From the human T2T-CHM13v2.0 reference genome, Homo sapiens: 64,000 nucleotides of DNA. Made by a program: the position numbers and the translations under genes. Below the pieces are notes generated by a model. That model had not been told where the DNA came from, made no database searches, and saw only the letters and a program-made list of their open reading frames with translations. Location of the stretch: the NCBI RefSeq assembly GCF_009914755.1, contig NC_060925.1. One strand, written 5' to 3'. Shown here piece after piece: positions 1 to 64,000 of this stretch (the first letter of the stretch is position 1; the number at the start of each line of letters is the position of its first letter).

Positions 1-39
1 ATAAAAGAAGTTGGAAAGTAGAAGAAGAGAGAAGAGGAA

Positions 40-468
40 CTGTGATAGATTAAATTATTGTTCCCAATTATTCACTGTTCTCCCTGAAAGAGGATTTCAC
101 ACCCCCACCCGATGCCATATGGCTTGCCTGCCCTTGTAGGAGAATACTTCCTCCCCTGTCCACTGATACCCGGTTTGGCCACGTGACTCGCTTTGGCCAA
201 TTGAATGTGAGTGGAAATGACATATTCCATGCCGAACAGACACGTTAAGAGGTGGTGTGAAGTTCTGACATTGTTCTTTTCCCTGTCTCCTGAAAATGGC
301 AGGTCTCAGATGGGGGATGCCCTTCAACTAGTTCCCAGAATAAACAGCACATCAGAAGCAGGCCATGGCATGGCATGTGAATCAGAAATAAGCCTGAGTT
401 GCTGAGATTTTGTGGTTGTTGGTCTTGTTATTGTCCCAGCATGACATATGCAAAGCTGACTAACAGCA
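40..468 (+). mobile_element. MLT1-type (ERVL-MaLR) solo LTR
   Basis: Starts TGTGATAG. Contains the MLT1-like core ggccacgtgactcgctttggccaat and a terminal agaaataagcc...gctgactaaca. Confidence 0.65.
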
Positions 469-829
469 GATGGTAGGGTAGAGGCATGAATACCCCAATC
501 ATATAAAACGGGAGTCAAGAGATGCTGTCTGTAGTTAATAGACCAAGAAATAAAAGTCACCAAGGTGACCAATAGATGAACTGAAATAGTTGATGTGTTG
601 GGACAGTGGGATGAGAGTGAACTGCTGGAATCATCTGGAAACAAGAGTAAAAGTGCGCTGAGGGGTGATATAAGCAAGCTGGCTTGTGTGTATTACAGCA
701 GAAAGTGGATAGGTAATGTCTAAATTTGATAAAACATGAAAAAGCAATATAAGTGTACTCTTTGGAGACTGGGGAAGCATCAGAATTCCCAGTCTTTCTG
801 GCATCATCAATTTTCCTGTCTACTGGCTC

Positions 830-1935
830 ATTCCCAGCAGCACACATCCATGCTGAAATTGTCTATCTTCTAAAAATAGCCTCTCCTGATCCATTATCCC
901 CTCTGACCTGTGCCCATTTCTTTGCTCCCTTTCACCGCAAAATTCCCTGAAAGAGCTGTCTGTATTTGCTATCTCCAATTCCTCCTCTCTCATTTTCTAG
1001 TGAACTCACTTTAATCATGTTTTTGCCTCCATCACTCACTTACACTGCACTTGTCAGGGTCGCCAGTCTCCTCCAGGTTGCTAAATCCAGTGGCCGGTTC
1101 TCTGTCTTCCTCTTCCTGGACCTATCAGCAGCACCGGCCATAGGGGCTCACTCCCTCCTCCTGAAATGCTTTCTTTACTTGGCTTCTACAGCACTACTCC
1201 CTCCTAGTTTTCTTTTTACCTCAAGGCTCTTTGCTTCCTTTGCCTCTCTTGACAACCTCTAAACTTTAGAGCTCCCCAGGGCACTTGGTCTTCTTGACCC
1301 TGATCTTCTCTTTTCTGCCTGTATTCACTCCCGCAGTGATCTTGCCCAGCCTCTGGGCTTTCAATCGCATTTTTATGATGATGACTCCCCAGTTTAGATC
1401 CCCAGCTCAGGCCTCTTCCCTGAACTCTTGAGTCATATATCCAACTGCCTTCTCAGTGTCTCCACTTGGAAACCAAAAGGCATCCTAGACATAACGCATC
1501 CAAAACCAAACTCCTGGTCTTCTTCCCCAGACCTGCTTCTCCCTCCTCTTTCCCCATCTCAGCAAATGGCGGCCTCCCAGTGGCTCAGGCCAAAAACTGA
1601 GACTCAACTTTGACTCTTTTTTCTTTTTAACCCCATGCCCAATCTGTTAGGAAGTCCTCTTGGTCTGCTTTCCAAGCCTGATCAGTATCTGACCACTTCT
1701 TACCACTCTCTGATTCAAGCCTCCACGTTCTCCTGTATTACTGCAGTAGCTTCCTACATGGTCTGCTTGTCCGTACTCATGTCCCTTAGAGTCTGTCCAC
1801 AAGATGGCAACCAGAGTGCTACTTTTTAAACACGAGTGAGTCGGATTGTGTCACTTTTGAGCTCAAAACTTTCTAATGGCTCCCATGTCACTCAAAGTAA
1901 AAGCTCGAGTCCTTATAATGACCTGTAAGGACCTA
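830..1935 (+). mobile_element. L2 LINE fragment (degenerate RT region)
   Basis: L2-like gttgctaaatccagtggc...ctggacctatcagcagca. ORF 966..1262 retains FLDLSAA, a remnant of the L2 RT motif LLDLSAAFD. Confidence 0.75.
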
Positions 1936-1937
1936 AG

Positions 1938-2205
1938 CCAGAACTTTCCAACAGAAATATAAGTCACATAGAGAATTTAAAATTTTTCTAGTACATACCT
2001 ATATCATAAAAAGTAAAAAGGAATAGGTGAAGTTAACCTTAATAATACGTTTCATTTAACCCGATATATTCAAAATATTATCAACATATAATCAATATGA
2101 ACATTATTCATAAGATATATTTTCTTTTTTGCATAGTAAGTTTTCAAATCCGGCGTATATTTTACACTTATAGCACATCTCAATTTGGACCTGTCCCATT
2201 TCAAG
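1938..2205. mobile_element. MER3/MER33-like hAT-Charlie DNA transposon remnant
   Basis: AT-rich agaaatataagtcacata...catttaacccgatatattcaaaatatt...cacatctcaatttggac. Confidence 0.6.
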
Positions 2206-2719
2206 GGTAATTTGAAGTGGATGTGTTAACAGCATCCAAATTCCTTCTGAGAAATGGCAAGGGACCCAGCTGCCATGGGAGTGGTCAGTTAACGATGATA
2301 CAGAGGAAGTTTGTGTCTCAATAAAGTGTAGATAGCTTGCTAAGCAGAGGAGGGCTTCCTTCTGAGTGCCTTCAGCAGCATTTCACTCTTAACATGCTCC
2401 TACTGTGTGCCAGGTCTATGCTAAGAGCTGAGGCACAAAGTCAAAGAAGATGTGGTCCCTGCCCTCAAGAAGCTGACAGTCTAATGGGAAGGCAGGCACT
2501 AATGAATACAGACAGTAGTGTGTGCTTTAATGGAGGAAAGGATGGGCCACCGGGGCCCATTTCATCCAGTCTGCAGTGGTTAGGCAATGCTTTCCTGGCA
2601 AACTTGGCCATCGGGGAGATGAGCAACAGGCTAAACAGAATGACCTGGATGGTCTAAATTAAGTGCCGTTTCGAGTTCAACATTAGGTTCATGATGCCAC
2701 AAAGCATCATGAAAAGGGA

Positions 2720-2925
2720 GATGAACTAGAAGCCAGGAGGTTTCAGACCTAATTCTGGCTCCTCAGTAGCATGGAACCTTGAGCAGGTCACTTAGCCTCT
2801 CTGAGCCTCAGTCTTCTCACTTGTAAAATGAAAATAATAATCTCCGCTTGGGCATCTGACAAAGTCATGATGCCCTGTTAACTGTAAAGCACTCCACAGT
2901 CAGAACAGGTTATTGTTACCAATTA
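2720..2925 (+). mobile_element. MIR SINE
   Basis: MIR core ccttgagcaggtcacttagcctctctgagcctcagtcttctcacttgtaaaatg. Confidence 0.75.
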
Positions 2926-2946
2926 ATATTAGCAAAATCCCCTTTG

Positions 2947-4426
2947 CACTTTTAAATTGTAAATTGACAATTTCTAATTATATAAATTTGTGGGGTACAA
3001 AGTGATGCTATAATTTATGAATACAATGTGGAATAATTACATCAAGCTAGTTAATGTATCCATCATCTCAAATACTTAACACTTTTTGTGGTGAGGACAT
3101 TTGAAGTTTACTCCCTTAGCAACTTTGAAATGTACGATACTCTATTATTAACTATATTTACCACACTGTGCAATAGAACTCAAAAAAGGGAAAAAATCTT
3201 ACTTCTCCCATGATTTTGTACCTTTTGACCACCATCTCTCCATTTCCCTCGCCCACCTCAGTGCCTGGCAACTACCATTCGACTCTGTTCTTCTATGACT
3301 TTGATTCTTTTAGATTCCACATGTGAGAACATGCAGTATTTGTCTTTCTGTGCCTGACTTATTTCACTTAGCAATAATGTTTTTCAGTTCCATTCATGTT
3401 GTTGCAAATGATAGACTTTCCTTTTTTAAGGCTGAATATTTATATACCGCCTTTTAAGGCATATATACCCCCTTTTCTTTATCCATTCATCTGCTGATGG
3501 ACACTTAGGTTGATTCCATAACTTAACTATTGTGAATAGTGCTATAGTAAACATGGGGTGCAGACATTTCTTGGATAAACACATTTCAAATTTTTTGGGT
3601 AAATACCCAGAAGTAGGATTGTGGGTCATATGGTCATTCTATTTTTAGCTTTTTGAGCCATCTCCATACTATTTTCCATAATGGTCCTATAATTCGCATT
3701 CTCACCAACAGTGTACAAGGGTTCCCCTTTTCTCCACGTCCTCACCAACACTTGTTATCTTTCATCTTTTTAATAAAAGCCATTCTGACATGTCCAAGAA
3801 GAGAAAATTATAGGCCCATATCCTTAATGAACATAGATGCAAAAATCCTCAACAAAATACTGGTGAACCAAATTCCACAGTGCATTAAAAGGATCATCCA
3901 CCATGATTAAGATTTATCCCTAGGATGCCAGAATGGTTCAACATATGCAAATCAATAAATGTGATACATCACATTAACAGAATAAAGGACAAAAACCATA
4001 TGATCATCTCATTAGATTCTGAAAAAGCATTTGACAAAATTCAACATCCTTTCATGATAAAAAATCTCACCAAAGTTAGGTGTAGAAAGGTCGTACCTTA
4101 ACACAATAAAGGCCATATATGAGAAGCCCACAGCTAACGTTATACTCAACGTGAAAAGTTGAAAGCCTTTCCTCTAAGATCTGGAACAGGACAAGGATGC
4201 CCACTTTTGCCACTTCTATTCAACATAATGGAAGTCCTTGCCAGAGCAATTGGGCAAGAGAAGGAAAGAAAAGGCATCCAAATAGGAAAGGAAGAAGTGA
4301 AATTGTCATTGCTGATGACATAATCCTATATATAGAAAACCTTACAGACTCCACCAAAAAACTGTTAGAATATGTTAGAGTATAATACAATTAAGTTGTG
4401 CAATACAAAATCAACACACAAAAATC
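2947..4426 (-). mobile_element. 5'-inverted L1 (L1MA-like): 3' end on the - strand (~2947-3790), ORF2 fragment on the + strand (~3794-4426)
   Basis: Minus-strand ORF 3426..3629 resembles the L1 ORF2 C-terminus (MFTIALFTIVKLWNQPKCPS). The plus-strand [20 protein letters not shown] is ORF2 RT. The flanking direct repeat ATTAGCAAAATCCCCTTTG is at 2928-2946 and 4427-4445. Confidence 0.88.
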
Positions 4427-5803
4427 ATTAGCAAAATCCCCTTTGTTCCCAGGATCATTCCTGGGGTATTTCTCTGAGTGGCAACTGGGGGTGGACAGGG
4501 TGACTAACAAGCACTTCCACCTTTTTTCAGTAGCTCAATTCCATGCAGCACATGGAGCTGAGACCTAGGAATTCCCACTGGGCACCCAACCAGACCTCCC
4601 ACACGTGACGTGCTGGCTTGAAGGGGAAGGGCACACGTTCTCCAGGGCTTAGTTCAACACACCAACTGGAAGCTTTCTCCACTGTACTCCCCAAACCCTG
4701 GGCCTGTGCGAGGGATGCGTCTCTGAGGCTAACTTTACAGTTTGGTAAAAGGCTGTGGGGAACATCAAAGTGTGGACTGAATGTGTGTGTGGGTGGGTGG
4801 ATGTGCACCTGTGTGTTTGTGTGCACAAATGTTCCATAGACTTTACCTATAGTTATTTTACAATAAAAATTAGAGCATCGTTAATTTCTAGGTCTGGGTT
4901 TGAAAATCTCTGTGTCCATATACCTTTGAGGCACATACTTGGTGGTGGTTTATAGCACACTTGAAGCCCCACAATCTGGGGCAGGGTAGGGTAGCAGGTG
5001 TGTCTTCGGCATGGGAACTTCCCAGTGAGAACTGGGTGCTGGGTTTCATTGGCCCAGGCCCAGCACATACTAGAAATGACATTCCTAGGGGAAAGCGGAG
5101 GCAATGGGAAGGAGACCATATTTTCCTAATCAAAAGGTAGGACACGGGGATTCACCATGCATTTATTTTATGACAGACCATAAATTACATTGATGAAGTA
5201 ACTTTTCTTGAAAATAGTAAAATGAGATAAGGCCAGGACTGCCCTTGAACCTGGAATTTGTAGGGGCCATGGCCAGAGCCCCCTGTTGAGCAGAGCACTC
5301 AGTCCAGCTCTGGTCTCTGTTGTGTGAGAAGTTTGACCCTGAGGCCAAGAGCAATTTGCTGTTTGTGGAGAAGAGCCTGCCTTGAAACCTCAACAATGAA
5401 AATGGTTCAACTTTCCAAGGGCCAAAGAACTTTAGGGCGGCTGCAACCCCTTCAATTTACGGACAAGGGAAGAAAGGAGGCCTCCTACCACGTCGAAGGC
5501 TCTGACCCACAATTTCACCATCAGTTACCCTGGCTTCGGGGCCTCCCTGCCTGTCACAGTGCCTGGCTTGTCCTGGAGGGTTAATTCATATTTGTCCAGT
5601 TAACTGAACACACCGCTGTTAATGAAGACCTGGTGAGGACTGCGGAGGACAACTGCACAGCCACATGACCTGTCAGTGACCACATCAATCAATGCCTGCC
5701 ACCAGGACCCTCTCCTCACTGCTCCACCCTTGTCCCTCCAGAACAATGTTATTGAGATGTGTTTACATACTACACAAGTCACTCTTTCAAAGTGTATGAT
5801 TCA

Positions 5804-6353
<550 letters not shown>

Positions 6354-7989
6354 TCACTACTTGACCACTGTTCTTCCAGAACCTTGGAAGTTTAATGTGA
6401 CAGGAACACCTTAATCCAGGTGCTCTTGGGGAAGGGTGATCGTTTGGGAACCTTTTTGCCGTTGCTGTCTCCAAGTTCTGCCAGTGCAGGAATCCACGTC
6501 TCAGAAGACAAAGCTCACATCAGTGTTGCTGGTTGGCAAGACGCGAGCAGCCTCCAGGCTATGGAACATTGTTTCGATGATTGTCATCTTCTATTTTCTG
6601 TTTCATTTGAAAAAGAAGCATGTCACCGAGCAGAAAACATTCTCAATGAAAATGGAATAGCACAGAGACAGTGGCACAGGTTGAAATGTGGGGCATGTGT
6701 GTGATGGAGTGAGTCACTCTCTCTGGGATGGATAAGTTGTGGCCCTGGTTGGGGATGTTGCATTGGTTTCAGAAGTGTCACTCTTAGGCCAAGCTGCAGA
6801 AGGGAGCGCCGACAGCAGATCAAATGGAAGTGGGTCCCCTGGGTCACATCTCAGAATGGCTGTGGTATAATGCTCCCATTTTGATTTTCTCTGTTAGCAG
6901 ACTAAGCACATTTCTATTCATGTCTCAGCTCTGATCATTAGATTCTCCTCCCCTGAAATTTTTCAGGAGCTCTCCATTGTCCACTGAACCAAGTTCACAT
7001 TCCACATTGGACCCACGAGGGTCCAGCGAGCTTTACCCATTCTTTCCCTCGCTTTATGTAGGCCTTTATTTGGGAGCATCGTTGCTCCTGCTATACCCTC
7101 TTCCTGGTACACCTTCCTCCATCATCACTGTCTAACTCCTAACCAGCCTTCAAGACCCAACTCAAATGCCCTCTTCCGAAAGCCTTTCCTGACCATGCCA
7201 GTGAGGTGGGCTCTTCCTTCCTCAGAATGGTCAGGTCATGTAGGACGTTCCTCTTGCTCTCCTTGAGATTCTGGTTCTTTGGTTGTCTTAATCCTTCTAT
7301 GGGAAATCGTCTCCTTGAGGGTAGGGGCTGTGCTTTACTTATCTTCTATTTCCAATCGCAACTAGCACCTTTGTAGTAGGTGTTTGCTGAAGTGAAGGTA
7401 TGTTTGCATATTAACTACTGGTAGGAAAGGTGGAATCAAGAGCAGGTCCTTGTTCTTTTAACCTAGTGGACCCTTCCCCAGGAGACACAGGCTTTCCTGT
7501 CACTTCTTGGCCTTCCTAGCTCAGAGTTCTCAGGGCTGCATGCAGAATGAGGGCAGATGTGTTGTCCTGCAGCGTGTGTGTCTCTGAGGAGTCCTTGGTC
7601 CCCGACCACTCAGGGAGGAACTGGAACAGAGGAGAGTTGTTGCTAGGACAGATGGCCTGGTCTGTGGGGGACTTGTTGGAGCAGTTATGATGTTACTGAG
7701 AAGAGCGGGGCCACCAACTCTAATTACCCTGTGAACTTTCCAGTTGTGTAGCTAACCACTGATGAGTGTCAGAGGAGTGGTGGAAGGGATCAATCTTAGT
7801 AAACCTTGTTAATAAAGATTGGTTTGGTCAATAACCATCAAATCTAAGTCTAAGGGGAAGTTGGATGAGGAGCAGGATATTTATTTGCATGATTGTAAAG
7901 TGTCTACCCTTGGAATGCTTCTAACTTACACAGGGAACATGAGAGAGTGCAGGAACCAGATAGCATCTTGACTGAGTGAACGCAATTAA

Positions 7990-9280
7990 CATCATCTGAA
8001 TCCTGAAAAATTGCTAGGTGAAAGAACTCAGTCACAAAAGGCCATGCATTGTGTGATTCCACTGATATGAAATTTCCACAGTGGGCAAATCTGTAGAGAC
8101 AGTATGTCGGGTGGGGGGTGAGGTTGGGGGGAAGTGGGGAGTGACCATTAATGGGTATGAGCTTTCTTTTGGGGGTGATGAAAATGTTCTAAATGTTCTA
8201 AAATTGATTGTGGTGATGGTTCCACAAAGCTGTGAATATACTAAAAGCCACTGAATTATTCAGTGGGTGAATTTTGTGATATGAACATTGCATCTCTGGC
8301 CTGGTGCAGTGGCTCACTTCTGTAATCCTAGCACAGTGGGAGGCCGAGGTGGGTGGATCACCTGAGGTCAGGAGTTTGAGACTGGCCTGGCCAGCGTGAT
8401 GAAACCCCGTCTCTACTAAAAATACAAAAATTAGCCAGGTGTGGTGGTGCATGCCTGCAGTCTCAGTTACTCGGGAGGCTGATGCAGGAGAATCACTTGA
8501 ACCCAGGAGGCATAGGTTGCAGTGAGCCGAGATTGTGCCACTGCACGCCCTCTCGAGCCTGGGCGACAGAGCAAGACTCCTTCTGAAAAAAAAAAAAAAA
8601 GAAAAGAAAATTGTATCTCAATAAAGCTGTTAAAAATTAACATCATCAACAAGGGACCGACATCATGTACCTCCTGATATGATATCCTGAGAGGAACACA
8701 ATAGCACTTTTGTAGTCTTCTAGCCAGGGGTTCATAAACTGGATCTGCTCATGGGGAAACATCAGACAAACCCAAATTGAGGGGTGTTCTACAAGGTACC
8801 TGGCCTGTATTCTTCAAAAGCATCATTGTCATAAAATATTAAGGGAGTCTAAAACACATGACAGCTGTATACAAAACGTAATCTTGAATTACATCCTGTA
8901 CTGGAAGAAAAGAGAATCACAATAGGACATTATTGAGACAATTGACAAAAATTAGAATACAGATTGCAGATTAGATGAAATATTGTATCAATATTTAGCT
9001 TCCTAAGTTTAACTGTGCTATGAATATATAAGAGAATATCTTTGTTCTTTGGAAACACATTGAAATATAAAGAAATAAAGAGCCATGATGTCGGCAGCTT
9101 ATTCACAAATGGTTCAGAAAGAAACAAATAAGAATGTGGAGAGAAAGAGAATGGCAAGACAAATGGAGTGAAATGTTAAAAGTTGGGAATCTGGGTAAAG
9201 CGTAGACCAGAATTCTTTGCATTATTTTTGCAACTTTTCTGCCAGTTTGATACTATTTTAAAATAAAAAGTTAAAATATT
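7990..9280 (+). mobile_element. Old L1M (L1MB/MC/ME-like) 3' fragments, interrupted by an Alu
   Basis: gatgaaaatgttctaaa...gattgtggtgatggt and ttgcaacttttctgccagtttg are typical L1M 3' UTR motifs. Confidence 0.65.
8298..8610 (+). mobile_element. AluS
   Basis: Full dimer with A tail. Confidence 0.9.
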
Positions 9281-11059
9281 TGGCAAAAAGCCAAACACAC
9301 TCATACGGTTCAGACATAGTGATTGCACCTAAATCCAAACTACTGTACTCTAAGCCAGTCACATCCTCTCTCTTATCACTTCCATAAGGTCTACCAGCCA
9401 TAAGTAAGTCAGGGGCTATCTGGGGACCACAGGAAAAAAGTCAGGGCACAAGGTGGCATTGATTTGCAAGGCCCAGGCCCCCAAAGGAGATTTTTCCAGA
9501 GATCCTTACTATTAAAACCCTAAGGGCACACAAAAGTTTATTGCAGCCATTTGGGAGTATGAGGTGTTTTTCTGCTCCATCAGCATAGGCTTGATGAACT
9601 AACTCAGTTAAAGTGAGTTCCAGGAGGCCGGGGTCATTGTGCACACCCAATTCCCTTCAGTGGCCCATGGATCTGAGCAGGCTGCCTTTGCAGGATTCCT
9701 TTGGGGCTGATCAGGAATCTGAATGCTTCAGCCAGAGCAGATCCCAATGCTGCAGAGCTATTTTGGAGAAGTCTTCATTTTCTTCGTTATTCCTCTTTTT
9801 GACTTAGCATGGAGTCCAGAAGTTGTCCATGGACCTCAAAGAAACACCTCAAATCAACAACCAGTGACTTTGCCATGCCGAGAGGGCATGAGAGAACTGC
9901 CCCTTTGCCTTGGCTGCTCTGAGAGGTCATGTGGGTTGAACGTGCAAGTGGAATCCTTCCAGGAATTGCCCTGTGGCCTGACTCAGAAGGGAAAAAAGTA
10001 AACATTACCATCTTAGGCCCAAATAGCTGGGGTTCTGAGGCTCAAGGCAGAAAGGGTGGTGAGCTCTGATGCACCCTCACTCACAGGTCAGGCTTGGCCA
10101 AAAGGCTCGGGTGGTCTTGCGTCCGACTGCCCATGGCTGAACTCTGAGGCTGATACATCCTGAGCACAAGGCCCTCAGTGCTTGGGAATTGATTGGGGCT
10201 AAAGGGAAAGAAAACTCAGGAAAGTCTTGAGTCTGGCGAGATACCCAATTACTTGGGCCCACTCTTGGGTGAGCCCACTGTGTGGTTTATTTTTCCTTTT
10301 AGTTTCCCTTCTGAGCCCAATACATCTCATGCCCAGGATGTTCTAGATCTCTCTGTGTGAGTTTCCCTGAGGACTTAGGAGCTAGGTTACCCTGTTTCAA
10401 GATGTCGGTCCTCAGGAAATGCTTGGAGGTCAAGCAAAGCACTTCTTGAAGGAGGACTTAGGGAAGGGAGTGGGTGAGTGGCTTTGTCTCCCAGGCCTAT
10501 TTCCATCTCATTGTTTCTTATTCTTCATGGGGTTCCCTTCCCAGCATCATGGGAGCGGACTGCCACCAATCATGGGGGGAAAAGAGTGTGATTCTTAACA
10601 TGCATCTGAAGACAGTCAGCAATGGCTGGGGTTGGTGGTTGGGTGATGGGTAGAACGTGCATTGGAACCAGGCATCTACTCTTGGATTATCTGGTCTACC
10701 TGCCACTCTAATTTTGAGTTTTCTAACTTAGCATGTGGGTTACTCTTATCTCTTTGATTATACCTTTTTTGTGTGACTTCCTCTAGTGGAGGGCCCACTG
10801 CAGGGCACCCAGTAGAATCCCAGCCCTACTTGCTGGGTGATAATGAGCTGGGAAACGTGCCCCTTTCTCAAGGAGAGTGTGGCTTCTGCTGGCTGAGATC
10901 TGGAATCCTGGCTTCTCATTCCAGCTCATCCTGTTGATGGGAGCCTCAGCGCTTAGCCTGATGCATCTCATGCATTCCGGTTCTGAATGACTAAGAAGCC
11001 TTGCCCTAGCAGAGGTGGGCAGGGGAGGAGGCTTGACAGGTAGGCCAGTGGCTCCCACT

Positions 11060-11470
11060 CCCCTGCCCTCCCCCATGCATTTTCTGCTCTTCCCTATCCT
11101 GCTCTGGACCCGAGGAGGCCGACCTCTACGGCCTGCATCACCAGTCCCCTTGCCCTCGAGCTTCCAGGTGTCTTAGCCAATGGGAGGCACTGGTAGGCAT
11201 GGAGGAAAGGAGGGAGAGTTTGGGGTATTGGTTTCCCATTCCCTCCAACTTCCTGTCTATGACCACGAATTCCATTCTACAGCCCCCTTCTACTACCCCA
11301 GCCCTCTCCGCCCAACAACAGCCTTCCCTCTCCCTGCCCCTCAGGCCCAAGGGTGGGAGTGGCCTCCTGCTGTTGCTGGGTACCAGCATTTCAGCCTCCC
11401 ATCCTGCCCAGACCTCTGTGTATAGTTCCTTCATGAAGACCCTGGGGGTGGGAGCCTTTGCTTCCTGCTG
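11060..11470 (-). mobile_element. LTR33/LTR16-like ERVL LTR remnant
   Basis: cccttgccctcgagcttccaggtgtcttagccaatgggaggcactgg...ggggtattggtttcccattccctcc resembles the LTR33 consensus. Confidence 0.5.
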
Positions 11471-14400
11471 GGACCCCCTGGTCACACAGAGATGTTTGTT
11501 TTTAGCACCCCTGACTAGACTGTGGGGTCCTGAACCACCAGCCTTGGCATACTACTGCTCCCCCACCGTCACTTCTCATCCCACCCACCTCCACCTGGTT
11601 TTCCTAAAGATGTTGGTTTCTAACACAGTCTTCCTCCTAGAAGCTCTGAAACAGCCAGTACATGGAGCCAGGGCTTCCTGCCGTCTGAAAAGTGTGGGTG
11701 TCCAGCTTGCAAATGGCTCTGGTGCTCAGGAGATGCCTCAGCTGGGGGAGGGGTGGAGACTTGAGAAGGTGCTAGGCGTGACTCCCTGCCCGGCTCCTGC
11801 CTGGGTAGTTCTGCATACCCCCCATCCTCCCGTCTCTCGCCCACGCTTGGCTCAGAGATCTCTGGGCTGCACCTCCTGCCCAGAGGATTCCCCAGCAGCA
11901 GAATCCTGGTTCTGCCTGCTCTCCTCCCAAGAAACCCAGATGGCTGGAAGCATCGCTGCCTTCCCGGAATGTCATCTCCCTCTTTCACCTGGAGCCTTCA
12001 TTTTGGAAGGTGCAACAGCTGCCCAGCCCATTGCTTGTGCCTGGGCTTACCAGCGATTCCTCCTTACTCTTTCTGTGATAAACAGAAGATATTGAAAGCA
12101 AATCGCTACTCAGTCCAGGGTACTCCCCTCTCCCTAGGACCTACCGTTTTGCATTTTTGTCCCCCACCACCCTTTCTTCTGTTCCTCTTCCCTTGGAGAA
12201 TGACACTTGCTTAGGAATGGAATCCTCAGTTGCGTGGTTTGATTTCTCTTCCTCCACTCACAGAAAGAACCTCCACTGTTTGAAATGTCAAAGCCCCCAA
12301 TGATTTCTTGTTATGAGAAGTCATCAAAATACGCCTATTATGTTTTAAGTCTTTACAAAAGACACCAAAAATTAGTGCATCATCTACTTGAAAGAATCCC
12401 TTTTGATAGCCATGCCAATTACATTTTTAAAAGGCATAAAGGTTCTAGTAGGGTTCTTCTGATTTTTTTCCCCCTCTTGTGTGATTTGTGTGCAGACTTC
12501 TGAGAAGCAGGTTTTATAATAGAGATTCAGCCAGGCTAAATCACAGCGGCAGAAGCTTATGCAACTGCTAAAAACCTATGAGTTAAAAATGGAATAGTCT
12601 TGCAGAGTGGGGAAGGTAATAATATCAGTGATGAGAAAATAGAAAGTAATAAATTAGTATTTCAGCAATTCAGGTCTCTTACCCACATTTTTTTTTGTAC
12701 CAGAAGGTCTTGGTGCCATTTTTCCAGAATAAATTCAAAGTGCAACCTCTTAATAGAAAAAAATCAAACTTTGCTTTCACCAATTCAACCCTCTGTCCCA
12801 ATTATTCCAGGATCAAGAGCCCTTTTAACTGACTTTTTGCCACCATGTCACAAAACACATCTTATATTTGCTGGACCTTGTATGATCAGTAATTCCTACG
12901 AAGGAACAGATTTTAGATTTTTATAAGTGGGTTTTGTTAATTTGCTATTTTAAAAATACTTGTGAGACCTTTACAGTTGCCATGGCAATATAATTTCCAT
13001 AAACATGATTTTTGTGGGGATTTTTGCACATTGAAGGCTGAGGTTGATATGCAGTGTTGGGGGGAAGGTAGGTGGTGAATTTGGCAGCAACTCCATTGCT
13101 GCTTCCCGCAAATGCTGCAAATAAGATTCCAAGAATCCATGTTAGGACAGAGACCTGGATTTCTAAACAACACACTTGACACAAAGGGCTTCTTGGAAGT
13201 AGATCTGGTTGGGGGAGAAGGAGACCAGCCTGTTCCTAGGATGAAGCCAGTAGGGTGGTGAGGCCGGGGCACCTGCTCTGCTAATCAACAGTCCTGTCCA
13301 GGCCAGATTGACCTGAAATCTCTTCCCGAGCCTTGCTTTCAAAAAGCCTTTGAAGACTGTCCGTCCTGGAGCTATCCAACGGGTGGTGACGGCCCCGCGG
13401 GCTCTTTTCTCAAACCAGATTCGTTCAAAAAGCCCATTTACCACACTACACTGCTAAAATGCTGAACATTTGCAGTGGAAAATAACGGAAAATAGAAACA
13501 CAACAATATTAGCTATTAAACAAAGTAAGGAAACATTGAATAAGAAATAGTTTTATATTCATCCTGAATGCCAGTGGTTGAGGGAAAGCAGATTTAATGA
13601 GAAGAGGTAGATGGTCCCGATGGCCCTAAACAGCATCATTTTTCTCAGTGATGCCAGACATTTGTTATGGCTCACAAACAGGGGCTTGCCAGTAAACTTT
13701 ATTTCCCAGAGAATGAGCTATATAAAGAGATCGAGGGAGGAGATGAACAGGTAAGACAGAGAATTTTCTAATAGCCAAACACACATTGGAGAAGAAATGA
13801 CAAATAAAAGCATTTAAAAGTGGAAGCGTGCCAGCGTGAGATGGATGATTCTGCCGAGGGGTCTCTAGTGAGCAGGTCACGCATTTGGCACCAGATGCTG
13901 CCTAATTGAACACCTGAACACAGCTGAGGGGCTTGAATCATATAGAATTATGAATCATAAAGAATTATGAATTACTAGAAAGCTATTGTGTTGACATTAT
14001 TATTTATGTATTGTCAGAAATGCGAACAGGGCACCCCGAGGAGGAGGTACCAGACTACCTGTCTGGCTGAGCACTGATCTCCATTCCTTGGAAGCCAAAC
14101 CTGAGACACCCGGGAGAGGTCATGTGCGTGCCCGGGAGCCTGCACACCGGCATCCCACATGTGCCTAAGACAAGTGCACATCCAGAAGTTTGCACAAATC
14201 AGAAAAACTCAGAGCACCAGCTCCACTATGCACAGTCTCACACTTCACACCAGTGGGAAAGGTCAGGAGACTGTCCATTCTGCAGGCTCTGGCAACGGCC
14301 GGCAGCTGCTGCTGATTTGTGATTTGTCAAGTGTGTTTATTGAAAAAGAAAGAGTTTGTGCTTCTAGAGTAGTGAGGTTTCGGTGGGCCTCATTCCGAGG

Positions 14401-15219
14401 GTGCTGAGGGCTGTGAGTCCCACTGCGGGTTCAGGGCTGCCGTCAACCCTAGGCGGGGTGGGTTGTTCAGGGCCTATCAGCACTGCTCCAAGGGCTTCCC
14501 AGGCATTTTTTCTTTGCCCTGAAATAGTCCAGAGGAATTTGGCAGGGACAGCTTCAGGAATGTGGTTCATCGCCCCATCCAGAGTGGGAATTGGAACCAG
14601 AACGCTGCCTGCAGCGCAGCTCCAGCCTCTTCCTTCAACACACATTTAATTTTTTTAAAAAAGTTTAAAGCATCAGTAGCAGGCAGCTTGACTGAGGCTG
14701 GTGGGTGGCCAGGAGGAGAGGGAAGGAGCCTGCTGAGCAAAGAACAGCCAGGTCTGGTGCCTGGCTGCCTGCTGCCCCCTCTGGCAGCCACTGTCCCAGC
14801 TGTGGGGAGGAGCAGGCATGTCCCTTGTCCCTTGACTTTGGCTTTGAAAGGAGGCCCAAGGCATGAAATGCAGTGAGGAGCTTCGCCCCTGCGACGTTGC
14901 TCTCTGGAGGACACCTCATTGCTCCAGGGACAGACCTTGCTCCTGGTGCCAGGAATGAGGGTGGCCTCTCTTATTCTCTAGAAGTAAGGATAAGCAGAAG
15001 CAGAAACGCCGACCACACTGTTAAGAGGAGGTGGGGTGGCAGACAGAGGTCCTTGTAGGGTCCCTAGCAAGGGGACCTTGCTGTGCCCACACACAAGGGG
15101 ACCTTGCTGTGCCCATGCATGTGCCCACACGTGCATGCTTCCCCAAGTTTTGGTGTCTCTTTTCTGGGGATGACTTTTTTTTTTTTCTGAAGGAATACCT
15201 CCTGGATCCAACGGTATCA

Positions 15220-15415
15220 CATGATGGCTGTATGACCTTAGGCAGGTGACTTAACCTCTCTGTGCCTCAGTTTCTTCATCTGTAAAATGGGATCATAATC
15301 ATACCTATCTCATAGGGCTCTCTTGAAGATTGAATGTTATTACATATAAAGTCTTAGAATAGCACTTTGCACATATATATAGTGAGGCTTACATGTTGTC
15401 CTTATTATTATTATC
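15220..15415 (+). mobile_element. MIR SINE
   Basis: tatgaccttaggcaggtgacttaacctctctgtgcctcagtttcttcatctgtaaaatggg. Confidence 0.85.
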
Positions 15416-15641
15416 CTTAGAATTTGTGCTGGGGTGAAGCCAGCCCTCCCATTCCAGCTGTGAGAGGCCCAATGCTCTGTGACCCAGCAGGGCCACTAGG
15501 CTGTGAGCCTGTTGAGCACAGGGTGAGTCTTCACTCAGCTCCGCACCTCCATGGCTGGTACAATACCTGGCTTGTAGCAGGTGCTCAGTAATTTTGGGGC
15601 CAAATAGCTTGTCAGGGACATGGCTGATGTGCGGTCCCACA

Positions 15642-15795
15642 CTGCAGTTCTCAGACCTCAGAATCCCTTGGGACGCTTGGTAAAAATGTAAAACCCCAGC
15701 TTCTACCCTCAGAGATTCTGACTCAATATTAGCAGAAATGGAGTGGGGCCAGATAACTTGCATTGTTTGAAAAGCACCCCATTTGAGAAACACTC
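15642..15795. mobile_element. MER5-like hAT-Charlie MITE
   Basis: cagttctca...cagagattctgactca...tttgagaaacact with inverted ends. Confidence 0.55.
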
Positions 15796-16875
15796 CTGGG
15801 GAAGCTCAATGTAACGTACCCCCAAAGCCTGGGATTGAGGGACAAGAGGGAGAGCCAGGAGTGGCTACTCCCAGCTGTGGCCTGCCTGCGTGACCCTCTT
15901 CTGCCTTCAGGACTGGGAGGGGATGGTGGGATCTGCGCTGTCTGGTAGAAATACTGAAGAGGGGTAGAGCCTGGCAGGGAGATAAGTTAGGGTTAGATTT
16001 GGTTTGAAGCATTTTTAATCTGGAGCTGCTCTGCAGTAAGGTGAGGTCAGTGGTTCTTAGAAATACTAAAAAAGAGCCTCCAAGACAGGCCCACAGCTCA
16101 CTGGTCCCTCAGGGTGACTGCCACACATCAGGGCTCCTCCTGTCCTCAGCTCAGCCCCCAACCTGAGCCCCGCCCCTCCCTGGAGGCCCTCCTTCACAAG
16201 CCCCCTGCTGGATGTTTGCAGGGCTCCAGGCTGGAGTGATGCCCTCCTTTCTGCTCAGGGCTGTCACCCGGAGCTCTGGTGGCTCCTCTGGGTAAGCAGA
16301 ACAGTCAGTGAGATTTCCTTGAGGTTCAAAATGTGGCCTTTGGAAAACAGCTGTTAGTGTAACCCAGCAGCCCAAGAAAAGACATAATGGAGTTGAGTCA
16401 GGAGGCGTGTGCTTTTATGGAGCTGTGTGTTTAAAGATACATCTGAGGTTTGTTTCTTAGCAACAGGGATCATCCAAAGCACATTGGCAGTGTCAGAGCA
16501 ACCAATGATGCCCAAAACCACCCTGTAAAATACAATAGAAATCTACAGAGTAAGAGGGAAGAAGCTAAGCACAGTTCCTCCAACAGGTGGAGAAACTCAG
16601 AAGGCTGAACAGATGCAGTCGCCATTGTTTTAGACTAGACAGCACCAGGGTGAGAGAAGTTTCCACCCCACAGGGGCCAAGCCACCTCCCTCCACCTGGC
16701 TTCCTTCTGGCCAGAGCAGGCTTTTCTTCAAGGAGCATCATGCAGAGAGCTCTTGCCTCTTTGAGCTCCCTGCTTCCCCAGCACCTGGAGCTGCAGCATC
16801 CAAACAAATGATCATTTATCCTTCATATGTGAAGGGTGAGGGCTGAACCTGGGAGAAGATATTAGAGACCTAAAT

Positions 16876-18051
<1,176 letters not shown>

Positions 18052-19449
18052 CCTTTTCCCTTCCTTATTCTCCTACTTCGCACTTCTGAGTGCCTGGAGG
18101 CCTCTTGAGCAAAGTTGCTTAGAAACCTGTGTTGTCAGAGCTGCTACACTGGCATGGACAGGTGGTCAGAGCAGAGAGGCAACAAGACACTGTCGAACAA
18201 GCACAGCCAATAAACAAGAATTAAAGGGCATGATGATGATACCGGCTGCGGTGAGAACCTGCCACCCTTGTCATCAAAGAAACAGGCACCATCACCTTCC
18301 TCCACAGAGGGGCATTCACAGCACAGGTGTTCTGGGTCAAGGTCATTGAAATGTAATTTGACCTTGGAAAGGTGAGAGCCATTGACTCTGAGATTCTCAG
18401 GGCTTTTTTCAGTCTGTTTTTCTAATACCTACTACATTCATTTAACAACTTTCAACAAGTATGCATTGTTGAAAGTAGGCACTTGGCCAAATCCTGGGTC
18501 TACAGGGATACTGTCATGAAGCTGGGCTTCAGTGGAAACCAGGAAACCCGAGGTGGGAGAGGCTAACAGCCCTGTGCGGCTGGATGCCTCGGGGAGATGG
18601 AAAGGGGAAAGTGGAGCTGGTCACAGTTTTACGATGAGCAGACGGAGCAGAGGGGAGCACGCTTTGTCTAAGAACTCCCAGAGGGCAGGGCCTCCCGGTG
18701 GATTAAGCAGGCCAGGGAAGCCTCCTGAGTTCCCCAAGTCCCTGAGTCGGCCTTTGGGCAGCATTCCTGGGACTCAGGTACTCTGGCTGCTCTGCCCCAG
18801 GGAAAGTGCCCCAACCTCTGGGGAAATGCCTGGAAGCCCCTCAAGTGGTCCTGCCATGGCATTGAGCAGGAAAGTCAGGGTCCGCGGTACTAGTTCTGCA
18901 GGAATGGCTTCCTTCTGTTTCACGGGACCAGGCTCATGAAAAGTTAGAGCTGGAAGGGTCCTTGAGGAACACACAGTCCAAGCCTCTCATTTTACAGACA
19001 TGGGCACTGAGGCTCAGAGGCAAGAGGGACTCTCCCAGGTCCCATGGTGGCAGAGCCAGGGCTAGAACCCAGGCCTCCTGACCCTGATCCCCAGAGGGAG
19101 GTCACATGGGAAGCAGTAGGATGAAGATCATGTCTGAGTCCTGGGCCTGCCGCAGGTTTGGGGTTTGGTTTGTTGTTGTTTTTGTCCAACTTTCCGGAGT
19201 TGGTCCAGCACCTGCTGTAGTGTTACCTGGGCACCTGGATCCCTGCATAGGTTAGTTACCACATACAGCAGATTTTCCAAAGTGGTGCATCGGTCTGCCA
19301 TTCCTGACCGGCCCTTTCTAACCTTGGCCAGGTCAATTAAGCATTTTTTGCTTCAGGTTTGATGAACCTGATGTTAGTAGTACCTACTTCACAGGCTTGT
19401 TGCCATAAGTGAGTTAATGCACATAGAGCTTTTGTAACAGATGGTGGCG

Positions 19450-20800
<1,351 letters not shown>

Positions 20801-22659
20801 GGCCAAAGTGACGGGTGACCAGGCCTGTGAGAGATGTGGAGACCTCACATAAACAAGTGCACCTCAGGGAGCCCGAGGTGGGGACGTTACCGTTGCCAAC
20901 TCTCAGAGTGGAGACAGCTTTGCAAGAGAAGTGATAGGACTCCTGAAGCCCAGAGGGCGTGTCTCGGGGTCAGCGGGGCCCCAGGGCTTTGGGTCTCACA
21001 ACCCCTCAGAGGAAAGGCCCACCCCAACTCATGGGGAACAAGCAAACCGCAGGTGTGGACCGCGGTCAGTTCCGAGCAGGGCTGGGGTCATATGTCTGGG
21101 CTCCTTGCTGTCCGGGCTGCTGGCTCCATCCCAGAACTCTGCATATGTGGACTCACTGGCTGCTCACAGCAGGCCTGTGAAGTAGGTGCTAGCGGGAGGA
21201 GAGCCTTGGGCACAGAGAGCCTGATGGACCTGCCCAAGTTAGGAAGGGGCAGAGCTGGTGGGCTCAGGCAGTCGGGTACCAGGAGCAGTCGCCTGACCAC
21301 TGCTCTGCACCTCACAGTGATTTGTGAGGACTAGATCAGGCCTATACAGAATGGGCCAGGACAGCAGAAGCCCTCAATAAGGTGAGTGCTGTCACGCTGC
21401 CCTATTGCACAGATAGATAGTGTGGTGGGAATGCAGAAAAGTGACTTCTCACCCGAAAGTTGACAGTCAGCTCCAGCTGGAGGCTGAAGGTTCCCAGAAA
21501 GACAGATTGGCCTGGTCTGACGCTCCAGCAGGCTGCCCTCCAATCCCTGCCGGCAGGCACCCAGGGTGGGTGAGGCAGGAGGCAGGTGATGGTGGCTGGC
21601 CAGGTCCATGGACTGGGCCGCGAGGCCTGGCTGGGCTCTGGGTTGTGGGGAACAGAGTGGGGGGTGGCTAAGTGGCAGTGGGACTTTCTGAACAGGGTTG
21701 GGGAGAAGACGGGGCAAAGGCCCAGGCCAGGGCAAACATGAAGGTGTTTCTTGGTGTTCAACAGGACAAGATTTCCCAAAGTGCCATTTCTGGGAGGACA
21801 AAAATAACTAACACCATGTCATATCTGGTCACCCATTTTTCAGCTCCTTTTAGGCATGTGGAAGCCTGCAGTGGATAGTCTGAACCACCAAAATATCAAA
21901 GGCAACTGCACGCCAATAGATAGTCAGCCTTTCACATCCGCAGAGCCTTCTTTCCCTAATAGGAAATGTCTGCTGGTGACTTTCTCCCCAGAGCCTGCGT
22001 TGGCATCAGGCCAAGGGCTGAGTCCTGCCCTCCTCATCTCAGGGGCTGCCACCCCTGTCATTTTCCTGTTTGTTTAGACTGCTAGAAGGAGAACGTACTG
22101 CCCTAGGTTTCAAAGCCTCAGTTAAGTCTCCCTGCACCTAATGAGTTCTGCTTTGAAAATCCATCAGCCTCAGACGCGGCTCTGTCTGACCCTGTGATTC
22201 TCTCCTTGGCTCAGTAATCAGGTGGGGACCACCAGAATGGAGCACGACTCCTCTTCCGGCCGCTCCCTGGCAGGTGGAGTGATGGTCTGTCCTTACTCCA
22301 GGTTGCAGGAGCAGCTCATTAGAGGGAGTGACACACAGTCTCCCAGAGCTGCTGGCTGGGGCTGTTGCTGGGCAAGGGGCTAGGGGGACAGAACTGGTAT
22401 TATGGGCCTGGGATGGCTGGGTATTCTGGGGTTCCCAGCCAAAAGTCTCCTGCAAGGCCAGTAGCCCTGAATCACAGCAGAAAAGAAAAAGAAATTCCCC
22501 CCATTCTGCAAAAGCCATGATGAAATGAAATTCATTCGTGGAGAGATTACATGATTGAGGCTCCCGAGTGGCTGCTGTGTGGAGTGTATGTGTCCCAGGT
22601 AAAGACCCATCTCTTGCCAAGGTTGCCAATGACTAGTGAGTTAGTGGACACCCAAAAGG

Positions 22660-22870
22660 CATTTTTTTTTATTGTGGTAAAATGTGCATAACGTAATATT
22701 TACCATTTTAGCCATTTTTAAGTGTAGAGTCCTGTGGCAGTAAGTACATTCACAATGCTGTGCAACCATCACCACCATCCATCTGCAGGACATTTTCATC
22801 TTCCCAAACGGAAACTCTGTGCCCATTAACATGAGCTGCCCACTCCCCCCTCCCAGGCCCTGGCAACCAC
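22660..22870 (-). mobile_element. L1MB-like 3' end fragment
   Basis: ttttattgtggtaaaat...tttaccattttagccatttttaagtgta...catcttcccaaacggaaactctgtgccc. Confidence 0.75.
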
Positions 22871-23149
22871 CAGAGTACAGGGCAGCAGAAACCCACAAAC
22901 ACAGCTTGTCTAGTTCCGTGGACACACAGCTCTTTGGGCCTTGGCTGATGCCTCTCTGGAGAGCTATTCATTTAATAAACCCTTATGAAAGGCTTGCCAT
23001 GTGCCAGGCATTGCACTGGTGCCTAGAATATAAAGGGGAGTAAATGCAACCCTACTTTCTACAGCAAACATAGCTATCCACACACTTCCTTAGTGACCAC
23101 CGCTGCTCCCTCCTGGTCTAAGCACCTGTTACCCCTCTACTGCTCACAG

Positions 23150-23315
23150 CCACATACAGAGATAGGCATTACTGCTCTTATTTTCAGGTGAGGAAACCAA
23201 GGCACAGAAAGGTTAGGTGACTTGTCCAACATCACACAGGTAGGAAGTGGCAGAGCTGAGTCTCAAACTCAAGCAGTCTGGCTTCAGCATTGGTGTTGGT
23301 CTTCTTAACCTCTTG
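23150..23315 (-). mobile_element. MIR SINE
   Basis: ttttcaggtgaggaaaccaaggcacagaaaggttaggtgacttgtccaacatcacacag. Confidence 0.8.
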
Positions 23316-24344
23316 GCTGTGCTGCCTTTGAAGGGCTCACAGCCAGTGCAGGGAAGAGAGTGTCCCTTCTTGGGACTGCTCTCCCTTCAGGAATTGTCCT
23401 CATTGTGTCGGGTGACATGATTCTAGTAAATAGGAAAGCAAAAAGCAAAGCAAACCCGGTTAAAAAAAAAAGTGAAATTGTACCCAGAAATCTAGTACAG
23501 CTCGAGACCATGGAGAAGACCAGGAATGAAGCCTCGGGAAGTCTCCAGGGCTGTGGGAGGCTATCTGCTGTCTCACTCACCCTGCCAGCTCTTCACACGA
23601 AACAGTTTCTCACACACACACACACACACTCACACACTCAGGCACACATAGACTCGTGCACGCATGCACGCCAGGGACTGATGATGATGGCTGAAAGTCC
23701 TTTACCCATGGTGTTCTTCGCTGCCAGAGGGAAAGCTGAGAGCCCCTCGGGCCCCAGGGCCATTGTCTTCATGGGAGTAAGGGCAACTGAAAGGGAGGGG
23801 GGGCCAGCAGCAGCCGCTCTTACTGTGACAGCATGCACTGCTTTTGGAGGCTTTAGTCAGATTCCGACTCAGGGGCTGTCCTGCAGTCTTCTCCCCAGAC
23901 AAATGGGTTGTTCTGTGGGGGGGATGGTTGTTCTATGGGATGAAGGAGACAGAGGCTGCACAGAGGAGACAGTAGGGCGGGGGAGAGTGAGTGCAAAAAC
24001 CCAAAGTCACTGCCTTGCTTCCACCACTAGCCCAGGCAGGTGGGAGGGCCTGGCCTACCCTTTTCTTTGGGGGAGGTCTGCCCCCTCGGCCTCTTCCCTG
24101 ACACGCAGCCTTACTTTTTCATTGTGATGAGATAGTATCATGAGAGGCGGCCCCAGACTGCCCTCCCCGTGGGCCCAGGATGCTGGACCTTGTTGGACCT
24201 TGGTGGAGGATGATGCCGTCAAAAAGACATTGCTGTTTGCACCTTCTCAATATCTCACCATCTTGCTTCTGTGTGCTTTCTCAAAATGTCTTTACGCGTC
24301 ATCATGGTCATGTAGTCTCTTTTCAATTTTTTCTTTATTTTTAA

Positions 24345-24783
<439 letters not shown>

Positions 24784-25734
24784 TAAAAGGCAGCCATAAC
24801 TGGGCTGAGTCTGACTCGGTGAAGGCCAAGTTTAAAGCCCACAGCCACCCCTGCAGCGGCTGCTTCCCTGGGCAGAGACAATGAGTGCAGCTGGGCCTTG
24901 GAAGGCCTCTCCCCTCCCATCCCTGAGTCTTGATCAGCTGCCCCTCATACCCCAGGGTTTTCTCTTGCTGATTTCTCTCTCAAGCAATGAAATAAAAAAA
25001 GTCACACTGAAGTATTAGGGACTTAATCAAAGATAAAGTTGCATTTTGAAGGAGAATCTTGGGGAGCTAAAAGTTCATAATGACAAGAAGTGAGTGCTGC
25101 GGCTGGAATTTCCTTTTCCAGTGGGGCCCATACCTCTGTGCATCCCTAAATTTGATCAGGTTCATGATGCACTTGACCTGTATGGATGGTGGGTTCTCGC
25201 CTGGCCCATCCCAGTGCCATTTCTTAGGATCTGCAGCTGTGAAGCCGGCTATGTGCGCTAATTCTTTGAGAGAAGCATGGTGTCCTAATCTCACACTGTC
25301 CCTTTGGCAAATGATAGAAGGAAACTATCTTATCTTGGCAGCATGGTGGAGAGAAGCCACTGTGAGGCATTAGCTGAGTGATGGGGGAAGGATGGGGCAT
25401 GGGGATGCCAGTCCATCACGATAAGGGATGCCAACTCCCAACACATGAGTGCAGCCTTCATTCAGTTCTGTGCCAGGTGCTGGGCTGCGTGCTGGGAATA
25501 CAGTGGTATCAGCAAAATTTACTTGGTCCCTGTCCATGTGGTGCTTCCTGTCTCTTCGAGGAGATAGACGTTACATCAGATAATCCCACCCGCAAGTGTG
25601 AGATGAGGAGGTCTGTGAAGGAGAGGCATTCAGAGATAGGAGAGTGAGGGGCCGTGGAGGCCTCCCAAGGAAGCCTCACTGGCCGAGAAAGAGTTCAGTG
25701 GGGATCAGGGAGACCAACTTGGGAAGGCCTTATT

Positions 25735-26033
25735 TCTTTTTTTTTTTTTTTTTTCTTTTTGAGACAGGGCCTTTTTCGCCCAGGCTGGTGTGCAGTGGTG
25801 CAATCATAGTTCACTGCAGCCTTGAACTCCTGGGCTCAATCCATCCTCCCACCCATCCTCCCTAGTAACTGGAACTACAGGCACATGCCACTGCCCCCAA
25901 CTAATTAAAAAAAAAATTTTTTTTTGTAGAGATGGAGCCTCCCTGTGTTGCTTGGGCCTCAAGCAAGCCTCCAGCCTCGGCCTCCCAACGTGTTGGGATT
26001 TGAGATTACAGGCGTGAGCCACCCTGCCCTGCC
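25735..26033 (-). mobile_element. AluJ inserted in L2 sequence (L2 remnants at ~25460-25690 and ~26040-26610)
   Basis: Reverse Alu dimer. The flanks have L2-like ggtctggagctcagaggcaaggtctgtgctggaga. Confidence 0.8.
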
Positions 26034-26910
26034 CCTTTGTTTTTATTCTATGAGCAATGGGAGCAGCCGAAGGATAATCATATCTGCATCTTGAAAACAT
26101 CCCTGTAGCTGTTGTAGGCAGCACAGCTGTGGGAGACCTGTAAGGAGGCGGCAGTCCAGGCAAGAGTTGATGGGAACTTGAACTAGGAGGCGGTGTTAGC
26201 AGAGACAAAGTGGGTGGAGGTAAGAGACATTTAGAAGTAAAAAAATGACAGATTTGGTCTCAGATGGGCTGTGTGGGAGGAGGAGCCATGGGGAATCCTG
26301 GGTTCTGGCTGGTGCAGGTGATGGGAGTGGGTGTGGATCTCTGAGATGAGAAAGGGCCAGGCTTAGTGCAGGGACAGGTCAGGAATTTGTTCTTGTACTT
26401 GTTTTTGAGAGGGTTTTGAAATATCCCAGAAGAGGTGTCAAGTAAGCCATTGTCAGTGGTCTGGAGCTCAGAGGCAAGGTCTGTGCTGGAGAATGAAGTC
26501 TTCAATCAGGTGCCCTGGGTGGAGGGGAGAGGATCTTAGGAGAGGCTGTGTGCTGGGGAGAGGAGAGGTCTAGGGCTGAGCCTGAGGGCTTCAACATTTC
26601 ATGGTTGATGAGGGGGAGGGCAGAGGGGGACAAGTCATACCTTAAGTGTGCCCCACTCTCCCTGGCATATATCCCATCTTTTCTACTTGGAACATTCTTC
26701 CCCCTTCCTAGACTCCCCACTCACCCTGAGGTCTCTCCTTCCTCTCAGAAGCCCTCCTGTGCTCTTATGCCTGGGTCAAGGGCTGCTCTTGCCCCACTGC
26801 TCCCCATGCTGCCCCCTCACAGCCTTTATCACATTGACCAGCAAATACCCAGCTGTGTGTCTGGATCCATCACTAATCGAAGGGTTCTATGTCTGGGTCA
26901 CCATTGTGCC

Positions 26911-26931
26911 CCCAGCACCAAGGACAGTGTC
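26911..26931 (+). promoter_or_regulatory. Candidate REST/NRSF RE1 site
   Basis: CCCAGCACCAAGGACAGTGTC versus consensus TTCAGCACCACGGACAGCGCC. Both half-site cores are intact, with the canonical 2-nt spacer. Confidence 0.5.
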
Positions 26932-26939
26932 TGGTGGAT

Positions 26940-27745
26940 CTGTAGTTAGAGTAGAGGCTCAGCTGCTATAACAAAGAGACCAGAAACACAGTGGCTTAAA
27001 TGCATTAGAAGCCCTTTCTCTCATGTCAAGCTATCAGGCTGTGCCAGGCTGGCAGGGCAGCTCTCTTCTACGAGGTCATTCATTGGAATCATCTTGGTGA
27101 ATAGTCTTCTGCCAAGGCCCAGGGTGCGGCCCTAGTTCCCATGGTTGAAGTTGGGTTACCGCCATGTCTTCTTTCCAGCCCATAGGAAAGGAAAAGAGCA
27201 AAGTCTGGGGAAAGCAGCTGGATTTAGTTTGGAGATGACCCAGAAGTTTCACACATGTATCACTTTCGCTCATAGCTCATTGTCCCAAACAGTCTCATGG
27301 CCTCTCTTGGTTGCAGAGGAGGCTGGGACATGCAGACTCTAGATGAGTAGCTAAATGCCCAGGAGTCAAAGGGAAGGGATTTGGGGGACAGCTAGCAGTC
27401 TTCCTACTCACTGGGCAATGAATATTGAATGGACGGACAGACAGTTGGTTTGTTGGTGTCTTAGTCCATTTTCTGTTGCTATAACAGAATACCACAGACT
27501 CGGTAATTTATAACAGAATGAAGTTTATTTAGCTCACAGTTCTGGAGGCTGAAAAGTCCAAGAGTATTGTGCCAGCATCTGGCGAGGGCCTTCTTGCTGT
27601 ATCATTACGTGGCAGAGGGCATCACTTGGTGACAGGGCAAGAGTGTATGAGCTTAGCTCTCTCTTCCTCTTGTTTATTTATTTATTTATTTATTTTTCTT
27701 TTTTGAGATGGAGTCTCACTCTGTTGCCCAGGCTGGAGTGCAGTG
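26940..27745 (-). mobile_element. MLT1-type LTR (~26940-27400), truncated MST/MLT1A-type LTR (~27457-27670) and a ~70-nt Alu 3' stub (~27675-27745)
   Basis: tgtcttagtccattttctgttgctataacagaataccacagact is a MaLR LTR end. The Alu stub is ttttgagatggagtctcactctgttgcccaggctggagtgcagtgg. Confidence 0.65.
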
Positions 27746-28408
27746 GGCAGGAGTACACACAGAGATGATGGTGGGGGAGGATGGACAGCCAGGTAGTGGG
27801 TGGGGAGAAGAACTGGAAACCAGCAAAATGAGCTGAGAAGAGTCAGTGGATGAGAAGATGGGCACATCAGGGAGGAGCCAGTGGTGAAGGACCGCCATCC
27901 TCTTAGTGGATTTCATCCTGAGCCAGGCCTGCCCTAGCCGGCTTGTGTCACTGAGATGCTCTCATCCTTCACGGGGACCCATTCCAGGGACATCCTGCAC
28001 CCATCCACTGTGGAGTGTTGTAAGTCCTCTCTGCAGCTGCTGCAGTTTATCTGAGATTTGACTAAAATCTTCCTTTCTTCCATTCCTAACTGCAGCCTTC
28101 TGCCCTGCCCCTCATTGACATGTCTGGCCCTCCTCTTCCAGCTCTCCCTCACTTAGTCACCCTGCAGCCATGCTGCTACCAGAGCTGTCCCCAGCCTCCT
28201 CCTGGAAACCCTGGTCCCAGGGAGCCTGACCACAGCTCCACTGATACGGAGGCAGACGCTGCTGCTGCTGTGCCGGCCCCTGCCCCGGGAAATGTCAGTG
28301 CCATCCTTCACCATTGGGATGACTGGTTTTAATCCTTGGTTCTTTCCTGAAATCAGTTTTCTTTTAAAAAGTAGGTTTCTCAAATCCATTTGGCTCTTTG
28401 CTCTTTTA

Positions 28409-28720
<312 letters not shown>

Positions 28721-28974
28721 GACATCAGTATGTGGACCCTGAAGGGTCACCCCAAAGTCAATCTCATCTGAAAGCCAGTGCACAGGAAGCCAGGCCACTT
28801 TTGTTTGGCTCTCAAAGTCCTGAAAAGGTTTTCCACAGTCCCAGGGTAGGCTGTCTCCTGAAGCCCCAGTACCTGCTTTCCCTCTTGTTCTCTGATGGAG
28901 CTGAGGGGCCACAGACCTCAGGCCTCTCCCTCTCCTTTCCTGGTAACCAACAAGTTTGTGAAAACAGGCACGGG

Positions 28975-30600
28975 CTGTCTCAGTTAGCTTTTGCTGCATG
29001 ACAAACCTCCCTAAAACTTAGTGGCTTAAAACAATAGTGTTTATGGAGTTCACAATTCTGTGGGCTGGGCTCAGGAGGGCATTTCTTTGGTCAAGCTGGG
29101 CTTGGTTATTCTTAGCTGGGATGGCTAGATGGCTGCGGCCATCCGCATGTGGTGTCTCATCCTCCAACAGGCTAGCCAGGGTTTGTCCATGTGGTGACAG
29201 TGCAGAGCTCTATGAGTGTGGCCTCAGCTCAGGAGTGGCACAGTGCCACTTCCCCTGCATTATATTGGCCAAGGAAAGTCCCAGGGCCAGCCTGGATTCA
29301 AAGGATGGGGAAGCAGATTCTACTTCTTAATGGGAGGAGCAGCAAAGTCACATTGCAAAGGCTATGGATACAGGAAGTGGAGAACTGGGGCCATTTCTGA
29401 AATCTGCTGCCGTTGGTTAATGTACCATTCATTCTAGGCCTGTTCTTGTCTGTTAAAAGAGAATAAAGACTTGGGATTGTTGTAGAAATCAAGTGAGGAA
29501 ATATGGTAAAATGCTAACTTCTAATGAGTGCTCGGTGCATTACAGATTGATTATAATGATAATGGTTTTACCTTTGCCAGTTGGAAGGCTGGGAAGGTAC
29601 TTTTTGCTAGACAAGCAAGCACACATGTCTATCCTACAGGACAGCATAAAGCAATTCTGTTTTTCCTCCTCAGTGCCTTATTAGTCCATTCCTGTCCACC
29701 TAGAAAGGTCCTCAGGGAGCTCCTCCTCACAGGCCTCTTCCTTTTTCTCTTTCCTCACAGCTCTGTGTCCCCTAGAGTCCTCCTCTCTGTCACTGGCTAT
29801 CTTTTGATAAACTTCTGGACTTCCTATAGCATGGCTGCAGTGCAGTGTTACCCTAACAGATTCTCTGACTTTTGTCAGTTGTCCTGGCTTGGTGAGGCAG
29901 GGCTCTGGGACGGGGGATGGGAGTAATTGCCCCTCTGCCCAAGAGCCAAGCAGTACAGGCCTTTAGGATTCTAGATGCTAAATGATTGCTGTAAAAACCA
30001 AATATCCTCGCCCACTTCTTCTATTCTTCTTCCCCCTCCATTGACATGTTGCCCAGTGACACTCTTGTTCCAACTATCTATTGTTGTGTAGAAAACAATC
30101 TCAAAATTTAGTGGTGCGAAAAAAAAAACCATTGTGTTATGCTCATCTTCTGTGGGTAGGAATTTAGATAGGACACATTCGGGATATCTTGTCTCTGCTC
30201 CATGATGTGTGGGGCCTCAGCTAGCAAGACTCAAAACCAGGGTGACTCGATGGTTGAGGACTGGAATCATCTGGAGGCATCTTTACTCACATGTCTGGTA
30301 GCTGAAACTGGCCCTCAGCTGGAACCTCACCTGAGCTGTTGAATGGACCATCTACACGAGGTTTCTCCCTGGAGTTTCTCACCTGAGCTAGTTTGGACTT
30401 TTTTATAGCGTGGTGGCTGGGTTCAAGAGTATGCAGCTGAAGATGCAGGAAGTGAAATCCAGCAGTTTGTTAAGGCCTGAGCCAGGAAACTGGCACAGTG
30501 CCACTTCTGTTATATGCTGTTGGTTATTAGAGTTCAGTTTTAAGAGGAAAGTATATGGGCCCATCTCTTGATGAAAGAGTGTCAAAGAATTGGCCGCCTG
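28975..30600 (-). mobile_element. Two MLT1-type LTR remnants (~28975-29410 and ~30070-30600)
   Basis: aaaacttagtggcttaaaacaa and ggcacagtgccacttc motifs, present in both or in related form. Confidence 0.6.
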
Positions 30601-31931
30601 AGTCTACAGTGGCTCCTGAAGGTCTCTTGGGACTGGAGTCCTTTCCTGGCTTCCAACCCATAAGCCTCAGAGTCTGGCCTCTCATCTCATCTCCAGCAGG
30701 TGAGCCCAAGCCTGCCATTTGACTGAGAGCCCCACTCTGCCTGGTTAACTGGGAACAACACCGTAGGATTGGGAGCTGCATTCCAGGGGTGTTCCTGGAA
30801 ATCCAGGGGCTTCTGTCACAGCCTTGCAGAGTCCCATGGCATCATTTAATTTTTTTGTGTTAGACATCTGTGTGCATCTGTCCCCTAGTTTACTCAACCA
30901 CTCCATTGCCTTCTCTGCAGCTAGTGAGGAGCTAACTGATAGACATCCTTGAAGAGTTAGATCTCAACAGGTTGCTTAAAACTTTGTTTTAACCAAAATG
31001 AGAATTTGTTTTTGAAAAAAGAGAAAAGCCATGGCAAAACCATTTTTACAATATTTTGCTTAATACACTCCAGTCTTTGTCCACATAAATAAATATTTTA
31101 AAATAGTCCCCCACACAATATACTTTCTATTTGTGTAAGCTCACTCGAAGCACTTGCCCATCTTGCTGTGTAGTCATCACAATTATAATTTTTACTGGCT
31201 GTACCACACTGCGGCATAGGGATGAGTGCCTAGCCTCAGGCGTCATGAGGCTGACATGGTGAACTTAACAATGATAATAATTTTTTTAAAAGGTGGAGTG
31301 AAGAATAGTGCCATTGGCCACAAGTCAACGTGAGAGCAGGATTCATTGAGATCTTCAATTTTATTTTCCTAGTCATAATTAATAACTCCTGTCTGCCAAG
31401 ATTCTGCTCCAGCACTGCCTCCTCAGAGGACAGTCCCCATCATCCTCCTTCCTACTCGATGTGGGGCCCTCCTCATGCCCCAGCTAGGCCTTATTGGTTT
31501 CATGCTGTGTTCTAAGTACTTTACCTGCATTAATTTAATCCTCACGTTTACCCTTGTCTACTATCATTGTGCGTTTCGTAGATGGGGAAATGAGAAGTGC
31601 TGTTACCTGGAGATGAGGTCTAGAGAAGTGCCATCATTTGTCAAGATTGCACAGCTTATCTGTGATGCAGTTGGGATTCGGACCCTGGCATTCTGATGCC
31701 AGAGCTCACCTTTGTATTCACAGTGTTATCCTGCCTGCCCCGCCTCAGTCCCCACTCAGAGGACTGACCACACAGCATTGTGTTCTGTGGGTTATTTGCC
31801 TCTCTCACCGCCCCGTGGGATTCTTGAGGGCCAGGACACTGAAGCACTCAGTAGGTACTTCGTAAGTGCCAGCTGAATACATGGAAAAATGAATGAATGA
31901 AATGAATTCGGTATGATTTTAAGGAGGGGAC

Positions 31932-32175
31932 ATGTCTTAGTTCAGGCTGCTATAACAAGAATACCATAGACAGGGTAGCTTAAATAGCAGACATTTATTT
32001 CTTACAGTTTTGGAAGCTGGGAAATCTGGGACCAGTATACCAGCGTGGTTGGGTTCTGGGAAGGGACCTCTTCCTGATTTTCTCACATGGTGGGGAGGGA
32101 GAGAGAGAAAGAGCTTGGATTATAAGGGCATCAATTCCATCATGGAGACTCCAACTCCATGACCTCATCAAACCT
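31932..32175 (-). mobile_element. MLT1A/MST-type LTR fragment
   Basis: tgtcttagttcaggctgctataacaagaataccatagac. Confidence 0.65.
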
Positions 32176-35100
32176 TTGCTCGATGGAATGCAGTCTTCAG
32201 GCCTAGTGACTGGAGATGTTCTGCTATTACCTGCTATGTCAGAGGCCCACTGAGGCTTTGCTTCTGAGGGCTCAAGGACTTAAGGGTTCAGGGTGCACTG
32301 TTCTCCCACACGCCCAGTGTGTGTAGCCACAGCTCAGGGACCTGGGGACAGCTCTTCCCAGCACTCCCAGGGGTCACCCACGCCTGGCTATGAACTCCCA
32401 CTGGTGCCTGGAACACTTGAGCTCACACACACTGGGCTGCCGAACGCTCGGGGCAGTCTTGTTCCCAGGCTTGCGTTTGGTAAGGAGAGAGTGCCTCAGC
32501 TTTAACAAGCTCCATGCTGAGCACATGGTGGGCACGACATCCATGTTATTTGTTATTTGGGCAATCAGATGAGGTCCGGGCATTAGCCTGCATGTCTCAT
32601 GTCTCATGTCTTAGCCTGTGGATTAGTGGCACCATTATGGCAAGGGGTCAGCTCAGGGATCCCTGTTCTCAGTTGCTGCAGCATCCCCACAAGAGCTCCT
32701 TTTGGGTCTCATCATGTTGTAGGCTCTCACTGCCTTTGATCTCAGAGAGGCTCTCTGGCTGCTGCAGCCTTGGGCAGAACCCCTCTCGGTTTTTAATCTC
32801 CGTGTCTACCCATCCATGGAAATGTCATCTTGTGAGGTTGCAAATTCTAAGGAGATGGTAGCCGTGTTGTCTCCTATAACAAATGTTGCCACCGCTGCCC
32901 TCACCCATCTTTCCACCAGACTGGCCACCCTTAACACCGACCTGCTGGAAGGTAGGAAGGACGAGGCTAAGCCCTCAAGGGCCACTGCATTGTCCTGGGC
33001 TCCCCTGCCCTGGCCATTACACAACCACCCTTCCCCATCCCATCCCCGTCTCCTCAGTTCACCCTCTAGCACTGAAGCCTAGACTCTGTCATGGCAGGCT
33101 CGCAGTTAGGGAACTGAGAAATTCCATGTGGTTAAATTTCTGCTCCAGCTTAACATCCTGGGAAGACCCCTGAAGAGACCTATGGTGTCCAGTTCTGTAG
33201 CGCAGCTCCCCAGCCCCGCCACAGAGTGCCCAGGCTGGGAGCACATCAGAGGTCTAGGAGGGGGCAGGCAGAGGGCAGAGGAAGTTTGCTAATAAGCACA
33301 GGGAAGCTGATGCACACCCGGCGCCACTAAAATTAATTATTAGCTCCAGTCGCCTTCACCCCCAGCAGGATGAGAACTGATGTCACAGTCAGGAGACTGA
33401 GGGGGATGGAGGAGGGAGCTGGTCTCATTTTCCTTCTGTCCTCGGAAGGAAGGACACCAGATGGATGTGTGGCATCCAAGAAGGCTCCTGTCGTCTTTCC
33501 TTTATGCCAGTTGGAAAATCAAAGGCACACACTAACAGCTGCAGCCCACCTGATGCCGCAATACACCTGCAGACTGTGACTTACCAGGGTCTCACCTGTA
33601 CACCCCTTGTCTGCCTGAAGACTCGCACCCCACCGTGTTCCCCTGACCCCCTCAAACCTCACAATCCCAACGCATTTGCCGGAGAACCCTTAGCATTTAC
33701 CCGAGACCCTGGGAGGAATGAAGAGGGTTTGTCCCAAGCTGGCACTTTCTGACTGGGGAGAGAACAGAGGGCCTCTGGATGTGGGGGAGCAGCTGAGGCT
33801 AAGGGAGAAGTGGTTCAAGATGCCATACACCTTCTCTCTGCTGGGAGACAGAAGGCCACCTGTCCACTCTTCCTCATTCTCTTCCATGAAACCCATGCAT
33901 GGAAAGATTTAAGCCATAATAAATCCACTCTCCCATCTCTAGTTGATCAAAGGTGGGTTATTGGCCACTGGGAACTGCCGATAGCAGGAAAGACCCCTTA
34001 GTTACTGCATTGTGATGGGATCACAATGAAATGCTGGCAAGTTCGGCTTTCCAATGGGCAGTGTGACCTCACTATGGTGTCTGTGCTTTCTCTAATGTTG
34101 AAAGCCACTCACAGACCCTTTGCTGCTCCAGGATAGAGGCATCGAGGGCACTGGCAGATTCATTCTGCAAAAGTGTGTGGATGTTCAGGATGATGAGGAT
34201 GCTAGAACTGTTCATGTTTTACTCTGCACTATTCCAGATCGGTTTTATGTTCTGAGTCCTCCTTGCAAATTCCTTGCTGGCCAGGACATGAGGCTGCACA
34301 CAGTGCTGGGTCTACAAAACACTTTCTAGGGGAATGACTCGGTGCAGTTCTAGGGGAAGACACAGCCCCTCCGCAGACCTGCTCAGCCTCGAACCCTGCG
34401 CTGATATGCCCTTTGGTTGACACCTTCCTCTCCCACCTAGTGTGGTCTTCTTGTGCTCTGTTCTGGAGTGGCCGAGCTGAAAGGATGACACTGCCTTCCC
34501 TCAGCACATATGAGCACAGGATATCCCATATCTTCTGCTCCATTTCTTGAGAAAACAGAACCCAAAAGAGTTGCCATGAAGAGCATTTGAGTGGCCCAGG
34601 ACCCTGGCCTTGCTTTCTGCAGCCTCCTCTGGTTTACTCAGGCCACAGCCATATAGGCCCCATTCACATTCAAGGCTACGCTGATTCTGTGTCCCTGGGA
34701 CTTGTCCAGAAGTATTTGTGAAACTTGTAGTCAGTTCTCTTTCCTTTCCTTTTCTTTCTGGTTGAAATAATTGCACAATGAGGCAAAGATGATGACTAGA
34801 CCTCCTGAATCAGACTCTTAGGGTGGTGGGGCCCGGGAAGGTGTATTTTTAGCAATCTCTGATTTTGACCCTGAACATAATCTCCCATTTAGCTTATTCT
34901 GGCCTTGAACTAGGCAGCCCTTGGCAATGGGTCCTGTTTCTTAGGGTGTGAAGAACCTGTTTCTTTGGCTTTCAAAATCAGCTGTACATTTCCTTCCTGA
35001 CCCCCAAAGCTCACATTCAGGGTAAGGCCTTGAAAAAAGGCCTTCCTCAACCAACTCCTCCGGAGAAGTGAGGGAGGGTGTCCAGGTGTAAACCACAGCC

Positions 35101-38100
35101 ACTGAGGAGCAGCACATCATAATGACTGCAGAGCCAGCTGGAGGTGACATCTGGGATCAAACAACTTGCTGGCCTAGGTCCTGGGGGCAGTTTTTACTCT
35201 GAAGCAGCTGCTTCGGAAGACAGCTCTGCCTTTCTCCCACTGAGTTCCAAGAGGCTTTAAGATCCCCTCTCCAGACCCAGCACCTCCCAAAGCTCCCACG
35301 TGAGTCATGCGAAAAGCTGAACCCGGTGAGAACTCCAAGGACACTTCCAGCTCTCAGGCTCTATCTCGTGGGAGCAGAGCCGCCCCCTTCCTGATGGGAG
35401 ACTGTACCAGCCACTCCTGGCTGCTTCTCTTCTCGTGCCTGACAGCCAAGCTCCAGGAACTCTCCCCAGAGGACAAGCCCAGAGAATCTCTTTGGGGCTC
35501 CCAGGACGGAAGTGGAGGGACCCTTTTCTCTCCCTACTGCCTTGTCTTGGAGCCTGGGCCCGGAGCTCCTTGGGGAAGCTGAGAGTACAGAGACCACAGT
35601 GATGGCAGCCAGGGCTCAGCTCTGCTTGTGTTTTTGCTGCAACTCTCCGTGGGAGGACTTCCCCAGGCCTCTGCTGCCTGCCTTTCTTCCCAGGATCATG
35701 GTAGGACGTGCAAACCACATGTCTGTGCCTAAGTCCCAGGTATCTTACAACACACTGATTTTGGTGGTTGACAATACAGTCCATTACCATCATTTTCCTT
35801 GTGCCAGTTAGTGTTAGCTGGGACCTCCAGGAACAGCATGCGCAGGAACAGCATGCGCAGGGCCAGCCTCAGCCTCCCTGTCCCTGCTGCAGAGGACCAT
35901 CTCCCCGCTCCAGCCCTGAGTCATGTGGGGGAAGCCGTTGGACAGAGTGAAAGGCCAGAATCATGGACTCATTTCTGATGAGGTTGCGTGATTTTCTCGT
36001 TCTGTATCTGCCAGGCTAATTCCTCCACCCATCAGAGCGAGGACTGGTATCAGCTGGAGGAATGTTAATTTTTTTTTAAACAAGCAATTCCTAGATCCAT
36101 CCCTGTGCCTGTGGCAGTCTAGAGGTGGAACCTTAGTATCTGCATATGAACCCCAGTTTGAGACGTTTGATGCACACACTGCTTCGGAAAACTTTGCTTT
36201 GGATCCCTTCCCCCACCATCCCCTTCTCATTTTACCGAGAACCTTCATGTCCACTTATCCCCTACTTGGTTATGTCTTCACCCTGTCCCCCGACCCCTCC
36301 CGGCAGCTTCTCCTCAGCAGATAAACAAGCTTAAGTTTCTCCCACTTAAGGAAAAGTGGTCCTCACCCACACCCTGGAATCCACACCTCCATTCTCTCCA
36401 AGCCCCCTGACCTCCTGCTCTGAGCCCTGCCATTCTCCCGACTCCCTGTAGAGCCACTCTTGGCCTAAGCGAGTCTGCGATTGCACATGGCCCCTCTCAC
36501 TGAACCTTGCTGAAGCAGGTGACCTGCCCCAGCACCTCTTCCTCCAGACGGTTCTCTCCTGTTTCTGGGACGCCCTCTCCTAGCCACTCTGATTGGACCT
36601 CCCCTGTCCCCTTTGTGGTCTTCTTTTCCCTTTTTGCTCACCACTAAAATCTTGGTGTCCCCTAGGGTCTTTCCTTGAATTTCATGCCCTCCTGGGGTGA
36701 CCTCATTCACTTCCAACCACTACTTGAAATTGACACCTCTAGAGTCCTTGTCTCTGACTCAGCTCTCTTCAATCAGTGGGCATTTTAATCTCCATGTGAA
36801 CGGCCAGGCCAGCCTGTCTCCAGATGCTCTTCCCTCCTCTGAGTCCAGTCTATGTACCACTGAGCTCTGGACTGTGCACCGCTTAGCTCCAGATGGCCAG
36901 GACGGCCTGTCTGCAGATGCTTTTCCCCTCCTCCTTCCCTCCATGAGTCCTCATCAGCTTCCCAGCTCCCTGCTCCATCGCCTGCTCTCCTGTGAAGTCT
37001 TTCCTGCTACGGCCAAACAGAATTCATCACTGTTCCTGGTGTGACCCAGTGTCCTTGCCAGAGTGTGAGCTCCCGGGCGGGGGTGGCAAGTTCCCATCAC
37101 CTGTCTGGGCTCCCATTCCTAGGACTCAGCATTGGCATATGGCTGGCGCTCAATAGAATAAATTAGAACCAACACATTGCTGTTGGGTAGAGCGTTTTAT
37201 TTAACTGGTAAGACTCATTTAAAACAATTAACACCTCTTCTTAGGAAAATGTGCTAAAACCATTTTTTAAATTTACTGCTGAAGAGATTAAAACAGTTTT
37301 TATATTATAAATCCATTCACTTAATCTCTACCTTTTATGGCATGTGGTACCTTATACGGCAAAAGGGACCTGTTGTCATAGTTTCCTTATTAGTGATATC
37401 TGAGTTCACACAACTGGACAATATGTGTGCACATGATAGAAGTCAGTATGTGTATAAGGTTATATTTTTACATGGCTTAGAGTTATCATGAGTGTGTCAA
37501 CATGAGTAAAAGAAGGAGCAGAGACCAAAAATCCCTCTGACACCACACACATGCTAAGGTTGTCTCCTCCTTTAAATAAAGTGTGGGCCAGCCCAGCTTT
37601 TCCTAACATATAAGCCAAAGCCTTTGCTAAGGATCATTCAGTTTGCACAGCCCTGCTCATCTGCAGAGCACTGGGCTCACCAGGCCTTCCCCGCTCCACC
37701 AAGAACAGGCAGGTACTCAGCCCACTGGCCTCTAATCACTTTGGCAATTCCAGTGAGATTTCATCTTTTGGCCAGAGATAGGCTTGACGACCTTCTGACT
37801 CTAAGAATCTCTGAGTTCAAGGACAAAGTTTCCTTATGCTCAAAACTTTCATATACACATTAGGCTTTCATTAGTCAGCTACTCTTGACCTGCAGAAGTG
37901 CCAATTTCCTATGGTTCAGCCTAATAAAAACATGAAAGAACATGGAATGCTGTTCCCATTTCCTAGCCTGAAAGAGTGAGGTGAGGCCACAGCCACAAAG
38001 AGGGTCACTGGGTCTCAGCTCCCACCGAGTCAGGACACTGCAGTCCAGAGATCAGAACACCATCCAATTCAGGGCCTTCCATAAATGACACAGGGATGGG

Positions 38101-38164
38101 AAGGAGTGGGTTCAAGGATATTTGAAAACCATTAAGCATGAAGGTTCTTTCCTTATTATTATTA

Positions 38165-38469
<305 letters not shown>

Positions 38470-39011
38470 TTTTTCCTTATTTTTTAATGTAAGGATGCAA
38501 CACCCTAGACTGAAAAGAACTCAGCCTTCTAAACTAGACAGATTGACTTTAAGTCTGGGTTCTGCTGTGAGGGCAAGTCATTTAGCCTGTCTGAGCCTCA
38601 GTTTCTGTATCTGTAAAATGGGGATAATAATAACTACCTCCAGTGGTTTTAAGAATAAGAGGTAATGTAGGTAGAGAGAGGGCTGCACAGTGCTTAGCAT
38701 GCTATAGGTTTGCAGCAAATGGCACCTATGTTATTTTCACTTCACATTTTCCACACATATTCTTACTCATCTTCAACCATCTTTCCACTTTGGCAGCGTT
38801 CTCTTTTGTAATAGTGTCCACTTGTGTGCATCTCCTGTCTCACATGCATGATGCACTGGCAGAAGCAAAGAATGGTGGCACACACTTCCTAATAGTCCCT
38901 AAGTCCCCTGCATCTTCCTGTGTCCACTACCAAGCCCTGAGCCCACATCTCCCCCATTCCTCAGCTGCGGCCTTCTCATCCCAGTTCATCTTTCCCATCT
39001 CAGACACTTTA

Positions 39012-39386
<375 letters not shown>

Positions 39387-40164
39387 TCAGAACTCTCTGT
39401 GAGAGCTCCGTTTCCTGCAGGTTGGGGGCAAACTCTTACCCATGCATTCAAAGCCTTCCACAAATGGCCAGAGTCAGTCCTCCCTCTTCATCCCCATCAC
39501 CTTCCCCTTGTCACCACCCTGCCCCCTGCACCATCCTCACCCTTCTCCTCCCAGCAGGAAGAGGCTAGAGCTGAAGTCCCAGCTCCATCACTTTTACCCT
39601 TACAGGAGCCCTCAGCCTCCTTCTCCTCTGTCAGGTGGGGTGATGAGTTTGCCCAGTACACTGTGAGTTCTTGAGGGCAGGGGTTCAGTTAGGTTCTTGA
39701 ATGAGTCTCTACAGAGACTCCAGAGTTGCACCCCAACCTCATCCCCCAGAAAGGAAGCTCCAGCCAACACTCTGTGCCCCTAGCTGGCTGTCCATCCGGC
39801 GAGAGTAGAAGAACAGCTTTGCCTCTCTGGATCTCCCACAGGGCCTCTGGAGCTCTGTGCCAGGAACACAGTGGGGGTAGTTAGCGAGTTGTCTGATCTT
39901 GAATCCGTGGTTTTCACACTTTAGTGAGCCTTATCATTCCTATTCCTTGGAGGGCAGCGGGGAAGCTTGTTGGGAAAAGCAGATGCCAGGTCACCCTTTA
40001 GAAATTCCGTAGATCTCAGGTGGGACCCCGCATTTTTAACAAATGCCACAGGCGATGAGGCAGGTGGTAGGAGGAGACACTTGATGTTGGGTGTACTTCT
40101 TTGAATGCCACAGGCCACCTACTGTGTACAAGGCACTGTGCAAGGGGCTGGAGGGATGAAGGTG

Positions 40165-40465
40165 AATGAGATGCCGCCTGAGACCTCACATCGGTGGCAG
40201 TGGTTACGATGAGGAGGAGGAAAACGAGGCAGGGTCAGTTTCAGAAATCAGCATGTGGACTCAGGCTTCAGCCTTGGATCTGAAGCACAAAGGTGTGGGT
40301 GAGAGCAAAGGCCACACCTGGAAACTGTAGGAGCCAGCGAGTTGGGCAGGGAAGGGCCAGAAACCAATGAGTTGCATCCTGGGACCTCACACTGGTGGCG
40401 GTGGTTAAGATGAAGAGGAGGAAAATAAGGCAGGGTCAGTTTCAGAAATCAGCACATGGACTCAG
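40165..40465 (+). repeat. 100-bp direct repeat (40165-40264 and 40366-40465), ~87% identical
   Basis: Both copies share gacctcaca..ggtggc.gtggtta.gatga.gaggaggaaaa..aggcagggtcagtttcagaaatcagca..tggactcag at a 201-bp offset. Confidence 0.9.
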
Positions 40466-40724
40466 TTCAGAGTGGGAGGCAAAATAAAAAACAAGGCAGC
40501 CTCAAAGAGCAGGAACTGAGAGAATCGAACGTGAGGAATGTGACAATGGTCACCAGTCTTTTGGTCAATTTCCCAAATGCCCTGCTTTCTGGTCTGGGCC
40601 CGCTTTTAACAGGCCATCTACACCTGGGAGGCAGTGCAGAGGGGCGTGGCATTGGCATCTGACTCTGGTGGGTTCAATGCTCACCTGTCATTGTGACCTT
40701 GGACAAGATGCTTAGTTCCTGAGA

Positions 40725-41608
<884 letters not shown>

Positions 41609-41635
41609 CTGAATCTCTCTCTGTGTGTGTAAGAG

Positions 41636-42099
41636 TGTAGTAAGCCAAACAGTGGCCCCTAAAGATGTCCACATCCATATCCCCAAACCTGTGAATATGC
41701 TACTTGATGTAGTAAAATGCACTTTGCAGATGTGATTAAATTAAATGGATGGGGAGAGCATCCTGGATTACCCAAGTGGGTCCTGAATGCTATCACAAGG
41801 GTCCTTACTACAGGGAGGCAGCGAGAAGATATAAAGACAGAAGCAGAGGTCAGGGAGAAGGTGCTACGCTGCTGGCGGTGATGATGGAGGAAGGGGCCAC
41901 AAGCCAAGGAATGTAGGTGGCCTCTAGAAGCTGGAAAAGGCAAGGAAGTAGATTTTCCCCTGGAGCCTCCAGAAGGACTCATCCCTGAGGACCCATTGCA
42001 GACTCTTCTAACCTCCAGAACTATAAAAGAATAAATTTGTGTGGCTTTTAACCATGAGGTTTGGGTAACTTGTTACTGACGCTGTAGGGAACTATGACA
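41636..42099 (+). mobile_element. MLT1B/C/D-type MaLR LTR
   Basis: tggcccctaaagatgtccacatcc...ctttgcagatgtgattaa...agaagctggaaaaggcaaggaa...aataaatttgtg. Confidence 0.8.
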
Positions 42100-42924
42100 G
42101 ATATAGAGAATGCTAATTCTCTGCACGGTTGTTGTCAGGAGGGCTCAGAGCCCATGTAGGAAAGGGGCCTAACTCGGTAAAGGTAGTGATGTTACCCATA
42201 GGGGCTGAGTCTTAGACAAGGTGAAGAATGTGACCGCACCCACCACGTTGCTTGGCACCTTGTGGATGCTCAATAGAGCTTAGGCTCCCTGTCCCTCCCC
42301 TTACAGGTCAGGGTGTCTAGGGGAACCCCATCAGGGAGGGGCTCTGGGACACCTGTCCTAGTCTGCGCCCTCTACACTGCACAGTGTACTACTACTACAC
42401 TGTAGGCTCTTGGCTCCTGTCCCTTAGCGAGCAGCATGTGTGCTGGGTGGTCATTTCCTGGCCCTTCCCCTCTCCTGAATTTACCTCTGAGGTTGCTTCT
42501 GTGTTAACTCAGACACATCAGCTTCCACCTCAGAACTCTTTGGCTCTTGGAATCTTTGCCACATAAAGTTGCCTTTTCCAACTGCCTGTTGTCCTTGCAA
42601 GTGGCTTCCTGATTGCTCCTTCCCAGAAGGGACTGCTTGTCCTGTGACTTCCTTGTCTCCCCCAGAGGTTCCAAGACTGTATGGGGCCCCTGGCAGCCCC
42701 GTGCAATACCTCCTCCAGGTGGCCCACTGAACTCTGCAGTATGGAGATGAGAGGTGGGCCAGGGTCTGGGCAGGGGTGCCACTCAGAGGACAGGGTGCCA
42801 GACATCGGTGGTTCTTCTCTGAGTTCTTGGAGGGTGGACAGCTGGGCCCCAGGCCAGCAATGAGCACACAGACCCCTTTGTCTCCCAGTGCCCTCAGAAG
42901 GCTGTCCCCTCTGGCCTCTCACAG

Positions 42925-43104
42925 GGACATTCGTCTCGGCCTTCACTGTGCTGTGCGGGGCCCGCACCGACCTCCCGGACAGGCATGTGTGCTGCGTCTT
43001 CTGGCTGAACATTGCAGCAGCCCTCATCCAAATCCTCACTGCCATCGTCATGGTGGGCTGGATCATGAGCATCTTCTGGGGCATGGACATGGTCATCCTT
43101 GCCA
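42925..43104 (+). CDS. STUM: STUM internal coding exon (exon 2), 180 nt, phase 1/1; hydrophobic membrane-associated segment
   Basis: Acceptor ctctcacAG|GG at 42924/42925 and donor A|GTGAGT at 43104/43105. The translation (G)[59 protein letters not shown] matches the human protein stum homolog as I recall it. It overlaps ORF 42888..43112. Confidence 0.95.
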
Positions 43105-44979
43105 GTGAGTAGCTGTTGGTGCTGCGCCTCCTGGGGGTGGGGAGTGGCCAGGGACAGGAAGGGCTTGGGAGACCTTCATGTCTGGCCGAGGTCCTGCTCA
43201 CCCGCTAAGCACGGGCTCTGGAGAGGGCTTGCCCGTGTCCTCTTCACAACTCCCTGGGCTGCTTGGCACTGGGGACCCTCCCCGCCAGGCCTGGCCCAAC
43301 ACCTGCAGGGAATTATGAGTGGATGGCAGGAGAGTTCCATCATTTAATGCAAACTTGATTCAGACACAGAATGGTTTTGTGAAAGGGTTTAAAGTTACAA
43401 AATCAAGTTTACCAAAGACAACTCAGTTACCCTTTCTAAAATAACCTAGCAAAATCTTAAAACAGACACCACCCATTTTAAGCAGCTGTGCATGTCTCCC
43501 ATACCACCATCCACGTTCCCTGTATTTTCCCACGCCCATCTACATGTGAGGCCACAGTTCCTCAATAATTGACCTCACCTCTCAGGCACTTTGCCTTCAC
43601 TCTGTACCCCATGCCCCTCATTGTGTCCTATACCCCCCAAAACCATTCATAGCTGGGATCGTCAGTGTCAGAGGTAAGCTGAGCCAGGTAAGAGTGGCAG
43701 AGGCAGAAGGGGAAACTCAGGGTTCAGGGGCCCTAGAATTATGTAGAATGATCTATAGTCAACTCAGCCTGAGTTCAGGATCCTGTGAATATTCAAGACC
43801 CAGGGCACACACAAATGGCAGGACCAGGGTCAGTGACCAGTTAGGCCACCAGGCCAGAGAAGATGCAGGTAGATGCAGAGCCTGAGGGAGATGCAGTGGA
43901 GCGTGGTCAGATGGGCTGCCCGGAAGTGGCTCCTCTGGCAGCAGAGATCACAGGAGGAAGTGGGTCAGCTGCACTGCCAGGGTCTCCCAGAATCAGAGCA
44001 AACCAGGCAGATGCTGGCTACTGGGGCAGCCAGAGCAGGGGAACCCCAGGCTGGACCAGAGGCTGAGCAGTGAGCTGCCCCAGGGAGGAATGAGCTGGGA
44101 AGCAGCAGGGAAGCTGCTCCTTCCTCCTGGGAGGGGTGTGCTCAGGGCAGGGGCTGCCCTGTCAGAGGAATATTGTGAGGTAAGCCCAGCAGGCAGGCCC
44201 TTGCATCTCCTTCATGGGATCTCATCCTCTGGGCATGTCCAGGGGCGACTTTCATTTGTCTGGAGAGGTGAAGAGCATGACTGATAGGAAGGAAGTGCTG
44301 CCAGCCCTCAGGTGACTCCTAAAAATTGGTCCCGACAATTCCACAGAGGAAATTTGCTGCTTCCCCAGGGGCCTGTGCTCTGCAGGCTCCTGACCCTGTT
44401 CCCAGCTGGAAGCTGGGAGGTGCTTCTGCCCTCAGAAGGTTGAAGGCTGCCCAATTTGTGCAAGATGAGCCCCTCTTACTGGCTCATCTTCTCTCAAACT
44501 GAGCATCTGGCCAGGCACTGGGGACCTGAGGAAGGAACCTCTGCATTAAAGCGGAACATGACTGTGTCACAGGGTAGGTCTCAATAATGTATGTTGATGC
44601 CTCATCTGATCTCTAGAGCTTTCTGGTACACTTGTCTTTGATCTCCTTAATACCCAGGAACGAAGAGGTTGGAACCTTAGAGATAAAGAACTCCCTTCAT
44701 CATGCCTAGATGAGGCATTGAGGCCCCAGAAGTGCAGATGGGGATCCAGTCACTTCCTCACTTTCCATTGCCCCAGGCTGTTGACTTGGCCAGAAACTCC
44801 TCTGCTGTGGCTGGTGTGGGGCACTAACTGGTCTGCAGGATAAGCAAGTGCTAGAAGCTGCAGCCCCTACCTTTGCCATGCAGCCTTCACTGGGGGTCAG
44901 CGTCAGCCCCTTGGTTGTCTGCACACTGTTTCCAGGGATGCTGTCTTTGCATCAAACTTTTGAGAATGCTTTTGGGGGG

Positions 44980-45338
44980 TGTATTAGTTCATTTTCACAC
45001 TGCTGATAAAGACATATCCAAGACTGGGAAGAAAAAGAGGCTTAATGCACTTACAGTTCTACATGGCTGGGGATGCCTCACAATCATGGCGAAAGGCAAG
45101 GAGGAGCAAGTCACTTCTTTTGTGGATGGCAGCAGGCAAAGAGAGTTTGTGCCGGGAAACTCCCATTTTTAAAACCATCAGATCTCGTGAGACTCATTCA
45201 CTATCACAAGAACACTGCAGGAAACACCCATCCCCATAATTCAATCATCTCCCACCAGGTTCCTCCCACAACACATAGGAATTGTGGGAGTTACAATTCA
45301 AGATGAGATTTGGGTGGGGACACAGCCAAACCATATCA
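44980..45338 (-). mobile_element. THE1 (MaLR) solo LTR in STUM intron 2
   Basis: TGtattagt...gctgataaagacatatccaagactggg...ggggacacagccaaaccatatCA, with a 5-bp TSD GGGGG (44975-44979 and 45339-45343). Confidence 0.9.
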
Positions 45339-46276
45339 GGGGGATAGACTTGAGGGCTGAATACAAAAACCAGTCACACCTCATTCTTGCCCACTGCCTG
45401 ACTGCCAGACTCTTTCACCCAACTCAGCAAGGGAAGCCTTTGCATTTTTTTCCCACAACTAATCCCACCCCCAAAGGGTGAACAGTTGCTACTCATGAGA
45501 TGGTGCTATAGGTGGGATTACTCCCAGCAACCATGGAACTTGTGTGTCTGAGAGTGACTCCTTTGAAGGGAATTATCACAATGGACTTTTCTATCCTAGA
45601 AGACAGTTGGATAAGGGACTCTTCTTTCTGGTGTCAGTCCAGCCCCTTGCTATAAAAACAGAGGAAACTTTTCAGTTGTAACAGTACACTTTGGCTTTTC
45701 GCATGGCATTGCCTGGGGTGTCATCAGCAAACACACTATCATGAAAAACTCCTAAGAGGGGAGTCAGAGAAATCTAGATGAAAGTGGGAGTTAACATCAG
45801 GAAGTTGCAAGCATGTTGCTTGATTTATATGAATAACAACAAATAACAAACAACAACACCCTGTCTTGGTCATGGGTCAATAAATACTTGGTAGCTCTAT
45901 GGTGGGCTCTTTCTACTGCCATGCCCATGGCAGACATTGCTAATCAATCATGACACTTTCTGGTGACCAGTCTCACATGTTCTCAGCACAGGGCTTCAGG
46001 CAGTCACTACTAATTGATCCAAGAGGTCTGCAAGATAAAATCTGTTTGCCACCCTCTGGCCTGGGTCTTCCCCAAAGTATTTTTATATATGTGGCTCCTC
46101 TCCATAGAAATGGCTAAGCACATAGCTCAGACAGAGCCAGTGTGGGGCCAGGATGGGGCACATCAGCATCTTTAGATTGCTGTAGTCAAAGCTCTAGCTG
46201 TCCAGGAGCTGCCACTCCTCATGTCCATCTGGAATTTATCTGGAGGAAGGCATGAGCTGAGGATGAAAAAAAAAAG

Positions 46277-46440
46277 GCTAGGTGCTGTGGCTCATGCCTG
46301 TATCTCAGCATGTTGGGAGACTGAGGCAGGAGGATCACTTGAGACCAGGAGTTTGAGGCTGCAGTGAGACATGATCACACCACTATACTCTAGCTGGGCA
46401 ACAGAGTGAGATTCTGTGTCAAAAGAAGACAAGAATAAAG
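46277..46440 (+). mobile_element. Alu monomer (FRAM/FAM-like)
   Basis: A single ~150-nt arm with an A-rich tail. Confidence 0.75.
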
Positions 46441-46788
46441 AATGAAGGCAGCAGTGTGGGCATGGCCAGGATATGGAGGGCTGGGGAGGCAGTGGACCAA
46501 GCTCCCTGGCAGTGTGAGAGCCCCTCGCTGTGCCCCTAGCCACACCCACACGCCTGGTGGGCAGACCACTGGCCACTGTGGCTGTCACCATGAGTACTGA
46601 GCACTCCCTGCCTGGGGATGGCGTCTGAGAAGCCACTGGCATGGCCCCTGTCCCATCTCCCAGGCCTCACCATGGATCTGCTTTGTTTCCTGTGCCAAGC
46701 GTTCCCTGTGGCTCTGTTTTCAGGCTGTGTTTTCTCTTCTTCTCTCTCTCCTCTTCCTCCTGCTGCCTCCCACTCTGTGCTGCTGCAG

Positions 46789-46797
46789 TTTCCCAAG
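46789..46797 (+). CDS. STUM: STUM 9-nt microexon (TTTCCCAAG), completing I-S-Q-G
   Basis: A long CT tract (about 46728-46760) precedes tgtgctgctgcAG|TTTCCCAAG|GTGAGT. Joining A+TTTCCCAAG+GC gives ATT TCC CAA GGC = ISQG, matching the recalled STUM C-terminus ILAISQGYKEQGIPQQL. Confidence 0.9.
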
Positions 46798-47187
46798 GTG
46801 AGTCTGCGGATGGACGTGCGGGCCTCGTGCTGCTGCTTGGGGCCCTCCCCTCCCCCGAGACCCCCACTCCTGCACACAAACACCCCACCCACTCTCCCAG
46901 TGGGTCAATGGGCTTTTATGTTTAGCTTGAACTTTTGGTTTGGAAAATGCTTAAACATAGACAAAAGTAGAGCCCCTAGTAAAATGAGGCCCTAATGCCC
47001 ACACCAGCCTCAACTGCTATCAATTCATGGCCAGCCTCCTTTCCTCTGTCATTCGCCACATCTCCCCTACCCCAGCATGGGTTATTAGCACCCAAAATTG
47101 AGAAATACTCTGCTAAATGAAGAGAAAAAAGCAGCTCAATACACCAAAGCTCCTCTTCAGACTAAGTTCACTGGCTAATAGGAATAA

Positions 47188-47511
<324 letters not shown>

Positions 47512-48128
47512 GGTATCTTCTTAAGAAAACAAACACAATACCCTTTCACACCTAAATAAAGCAGTAACAATTCCTTACTATCCACAGAGCTCACTTTTTC
47601 CCAAAGGACTCATGATCAACAATGTTTTAAAGGTTTAGCCTTCAGGCGCCCTTTCCTGCCGTAACCGTCCAGCAGGTTGGACGCACACAGGGATGGCTGC
47701 TCCCCTCTGTATGCCATCTTCCTCCTTTCTTCCTCCTTCTATCCACCCATACCAGATGCCCAACCTTCGGGGAAGCCTGCCTGGCACCTGCTCCCAAGGC
47801 TCTGCACTGGGAAAGCACACCAGACCAGTCTGTAAGCGGCTTCCAGATGTGGGTTCAGGAGCATGTCGATAGCCTTTTAGCTCCCACCCCAAATGCCCGC
47901 CCGTCATACATTCCCAGTAGACCCAGTACTCCACATTTCCTGATTCATTCTTTTGTTTCCCATTAGAAAGTCAAAGCCCTTGGGAAAAGTTGTGCTCTGA
48001 TGGTAGCAGTCATTTACACCTTAGTATAAACAATGCCTCCTGTGTGCATTCTGGGCTAGGGGCACCTCCTGGAGAAATCCTGAAGTAAGCAGGTGTCTAA
48101 CCATCTCTCCTTTGCTTCTTCCTCACAG

Positions 48129-48163
48129 GCTACAAGGAGCAGGGCATCCCACAGCAGCTGTGA
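48129..48163 (+). CDS. STUM: STUM terminal exon, coding part (G)YKEQGIPQQL*
   Basis: Branch-point-like CTAAC at 48097-48101, a pyrimidine tract, then cctcacAG|GC TAC AAG GAG CAG GGC ATC CCA CAG CAG CTG TGA. It is in frame with the upstream exons. Confidence 0.93.
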
Positions 48164-48962
48164 GCCCACGGGAGCCGCTGGGGAGATCCAGGGGGGCCCT
48201 GTGAGGGCTGCACCAGGCAGCTTTGGGCACAAGGACCTTTACATGTTCTTTTCTGCCATTTTCTGGACTGGGGGTGGAAAGGGGGTATTTTTAAAAATAT
48301 TATTTATTTTGAAAACGCATCTGCTTTTCTCAGCAGGTTGTGAGGGCTGCCAGCCCCTCCTGCTCTGGAAAGCACTGTGGGCGCAGGCACCAGAGCATCA
48401 GAGAGTGGGGTGGAGATGAGAACGCCCACAGAGAGGCTGGGATGCTCCGGCAGGCTCCAACTGGCCTTGCTGTACCCACTGCCCACCGCAAAGGCACGCC
48501 ACGTCTGCTGGGCCGGGCCACACCGGGCCCTGTCTGGGTGAGCAGGGGCTCACCAAGGGGACAGGACTGTGGTAGACCCGTCCTGTGGGACCCCACCTGC
48601 CTCAAAATCTGGTGCCCCGAGTGTTTACTGTGTGGTCTCCTGGGGGCAGCACCAGGGTGTGGGTGAGGATGGCCAGGCTCCACCCTAGCGTGGAAAGGCC
48701 CACTGTGCCCACAGCTGGCCTGAGGCCTCGGGGAGAAGACCAGTCCCACAGGCGTCTCCTGGGCCTGCCTCCCTGACCGCACCCCCCGCCTCCTCGCAGC
48801 TGAAATCTGAGGGCTGGGTGTGTCGTGACCTGTGTTTTCCTGGGAAGGAGAGGAGTAGCTCCTTCCCTGGGGTGAAACTGCCAGATGTTTATACACAAAG
48901 TTATTAGACTGAAGCAGGAGTGGGCAGACTAGCAGGCTTTCACCCAATACTTAACAGCATTT

Positions 48963-49292
48963 CTGGCCCACATTCCTTTTTCTGAAGTCATTGGGGCCAG
49001 ATGTGTCTCCGAATTGAGAAATTTTAGATTTGAGAAAGACAATGCGATCCATTTATCGTACACTTTCTAACTTCCCGGCAGAGTGTGGAACATCTCGCCT
49101 ACCATCAGGCACGTGAATATTTCTGCAGAGAAACATGTGACTAGTCCCATTAACTGGGAGCTATACAAACTGTAAATAGCCTCACCTCAGTTCAGTCTAA
49201 TTTTGCCACTAAGTAACTTAGGGAAAAACTTACCATTTGAGAGCTTTTAGGGTTTCAGAATTGCAAGAACAATTGTATGGGGTTGTGGACCT
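48963..49292. mobile_element. Possible Tigger-type (TcMar) MITE remnant within the 3' UTR
   Basis: Degenerate terminal inverted repeats ggcccacattcc / ggggttgtggacc around an AT-rich body. Confidence 0.4.
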
Positions 49293-50219
49293 TGATCTGA
49301 AAATCCTGCTTGCAAACAGATGTGTTAGAGGGTGAAATTGTCGGCATTACACAAGGACTCCTTCAGTTGCCAAAAGACCATGGGCCTCTTTAAGGAGCCC
49401 CTCTGTAAGTGATTGGGACAGGGCTAGATCCCTAATGGGGGCTAGGGGTGGGGAGAATCTAGCAGAAGTTGTCCAGGATACTGTGGATCAAGTATCAATC
49501 TGAAATTAAGAGAAATTAGATACTAAGAGGATGGACATTTACATGTCTGTTTCCTTTCCTTTCATTTTCATTCTAACATAGGAAATGCTAACAGATGGGG
49601 CTGGCCCAAAGTCAAGCTTCTGACTCCACTTGACACAGTGCCATTGGGCATGTCCCTCTCTGAAGGGCTTGTTTGTCTATCAGAGACTGTCAGAACTCCA
49701 TGAGGGCAGGAGAAGGGATTTTGCAGGATGAAAGTGCTTGGGAAGTAGTGGCCACCGTTCTGGGGGTTTCAGCCCACCTACCCCATCCACCGGGCTTTCT
49801 AATCACAGTCCTGCCTGAGAAGCGGGCCCTGCTGCCCACCCCTTATCATGGATCCCTTAGCTACTGTCCGTCTTCCATTGCTGCCTGGGGCTGGGCTGCC
49901 GTTTTTGAACACCTGGCAGTGTCTTTGTCGCGTCCTGTCCTCTCTTCTTACAGACCCCAACCCAGGCCTTTGCCTTCTTCTCTCCTGTTTGGAAGCCTCT
50001 GTATCTTCAAGGTGTGGGAACAGATTTGGTTTTCTCTAAAAAGCTAGAACCTTCTGCTGTGTGCAGCAGGCATCCTCCAGGCTGGTGCTGGCTGCTCTCG
50101 AGGAAGCTGCGTCAGAGTGGAGCTGCCCCTCTACTCAGATAAAATAGCTTCAGCTGCAGGAAGCCGCCCCCTCCCATGCCCACCAGCCCACAGCCCTTCA
50201 CCCCACACAGCCCCCAGAG

Positions 50220-51828
50220 TTTGCCCGACACCCCCTGAGTGATGACAGGTCTCAGGAGGGGGCCGCCCCCACAAATGGGAGGCGGAAGCTTATTTTCCCC
50301 GCTTGGGCTGGGGGCGGCTGCTGAGGGGGTGAAGAAGAGATAGCAATTTATGTCGCATGTTTAGTGACACAATCCAGATGCAGGTGGGACTTTCTTGAGT
50401 GGCAGGTGTCACCCTGGGTCCCGTGTGGGATGGTTTAATACAGGGGTTTGTGTGTTTGTGTGTGTGGAGGGCCACTGCGCCCCCAGATCCTCCTCTCCCC
50501 CGAGGGCTGCGTCTCTAAACCTGGGAAAACATCAGCCTCAGGAGGAGGCCCCTTTCCGGGTAACTGATGTGTGGGAGAAGCCAAGAGGCCCCTGCCTGTC
50601 TCCTGAATGAGGCTGTGAGGGTTGCCATGTGGGCGGGACCGGTTCAAAATAGCGCCCCCGCCCCTCTAAATTAGACCGTGGTCTCAGCATGATCATCTTC
50701 AGTAGATAAGGGACAGTGGCTGATTTACTCCAAATAGTTCCAGCTGGCCACTCAGACCAGGGCCAGAGTTAACTTCTCAAACACCAGCCAGCTGAAAATT
50801 AGGGTTCTCGTGCAGGCAAGTGCATGGTTGACACACAGCCCTTTGGTGACAAAGCTGGGCTTTGCCTGCATAGTGCAGACAAGGCTGTTGGTTCAGAGGC
50901 TGCAGGGCACATTCCAGGTTGGGGCCTTTTGTCGGTCGGAATTCAATAGGACATTCCCTGGCTGTGGGTGTTTAGGGCAGGAATTACAGGCTTGCAGAGA
51001 AAGTCAGAGGCAATGAGATGCTCCCAGTACCAAACTGTGACACTGGGATCAGGGTGGTCATTCCCTTGGGTCAGAGTGGGACCCTAGAGCCAGAGTGAGC
51101 TGTGGGTGGCCTGGGTGTGTCCTGTGGACGGCGGAGACTGTTGATTTGGATGTTGAGCTCTGAGTCAGTTTCAGAACCAAGGATCTCAGGCTGAGAAGGC
51201 CAGGTCCCCATGGGAGCGGCAGGAGTCTGATGGCTCTGCTGCCAGAGCCTACCCCAGCCTGCCACGCCGCTGACCTTCCCATGGTAAGGAAGGGGCAGGC
51301 AGCATGGTTCCCACCCTCAGCTGCCCCAGACCCACACATCCAGCCCCAAGAGCAGCCTCACCCAGGCACAGTGCAGGGCATTTTAGCTCCTGGGAGGGGA
51401 GATGCCTTTGTGAGTTTCAGATGTCAGAGGAGAAGCTCCGAGAGAGTAAGTCATGTGCCCCCAAACACTCAGCTCCTAAGTGGCAGGACAGGCAAGTGGC
51501 CAGGTTGGGCCGCCCCCACAGCCTGTGCCGTCCACACACTCACTACAGCACTCCCAGAAGAAGGAGCAGAATCGCATGCAGCCCAGAGCAGGTCCTGTGG
51601 AGGGGTCCTCACCCCTCAGGAGTAATAGGGTGATTATGTCACATGTTTAGTGATACAATCCCACCTGTGTCTGGATTGTGTCACTAAACATGCAACATAA
51701 ATTACCATCTCTTCTCCATCCCCTCAGCAGCCGCCCCCACCCCAAGCTGGGAAAATAAGCTTCTCCCTCCCATATGTGGGGGCGGCCCCCTCCTGAGACC
51801 TGTCATCACTTAGGGGGAGTTGGGCAAA
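50220..51828. repeat. Inverted repeat, arms 50220-50389 and 51659-51828 (170 bp each, ~91% identity, no gaps)
   Basis: Manual alignment of the left arm to the reverse complement of the right arm gives 15 substitutions in 170 nt. Confidence 0.95.
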
Positions 51829-54800
51829 ACCTCCTAGGAAGGTCCTGGACGCCTCCACCCTGCCCCACAAGGCTCCGTACTCCCACCTGCCTGGGCAGCC
51901 CTCACACCCATGCTCCCTCCTTTAGGCAGGCCCAGAAAGGTGCCCCTTCCTGAGGGTGTTGGGGGATGGCGGCAGAGAGACAGCTGGTATTAGGAGCTTC
52001 CCCATCCTAATGTGCAGGACCAAGTTGCCCGCTCTGCCAGCCAGGGGCTCCAGCCATGCTGGCACAGGCATCTCAGAGGTGTGAGATGAACTCCGCCTCA
52101 TGCAGGATGCCCAGGGCTCGGAAGCAGTAAGGAGGATGCTACAGAAAGGAACTGCAGAAAGAAAAAAAGCCACATGGTTAACTTTTCCCCTGGAGGGCAA
52201 AGGGGTCCGGCTCTCAAAAAGAAAAGCCAGGCACAGATCCCAACACCAAGTGTAAGGCAGCACAAAGTGGGTCTGAAACCCCAGGACCGGGTCAAAGGCC
52301 TTCCGAAGGCCCGAGGTTCTTGAGGAGGGGAAGCTGATAGGGCCCTGGTCTTTCTGCACCAGCGTGGCTCTTTAAAATACAAAACACCCACAAAGCCAAA
52401 AACCCTGAAACATGTTCTTTAGCTAACCCCTTCCCTGCCCAGATGCCTGCAATTCTGAGAATTCACTTCAGTTTTGCCAGATCCAACCCCTAGGCTTGAG
52501 GGTGGAGAGCCAGGCCTCCTCAGGGTCCCTTCTAGGCTCCCAGGCCCACCTTAGGCTTTAATTGCATTGGCTGTTTCTTATGGTGTTAGTGAATTTTGCA
52601 AAGAAAGCCCTGAGCATTGCATAAATGCTTGGGGGCGTGTCATTTAAATGGAAGTTCTCCAATAGTGGCTGAAGGCAGAGTTTACTGTTATCCCTCCCTC
52701 TTGCTGGCTTTGCTGGAGGGCTTTTATCAGAGAGATTGGAGGTGGGAGAGCACTTTTAAAGCACACCCCACCCCCTGCACCCGAGCGGCACCTAAGCTTC
52801 CCAGAGACCATGACCTTGTATGTGGCTGGAGGCCTCAGGCTTAGGGAGCAGCCTGAAGCCTTTGCTGTCAACCCTCCCAGGAAAGAAGCCGGGCCTCAGG
52901 CTGAGGAAAAACAGAGTTTCCTCTCCAGAGGGCTCAATGAGCAGCCAGGTAGTGGCCTCGGGCAGTCCTCACCAGGGGGACACCTCCCTGCTTTGCATTA
53001 ACTCATCAGCAAGCTCATCGAGAGCTAACGTGGGCCCAGCAGTCCTGTGCTTGGAAATGATGCCGTCACCTCCACACTCCTGCTGTTCCAGCCTCTGCAG
53101 GTGAAGCTGCAAGGTGAGCAGAGGCAGGCGTGGGGACACACTCTTCAAGGACTGCACTGCCCCTTCTCCCTCCTGAGAGCTCTGTGCACTGGGTTTGGGG
53201 ATGAGGCGCCAGCCTGGTCAGGGGAGGTGACTGTGGTCCTTCTGACCAGCTTGGATCTTTAAAATAATCACAAAAAAGCTCAGCCTGAGCAGGTGGGTGC
53301 AAGGCTCAGGGGCCTGTGTTTTTCATCAATCAGTTTTCTTCCTGCAAGATTCTTAGAGCTGGATGTTCACGGGATCATGGGGCATGGAGGTGGTCACGCT
53401 CAGACAGTCATGCACCACCCTCAATCCCAGGCCCTGCAGAGATAGGAAGAATCCCAACCAGAGGGATTCTTCCCCAAACGTTCCCTTGTGGCCCAAGAGT
53501 GAGTTCCGGCCTGAGTGCTGTTATGACTGCCGGCGTCTCTCCGACTGCCTCTCGCCTCAGTTTAACCATCTATAGGTTAGGAACAAAGAAGGGCTTAGGC
53601 AGCCATCGTTTCCCCATTTCTGTCAGAGCCAAGGGCTTGGAGGCCCAGCCCCATCCGGGCAAGGGCTGTCCGCTCCTGCCCAGGCCTCACCTCCTCGCTG
53701 CAGCTGGCAAGATTCTTTCTAGCAGAACAGAAACACTGGCCCCCAATTCCACTCTCCCCTCCTGATGCTACCGCAGAGGGCAGAAAGGTGCCCTGTAGCG
53801 TCCACCATGTGTGTGTCCTGAGTTTCCAGTGCAAGTCATCTGGATTTGCATTTAGCTAGGGAAACTCGGCCCTCAAACCCTCTCCCTCTCTGCCTGAATT
53901 TGCCAAAATGCCAACCATCCGGGCAGGTGTGGATGCCACAGTCCATCCCCATTGCATTTCACCCCCACATGGACAGAGGCACACACTCGCACACATTCCC
54001 AGCACCTTTGACTGCTGGGGGATGCAGGCCAGGGTCTGCCTGGAGCCTCAGGGTTGGGACTTATCTCCAAAGGAGCCCACACCCCCTCTTCCAGGATGGG
54101 CACTGGCTGGCAGCACTTTTTTCCCTCATCACATCCCTGACCCCTGCCCAGCCCACATGCACATGCTGTTTCCTGTCTCCAGGGCCCTAGCCTGTGGATC
54201 TCTTCCTCCCATGCACTCCTAGGGTGAATGGGCTCAGCACCAAACCTGGCTGTGCCCATTCCCCACAACCCCAGCTTGGCCTCCTGTGGGAAGGAGAAGG
54301 CAGACCTGCCCAGAGGAGAGGGGCAGTGTTCCCACCCACCTGCTCCAGCACAGGAACCAGGGAGGAAAGAAGGGAGAGGGAGGTTCCATTCACCGTTTTC
54401 TGGGTTAGCGCTTGATTGGATGTTTCAAGCAAGGGACAAGGTGATGGTGGCTGTAATAGGCTCCTCGTGGGCACCGTCACCCCAGAAGGCCTGGGCACCC
54501 ATGAGAACCTGTGGCCAGCCCTTTTCATTGGCTGAGTTCCCTGCTGTTGTGCGTGGTGCCATTTTTTTTTTAAACAACATATATAAAAACAAAACAACTG
54601 GTTCTGTGTGTATCAACTTAATTTGCATATGAATGAGTGTTGTGTTGTGATTTGCAGTGTTTTGACACCGTGATTGGCTTTGTTTGGGTCTCTCTTCTTT
54701 CTGTGAAATTAACTGCTGTGCGTTTTCACTGTTCTTAGAGAAGACCCTGAGCTCCTGGGGTTTTCTTGTCTCACTTCTACCCTGACCTGCTGGGAGCCCA

Positions 54801-55030
54801 CCCCACCCCAGTCCAGCCATGAGGGTATTTCCAGCCTATTCCAATGACTGAAACCCTTCTTGGAAGAAAACGTCTAATGTCGGGGACGTAGGGACGCTTC
54901 CAGACTTGCCCTGGCCGGAACCCTGCAGCCTGGGGCCCCAGCCCGCCTGCAGCTCAGCTTTCCCCAACACCCTCAGGACCCAGCCCCAGCCCCGGCAGAC
55001 CTTCCCTGGGAGCTGCTTAGGTGGTCTCCA

Positions 55031-55049
55031 CAGCGCCCTCTAGGGGCCA
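55031..55049 (-). promoter_or_regulatory. Candidate CTCF site
   Basis: Minus strand TGGCCCCTAGAGGGCGCTG versus consensus TGGCCASYAGRKGGCRSYR. Confidence 0.5.
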
Positions 55050-55315
55050 AGCAGGGTTCCAGATTCTCCAGCCTTCTGCCAGCTTTAAAACCCTTCACTC
55101 AAGCAGCATTACTGTACATGCAATGAAAAATACTATATATGACAGTCAAAACCTGTGTACATATTTCCATGTACATATTTATACATACACACACCTTCCT
55201 ATTATAAATATATAAAGCATGACATCTCTTTGGCATTCCAAGTTTGTGTTTTTTTAAATCCTTGGAAATACGGCTTTGGAAACCTTTTTCTTCCTTTCCC
55301 TCTTTTCTATGTTGT

Positions 55316-55321
55316 AATAAA
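55316..55321 (+). promoter_or_regulatory. STUM: Polyadenylation signal AATAAA of STUM
   Basis: gttgtAATAAAcattc, with an overlapping upstream UGUA (CFIm-type) and a U-rich upstream tract. U/GU-rich sequence follows (gtagtttctc, ctgtgtcc). Confidence 0.75.
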
Positions 55322-57843
55322 CATTCATGTGACCTTTCTGGTAGTTTCTCAAATCCCTGTGTCCTCCCGTGTTCCTAATCGGACAGATCTCTGGGACAAC
55401 GCGCCTTCCTCCCCACCTCTGCAGCCTTTGCTATTGGTTGGCTTTCCGTTATGAAGGCTGTCCTCCCCCAAGGCGGGTCTTGAGTTCTTTCAGACCTTTT
55501 TCCCGAATTCCCCTTCTTCCGAAAGGCTTGTGCAAGTTACTCTTCAAACAGCCTCATCTTTGATAATCTGATCCCTTTGCAACCAGGAATTTGCGTGCTA
55601 AATCAAGCATCAGGCCCCAGATTGAGTTTACCAAGAATAAGTGTACAGATGCAGCTCATTTCCTGCTGTTAATTGTTAGACTGGTTGATGAGGGAAATGT
55701 GGGCAACATACATATTTGACAAAGACTTCTGAATAAATGAGAGTCTGGGTAAGAGTGGTTAGGAGAATGTATAACTACCTGTTCAGTTACAACGAAGGAC
55801 AGGTTGCACCTGGGAGAGAATTGCATCCACAACCCAGCCAATGCCTTTACTCATAATGGGATGAAGACCTACAGAACTGACCAAATTTGTGGATAAGGAG
55901 AAATAAGTATATTAGACGAACAAATCAGAATCCCAAAATCTCCTGACGGGCAGAGGCAATCTAACTCGATGAAATCTAATAGCATTCAATGAAAGAGTTG
56001 TGCTTGACATGAAGAAAGCTCCGTGCTTTCCTTCATCCCTGGGGAGTTACTCAACAGGCAGCTCAGTGTTCTTCACGGCATGCTGGGGCTGACTACACAG
56101 GCCATCTGGTTTCAGATGCACGAGGAGCTGCAGGCTGGGGTCCGGAATGAAACCGCATCTGCAGCGTTGCATTCAGTACTGGGTGCCATGGGGGAGCAAG
56201 TGCTCTGACAACGAGTGTCCAGGTGTCATTCCTGTCACTCACACCCAAGGGAAGGGCCCCGCCCTGCCTCCTGCCATTTCCTCAGGCCAGCCCAGCACCC
56301 TTAGGGTCCACTTACCCCAGGAGAGGCTGCAGTCTTAATGGCCTCGATGCTGCTGTTGTCCAAAAGAGTGAATCATCTTCAAAGCACAACCTCTGGTGAG
56401 ACTTGAAGCTCTACTGCGATGGCCCCTCCAAGGCCCCAGAAATGGCATCTGTGCCTGAGGATGATTTCAGTTGCTGCTAAGACCAGGACCTAAAGCCCAA
56501 GGCAGTACAATGACCTAAGGCACTCTCAGAGTCCCCCAGACACTCTAGGGAGCATTTTGTGATCACTTGCATTGTCCAAACACTCGATGTGCTCAGATTA
56601 AACTGGAATGCCCCGGCTGGAGGATTCTTCTGCAGTCACTCAGTTTCAGAGGGGCTCATCAGAAGGCACAATGGGAGATAAAGTTAGCTCCCCTTCCAGC
56701 ACTGCCAAGTGAAGGGAAGATACCATTTGAATGTACTAACTCACATTCCTTCTCTTCTCCCAGCACCAAGCCTCTTAACCTCAGGAAGGGTCACGTGGGT
56801 TGAGCCAGCCACTGCCTCTCTGCTGGGGGGTGACAACTTTGACAGAGTTCTCCTCAAACCCAGAAGGAAAGGGCTGTGACAAACATGTAGGCATCTGCTC
56901 CCCGCAACTCCCTACACCCCAGACCCTAGGCCCTGGGAGAGGCTCATGCTTGCCAGTGGCCAGTCACAGGAAGGGACACATGAGGATGTGCAGGGGACGA
57001 GGGGCTCGAGGAGATGGGAAGGCAGTGCTTGGGTTTGAGGACGGGGTTGGCGATGCATTCCTCAGAGGAGGAGCACAGCCCAAACCTAGTGCAGTGAGAG
57101 TCCCAGGTGGGGGACCCTGGGAGGCACATCAGTGCAGGCTGCATGTTGGGCCACCGAAACCAGAGGATGGGTCTTCATTCCCAAGAGGACCAAGATGGAC
57201 ATTTCTGGGCTCCTAATACCAAGTCAGCCTCTGAGTAAAGCCTTAGGGAAGGGTCATGGGACCCAAGATTCAGTTTACATAAAACACGTCAGGAACAACT
57301 TGGGGTGATAAAGTTGCAGGACTTTTCCTTAGTTCAGCCAAGAAAATTCAGGCTCACAGACAATTTGAATGGTGAGTGAGACAGGGTTTTATTGGGTGAA
57401 AAGGAAGAAAAGGGGGAAACAGGGAGTCTCGCTGGGCCAGAGACCCTGCTAGAGCGCTTCCTGCCCACAGCTTGAGTCCCAGGTTCCACATAGGAAAGGG
57501 GGGGCGAGGCTCCTCCCTGCTGCAAACGTCATGAACTTCCCAAGGCTCCACCTCACTGTGCAGGCCGGTTGGAGTTTCTGCAGTGACCCCCTCCCACCTG
57601 GCTGTCCCATTCCCGCCTCGAAAGAAGTCCATCTAACTGCCCTTAGATTAAGGATAAGGATGAAGACTGATCTTAACTGCTTCCTGCTGACAGGGGGCAC
57701 TGTTTTTGGGAAATGGCAGTCAGAGGTCCCTCAGATGCCTGTCTAAGGGTCCCCAGCAGAAGAGGCCATCATCAGAAGCTCCGGTTGCATGACTGTTCAG
57801 AGTTTGATGGCCTGAAGGCAAGAACAGACAAACGGGGTCATTA

Positions 57844-58177
<334 letters not shown>

Positions 58178-61100
58178 ACCCAAAAGGAAACACAGGGAGA
58201 CAAGGGGAGGGGTAAGGACAGCTCAAAAATTCTGAGGCCTTTTACCAGTTTGCACAGGGAGAGGGAGGCCAAAAGCCCAGCTGGCAGAAACTGGACCCTT
58301 TTGCTGGCACGTTGGGCTTCTGAGTTCCCTTCCCCTGAGCCTAATCCTAAGCCAACCAGTTTAATGTTTGGGAAATTAACTCTTTCCAGTTTGGAGGATG
58401 CATCTGAGGGAATCGTCCCATAGTACGGAGACACAATTACCTATCAGTGAAGAGAGGACAGAGGAGAAGAAAGGAAAAAAGAAGACACCGTCTGAAGGAG
58501 TCCCAGGGGTTCAGGGTGCATTTGAAAGGGGCACAGACTGCAGATGAATGGCTACCCATCTGGAAAGAGGGGAGCAGGTGTCCCTGGTTCCCTTCTCTTC
58601 CTAGCAGATACCCACGGTACATGAGGGAGAGAGGAAAGAGTGTTCTCTTTCCCTCTTCCATCCTTGCATCCCCGAGTCCCGGTGACCTTGGCAGGTGCCG
58701 CCATGAGTGCCAAAGTGGCTTGCACCCATGAAGCAGGGAGGGCCTAGAGAATAGGAATTATCCGCTCTCATCTATGCCTCTATCTCCTACTGTCAGTAGC
58801 CTTGGAGTTCCCTAGACCTCATTTATGCCATGGATATTTATGCCGTGGGTTTATCCATGAAACAAGAAGCTTGGGTTGGCTTAATTGGCAGGAATGAGCC
58901 ATGCTCACCTGCACCGTGCCTTTTAACCTCTGTTGTCATTTGTCTCTGGATCCCTCAGATCCAGTTTTCCTTCTTAGGACTTTGACCCAAAGCTTGAAAT
59001 TGAGTTTGGGACAAAAATGTGTCTCGGTGGGGGGTGGGGGAGGTGCATGGACTCCTTATCATAAGCCAAATGCTAAGGTGAAACTGTGGAATTGAGTCCT
59101 CCTCCAACAAGGGGGAGAAAAAGATGTCTTGTGACACAACCAGATAACTGGTGGCTATAGTTATGCTTGCGAGGGTTTGGGTGCATGGTCCTTGGCTTTG
59201 ATTAGCTTTCTTGGTCTTACTTTTCCAAAAAGGAAACCTCCAAGTGATGGGCATCCTATGTATTCAAATCACCTAGCAGGACTTGCAGGATAATTGCCCA
59301 GAGCTAGAATATTGATCCAGATTTCTACATTACCCATCCCTTTTGTCCTTTCTGAGCTGCAGCTGGAGATTGCTGGTTGGTTCACAAGAGCAAGCAGGGT
59401 TAGTCTAAAATGTAGGTGAAAACTTAAAAACAACCAATGAGTTTAGAATTTAATGACAAATGTATAATAAGTTTTGAAACATGATTTCTCTCTCTCCAGT
59501 CCTCATTTTTGTTAAAAAATCATCATAGGACTGAATGGTTTGCAAAATAGACTTTAGTCTTATACTTGGCCTGATTAATTGCATAAAGTGCAGCAAGAAT
59601 AATTATTTCTACATAGGCCTCTTGGATTGGCTTTGATGCAAGTTTGTTCCACAAGGAATCTCAGATAAGACCGTTTAATGCTGAGCCCAACCATGGGTTT
59701 GTATCCTCAAACAACTGTGAGTTTACCTTAAGGTCCCAAGATAAACTTGGAGCTCCCGGACCTGTTAGAAAGTGACATTCTTTACCTGTACAGGGTAACA
59801 TATGATGCAAACAACCATATTACCGTAAGAATACTCACAGATAGTTTCCAAATCCTAGAGGAACCAGGCAGAGAGAAACAAACATGCTCCAAATTTTTGT
59901 TCATAGGAGTAAACCTTACTCAATTATTAAAGGCTGTAAATAGTTCCAAGTGAGTTTCCTTAACTATGAAAAACAAAACAAGAATCAACAATATTCCAAT
60001 CAAAAGTCAAAAAGATTGCTTCAGCTTTCTGAGTTCAGTTCATTTAGTTAACTCTTCTTTTGTTTGATATTTGTGAACATTTCAACTCTTCACGAGTCCT
60101 GTATATTTTCCTTTATTCTAATGTTACAATCTCCAAAGTTATCAGAAGCCTGTATATGAGAGCACCTGTTAAAGTTCTATAGCTTATTATAAACCATCTT
60201 TTGAAAAGAATCAAAACGAGACAACAATTGTCTGTGAATAGCAAAATGTCCAGGATAGTTACAGTTAGAAACACAATTGACGAAGTTTGGTTATCTTCGC
60301 GGTTTACGATAACTTAACATACCAACCTTAATTATGATTGATAGCATATACTCAGACATTAGAATCTTAGAAATCCCATACAATTTTGGAACATATGTTT
60401 GTATTCACAAAAGTACAGCCTAAAGAAGACTGAAGATCATTCTGGCAATTCCATGTACCTAAACATGCCAAATAATCCTGTTTACCTCTTTTTTTGGGAT
60501 GTTTCAGGGACCCTCTGAAACATCTGAAAAGCCAGGTATCAGAAAAGACAATTTTGAAACTTAAGTTTGATTTCCAGAAGCCTTTTAAATATGTTTAAAG
60601 CACCTGATACTATGAAATAGAGTTCCAGATTACCACAAACTATTTATTTTCTCAAAATCATGACTCAGAAATTTTGAAGAAGCAAAAGCTTTTTATAACC
60701 CTTTTGCATTTAGTTAATATGTTCACACAGAGAACCTCTTCTACAAAATTAATTTCCACAGCTTTTCCACCACTTGTTTGAACCTTCAGCTTTCCCTATC
60801 TAACTCAAAATAATCCTTTAACCCTAGGCAAAAGTTTACATTTCCATGCCTTCTTATAACCTTTTACATAAAAATCACATTTTATTCTTCTTACACCCCT
60901 TGCATGTAAATCTATTTTCGCTAGTTTCAATTACATGTCATAATTGTAACTCCTAGCAATTTTTAACTTAAAGGTAAAACTTGGTAAGTTGAATTGTGTG
61001 CTAACTGCAGCCAATGTTTGCCTTCTTACTTAAGGGCCTGGTTAGTTCCACATGTCCCCAAGCCCTACCAATTACGAAGCCAGCAAGTCAAATAGTTCTC

Positions 61101-61244
61101 AAAACCCAAAAAGCAGTTTGTAACCTGAAAACACTTAGCAAACTTTGCATCTGACCTGCATTAATAATCTTCACGGCTGTTTTTATTTCTCAAAGATTAA
61201 AGTCACATGAACTGAAAGGTACCACGGATTTTATATTGCCTTTA

Positions 61245-61595
<351 letters not shown>

Positions 61596-63679
61596 TTAGA
61601 GCTCTTTTTACAGACATCACACACAGTACATACACAGATAGGCACAAGAAAACCCATTTGCTGGGTGGGGCCCTTTAAGGGACAGGACTAGGAAAGAGGA
61701 AGATATCCAACCAGAGACGGTCATCCCCTAAGGCAGGATTGTTAAATAAAGCCTTGCCAAGTGGTTACTGGCCATGCCCCAGGATGTAAAACAAGATGGA
61801 GGCTTGCAGCACAAACCATATAGACCTGCAAAGCACACCAGATTGGCCACAGCCCAACGCTAGCCCCACAAATCCTTTTTCACAATTAAAGCTTTACAGA
61901 GAATATAAACAGGGATTCTTATCATTCCTAGCCTAGCAAAATGTCTTCTAGAAAGAAAAAAAAAAAAACAAAACTTGCTTAAACTTAACTGCTGATGGGG
62001 CGGAGAAGAGGAAAGAAAAAAGGTTTAAAAATCCCTGGGGACGAACCTCTTATTCTTATACAAGTGGTTCCTCCATCAGGGAGAAAAGTTTACTGCCTAA
62101 TGAAGCTCAACCCCTTGGCTGGGGAAGGGGACGGCTGCTGTGGTGGTGCGTGGCTTGAAACAAGCCAGCCAGCTGTGTGAGACCCTTGGGCCATGCATCC
62201 CAGCTTCTGCACAGAGGGGAGAGGGAGCAAGGAGCCCCCGCTGGCCCGTCCTTCCCCCAAAAGGAAGGACCTTTCTTCTGAACTCCGGAGCCCCCGGATT
62301 TGGGGGGCATGTCTTGCCCACCTTCAGAAGTTCGAGGATTAAAATGCTTAGGAGCAACAGTGAGAGGTTTTGAGTCCCCATTTCACTCACCACTTCTCGA
62401 GCCCCCAAATGGGGCACCAAAACTTTTGCAGGACTCTTCCTTAGTTCAGTTAAAGATGGGGTTCTTTGTCCCATGGCCAGGAAAATTCAGGCTCACAGAC
62501 AATTTGAATGGTGAGTGAGACAGGGTTTTATTGGGTGAAAAGGAAGAAAAGGGGGAAACAGGGAATCGCGTTACGCCGAATCCCTGCTAGACCGCTTGCG
62601 TCGCAGCTTGAATCTTAGGTTCCACCCAGGAAGAAGAGGGGCCAGGCTCCTCTGCTGCAGACATCCTGAACTCTCCGAGGCCCCACTTCAGTGAGCAGGC
62701 TGGTTGGAGTTTCTGCAGGAACCCCCTCCCATCTGGCCGTCTCAATAATAATAATAACCATTGCCATTTGTGTCATGACATATGTTTACAAGGCACTTTC
62801 CTCCATCAAGAAGAGATTCCAATTGAACCTGCATTTATTGAGTGTCTACCACATGCCAGGAATGTTCATCTGTGCTATTTTATCTTCCCAAATAGATAAG
62901 ATGGTTGAGATGATTGTCTCATTAATATCTGAAGACACAGGCTAAGAGAAGTTAAGCAATTTGTCCAAAGACTCACAGCTGGGTAATGGTGGAGCCACGA
63001 CTCCAAACCCACCCCTGCCTCCTAGCATCCAGTCTCTTATGTCCCATGGGGCTTCTCAGTCAGGGACTCCTCCTCCTCTCCCTTCTTGAAAGACACCTTC
63101 TTGAATCCCTGACCAAAGATGCTTCCAGAAATGGTAGTTGAGGTTTCTTGGCCCCCTTTGAGGAGAGGATTAGGCGGCTCTTTCACCTGCTGCCTTAAGT
63201 ACCTGCTCTGGGCATGTGGATGGACCTGCTTGAGGTAATAGGGCGACAGCAAGAGTGGAAACCACGCACATTCACTGAGCCATGGGGCCTGGATATTCCT
63301 TCATGCCCATGATCAAGAACCAGAAGGAGGGACAAGAGGAGATAGACTGTCTCCACGTACGCATAGCTGGGGAGCTAGGACAGAAGTGCCACCCCCAGCG
63401 CAGCCCTCATGTTTCCTCACTGCCTGCTAGAGAAACACAGAGCTGAAAGTGTCAGTTCAGCCACCGCAGTGTCACTCAACCAAAGCAATGGTGAGCCTTT
63501 GCCCAGGAAGCAGCAGGCTGGGCTGCTCTTTGAGCAGGGTAGGCACGTTCCCTGCATGGGGCTCCCCTCCCCAGGCCCCAGCCCCCACCCCCAGCCAGCA
63601 GGCAAACCCTGAGGTGCTGGGATGAAAAACTGCCCAGGAGAGGTTTGCTGTCAGCTGGGTCATGCAGACCTTCTCACAT

Positions 63680-64000
63680 AGTGGCTGCTAGGAGCTGAAT
63701 TATGCCCCCTCCTAATTGTTGAAGTCCTAATTCCCAGGACAGAATGTGGCTGTGGTTAGAGACAGGCTCTCTAAAGAGATAATTAAGTTAAAATAAGGTC
63801 ATTAGGATGGCCCTAATCCAGCATGACTGGTCCGTATAGGAAGAGATGATACTTGGGAGGCTGAGGTGGGAGGATCACTTGAGTCCAGGAGTTTGAGTCC
63901 TGCCTGGGCAACATAGTGAGACCCTGTTTCTGAAAAAAAAAGAAAGAAAGAAGAGATTCGGACACACATACACAGCACACAGATAAAAGACCAGGCCAGG
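63680..64000 (+). mobile_element. MLT1-type LTR (runs off the window) interrupted by a FLAM/Alu monomer (~63851-63955)
   Basis: ctgaattatgccccct...ataattaagttaaaataaggtcattaggatggccctaatcca. Confidence 0.7.

What the first reader, a model, noticed from the sequence alone, without database searches (positions are those of the whole stretch)
51629..51706. Pri-miRNA-shaped hairpin made by a third partial copy; mutually exclusive with the long-range duplex
Seen: TTATGTCACATGTTTAGTGATACAATCC (51634-51661) pairs with GGATTGTGTCACTAAACATGCAACATAA (51673-51700). That gives 25 Watson-Crick pairs, 1 G:U and a 2-nt internal mismatch, closed by an 11-nt loop CACCTGTGTCT containing UGUG. A further 5 pairs (GGTGA/TTACC, one bulged A) extend the stem to ~33 bp, and CNNC motifs follow (catc, cttc, ctcc). 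The 5' arm is a direct copy of ~50348-50375, so the 3' arm can pair either locally or with the distant arm. Known: a ~33-35-bp stem, a loop of 10 nt or more, apical UGUG and downstream CNNC are Microprocessor determinants. Inference: a candidate unannotated miRNA, or a Drosha cleavage site in the mRNA gated by a conformational switch. The three-copy layout suggests origin by replication template switching.
Basis: partly seen in the sequence, partly recalled or inferred. Interest (0 to 1): 0.72.

Follow-up and report, generated by a model that had tools for sequence, protein, structure and literature searches.

The report
Template-switch hairpin in STUM 3'UTR
A real, very stable RNA hairpin sits in the tail of the human STUM gene as the inner end of a single-copy inverted duplication, but nothing shows that it makes a microRNA, and folding predicts that a longer distant pairing takes it apart.

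Summary
51634-51661 pairs with 51673-51700 (25 of 28 complementary, 11-nt loop). The full hairpin 51629-51706 has 31 pairs and folds at -39.5 kcal/mol, z = -8.8. It lies at the inner edge of a gapless 170-nt, 91% inverted repeat (50220-50389 / 51659-51828). All copies are unique to this locus in the genome. The direct copy and the inverted arm share 3 nt (TCC) at their junction, a template-switch signature. The CA/CA internal loop is a decayed CpG, so the hairpin began perfect and is eroding.

The miRNA reading has no support. No Rfam family matches, and the RefSeq table supplied with the finding lists no MIR gene. Of four Microprocessor motifs, CNNC is in place, UGUG is off position, and basal UG and mGHG are absent. 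With the distal arm present, predicted hairpin probability falls from 0.99 to about 1e-21. The long duplex wins by 30.6 kcal/mol and buries the CNNC flank. The UTR has one canonical poly(A) signal, so the distal arm is always present. Published base rate: 0.9% of such hairpins are annotated miRNAs (PMC10710096).

Most likely this is a neutral by-product whose main RNA consequence is a ~170-bp non-repeat dsRNA. No small-RNA, editing or primate data could be consulted.

The parts
51629..51706 (+). Complete local hairpin in the STUM 3'UTR: 31 pairs, one 2-nt internal loop, one bulged A (51700), 11-nt apical loop
   Evidence: -39.5 kcal/mol, z -8.80, 0 of 200 shuffles as good
51634..51661 (+). 5' arm, called copy C here: a direct copy of 50348-50375 (26 of 28)
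   Evidence: (D2, I2)
51662..51672 (+). Apical loop CACCTGTGTCT, with TGTG at 51666-51669. It is part of arm B, being the reverse complement of 50376-50386 with 2 differences
51673..51700 (+). 3' arm of the hairpin. This is the contested segment, because it also pairs with 50348-50375
50220..50389 (+). Arm A of the long inverted repeat (170 nt, 58% GC, 6 CpG)
   Evidence: (I1)
51659..51828 (+). Arm B of the long inverted repeat: 155 of 170 complementary to arm A with no gaps. Duplex energy is -327.2 kcal/mol
51659..51661 (+). TCC shared by the end of copy C and the start of arm B: 3-nt microhomology at the strand-switch junction
   Evidence: Coordinates; sequences
51640..51641 (+). The 5' half of the CA/CA internal loop (partner 51693-51694). 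This is a decayed CpG: arm A keeps TCGC, copy C has TCAC, and the reverse complement of arm B has TTGC
   Evidence: three-way comparison
51711..51720 (+). CNNC motifs at 51711, 51714 and 51717. The one at 51711 is 17 nt beyond the inferred 3p Drosha cut. All lie inside arm B and are predicted to pair with arm A
51456..51520 (+). A degenerate fourth fragment in direct orientation. It resembles the first ~54 nt of the arm and ends in an exact 14-mer (51507-51520) shared with arm A (50260-50273) and, inverted, with arm B (51775-51788)
   Evidence: D3, I5; 3 matches against 0.02 expected; 0 of 500 shuffles against the reverse complement of arm B
55316..55321 (+). The only AATAAA or ATTAAA on the + strand in the 3'UTR (48164-55353). 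It follows that both arms are present in the mature mRNA

Best explanation
The hairpin is the best-preserved inner end of a single-copy, multi-piece inverted duplication in the STUM 3'UTR. The duplication was made by replication template switching (microhomology-mediated strand switch), probably in the primate lineage. When formed, the 28-bp core was perfect, and it has since decayed by ordinary substitutions. It is most likely not a miRNA gene.

At the RNA level the local hairpin can form first as the transcript emerges. Once the rest of arm B is made, arm B zips onto arm A, 1.27 kb upstream, and branch migration displaces the 5' arm. The result is a ~170-bp imperfect intramolecular dsRNA in every full-length STUM mRNA. 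The expected consequence is binding by dsRNA-binding proteins, with ADAR editing the likeliest in brain, rather than Microprocessor cleavage.

Shown here: the anatomy, single-copy status, junction microhomology, CpG decay and predicted thermodynamics. Inferred: the mutational mechanism, the age, folding in vivo, ADAR or dsRBP binding, and the absence of processing.
For: Anatomy. A gapless 170-nt, 91% inverted repeat is accompanied by a 28-nt direct copy abutting it with a 3-nt overlap.

Copy number. A 136-nt query and an 1,851-nt query find only this locus in the 3.1-Gb assembly. The 28-mer with up to 3 mismatches occurs exactly 3 times genome-wide, all here, with 0 control matches.

Decay without compensation. 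At each of the 3 sites where the three 28-nt copies differ, two copies agree. The CA/CA loop comes from two independent CpG transitions that break pairing rather than restore it. Between arms A and B there are 15 differences, 10 transitions and 5 transversions, and 5 of the 15 are at CpGs. By my count, only 6 of the 10 transitions give G.U on the mRNA strand, which is about the 50% expected without selection for pairing.

Thermodynamics. The full 1,751-nt fold reaches -854.9 kcal/mol using the long duplex through 51659-51700. Forcing the hairpin gives -824.3. The mean pair probability of the hairpin's upper stem is 0.992 without arm A, in both a 501-nt and a 1,501-nt context. With arm A it is 2.6e-21, while the A:B pairs reach 0.963. 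There is one canonical poly(A) signal, at 55316.

No family membership. The best Rfam hit is 22 bits against a gathering score of 79.

Literature. Template switching creates perfect hairpins in one event. 6,054 miRNA-sized hairpins arose this way in genic regions of the human lineage, and only 57 (0.9%) are in miRBase (PMC10710096, Results read). Non-repetitive dsRNAs average about 2 per Mb and are rare in exons (PMC11838218, section 9 and passages).
Against: Nothing here measures RNA in cells. Thermodynamic prediction over 1.3 kb ignores kinetics, proteins and helicases, and Microprocessor can act on nascent RNA (recalled), when the local hairpin is the favoured state. The hairpin has a near-optimal stem (33 positions against ~35), an 11-nt loop and a correctly spaced CNNC. 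Rfam does not hold every miRBase entry, and miRBase and MirGeneDB could not be queried directly. Neutral decay is argued from few sites: 3 in the hairpin and 15 in the long repeat. The order of the duplication events, and whether there was one event or several, cannot be settled without other primate genomes. The patchy fourth fragment (51456-51520) does not fit a single simple event.
Confidence: 0.62

Rival explanations
1. The hairpin is an unannotated, young canonical miRNA. It forms co-transcriptionally before arm B finds arm A, is cropped by Drosha/DGCR8 about 13 nt from its base and then diced. The ~22-nt products would come from about 51642-51663 and 51673-51694.
For: The stem has 31 pairs over 33 positions and the loop is 11 nt. 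CNNC at 51711 lies 17 nt beyond the inferred 3p cut, and TGTG is in the loop. Without arm A the hairpin has P = 0.99. 18 human MirGeneDB miRNAs arose by the same mutational route. One motif can suffice for efficient cleavage (PMC10954719, passage).
Against: The base rate is 57 of 6,054, or 0.9%. There is no Rfam match, no MIR gene in the supplied RefSeq table, and neither arm's 20-mer appears in the searched literature. Basal UG is absent (GG at 51628-51629), no mGHG is present, and UGU starts about 25 nt from the cut rather than about 22 (positions from PMC7174388 passages). CNNC has a 22% chance expectation and TGT/GTG a 24% one. In the full UTR the 3' flank is predicted to be double-stranded.
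Confidence: 0.06
2. The hairpin is a non-canonical Drosha cleavage site that destabilises STUM mRNA without yielding a stable miRNA. Access would be gated by the choice between local and distal pairing.
For: Drosha cleaves stem-loops inside mRNAs. Such substrates are more prone to alternative structures and lack the canonical motifs (PMC10954719, abstract and passages). This element has two competing structures.
Against: The competing structures differ by 30.6 kcal/mol, which is not a poised switch. Arm A is always present because there is a single poly(A) signal. STUM is not named in the main text of that paper (0 occurrences), though the paper used mouse ES cells. No selection for pairing is visible.
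Confidence: 0.04
3. The long duplex, with or without the hairpin, is a selected regulatory dsRNA element. It would be a Staufen- or ADAR-binding platform that controls localisation, stability or nuclear retention of STUM mRNA in neurons.
For: A 170-bp non-repeat inverted repeat in a 3'UTR is a rare class (about 2 non-repetitive dsRNAs per Mb, exonic ones rare). A 37-nt block of the arms is identical in both arms. The 14-mer is identical in all three places where it occurs. Conserved dsRNAs are reported to be enriched in cortex-expressed genes (PMC11838218, passage).
Against: The arms are 8.8% diverged with 9 true mismatches, and wobble-preserving transitions show no excess: 6 of 10. No cross-species data were available.
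Confidence: 0.12
4. The element is a source of Dicer-dependent endogenous siRNA. Small RNAs cut from the hairpin or the 170-bp duplex would act back on the other copies in the same UTR.
For: The helices are long and near-perfect. The only genomic sites within 3 mismatches of the 28-mer are the three copies in this UTR.
Against: Endo-siRNA production from long dsRNA is weak in mammalian somatic cells (recalled, not tested). No small-RNA data were available. ADAR editing would antagonise dicing (recalled).
Confidence: 0.04
5. The 1.6-kb unit is an old DNA transposon or MITE with 170-bp terminal inverted repeats, and the hairpin is part of its terminal structure.
For: Two inverted arms flank a 1,269-nt spacer.
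Against: It is single-copy in the 3.1-Gb assembly at the sensitivity used, which did detect an 80%-identical 67-nt self-match. The flanks show no target-site duplication: CCCCAGAG lies before arm A and ACCTCCTA after arm B. The extra 28-nt direct copy is not explained by this model.
Confidence: 0.02

Closest known systems
Template-switch-mutation (TSM) hairpins of primates, some of which became miRNAs such as hsa-mir-4713 and hsa-mir-576 (Monttinen, Frilander and Loytynoja, PNAS 2023, PMC10710096)
   Same: An inverted copy of nearby sequence creates a perfect ~28-nt stem in one event. mir-4713 was made by a 28-base TSM. Later point changes add mismatches. [quoted passage not shown]
   Different: This hairpin sits in a 3'UTR exon, whereas 81 of 99 intragenic TSM miRNAs are intronic. 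It is coupled to a much larger 170-nt inverted duplication 1.27 kb away that competes for its 3' arm. There is no expression evidence. The parent/child phylogenetic test that defines a TSM could not be run.
Long intramolecular 3'UTR dsRNAs, of which inverted Alu pairs are the usual case and which are ADAR and Staufen substrates; also the dsRNAscan catalogue (Andrews and Bass preprint, PMC11838218)
   Same: Two inverted arms in one 3'UTR, about 1.3 kb apart, are predicted to form a ~170-bp imperfect helix.
   Different: The arms are not a dispersed repeat but a locus-specific duplication. The length and pairing (170 bp, 91%) fall below that paper's threshold for putative MDA5 substrates (over 300 bp and over 96% paired, passage). 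Editing was not examined.
Non-canonical Drosha substrates in mRNAs, such as the Dgcr8 hairpins and mouse ES-cell mRNA stem-loops (Gu et al., Sci Rep 2024, PMC10954719)
   Same: A stem-loop embedded in an mRNA has competing alternative structures and an incomplete motif set.
   Different: Those substrates are defined by Drosha-dependent 5'-phosphate ends, and none is known here. This hairpin is more stable and more regular than that class is described to be (abstract).
Canonical pri-miRNA hairpins (motif positions from Li et al., Nat Commun 2020, PMC7174388)
   Same: The stem is close to 35 bp, the loop exceeds 10 nt, and CNNC lies 16-18 nt into the 3' basal segment.
   Different: There is no basal UG and no mGHG. 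UGU is not at the apical junction. The 3' basal segment is predicted to be double-stranded in the native transcript. No reads are known.

Membership tests
Canonical pri-miRNA / miRNA gene | Stem of about 35 bp and an apical loop of 10 nt or more | tested here: met
   31 pairs plus a 2-nt internal loop give 33 stem positions, with an 11-nt loop. The criterion is from PMC10710096 and PMC7174388.
Canonical pri-miRNA / miRNA gene | Single-stranded basal segments on both sides of the stem (criterion recalled) | tested here: inconclusive
   Folded alone, the flanks are mostly open. In the 1,751-nt context, either the 3' arm is taken by arm A or, with the hairpin forced, 51707-51828 is paired to arm A. 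This is prediction only.
Canonical pri-miRNA / miRNA gene | Basal UG about 14-13 nt upstream of the 5p cut | tested here: not met
   With the cut placed 13 nt from the base (after 51641), positions -14 and -13 are 51628-51629, which read GG.
Canonical pri-miRNA / miRNA gene | Apical UGU about 22 nt from the cut, at the apical junction | tested here: inconclusive
   TGTG lies at 51666-51669, which is loop nt 5-8 and about +25 from the cut. TGT or GTG occurs in 24% of 11-mers of this UTR.
Canonical pri-miRNA / miRNA gene | CNNC 16-18 nt into the 3p basal segment | tested here: met
   CTTC at 51711 is +17 from the inferred 3p end at 51694. The chance of a CNNC at any of 3 positions in this UTR is 22%. 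The site is predicted to be paired in the native context.
Canonical pri-miRNA / miRNA gene | Mismatched GHG in the lower stem, around -7 to -5 | tested here: not met
   51635-51637 reads TAT and is fully paired. The exact motif window is partly recalled; one search gives 'the -5 position'.
Canonical pri-miRNA / miRNA gene | About 22-nt reads from both arms with Drosha/Dicer 2-nt offsets and homogeneous 5' ends | not testable with these tools
   No small-RNA, CLIP or degradome data are on hand.
Canonical pri-miRNA / miRNA gene | Match to a described miRNA family or an annotated MIR gene | tested here: not met
   Among the 4,227 Rfam 15 families, the best are mir-1265 at 22.0 bits (gathering score 79) and mir-962 at 20.9 bits (gathering score 70), both on the minus strand. 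The supplied RefSeq table lists only STUM. miRBase and MirGeneDB were not queried directly.
Template-switch (TSM) hairpin | An inverted fragment of 15 nt or more copied from nearby sequence | tested here: met
   28-nt arms lie 11 nt apart.
Template-switch (TSM) hairpin | The event explains a cluster of 5 or more differences between reconstructed parent and child nodes | not testable with these tools
   No primate or other mammalian genomes are held.
Template-switch (TSM) hairpin | Microhomology at a switch point (supporting, not defining; recalled) | tested here: met
   Copy C ends at 51661 and arm B starts at 51659, so they share TCC. Three nt is weak evidence on its own.
Long intramolecular dsRNA / ADAR substrate | Two inverted arms in one transcript, predicted to pair | tested here: met
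   Both arms lie in exon 48129-55353 of NM_001003665.4 (supplied table). The duplex energy is -327.2 kcal/mol, and the contested 28 A:B pairs have a mean probability of 0.963.
Long intramolecular dsRNA / ADAR substrate | Clustered A-to-I editing in both arms | not testable with these tools
   No RNA-seq or editing database is available. No paper holds both C1orf95 and 'RNA editing'. The 4 papers holding both STUM and ADAR were seen only as search listings and looked unrelated.
DNA transposon / MITE with terminal inverted repeats | Multiple dispersed copies | tested here: not met
   Only this locus matches.
DNA transposon / MITE with terminal inverted repeats | Target-site duplication flanking the arms | tested here: not met
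   The flanks differ.

The most novel reading that the evidence does not exclude
This could be a primate-born, self-contained regulatory module. The hairpin would exist only in the nascent transcript, in the interval before arm B has zipped onto arm A, and Microprocessor would cut it in that interval. The kinetics of transcription and long-range folding would then set how much STUM mRNA is truncated. Any small RNA released would have its only near-perfect genomic targets in the other two copies within the same 3'UTR, so the gene would make its own slicing guide.
Probability: 0.04. Interest if true: 0.65.

Novelty: new member of a known kind. Interest (0 to 1): 0.28.

Why it matters
If the ordinary reading holds, the value is modest. 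It is a clean, single-copy example of how template switching builds both a miRNA-shaped hairpin and a long non-Alu dsRNA inside a brain gene's 3'UTR. It also cautions that Microprocessor-like shape and motifs arise readily by chance: 67 of 12,786 windows in this 64 kb give an unbranched hairpin of 28 or more pairs.

The locus does have one practical use. Copy C and arm A compete for the same partner. The distribution of A-to-I editing between 51634-51661 and 50348-50375 in existing brain RNA-seq would therefore show, in vivo, which fold the mRNA adopts. That makes a local-versus-long-range folding question testable without new experiments.

A 170-bp non-repeat duplex in a 3'UTR also belongs to a sparse class that matters for ADAR, Staufen, PKR and MDA5 biology.

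Tried and rejected
1. Known RNA family. An Rfam scan of 49500-52500 at E up to 10 gave 10 sub-threshold hits, none near its gathering score.

2. Dispersed repeat or transposon. Three whole-genome searches found only the local copies, and there is no target-site duplication. Rejected.

3. Extension of copy C leftward as true homology. The 113 nt between the fourth fragment and copy C (51521-51633) show no similarity to the arm: 247 and 250 of 500 shuffles score as well. The extra GGTGA/TTACC pairs are therefore probably chance or secondary. The two sites where that stretch agrees with arm B rather than arm A were not enough to order the events.

4. Literature. No paper holds C1orf95 together with 'inverted repeat' (0) or with 'RNA editing' (0). 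C1orf95 with 'novel miRNA' gave 2 listings that looked unrelated. STUM with ADAR gave 4 listings, and STUM with microRNA and UTR gave 6; by title and abstract start none concerned this element. The 20-mers of either arm gave 0 papers. These searches cover DNA spelling only, main text only, and the plus strand only. RNA spelling, reverse complements and supplementary tables of novel-miRNA catalogues were not searched.

6. Comparative genomics. No vertebrate genomes other than the window's own assembly are held, so presence or absence in other primates, conservation and covariation could not be examined.

7. Raw MFE as a discriminator. Rejected, because GC-rich windows fold as well or better.
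Full report
**1. The observation**

The repeat finder reports arms 51634-51661 and 51673-51700, 28 nt and 89% complementary, 11 nt apart. The 5' arm is a 93% direct copy of 50348-50375. A 170-nt, 91% inverted repeat joins 50220-50389 with 51659-51828, with 1,269 nt between the arms. A blastn self-comparison confirms that the 170-nt match is gapless, with 15 mismatches, and that no other part of the 64-kb window is related.

As RNA, 51629-51706 folds into one hairpin of 31 pairs with a 2-nt internal loop, a bulged A and an 11-nt loop. Its energy is -39.5 kcal/mol, z = -8.80 against dinucleotide shuffles, and 0 of 200 shuffles fold as well. In 136 nt the values are -59.9 kcal/mol and z = -8.34. 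The minus strand folds almost as well, at -58.5 kcal/mol and z = -6.35. The feature is real and is not a chance arrangement.

Two caveats on rarity:
- Among short-range inverted repeats in the whole window it is the only one above 80% complementarity; 8 were found and the others are 71-79%.
- In raw energy it is not exceptional. I folded 12,786 80-nt windows (step 10, both strands). Of these, 15 reach -40.5 kcal/mol or lower. 67 give an unbranched hairpin of 28 or more pairs, and only 4 of those 67 are this hairpin. miRNA-like shape alone is therefore weak evidence.

**2. Anatomy and origin**

I call 50220-50389 arm A, 51659-51828 arm B and 51634-51661 copy C.
- Copy C equals the segment of arm A that lies 14 nt from A's inner end.
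- Arm B is the reverse complement of all of arm A.
- The hairpin loop is therefore part of arm B, as the inverted version of 50376-50386.
- Copy C (ending at 51661) and arm B (starting at 51659) overlap by TCC.

A direct fragment joined through 3 nt of microhomology to an inverted copy of the same source is what a strand switch during replication leaves behind.

The element is locus-specific. A 136-nt query and an 1,851-nt query against the 3.1-Gb assembly returned only this locus and its own inverted matches. The 28-mer with up to 3 mismatches occurs exactly three times in the genome, all here, with no control matches. There is no target-site duplication. It is therefore not a transposon family.

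There is a fourth piece. An exact 14-mer occurs three times in the window, against 0.02 expected and with 0 of 100 shuffles reaching three matches. It sits in arm A, inverted in arm B, and at 51507-51520. The 50 nt before that third copy align with gaps to the outer part of the arm. The score was reached by 0 of 500 shuffles against the reverse complement of arm B, and by 4 of 500 against arm A (first seen). The 113 nt between this fragment and copy C are unrelated to the arm: 247 and 250 of 500 shuffles score as well. The locus is thus a patchwork of at least four pieces. Whether one multi-switch event or several successive ones made it cannot be decided without outgroup genomes, which are not held.

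**3. Evolutionary state**

At each of the three sites where the 28-nt copies differ, two of the three agree. The CA/CA internal loop of the hairpin is a decayed CpG. Arm A keeps TCGC, copy C has TCAC, and the reverse complement of arm B has TTGC. These are two independent CpG transitions, each of which breaks a pair instead of restoring one. The hairpin core was therefore once a perfect 28-bp helix and is eroding.

Arms A and B differ at 15 of 170 sites: 10 transitions and 5 transversions, with 5 at CpGs. The K2P distance is 0.095. By my count, 6 of the 10 transitions leave a G.U on the mRNA strand and 4 give mismatches, which is what no selection for pairing predicts. With assumed (recalled) neutral rates of 1.0-2.2e-9 per site per year, the two arms separated roughly 22-47 million years ago. 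That suggests an origin within primates. This is inference and ignores gene conversion.

**4. Which fold the mRNA adopts**

The full 1,751-nt stretch 50150-51900 has an MFE of -854.9 kcal/mol. In that structure arm B, including 51659-51700, pairs with arm A. Forcing the local hairpin gives -824.3 kcal/mol, which is 30.6 kcal/mol worse. In that state 51707-51828 still pair with arm A. Only the inner 42 nt are contested, so the two structures are not wholly exclusive.

| Context folded | Mean pair probability, hairpin upper stem | Mean pair probability, contested A:B pairs |
|---|---|---|
| 501 nt, without arm A | 0.992 | not applicable |
| 1,501 nt, without arm A | 0.992 | not applicable |
| 1,751 nt, with arm A | 2.6e-21 | 0.963 |

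The 3'UTR (48164-55353) has a single AATAAA or ATTAAA, at 55316, so arm A accompanies the hairpin in every canonical mRNA.

The likely course is as follows. The local hairpin forms first as arm B's inner end emerges. The outer 128 nt of arm B then zip onto arm A, and branch migration displaces copy C. The kinetic steps are inferred.

**5. The miRNA and Drosha reading**

Motif positions are taken from passages of PMC7174388. [quoted passage not shown] The optimal stem is about 35 bp. UGU lies about 22 nt from the cut. UG lies 14-13 nt upstream of the cut. CNNC lies 16-18 nt into the 3p basal segment. mGHG lies in the lower stem.

I placed the 5p cut after 51641 and the 3p end at 51694. The features then score as follows:
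- Stem: 33 positions, close to optimal.
- Upper stem: 20 bp.
- Basal UG: absent (GG).
- mGHG: absent (paired UAU).
- UGUG: present but mid-loop, at about +25.
- CNNC: present at +17.

In this UTR a CNNC falls in any 3-position window 22% of the time, and TGT or GTG occurs in 24% of 11-mers. The two motifs that are present therefore add little. The CNNC lies inside arm B and is predicted to be double-stranded whichever fold forms.

No Rfam family is approached. The RefSeq table supplied with the finding shows no MIR gene. No paper in the searched library contains either arm's 20-mer in DNA spelling.

The best available prior comes from Monttinen et al. (PMC10710096; outline and Results read). 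Of 6,054 miRNA-sized template-switch hairpins in human genic regions, 57 (0.9%) are annotated miRNAs. I put a canonical miRNA at about 6% and a non-canonical Drosha cleavage site at about 4%.

Drosha does cut mRNA stem-loops that lack the motifs and have alternative folds (PMC10954719, abstract and passages). Cropping can also be co-transcriptional (recalled). Neither reading is therefore excluded.

**6. What it most likely is and does**

It is a neutral by-product of a template-switch inverted duplication. Its principal RNA-level consequence is a ~170-bp, 91%-paired, non-repeat intramolecular duplex in the STUM 3'UTR. That duplex is a probable substrate for ADARs and other dsRNA-binding proteins; this is inferred from general knowledge and was not tested.

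Such non-repetitive dsRNAs are sparse, at about 2 per Mb, and rare in exons according to Andrews and Bass (PMC11838218; section 9 and passages read). Their main text does not name STUM, and their catalogue and supplements were not open to me. The duplex is below their bar for putative MDA5 ligands (over 300 bp and over 96% paired).

**7. Comparison and novelty**

The hairpin works like, and probably is, a member of the known class of template-switch hairpins. The defining phylogenetic test for that class could not be run. It resembles a pri-miRNA in shape but fails two motif tests and the family test, and it lacks the defining read evidence. It should not be filed as a miRNA. The coupling of a local hairpin to a long-range duplex that competes for the same strand is an uncommon arrangement, but it follows from the duplication geometry.

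**8. Verdict**

- Observation: confirmed.
- Interpretation: partly supported. The origin and the alternative pairing hold, but the miRNA or Drosha function does not.
- Novelty: new member of a known kind.
- Interest: 0.28.

The cheapest decisive checks are primate alignments, brain small-RNA reads, and the distribution of A-to-I editing between arm A and copy C.

Noticed in passing
window 51456-51520 (exact 14-mer at 51507-51520; also at 50260-50273 and inverted at 51775-51788): This is a fourth, degenerate, direct-orientation fragment of the repeat arm. It ends in a GC-rich 14-mer that is identical in all three places, although the surrounding sequence has indels. It gives arm B a second local pairing partner (I5). 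The patchy identity is unexplained; possible causes are short conversion tracts, several template switches, or constraint on the 14-mer.
   Followed up: partly
window 50220-50389 versus 51659-51828: Arm A retains 6 CpGs, while the reverse complement of arm B retains 2. Arm A abuts a RefSeq 'enhancer' element (50371-51050 in the supplied table). Lower methylation of arm A might explain the asymmetry.
   Followed up: no
window 48164-55353: The 7.2-kb STUM 3'UTR contains only one canonical poly(A) hexamer on the + strand, at 55316. Shorter UTR isoforms would therefore need non-canonical signals.
   Followed up: no
window 51600-51617: A small 7-bp GC-rich hairpin lies 11 nt upstream of the main hairpin base and forms in both the MFE and centroid folds.
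   Followed up: no
window 51711-51800 (minus strand) and 11001-11090 (minus strand): These are the most stable 80-nt folds in the whole window, at -45.9 and -44.2 kcal/mol. The first lies inside arm B and involves the GC-rich 14-mer region. The second is an unrelated intronic GC-rich hairpin.
   Followed up: no
window-wide: Apart from the 4 windows covering this hairpin, 63 other 80-nt windows on either strand fold into an unbranched hairpin of 28 or more pairs. This is a local measure of how common pri-miRNA-like shapes are.
   Followed up: partly

What the first reader, a model, noticed from the sequence alone, without database searches (positions are those of the whole stretch)
50220..51828. 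Non-Alu 170-bp inverted repeat in the STUM 3' UTR predicts a long intramolecular dsRNA
Seen: 50220-50389 is the reverse complement of 51659-51828, with no gaps and 15 substitutions (~91%). The arms are 1269 nt apart. In the + strand RNA, 6 of the 15 differences become G:U wobbles and 4 become A:C mismatches. The arms resemble no SINE, LINE or LTR I recognise, so this looks like a local inverted duplication of unique sequence. Known: long 3' UTR duplexes (usually inverted Alus) are ADAR substrates, with A:C mismatches favoured. They also bind Staufen and can cause nuclear retention or yield endo-siRNAs. Inference: this mRNA may carry a dedicated ~170-bp dsRNA regulatory module that loops out 1.27 kb of UTR.
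Basis: partly seen in the sequence, partly recalled or inferred. Interest (0 to 1): 0.8.

Follow-up and report, generated by a model that had tools for sequence, protein, structure and literature searches.

The report
Single-copy inverted duplication in STUM 3' UTR
The long 3' untranslated region of the human STUM gene carries a 170-base stretch and, 1.27 kb further on, its reverse-complement copy; the copy is not a transposon and should fold into a long RNA double helix, but nothing yet shows that this helix has a purpose.

Summary
50220-50389 is the gapless reverse complement of 51659-51828, with 155 of 170 bases matching and a 1269-nt spacer. In the + strand RNA the 15 differences give 6 G:U, 4 A:C and 5 other mismatches.

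The arms are not an interspersed repeat. Searches of the whole 3.1-Gb assembly with an arm, with the right region and with the whole 2.25-kb locus found only the locus itself. Two masked control repeats gave 5953 and 3592 candidates (against 13, 15). There is no target-site duplication, transposase-sized ORF or Rfam match.

Folding predicts a very stable long-range duplex of -327 kcal/mol. 161 of 170 pairs form in register, also in a 4-kb context. The only AATAAA/ATTAAA in the 3' UTR lies at its annotated end.

A 28-nt extra copy next to the right arm suggests a replication template-switch origin.

The mismatch spectrum looks neutral. I found no printed report of editing or binding at this locus. 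My verdict is a real, rare, single-copy predicted dsRNA that is probably an ADAR substrate. A dedicated regulatory module is not shown. It is a new member of a known kind.

The parts
50220..50389 (+). Left arm of the inverted repeat (170 nt). It keeps 6 CpGs.
50390..51658 (+). Spacer of 1269 nt that the predicted duplex would loop out. It is single-copy sequence and overlaps the RefSeq 'enhancer' feature 50371-51050 (hub table).
51659..51828 (+). Right arm, the reverse complement of the left arm (155 of 170 identical). It keeps 2 CpGs.
51634..51661 (+). 28-nt direct copy (26 of 28) of left-arm bases 50348-50375. It overlaps the inner end of the right arm by 3 nt (TCC). I read it as the snap-back part of the duplication.
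51634..51700 (+). Local hairpin with a 28-bp stem (3 mismatches) and an 11-nt loop. It folds at -34.7 kcal/mol (folded as 51630-51704). It is a kinetic competitor for the inner end of the long duplex and is negligible at equilibrium.
48129..55353 (+). STUM terminal exon. The coding part ends at 48163 and the 3' UTR is 7190 nt. It contains both arms.
   Evidence: hub annotation
55316..55321 (+). The only AATAAA/ATTAAA hexamer in the 3' UTR, 32 nt before the annotated transcript end.

Best explanation
This is a local inverted duplication of unique, non-transposon sequence inside the STUM terminal exon. A piece of about 195 nt is present a second time in reverse orientation, 1.27 kb from the first copy. 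It comprises the 170-nt arm plus a 25-nt fold-back of its inner end. The most likely origin (inferred) is a replication template switch with snap-back priming on a 3-nt microhomology (TCC...GGA), some tens of millions of years ago. Since then the two copies appear to have drifted apart roughly neutrally. Because both copies lie in one exon, the mRNA is predicted to close a 1.27-kb loop with a 170-bp imperfect A-form helix. 161 positions are pairable, and the longest uninterrupted runs are 43 and 35 bp. Such a helix is long enough to bind dsRNA-binding-domain proteins. The most likely consequence (inferred, not shown) is promiscuous A-to-I editing by ADAR in tissues that express STUM, as happens to inverted Alu pairs. 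The helix is then an incidental by-product, not a selected, dedicated module.
For: The repeat is real and significant. It is single-copy. Whole-assembly searches with the left arm (2 candidates, both local), with 51600-51860 at E<=10 (2 candidates, local only) and with 49900-52150 (1 candidate, itself) found nothing elsewhere. Masked control repeats gave 5953 candidates (88-90% identity) and 3592 candidates (78-84% identity), so the search does see old dispersed families. There is no target-site duplication: the longest word shared by the 30-nt flanks is 4 nt. No stop-to-stop ORF in 50100-51950 exceeds 153 aa. Rfam gives nothing below E 0.25 and nothing at gathering score. The extra 28-nt copy abuts the right arm and overlaps it by the same 3 nt (TCC/GGA) that flank the 11-nt 'loop' in the left copy. 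This is the pattern expected from snap-back. Folding: the duplex is -327.2 kcal/mol, against -89 +/- 7.5 for 100 shuffles and -94 +/- 11 for 37 other 170-nt pieces of the same UTR. 161 of 170 pairs are in register in the MFE of 50200-51850 and of 49000-53000. In the ensemble, 156 of 170 pairs have P>0.9. Neutral-looking decay: there are 10 transitions and 5 transversions. The transitions give 6 G:U and 4 A:C. 5 differences are in CpG context, and a TG/CA pair at 50379-50380 is typical of two-sided CpG decay. K2P distance is 0.095. Co-residence of the arms in the mRNA rests on the hub annotation, the single canonical poly(A) signal at 55316, and only GATAAA, TTTAAA and AATACA variants before or between the arms.
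Against: No RNA-level data could be consulted, so formation of the helix in cells, editing and protein binding are all inferred. No other vertebrate genome was available. The age, the direction of the duplication (which arm is the parent) and the neutrality of the divergence therefore rest on 15 differences and CpG logic only. All 5 CpG-context differences keep the CpG in the left arm (6 CpGs against 2). This asymmetry could mean constraint or hypomethylation of the left arm instead of plain neutrality. A TE family so old or so rare that the first-look search misses it cannot be strictly excluded without Dfam. Co-transcriptional local folds may delay or prevent the long-range pairing, whatever the equilibrium says. 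These folds include the 28-bp hairpin at 51634-51700 and GC-rich internal inverted motifs in each arm.
Confidence: 0.6

Rival explanations
1. One reading: the helix is a selected, dedicated regulatory module of the STUM mRNA. It would be maintained to recruit ADAR or Staufen, to retain the mRNA in the nucleus, to control localisation or translation in neurons, or to yield small RNAs.
For: It is the only inverted repeat of 30 nt or more in the 7.2-kb UTR apart from a 34-nt, 71% match. It is the best-paired of the 23 inverted pairs of 60 nt or more in the window, at 91% against 70-87%. The helix is very stable. Four A:C mismatches exist, one with the A in a UAG context (50342) and one in UAC (51704). 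That these contexts are favoured by ADAR is recalled knowledge. The left arm keeps 6 CpGs against 2 in the right, which could reflect constraint. Andrews and Bass report that conserved dsRNAs are enriched in neuronal genes (PMC11838218, section 12 read).
Against: There is no sign of selection for pairing. Transitions split 6 pair-preserving to 4 pair-breaking, and 5 transversions break pairs. 9% divergence is what an unconstrained duplicate of primate age would show. In the same paper conserved dsRNAs are short and weak, about -42 kcal/mol on average, unlike this one. No paper or searched supplement mentions STUM or C1orf95 with editing or dsRNA.
Confidence: 0.12
2. The arms are the terminal inverted repeats of a DNA transposon or MITE, or two copies of an unrecognised low-copy repeat family.
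For: Long terminal inverted repeats around a spacer of 1-2 kb are the anatomy of some DNA transposons (recalled). Dfam/RepeatMasker could not be run here.
Against: No further copy of the arm, the right region or the whole 2.25-kb locus was found in the assembly. The same search finds thousands of candidates for repeats at 78-90% identity. There is no target-site duplication and no ORF above 153 aa. A family whose inverted ends are still 91% alike would be young enough for its other copies to be found. The 28-nt extra copy at the inner edge is not a transposon feature.
Confidence: 0.04
3. The repeat is real, but the long helix rarely or never forms in cells and is biologically inert. Possible reasons are that local structures and RNA-binding proteins capture each arm first, that helicases unwind it, or that most STUM transcripts end upstream of the right arm.
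For: The arms are 1269 nt apart, so the left arm is free to fold locally before the right arm is made. Each arm holds an internal inverted GC-rich motif (GCCGCCCCCAC in both orientations). The right arm has a neighbouring 28-bp hairpin partner of -34.7 kcal/mol. Weak poly(A) variants exist at 50138 and 50437. A 2026 preprint reports that DDX3X acts on 3' UTR inverted repeats, more so on those with long spacers (10.64898/2026.06.07.730679, passages read).
Against: At equilibrium the local hairpin has negligible probability and the long duplex dominates. Inverted Alus separated by more than 1 kb are edited in cells, according to the passages read. There is no canonical poly(A) signal before 55316.
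Confidence: 0.2

Closest known systems
Inverted Alu pairs (IRAlus) in human 3' UTRs, e.g. the inverted AluY pair in ZNF426 named by Andrews and Bass (PMC11838218, section 10 read)
   Same: Two inverted copies in one 3' UTR, separated by up to a few kb, are predicted to form a long imperfect intramolecular dsRNA. This is the class known to be edited by ADAR and bound by dsRNA-binding proteins.
   Different: The arms here are single-copy sequence, not a retroelement. The helix is 170 bp rather than about 300 bp. Reads would map uniquely. The pair arose in one local duplication and not by two independent insertions.
Non-repetitive predicted dsRNAs of the dsRNAscan catalogue (Andrews and Bass 2025, PMC11838218; sections 7, 9, 10, 12 and 20 read)
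   Same: It meets their definition. With their einverted scoring (+3/-4, G:U as match, threshold 75, 10-kb window) this pair scores 447, and it overlaps no dispersed repeat. They report about 2 such dsRNAs per Mb, with a median of 144 bp when edited and 75 bp when unedited.
   Different: It is at the long, well-paired end of that class and lies in an exon, where they say dsRNAs are rarely predicted. STUM is not named in their main text or in the one supplement held. Their database could not be consulted, so its presence there is inferred.
The conserved 180-bp dsRNA of SON (PMC11838218, section 12 read)
   Same: A non-repeat helix of similar length with a long loop, associated with a 3' UTR isoform and edited in brain, according to the paper.
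   Different: The SON helix is conserved across vertebrates with covariation. The STUM helix shows 9% arm divergence with a neutral-looking spectrum, and its conservation is untested.
Long, highly paired MDA5-type immunogenic dsRNAs (over 300 bp and over 96% paired, PMC11838218 section 10; the inverted ERV pair in the MRPL19 3' UTR, 10.1101/2022.08.29.505707, passages read)
   Same: A cytoplasm-bound 3' UTR inverted repeat with high complementarity and a spacer of more than 1 kb.
   Different: It is too short (170 bp) and is 94.7% paired (161 of 170), so it fails both thresholds.
Fold-back or templated inverted duplications produced by replication template switching (FoSTeS/MMBIR-type events; recalled knowledge, no call)
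   Same: An inverted copy close to its source, sharp boundaries, no target-site duplication, and a short snap-back segment joined at a 3-nt microhomology.
   Different: The direction and the steps are inferred from one genome only. No outgroup or breakpoint data were available.

Membership tests
Transposable-element-derived inverted repeat (IRAlu, MITE, TIR transposon) | Other copies dispersed in the genome | tested here: not met
   Searches found only the two local copies in 3.1 Gb. Control searches gave 5953 and 3592 candidates.
Transposable-element-derived inverted repeat (IRAlu, MITE, TIR transposon) | Target-site duplication flanking the outer ends | tested here: not met
   the longest word shared between the 30-nt flanks is 4 nt, and it is not adjacent to the ends.
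Transposable-element-derived inverted repeat (IRAlu, MITE, TIR transposon) | Match to a curated TE consensus (Dfam/Repbase), or a transposase ORF between the arms | tested here: inconclusive
   No stop-to-stop ORF above 153 aa in 50100-51950. No TE library was available, so the consensus match was not tested.
Long intramolecular 3' UTR dsRNA / ADAR editing-enriched region | A stable intramolecular helix of tens to hundreds of bp | tested here: met
   -327 kcal/mol, 161 of 170 pairs, uninterrupted runs up to 43 bp.
Long intramolecular 3' UTR dsRNA / ADAR editing-enriched region | Both arms in the same mature transcript | tested here: inconclusive
   The hub annotation places both arms in exon 48129-55353. 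The only AATAAA/ATTAAA is at 55316, and only weak variants lie elsewhere. No 3'-end sequencing data were seen.
Long intramolecular 3' UTR dsRNA / ADAR editing-enriched region | Clustered A-to-G changes in RNA, or binding by ADAR or Staufen | not testable with these tools
   No RNA-seq, REDIportal or CLIP data were available. Paper searches and three supplements gave nothing for STUM or C1orf95.
dsRNAscan non-repetitive dsRNA | einverted score of 75 or more with G:U counted as a match, within a 10-kb window, and no repeat overlap | tested here: met
   The score is 447 by their scheme and the loop is 1269 nt. The sequence is single-copy. RepeatMasker itself was not run.
MDA5-type immunogenic dsRNA (over 300 bp, over 96% paired; PMC11838218) | The length and pairing thresholds | tested here: not met
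   170 bp and 161 of 170 paired, i.e. 94.7%.
Known structured RNA family (miRNA precursor and the like, Rfam 15) | A covariance-model match at gathering score | tested here: not met
   the best hit in the region is mir-1265 at 22 bits against a gathering score of 79, E 0.96.

The most novel reading that the evidence does not exclude
A primate-era template-switch mutation gave a neuronal mechanosensation-related mRNA a single-copy 170-bp hairpin. The hairpin has since been co-opted. It would be kept as a uniquely addressable dsRNA platform for ADAR, Staufen or PKR binding, nuclear retention or dendritic localisation, or it would be processed into endogenous small RNAs. The better CpG retention of the left arm and the local cluster of GCCGCCCCCAC motifs would then be traces of constraint. 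This would be a non-Alu, gene-specific dsRNA switch in a human 3' UTR.
Probability: 0.1. Interest if true: 0.7.

Novelty: new member of a known kind. Interest (0 to 1): 0.35.

Why it matters
Nearly all long dsRNAs in human mRNAs come from Alu pairs, which are hard to map and hard to study one at a time. A single-copy helix of 170 bp and about 95% pairing in a 3' UTR would give uniquely mappable reads. It would be a clean natural test case for how ADAR, Staufen, PKR or helicases treat a long-range 3' UTR duplex. Its junctions also preserve what looks like the signature of a template-switch and snap-back mutation. If it is only an incidental structure, as I think most likely, it is one more entry in an already catalogued class.

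Tried and rejected
- **Transposon origin.** Rejected on genome-wide copy number (with controls 13 and 15), no target-site duplication and no sizeable ORF.
- **Known RNA family.** Rfam at E<=1 over 48000-56000 gave only two chance-level hits: mir-1265 at E 0.96 and DAOA-AS1_2 at E 0.25.
- **Extension of the repeat beyond the stated ends.** None was found outward or inward. A relaxed self-BLAST of 49800-52300 added only marginal hits.
- **A third, older partial copy at 51467-51520.** Its local alignment score was reached by 9 of 300 dinucleotide shuffles for the right arm and by 30 of 300 for the left arm. It is not established, so I did not use it as an outgroup.
- **Dating by other species.** No eukaryotic relatives are held, so this was not possible.
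- **Literature.** Five searches pairing STUM or C1orf95 with RNA editing, ADAR + dsRNA, editing or A-to-I gave no relevant paper. Searches returned 0 papers. Searches returned 5, 1 and 4 papers, all unrelated.
- **Supplements.** Those held for PMC11838218 (1 file), PMC13508285 (1 file) and PMC6373152 (7 files) have no STUM or C1orf95 entry. The large tables of dsRNAscan and of the bioRxiv preprints were not available and may list this locus.
- **Using the masked repeat at 44976-45148 as a molecular clock.** I could not name its family from a tool result, so I dropped this.

Full report
**1. The observation**

- The repeat finder reports arms 50220-50389 and 51659-51828: 170 nt, 91% complementary, 1269 nt apart.
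- A base-by-base comparison gives 15 differences in 170 positions and no gaps.
- The similarity ends abruptly. The 60 bases outward and the 60 bases inward show only scattered matches.
- BLAST gives E 2e-65 within the window and 3e-61 against the whole assembly.

The window has 23 inverted pairs of at least 60 nt within 10 kb of each other.
- This pair has the highest complementarity, 91% against 70-87% for the others.
- It is the only pair with neither arm in a stretch that the hub table lists as masked.
- Within the 7.2-kb terminal exon the only other inverted pair of 30 nt or more is a 34-nt, 71% match.

**2.

A 28-nt direct copy of left-arm bases 50348-50375 lies at 51634-51661, with 26 of 28 bases identical (E 3e-6). 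It sits right next to the inner end of the right arm and overlaps it by 3 nt.
- The right locus reads: 28-nt copy, 11-nt loop, then the reverse complement of the whole left arm.
- Its first 67 nt therefore form a local hairpin with a 28-bp stem, at -34.7 kcal/mol.
- In the left locus the same 28 nt are followed by the same 11-nt 'loop' and then GGA. GGA is complementary to the TCC that ends the 28-mer.

**3. Not a transposable element**

The assembly that holds the window (3.1 Gb, 24 contigs) could be searched.

| Query | Result |
|---|---|
| Left arm | 2 candidates, both local |
| 51600-51860 at E<=10 | 2 candidates, only local places |
| Whole 2251-nt locus 49900-52150 at E<=10 | 1 candidate, itself |
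| Control: masked repeat 44976-45148 | 5953 candidates; the 39 scored matches outside the window 88-90% identical |
| Control: masked repeat 46257-46435 | 3592 candidates; the 39 scored matches outside the window 78-84% identical |

- The controls are of similar length to the arm, so the method does see both young and old dispersed families.
- The tool warns that counts are lower bounds and that very common words are skipped. Neither caveat applies to a query that returns nothing beyond itself.
- The flanks share no target-site duplication; their longest common word is 4 nt.
- No stop-to-stop ORF in 50100-51950 exceeds 153 aa.
- Rfam gives no match near any gathering score.
- An element whose ends are still 91% alike would belong to a family young enough for its other copies to be found.

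I therefore take both the arms and the spacer to be unique sequence. No TE consensus library was available, so a Dfam scan remains to be done.

**4. Origin (inferred)**

The simplest single-event account runs as follows.
- A nascent strand copied the left-arm segment, the 11 nt after it and GGA.
- Its 3' GGA folded back onto the TCC 11 nt upstream in the same strand.
- The strand was extended for 25 nt, and the product of about 195 nt was joined in at 51634-51828.

This is a template switch with snap-back at a 3-nt microhomology. It explains the sharp ends, the lack of a target-site duplication, the inverted orientation and the extra 28-nt copy.

The three copies of the 28-mer differ from one another by 1 to 3 bases (sequences). 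That is consistent with one age for all three.

The reverse direction cannot be excluded from one genome. In that case the right locus, with a pre-existing hairpin, is the parent, and the left arm is the copy that ends 3 nt past the loop.

**5. Age and mode of divergence**

- The 15 differences are 10 transitions and 5 transversions. K2P distance is 0.095.
- Five differences lie in a CpG context. The adjacent pair 50379/50380 (TG in one copy, CA in the other) is my reading of a CpG that decayed on both sides.
- With commonly quoted primate substitution rates (recalled, not from a call), about 4.7% per arm corresponds to some tens of millions of years. I cannot be more precise without other species.
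- The transitions split 6 pair-preserving (G:U) to 4 pair-breaking (A:C). Neutral decay on either strand predicts about 1:1, so nothing indicates selection to keep the helix.
- One asymmetry is unexplained. In all five CpG-context differences the left arm has the CpG (6 CpGs left, 2 right).

**6. Would the RNA fold?**

- The two arms alone give -327.2 kcal/mol on the + strand and -330.2 on the - strand.
- The control values are -89 +/- 7.5 for 100 shuffles of the right arm and -94 +/- 11 for 37 other 170-nt pieces of the same UTR.
- In the minimum-energy fold of 50200-51850, 161 of 170 left-arm bases pair in register with the right arm. The same 161 pair in a 4-kb context, 49000-53000.
- In the Boltzmann ensemble of 50150-51900, 156 of 170 in-register pairs have P>0.9. 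The local 28-bp hairpin has negligible probability.
- The nine non-pairable positions cut the helix into runs of 10, 43, 8, 16, 7, 23, 9, 1, 9 and 35 bp.
- These are equilibrium predictions. The 1269-nt delay between the arms, the neighbouring hairpin and a GC-rich internal inverted motif in each arm may favour local folds kinetically.

**7. Are both arms in the mRNA?**

The hub's RefSeq table puts both arms in exon 48129-55353 of NM_001003665.4.
- The 7190-nt 3' UTR holds a single AATAAA/ATTAAA, at 55316.
- Before the left arm there are only TTTAAA (48290) and GATAAA (50138).
- Between the arms there is only AATACA (50437).

The sequence gives no reason to expect a strong proximal site. I saw no 3'-end data.

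**8. What it most likely does**

Shown: a real, single-copy inverted duplication in an annotated 3' UTR with a very stable predicted long-range helix.

Inferred from what is known of inverted Alus and other long 3' UTR duplexes (recalled knowledge of dsRBD proteins): a helix with 43-bp and 35-bp perfect runs is long enough for ADAR, Staufen and PKR dsRNA-binding domains. I expect promiscuous A-to-I editing where STUM and ADARs are co-expressed.
- The two arms hold 75 adenosines on the + strand.
- The four at A:C mismatches are 50332 (5' G), 50342 (UAG), 51704 (UAC) and 51694 (CAA).

The helix fails the thresholds of over 300 bp and over 96% pairing used for MDA5-type ligands (PMC11838218, section 10).

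I put about 0.6 on 'incidental structural by-product that is probably edited'. I put about 0.2 on 'rarely forms, inert'. I put about 0.12 on 'selected module' and about 0.04 on 'TE after all'.

**9. Comparison with what is in print**

Andrews and Bass (PMC11838218; outline and sections 7, 9, 10, 12 and 20 read) scanned the human genome with a modified einverted.
- They predicted 5.1 million dsRNAs. Non-repetitive ones are sparse, at about 2 per Mb.
- Median length of the non-repetitive ones is 144 bp when edited and 75 bp when unedited.
- dsRNAs are rarely predicted in exons.
- By their scoring this pair reaches 447 against a threshold of 75, so it should be in their catalogue. That is an inference.
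- STUM is not named in their main text or in the single supplement held. I could not see their tables or database.

Two preprints on immunogenic dsRNAs (10.1101/2022.08.29.505707 and 10.64898/2026.06.07.730679; passages only) describe 3' UTR inverted repeats as about 90% Alu. In the first, the non-repetitive cases are antisense transcript pairs. Neither names STUM.

Five searches pairing STUM or C1orf95 with RNA editing, ADAR + dsRNA, editing or A-to-I found nothing relevant. The searches cover main texts only. Editing-site tables in supplements that I could not see may include this locus.

**10. Verdict**

The non-TE claim and the folding claim are supported. The functional claim is untested, and the only indirect test available, the mismatch spectrum, gives it no support.
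- This is a new member of a known and already catalogued kind: a non-repetitive intramolecular dsRNA in a 3' UTR.
- It has a neat mutational signature, and because it is single-copy it has practical value as a test case.
- Interest: 0.35.

Noticed in passing
window 50163-51786: With up to one mismatch, the 11-mer GCCGCCCCCAC has 6 matches in the 64-kb window, and all 6 lie in this 1.6-kb stretch. Dinucleotide shuffles of the whole window give an expected 0.88, and 0 of 100 shuffles reach 6. Four of the matches are the two per arm, one in each orientation. One lies 47 nt upstream of the left arm (50163) and one lies in the spacer (51509). This may be a GC-box-like protein site or a relic of older local duplications.
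   Followed up: partly
window 51467-51520: A possible third, degenerate partial copy of arm bases 50228-50273, in direct orientation to the left arm. Its local alignment score is reached by 9 of 300 shuffles for the right-arm version and by 30 of 300 for the left-arm version. It is too weak to use as an outgroup.
   Followed up: partly
window 50220-50389 against 51659-51828: CpG asymmetry. The left arm keeps 6 CpGs and the right arm keeps 2. In all 5 CpG-context differences the CpG is in the left arm. The left arm abuts the RefSeq 'enhancer' feature 50371-51050, so hypomethylation or constraint of the left copy is possible.
   Followed up: no
window 17025-47541 (STUM intron): The other 22 inverted pairs of 60 nt or more within 10 kb each have at least one arm in a stretch listed as masked. 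Examples are 38167-38429/39064-39326 (263 nt, 80%) and 17097-17324/17786-18013 (228 nt, 79%). These are ordinary intronic inverted repeats that would be spliced out.
   Followed up: no
window 52728-52939: A weak Rfam match to DAOA-AS1_2 (20.4 bits against a gathering score of 43, E 0.25). It is most likely chance.
   Followed up: no
window 48164-55353: The 7190-nt 3' UTR is 54% G+C. It has a single canonical poly(A) hexamer, at 55316.
   Followed up: yes
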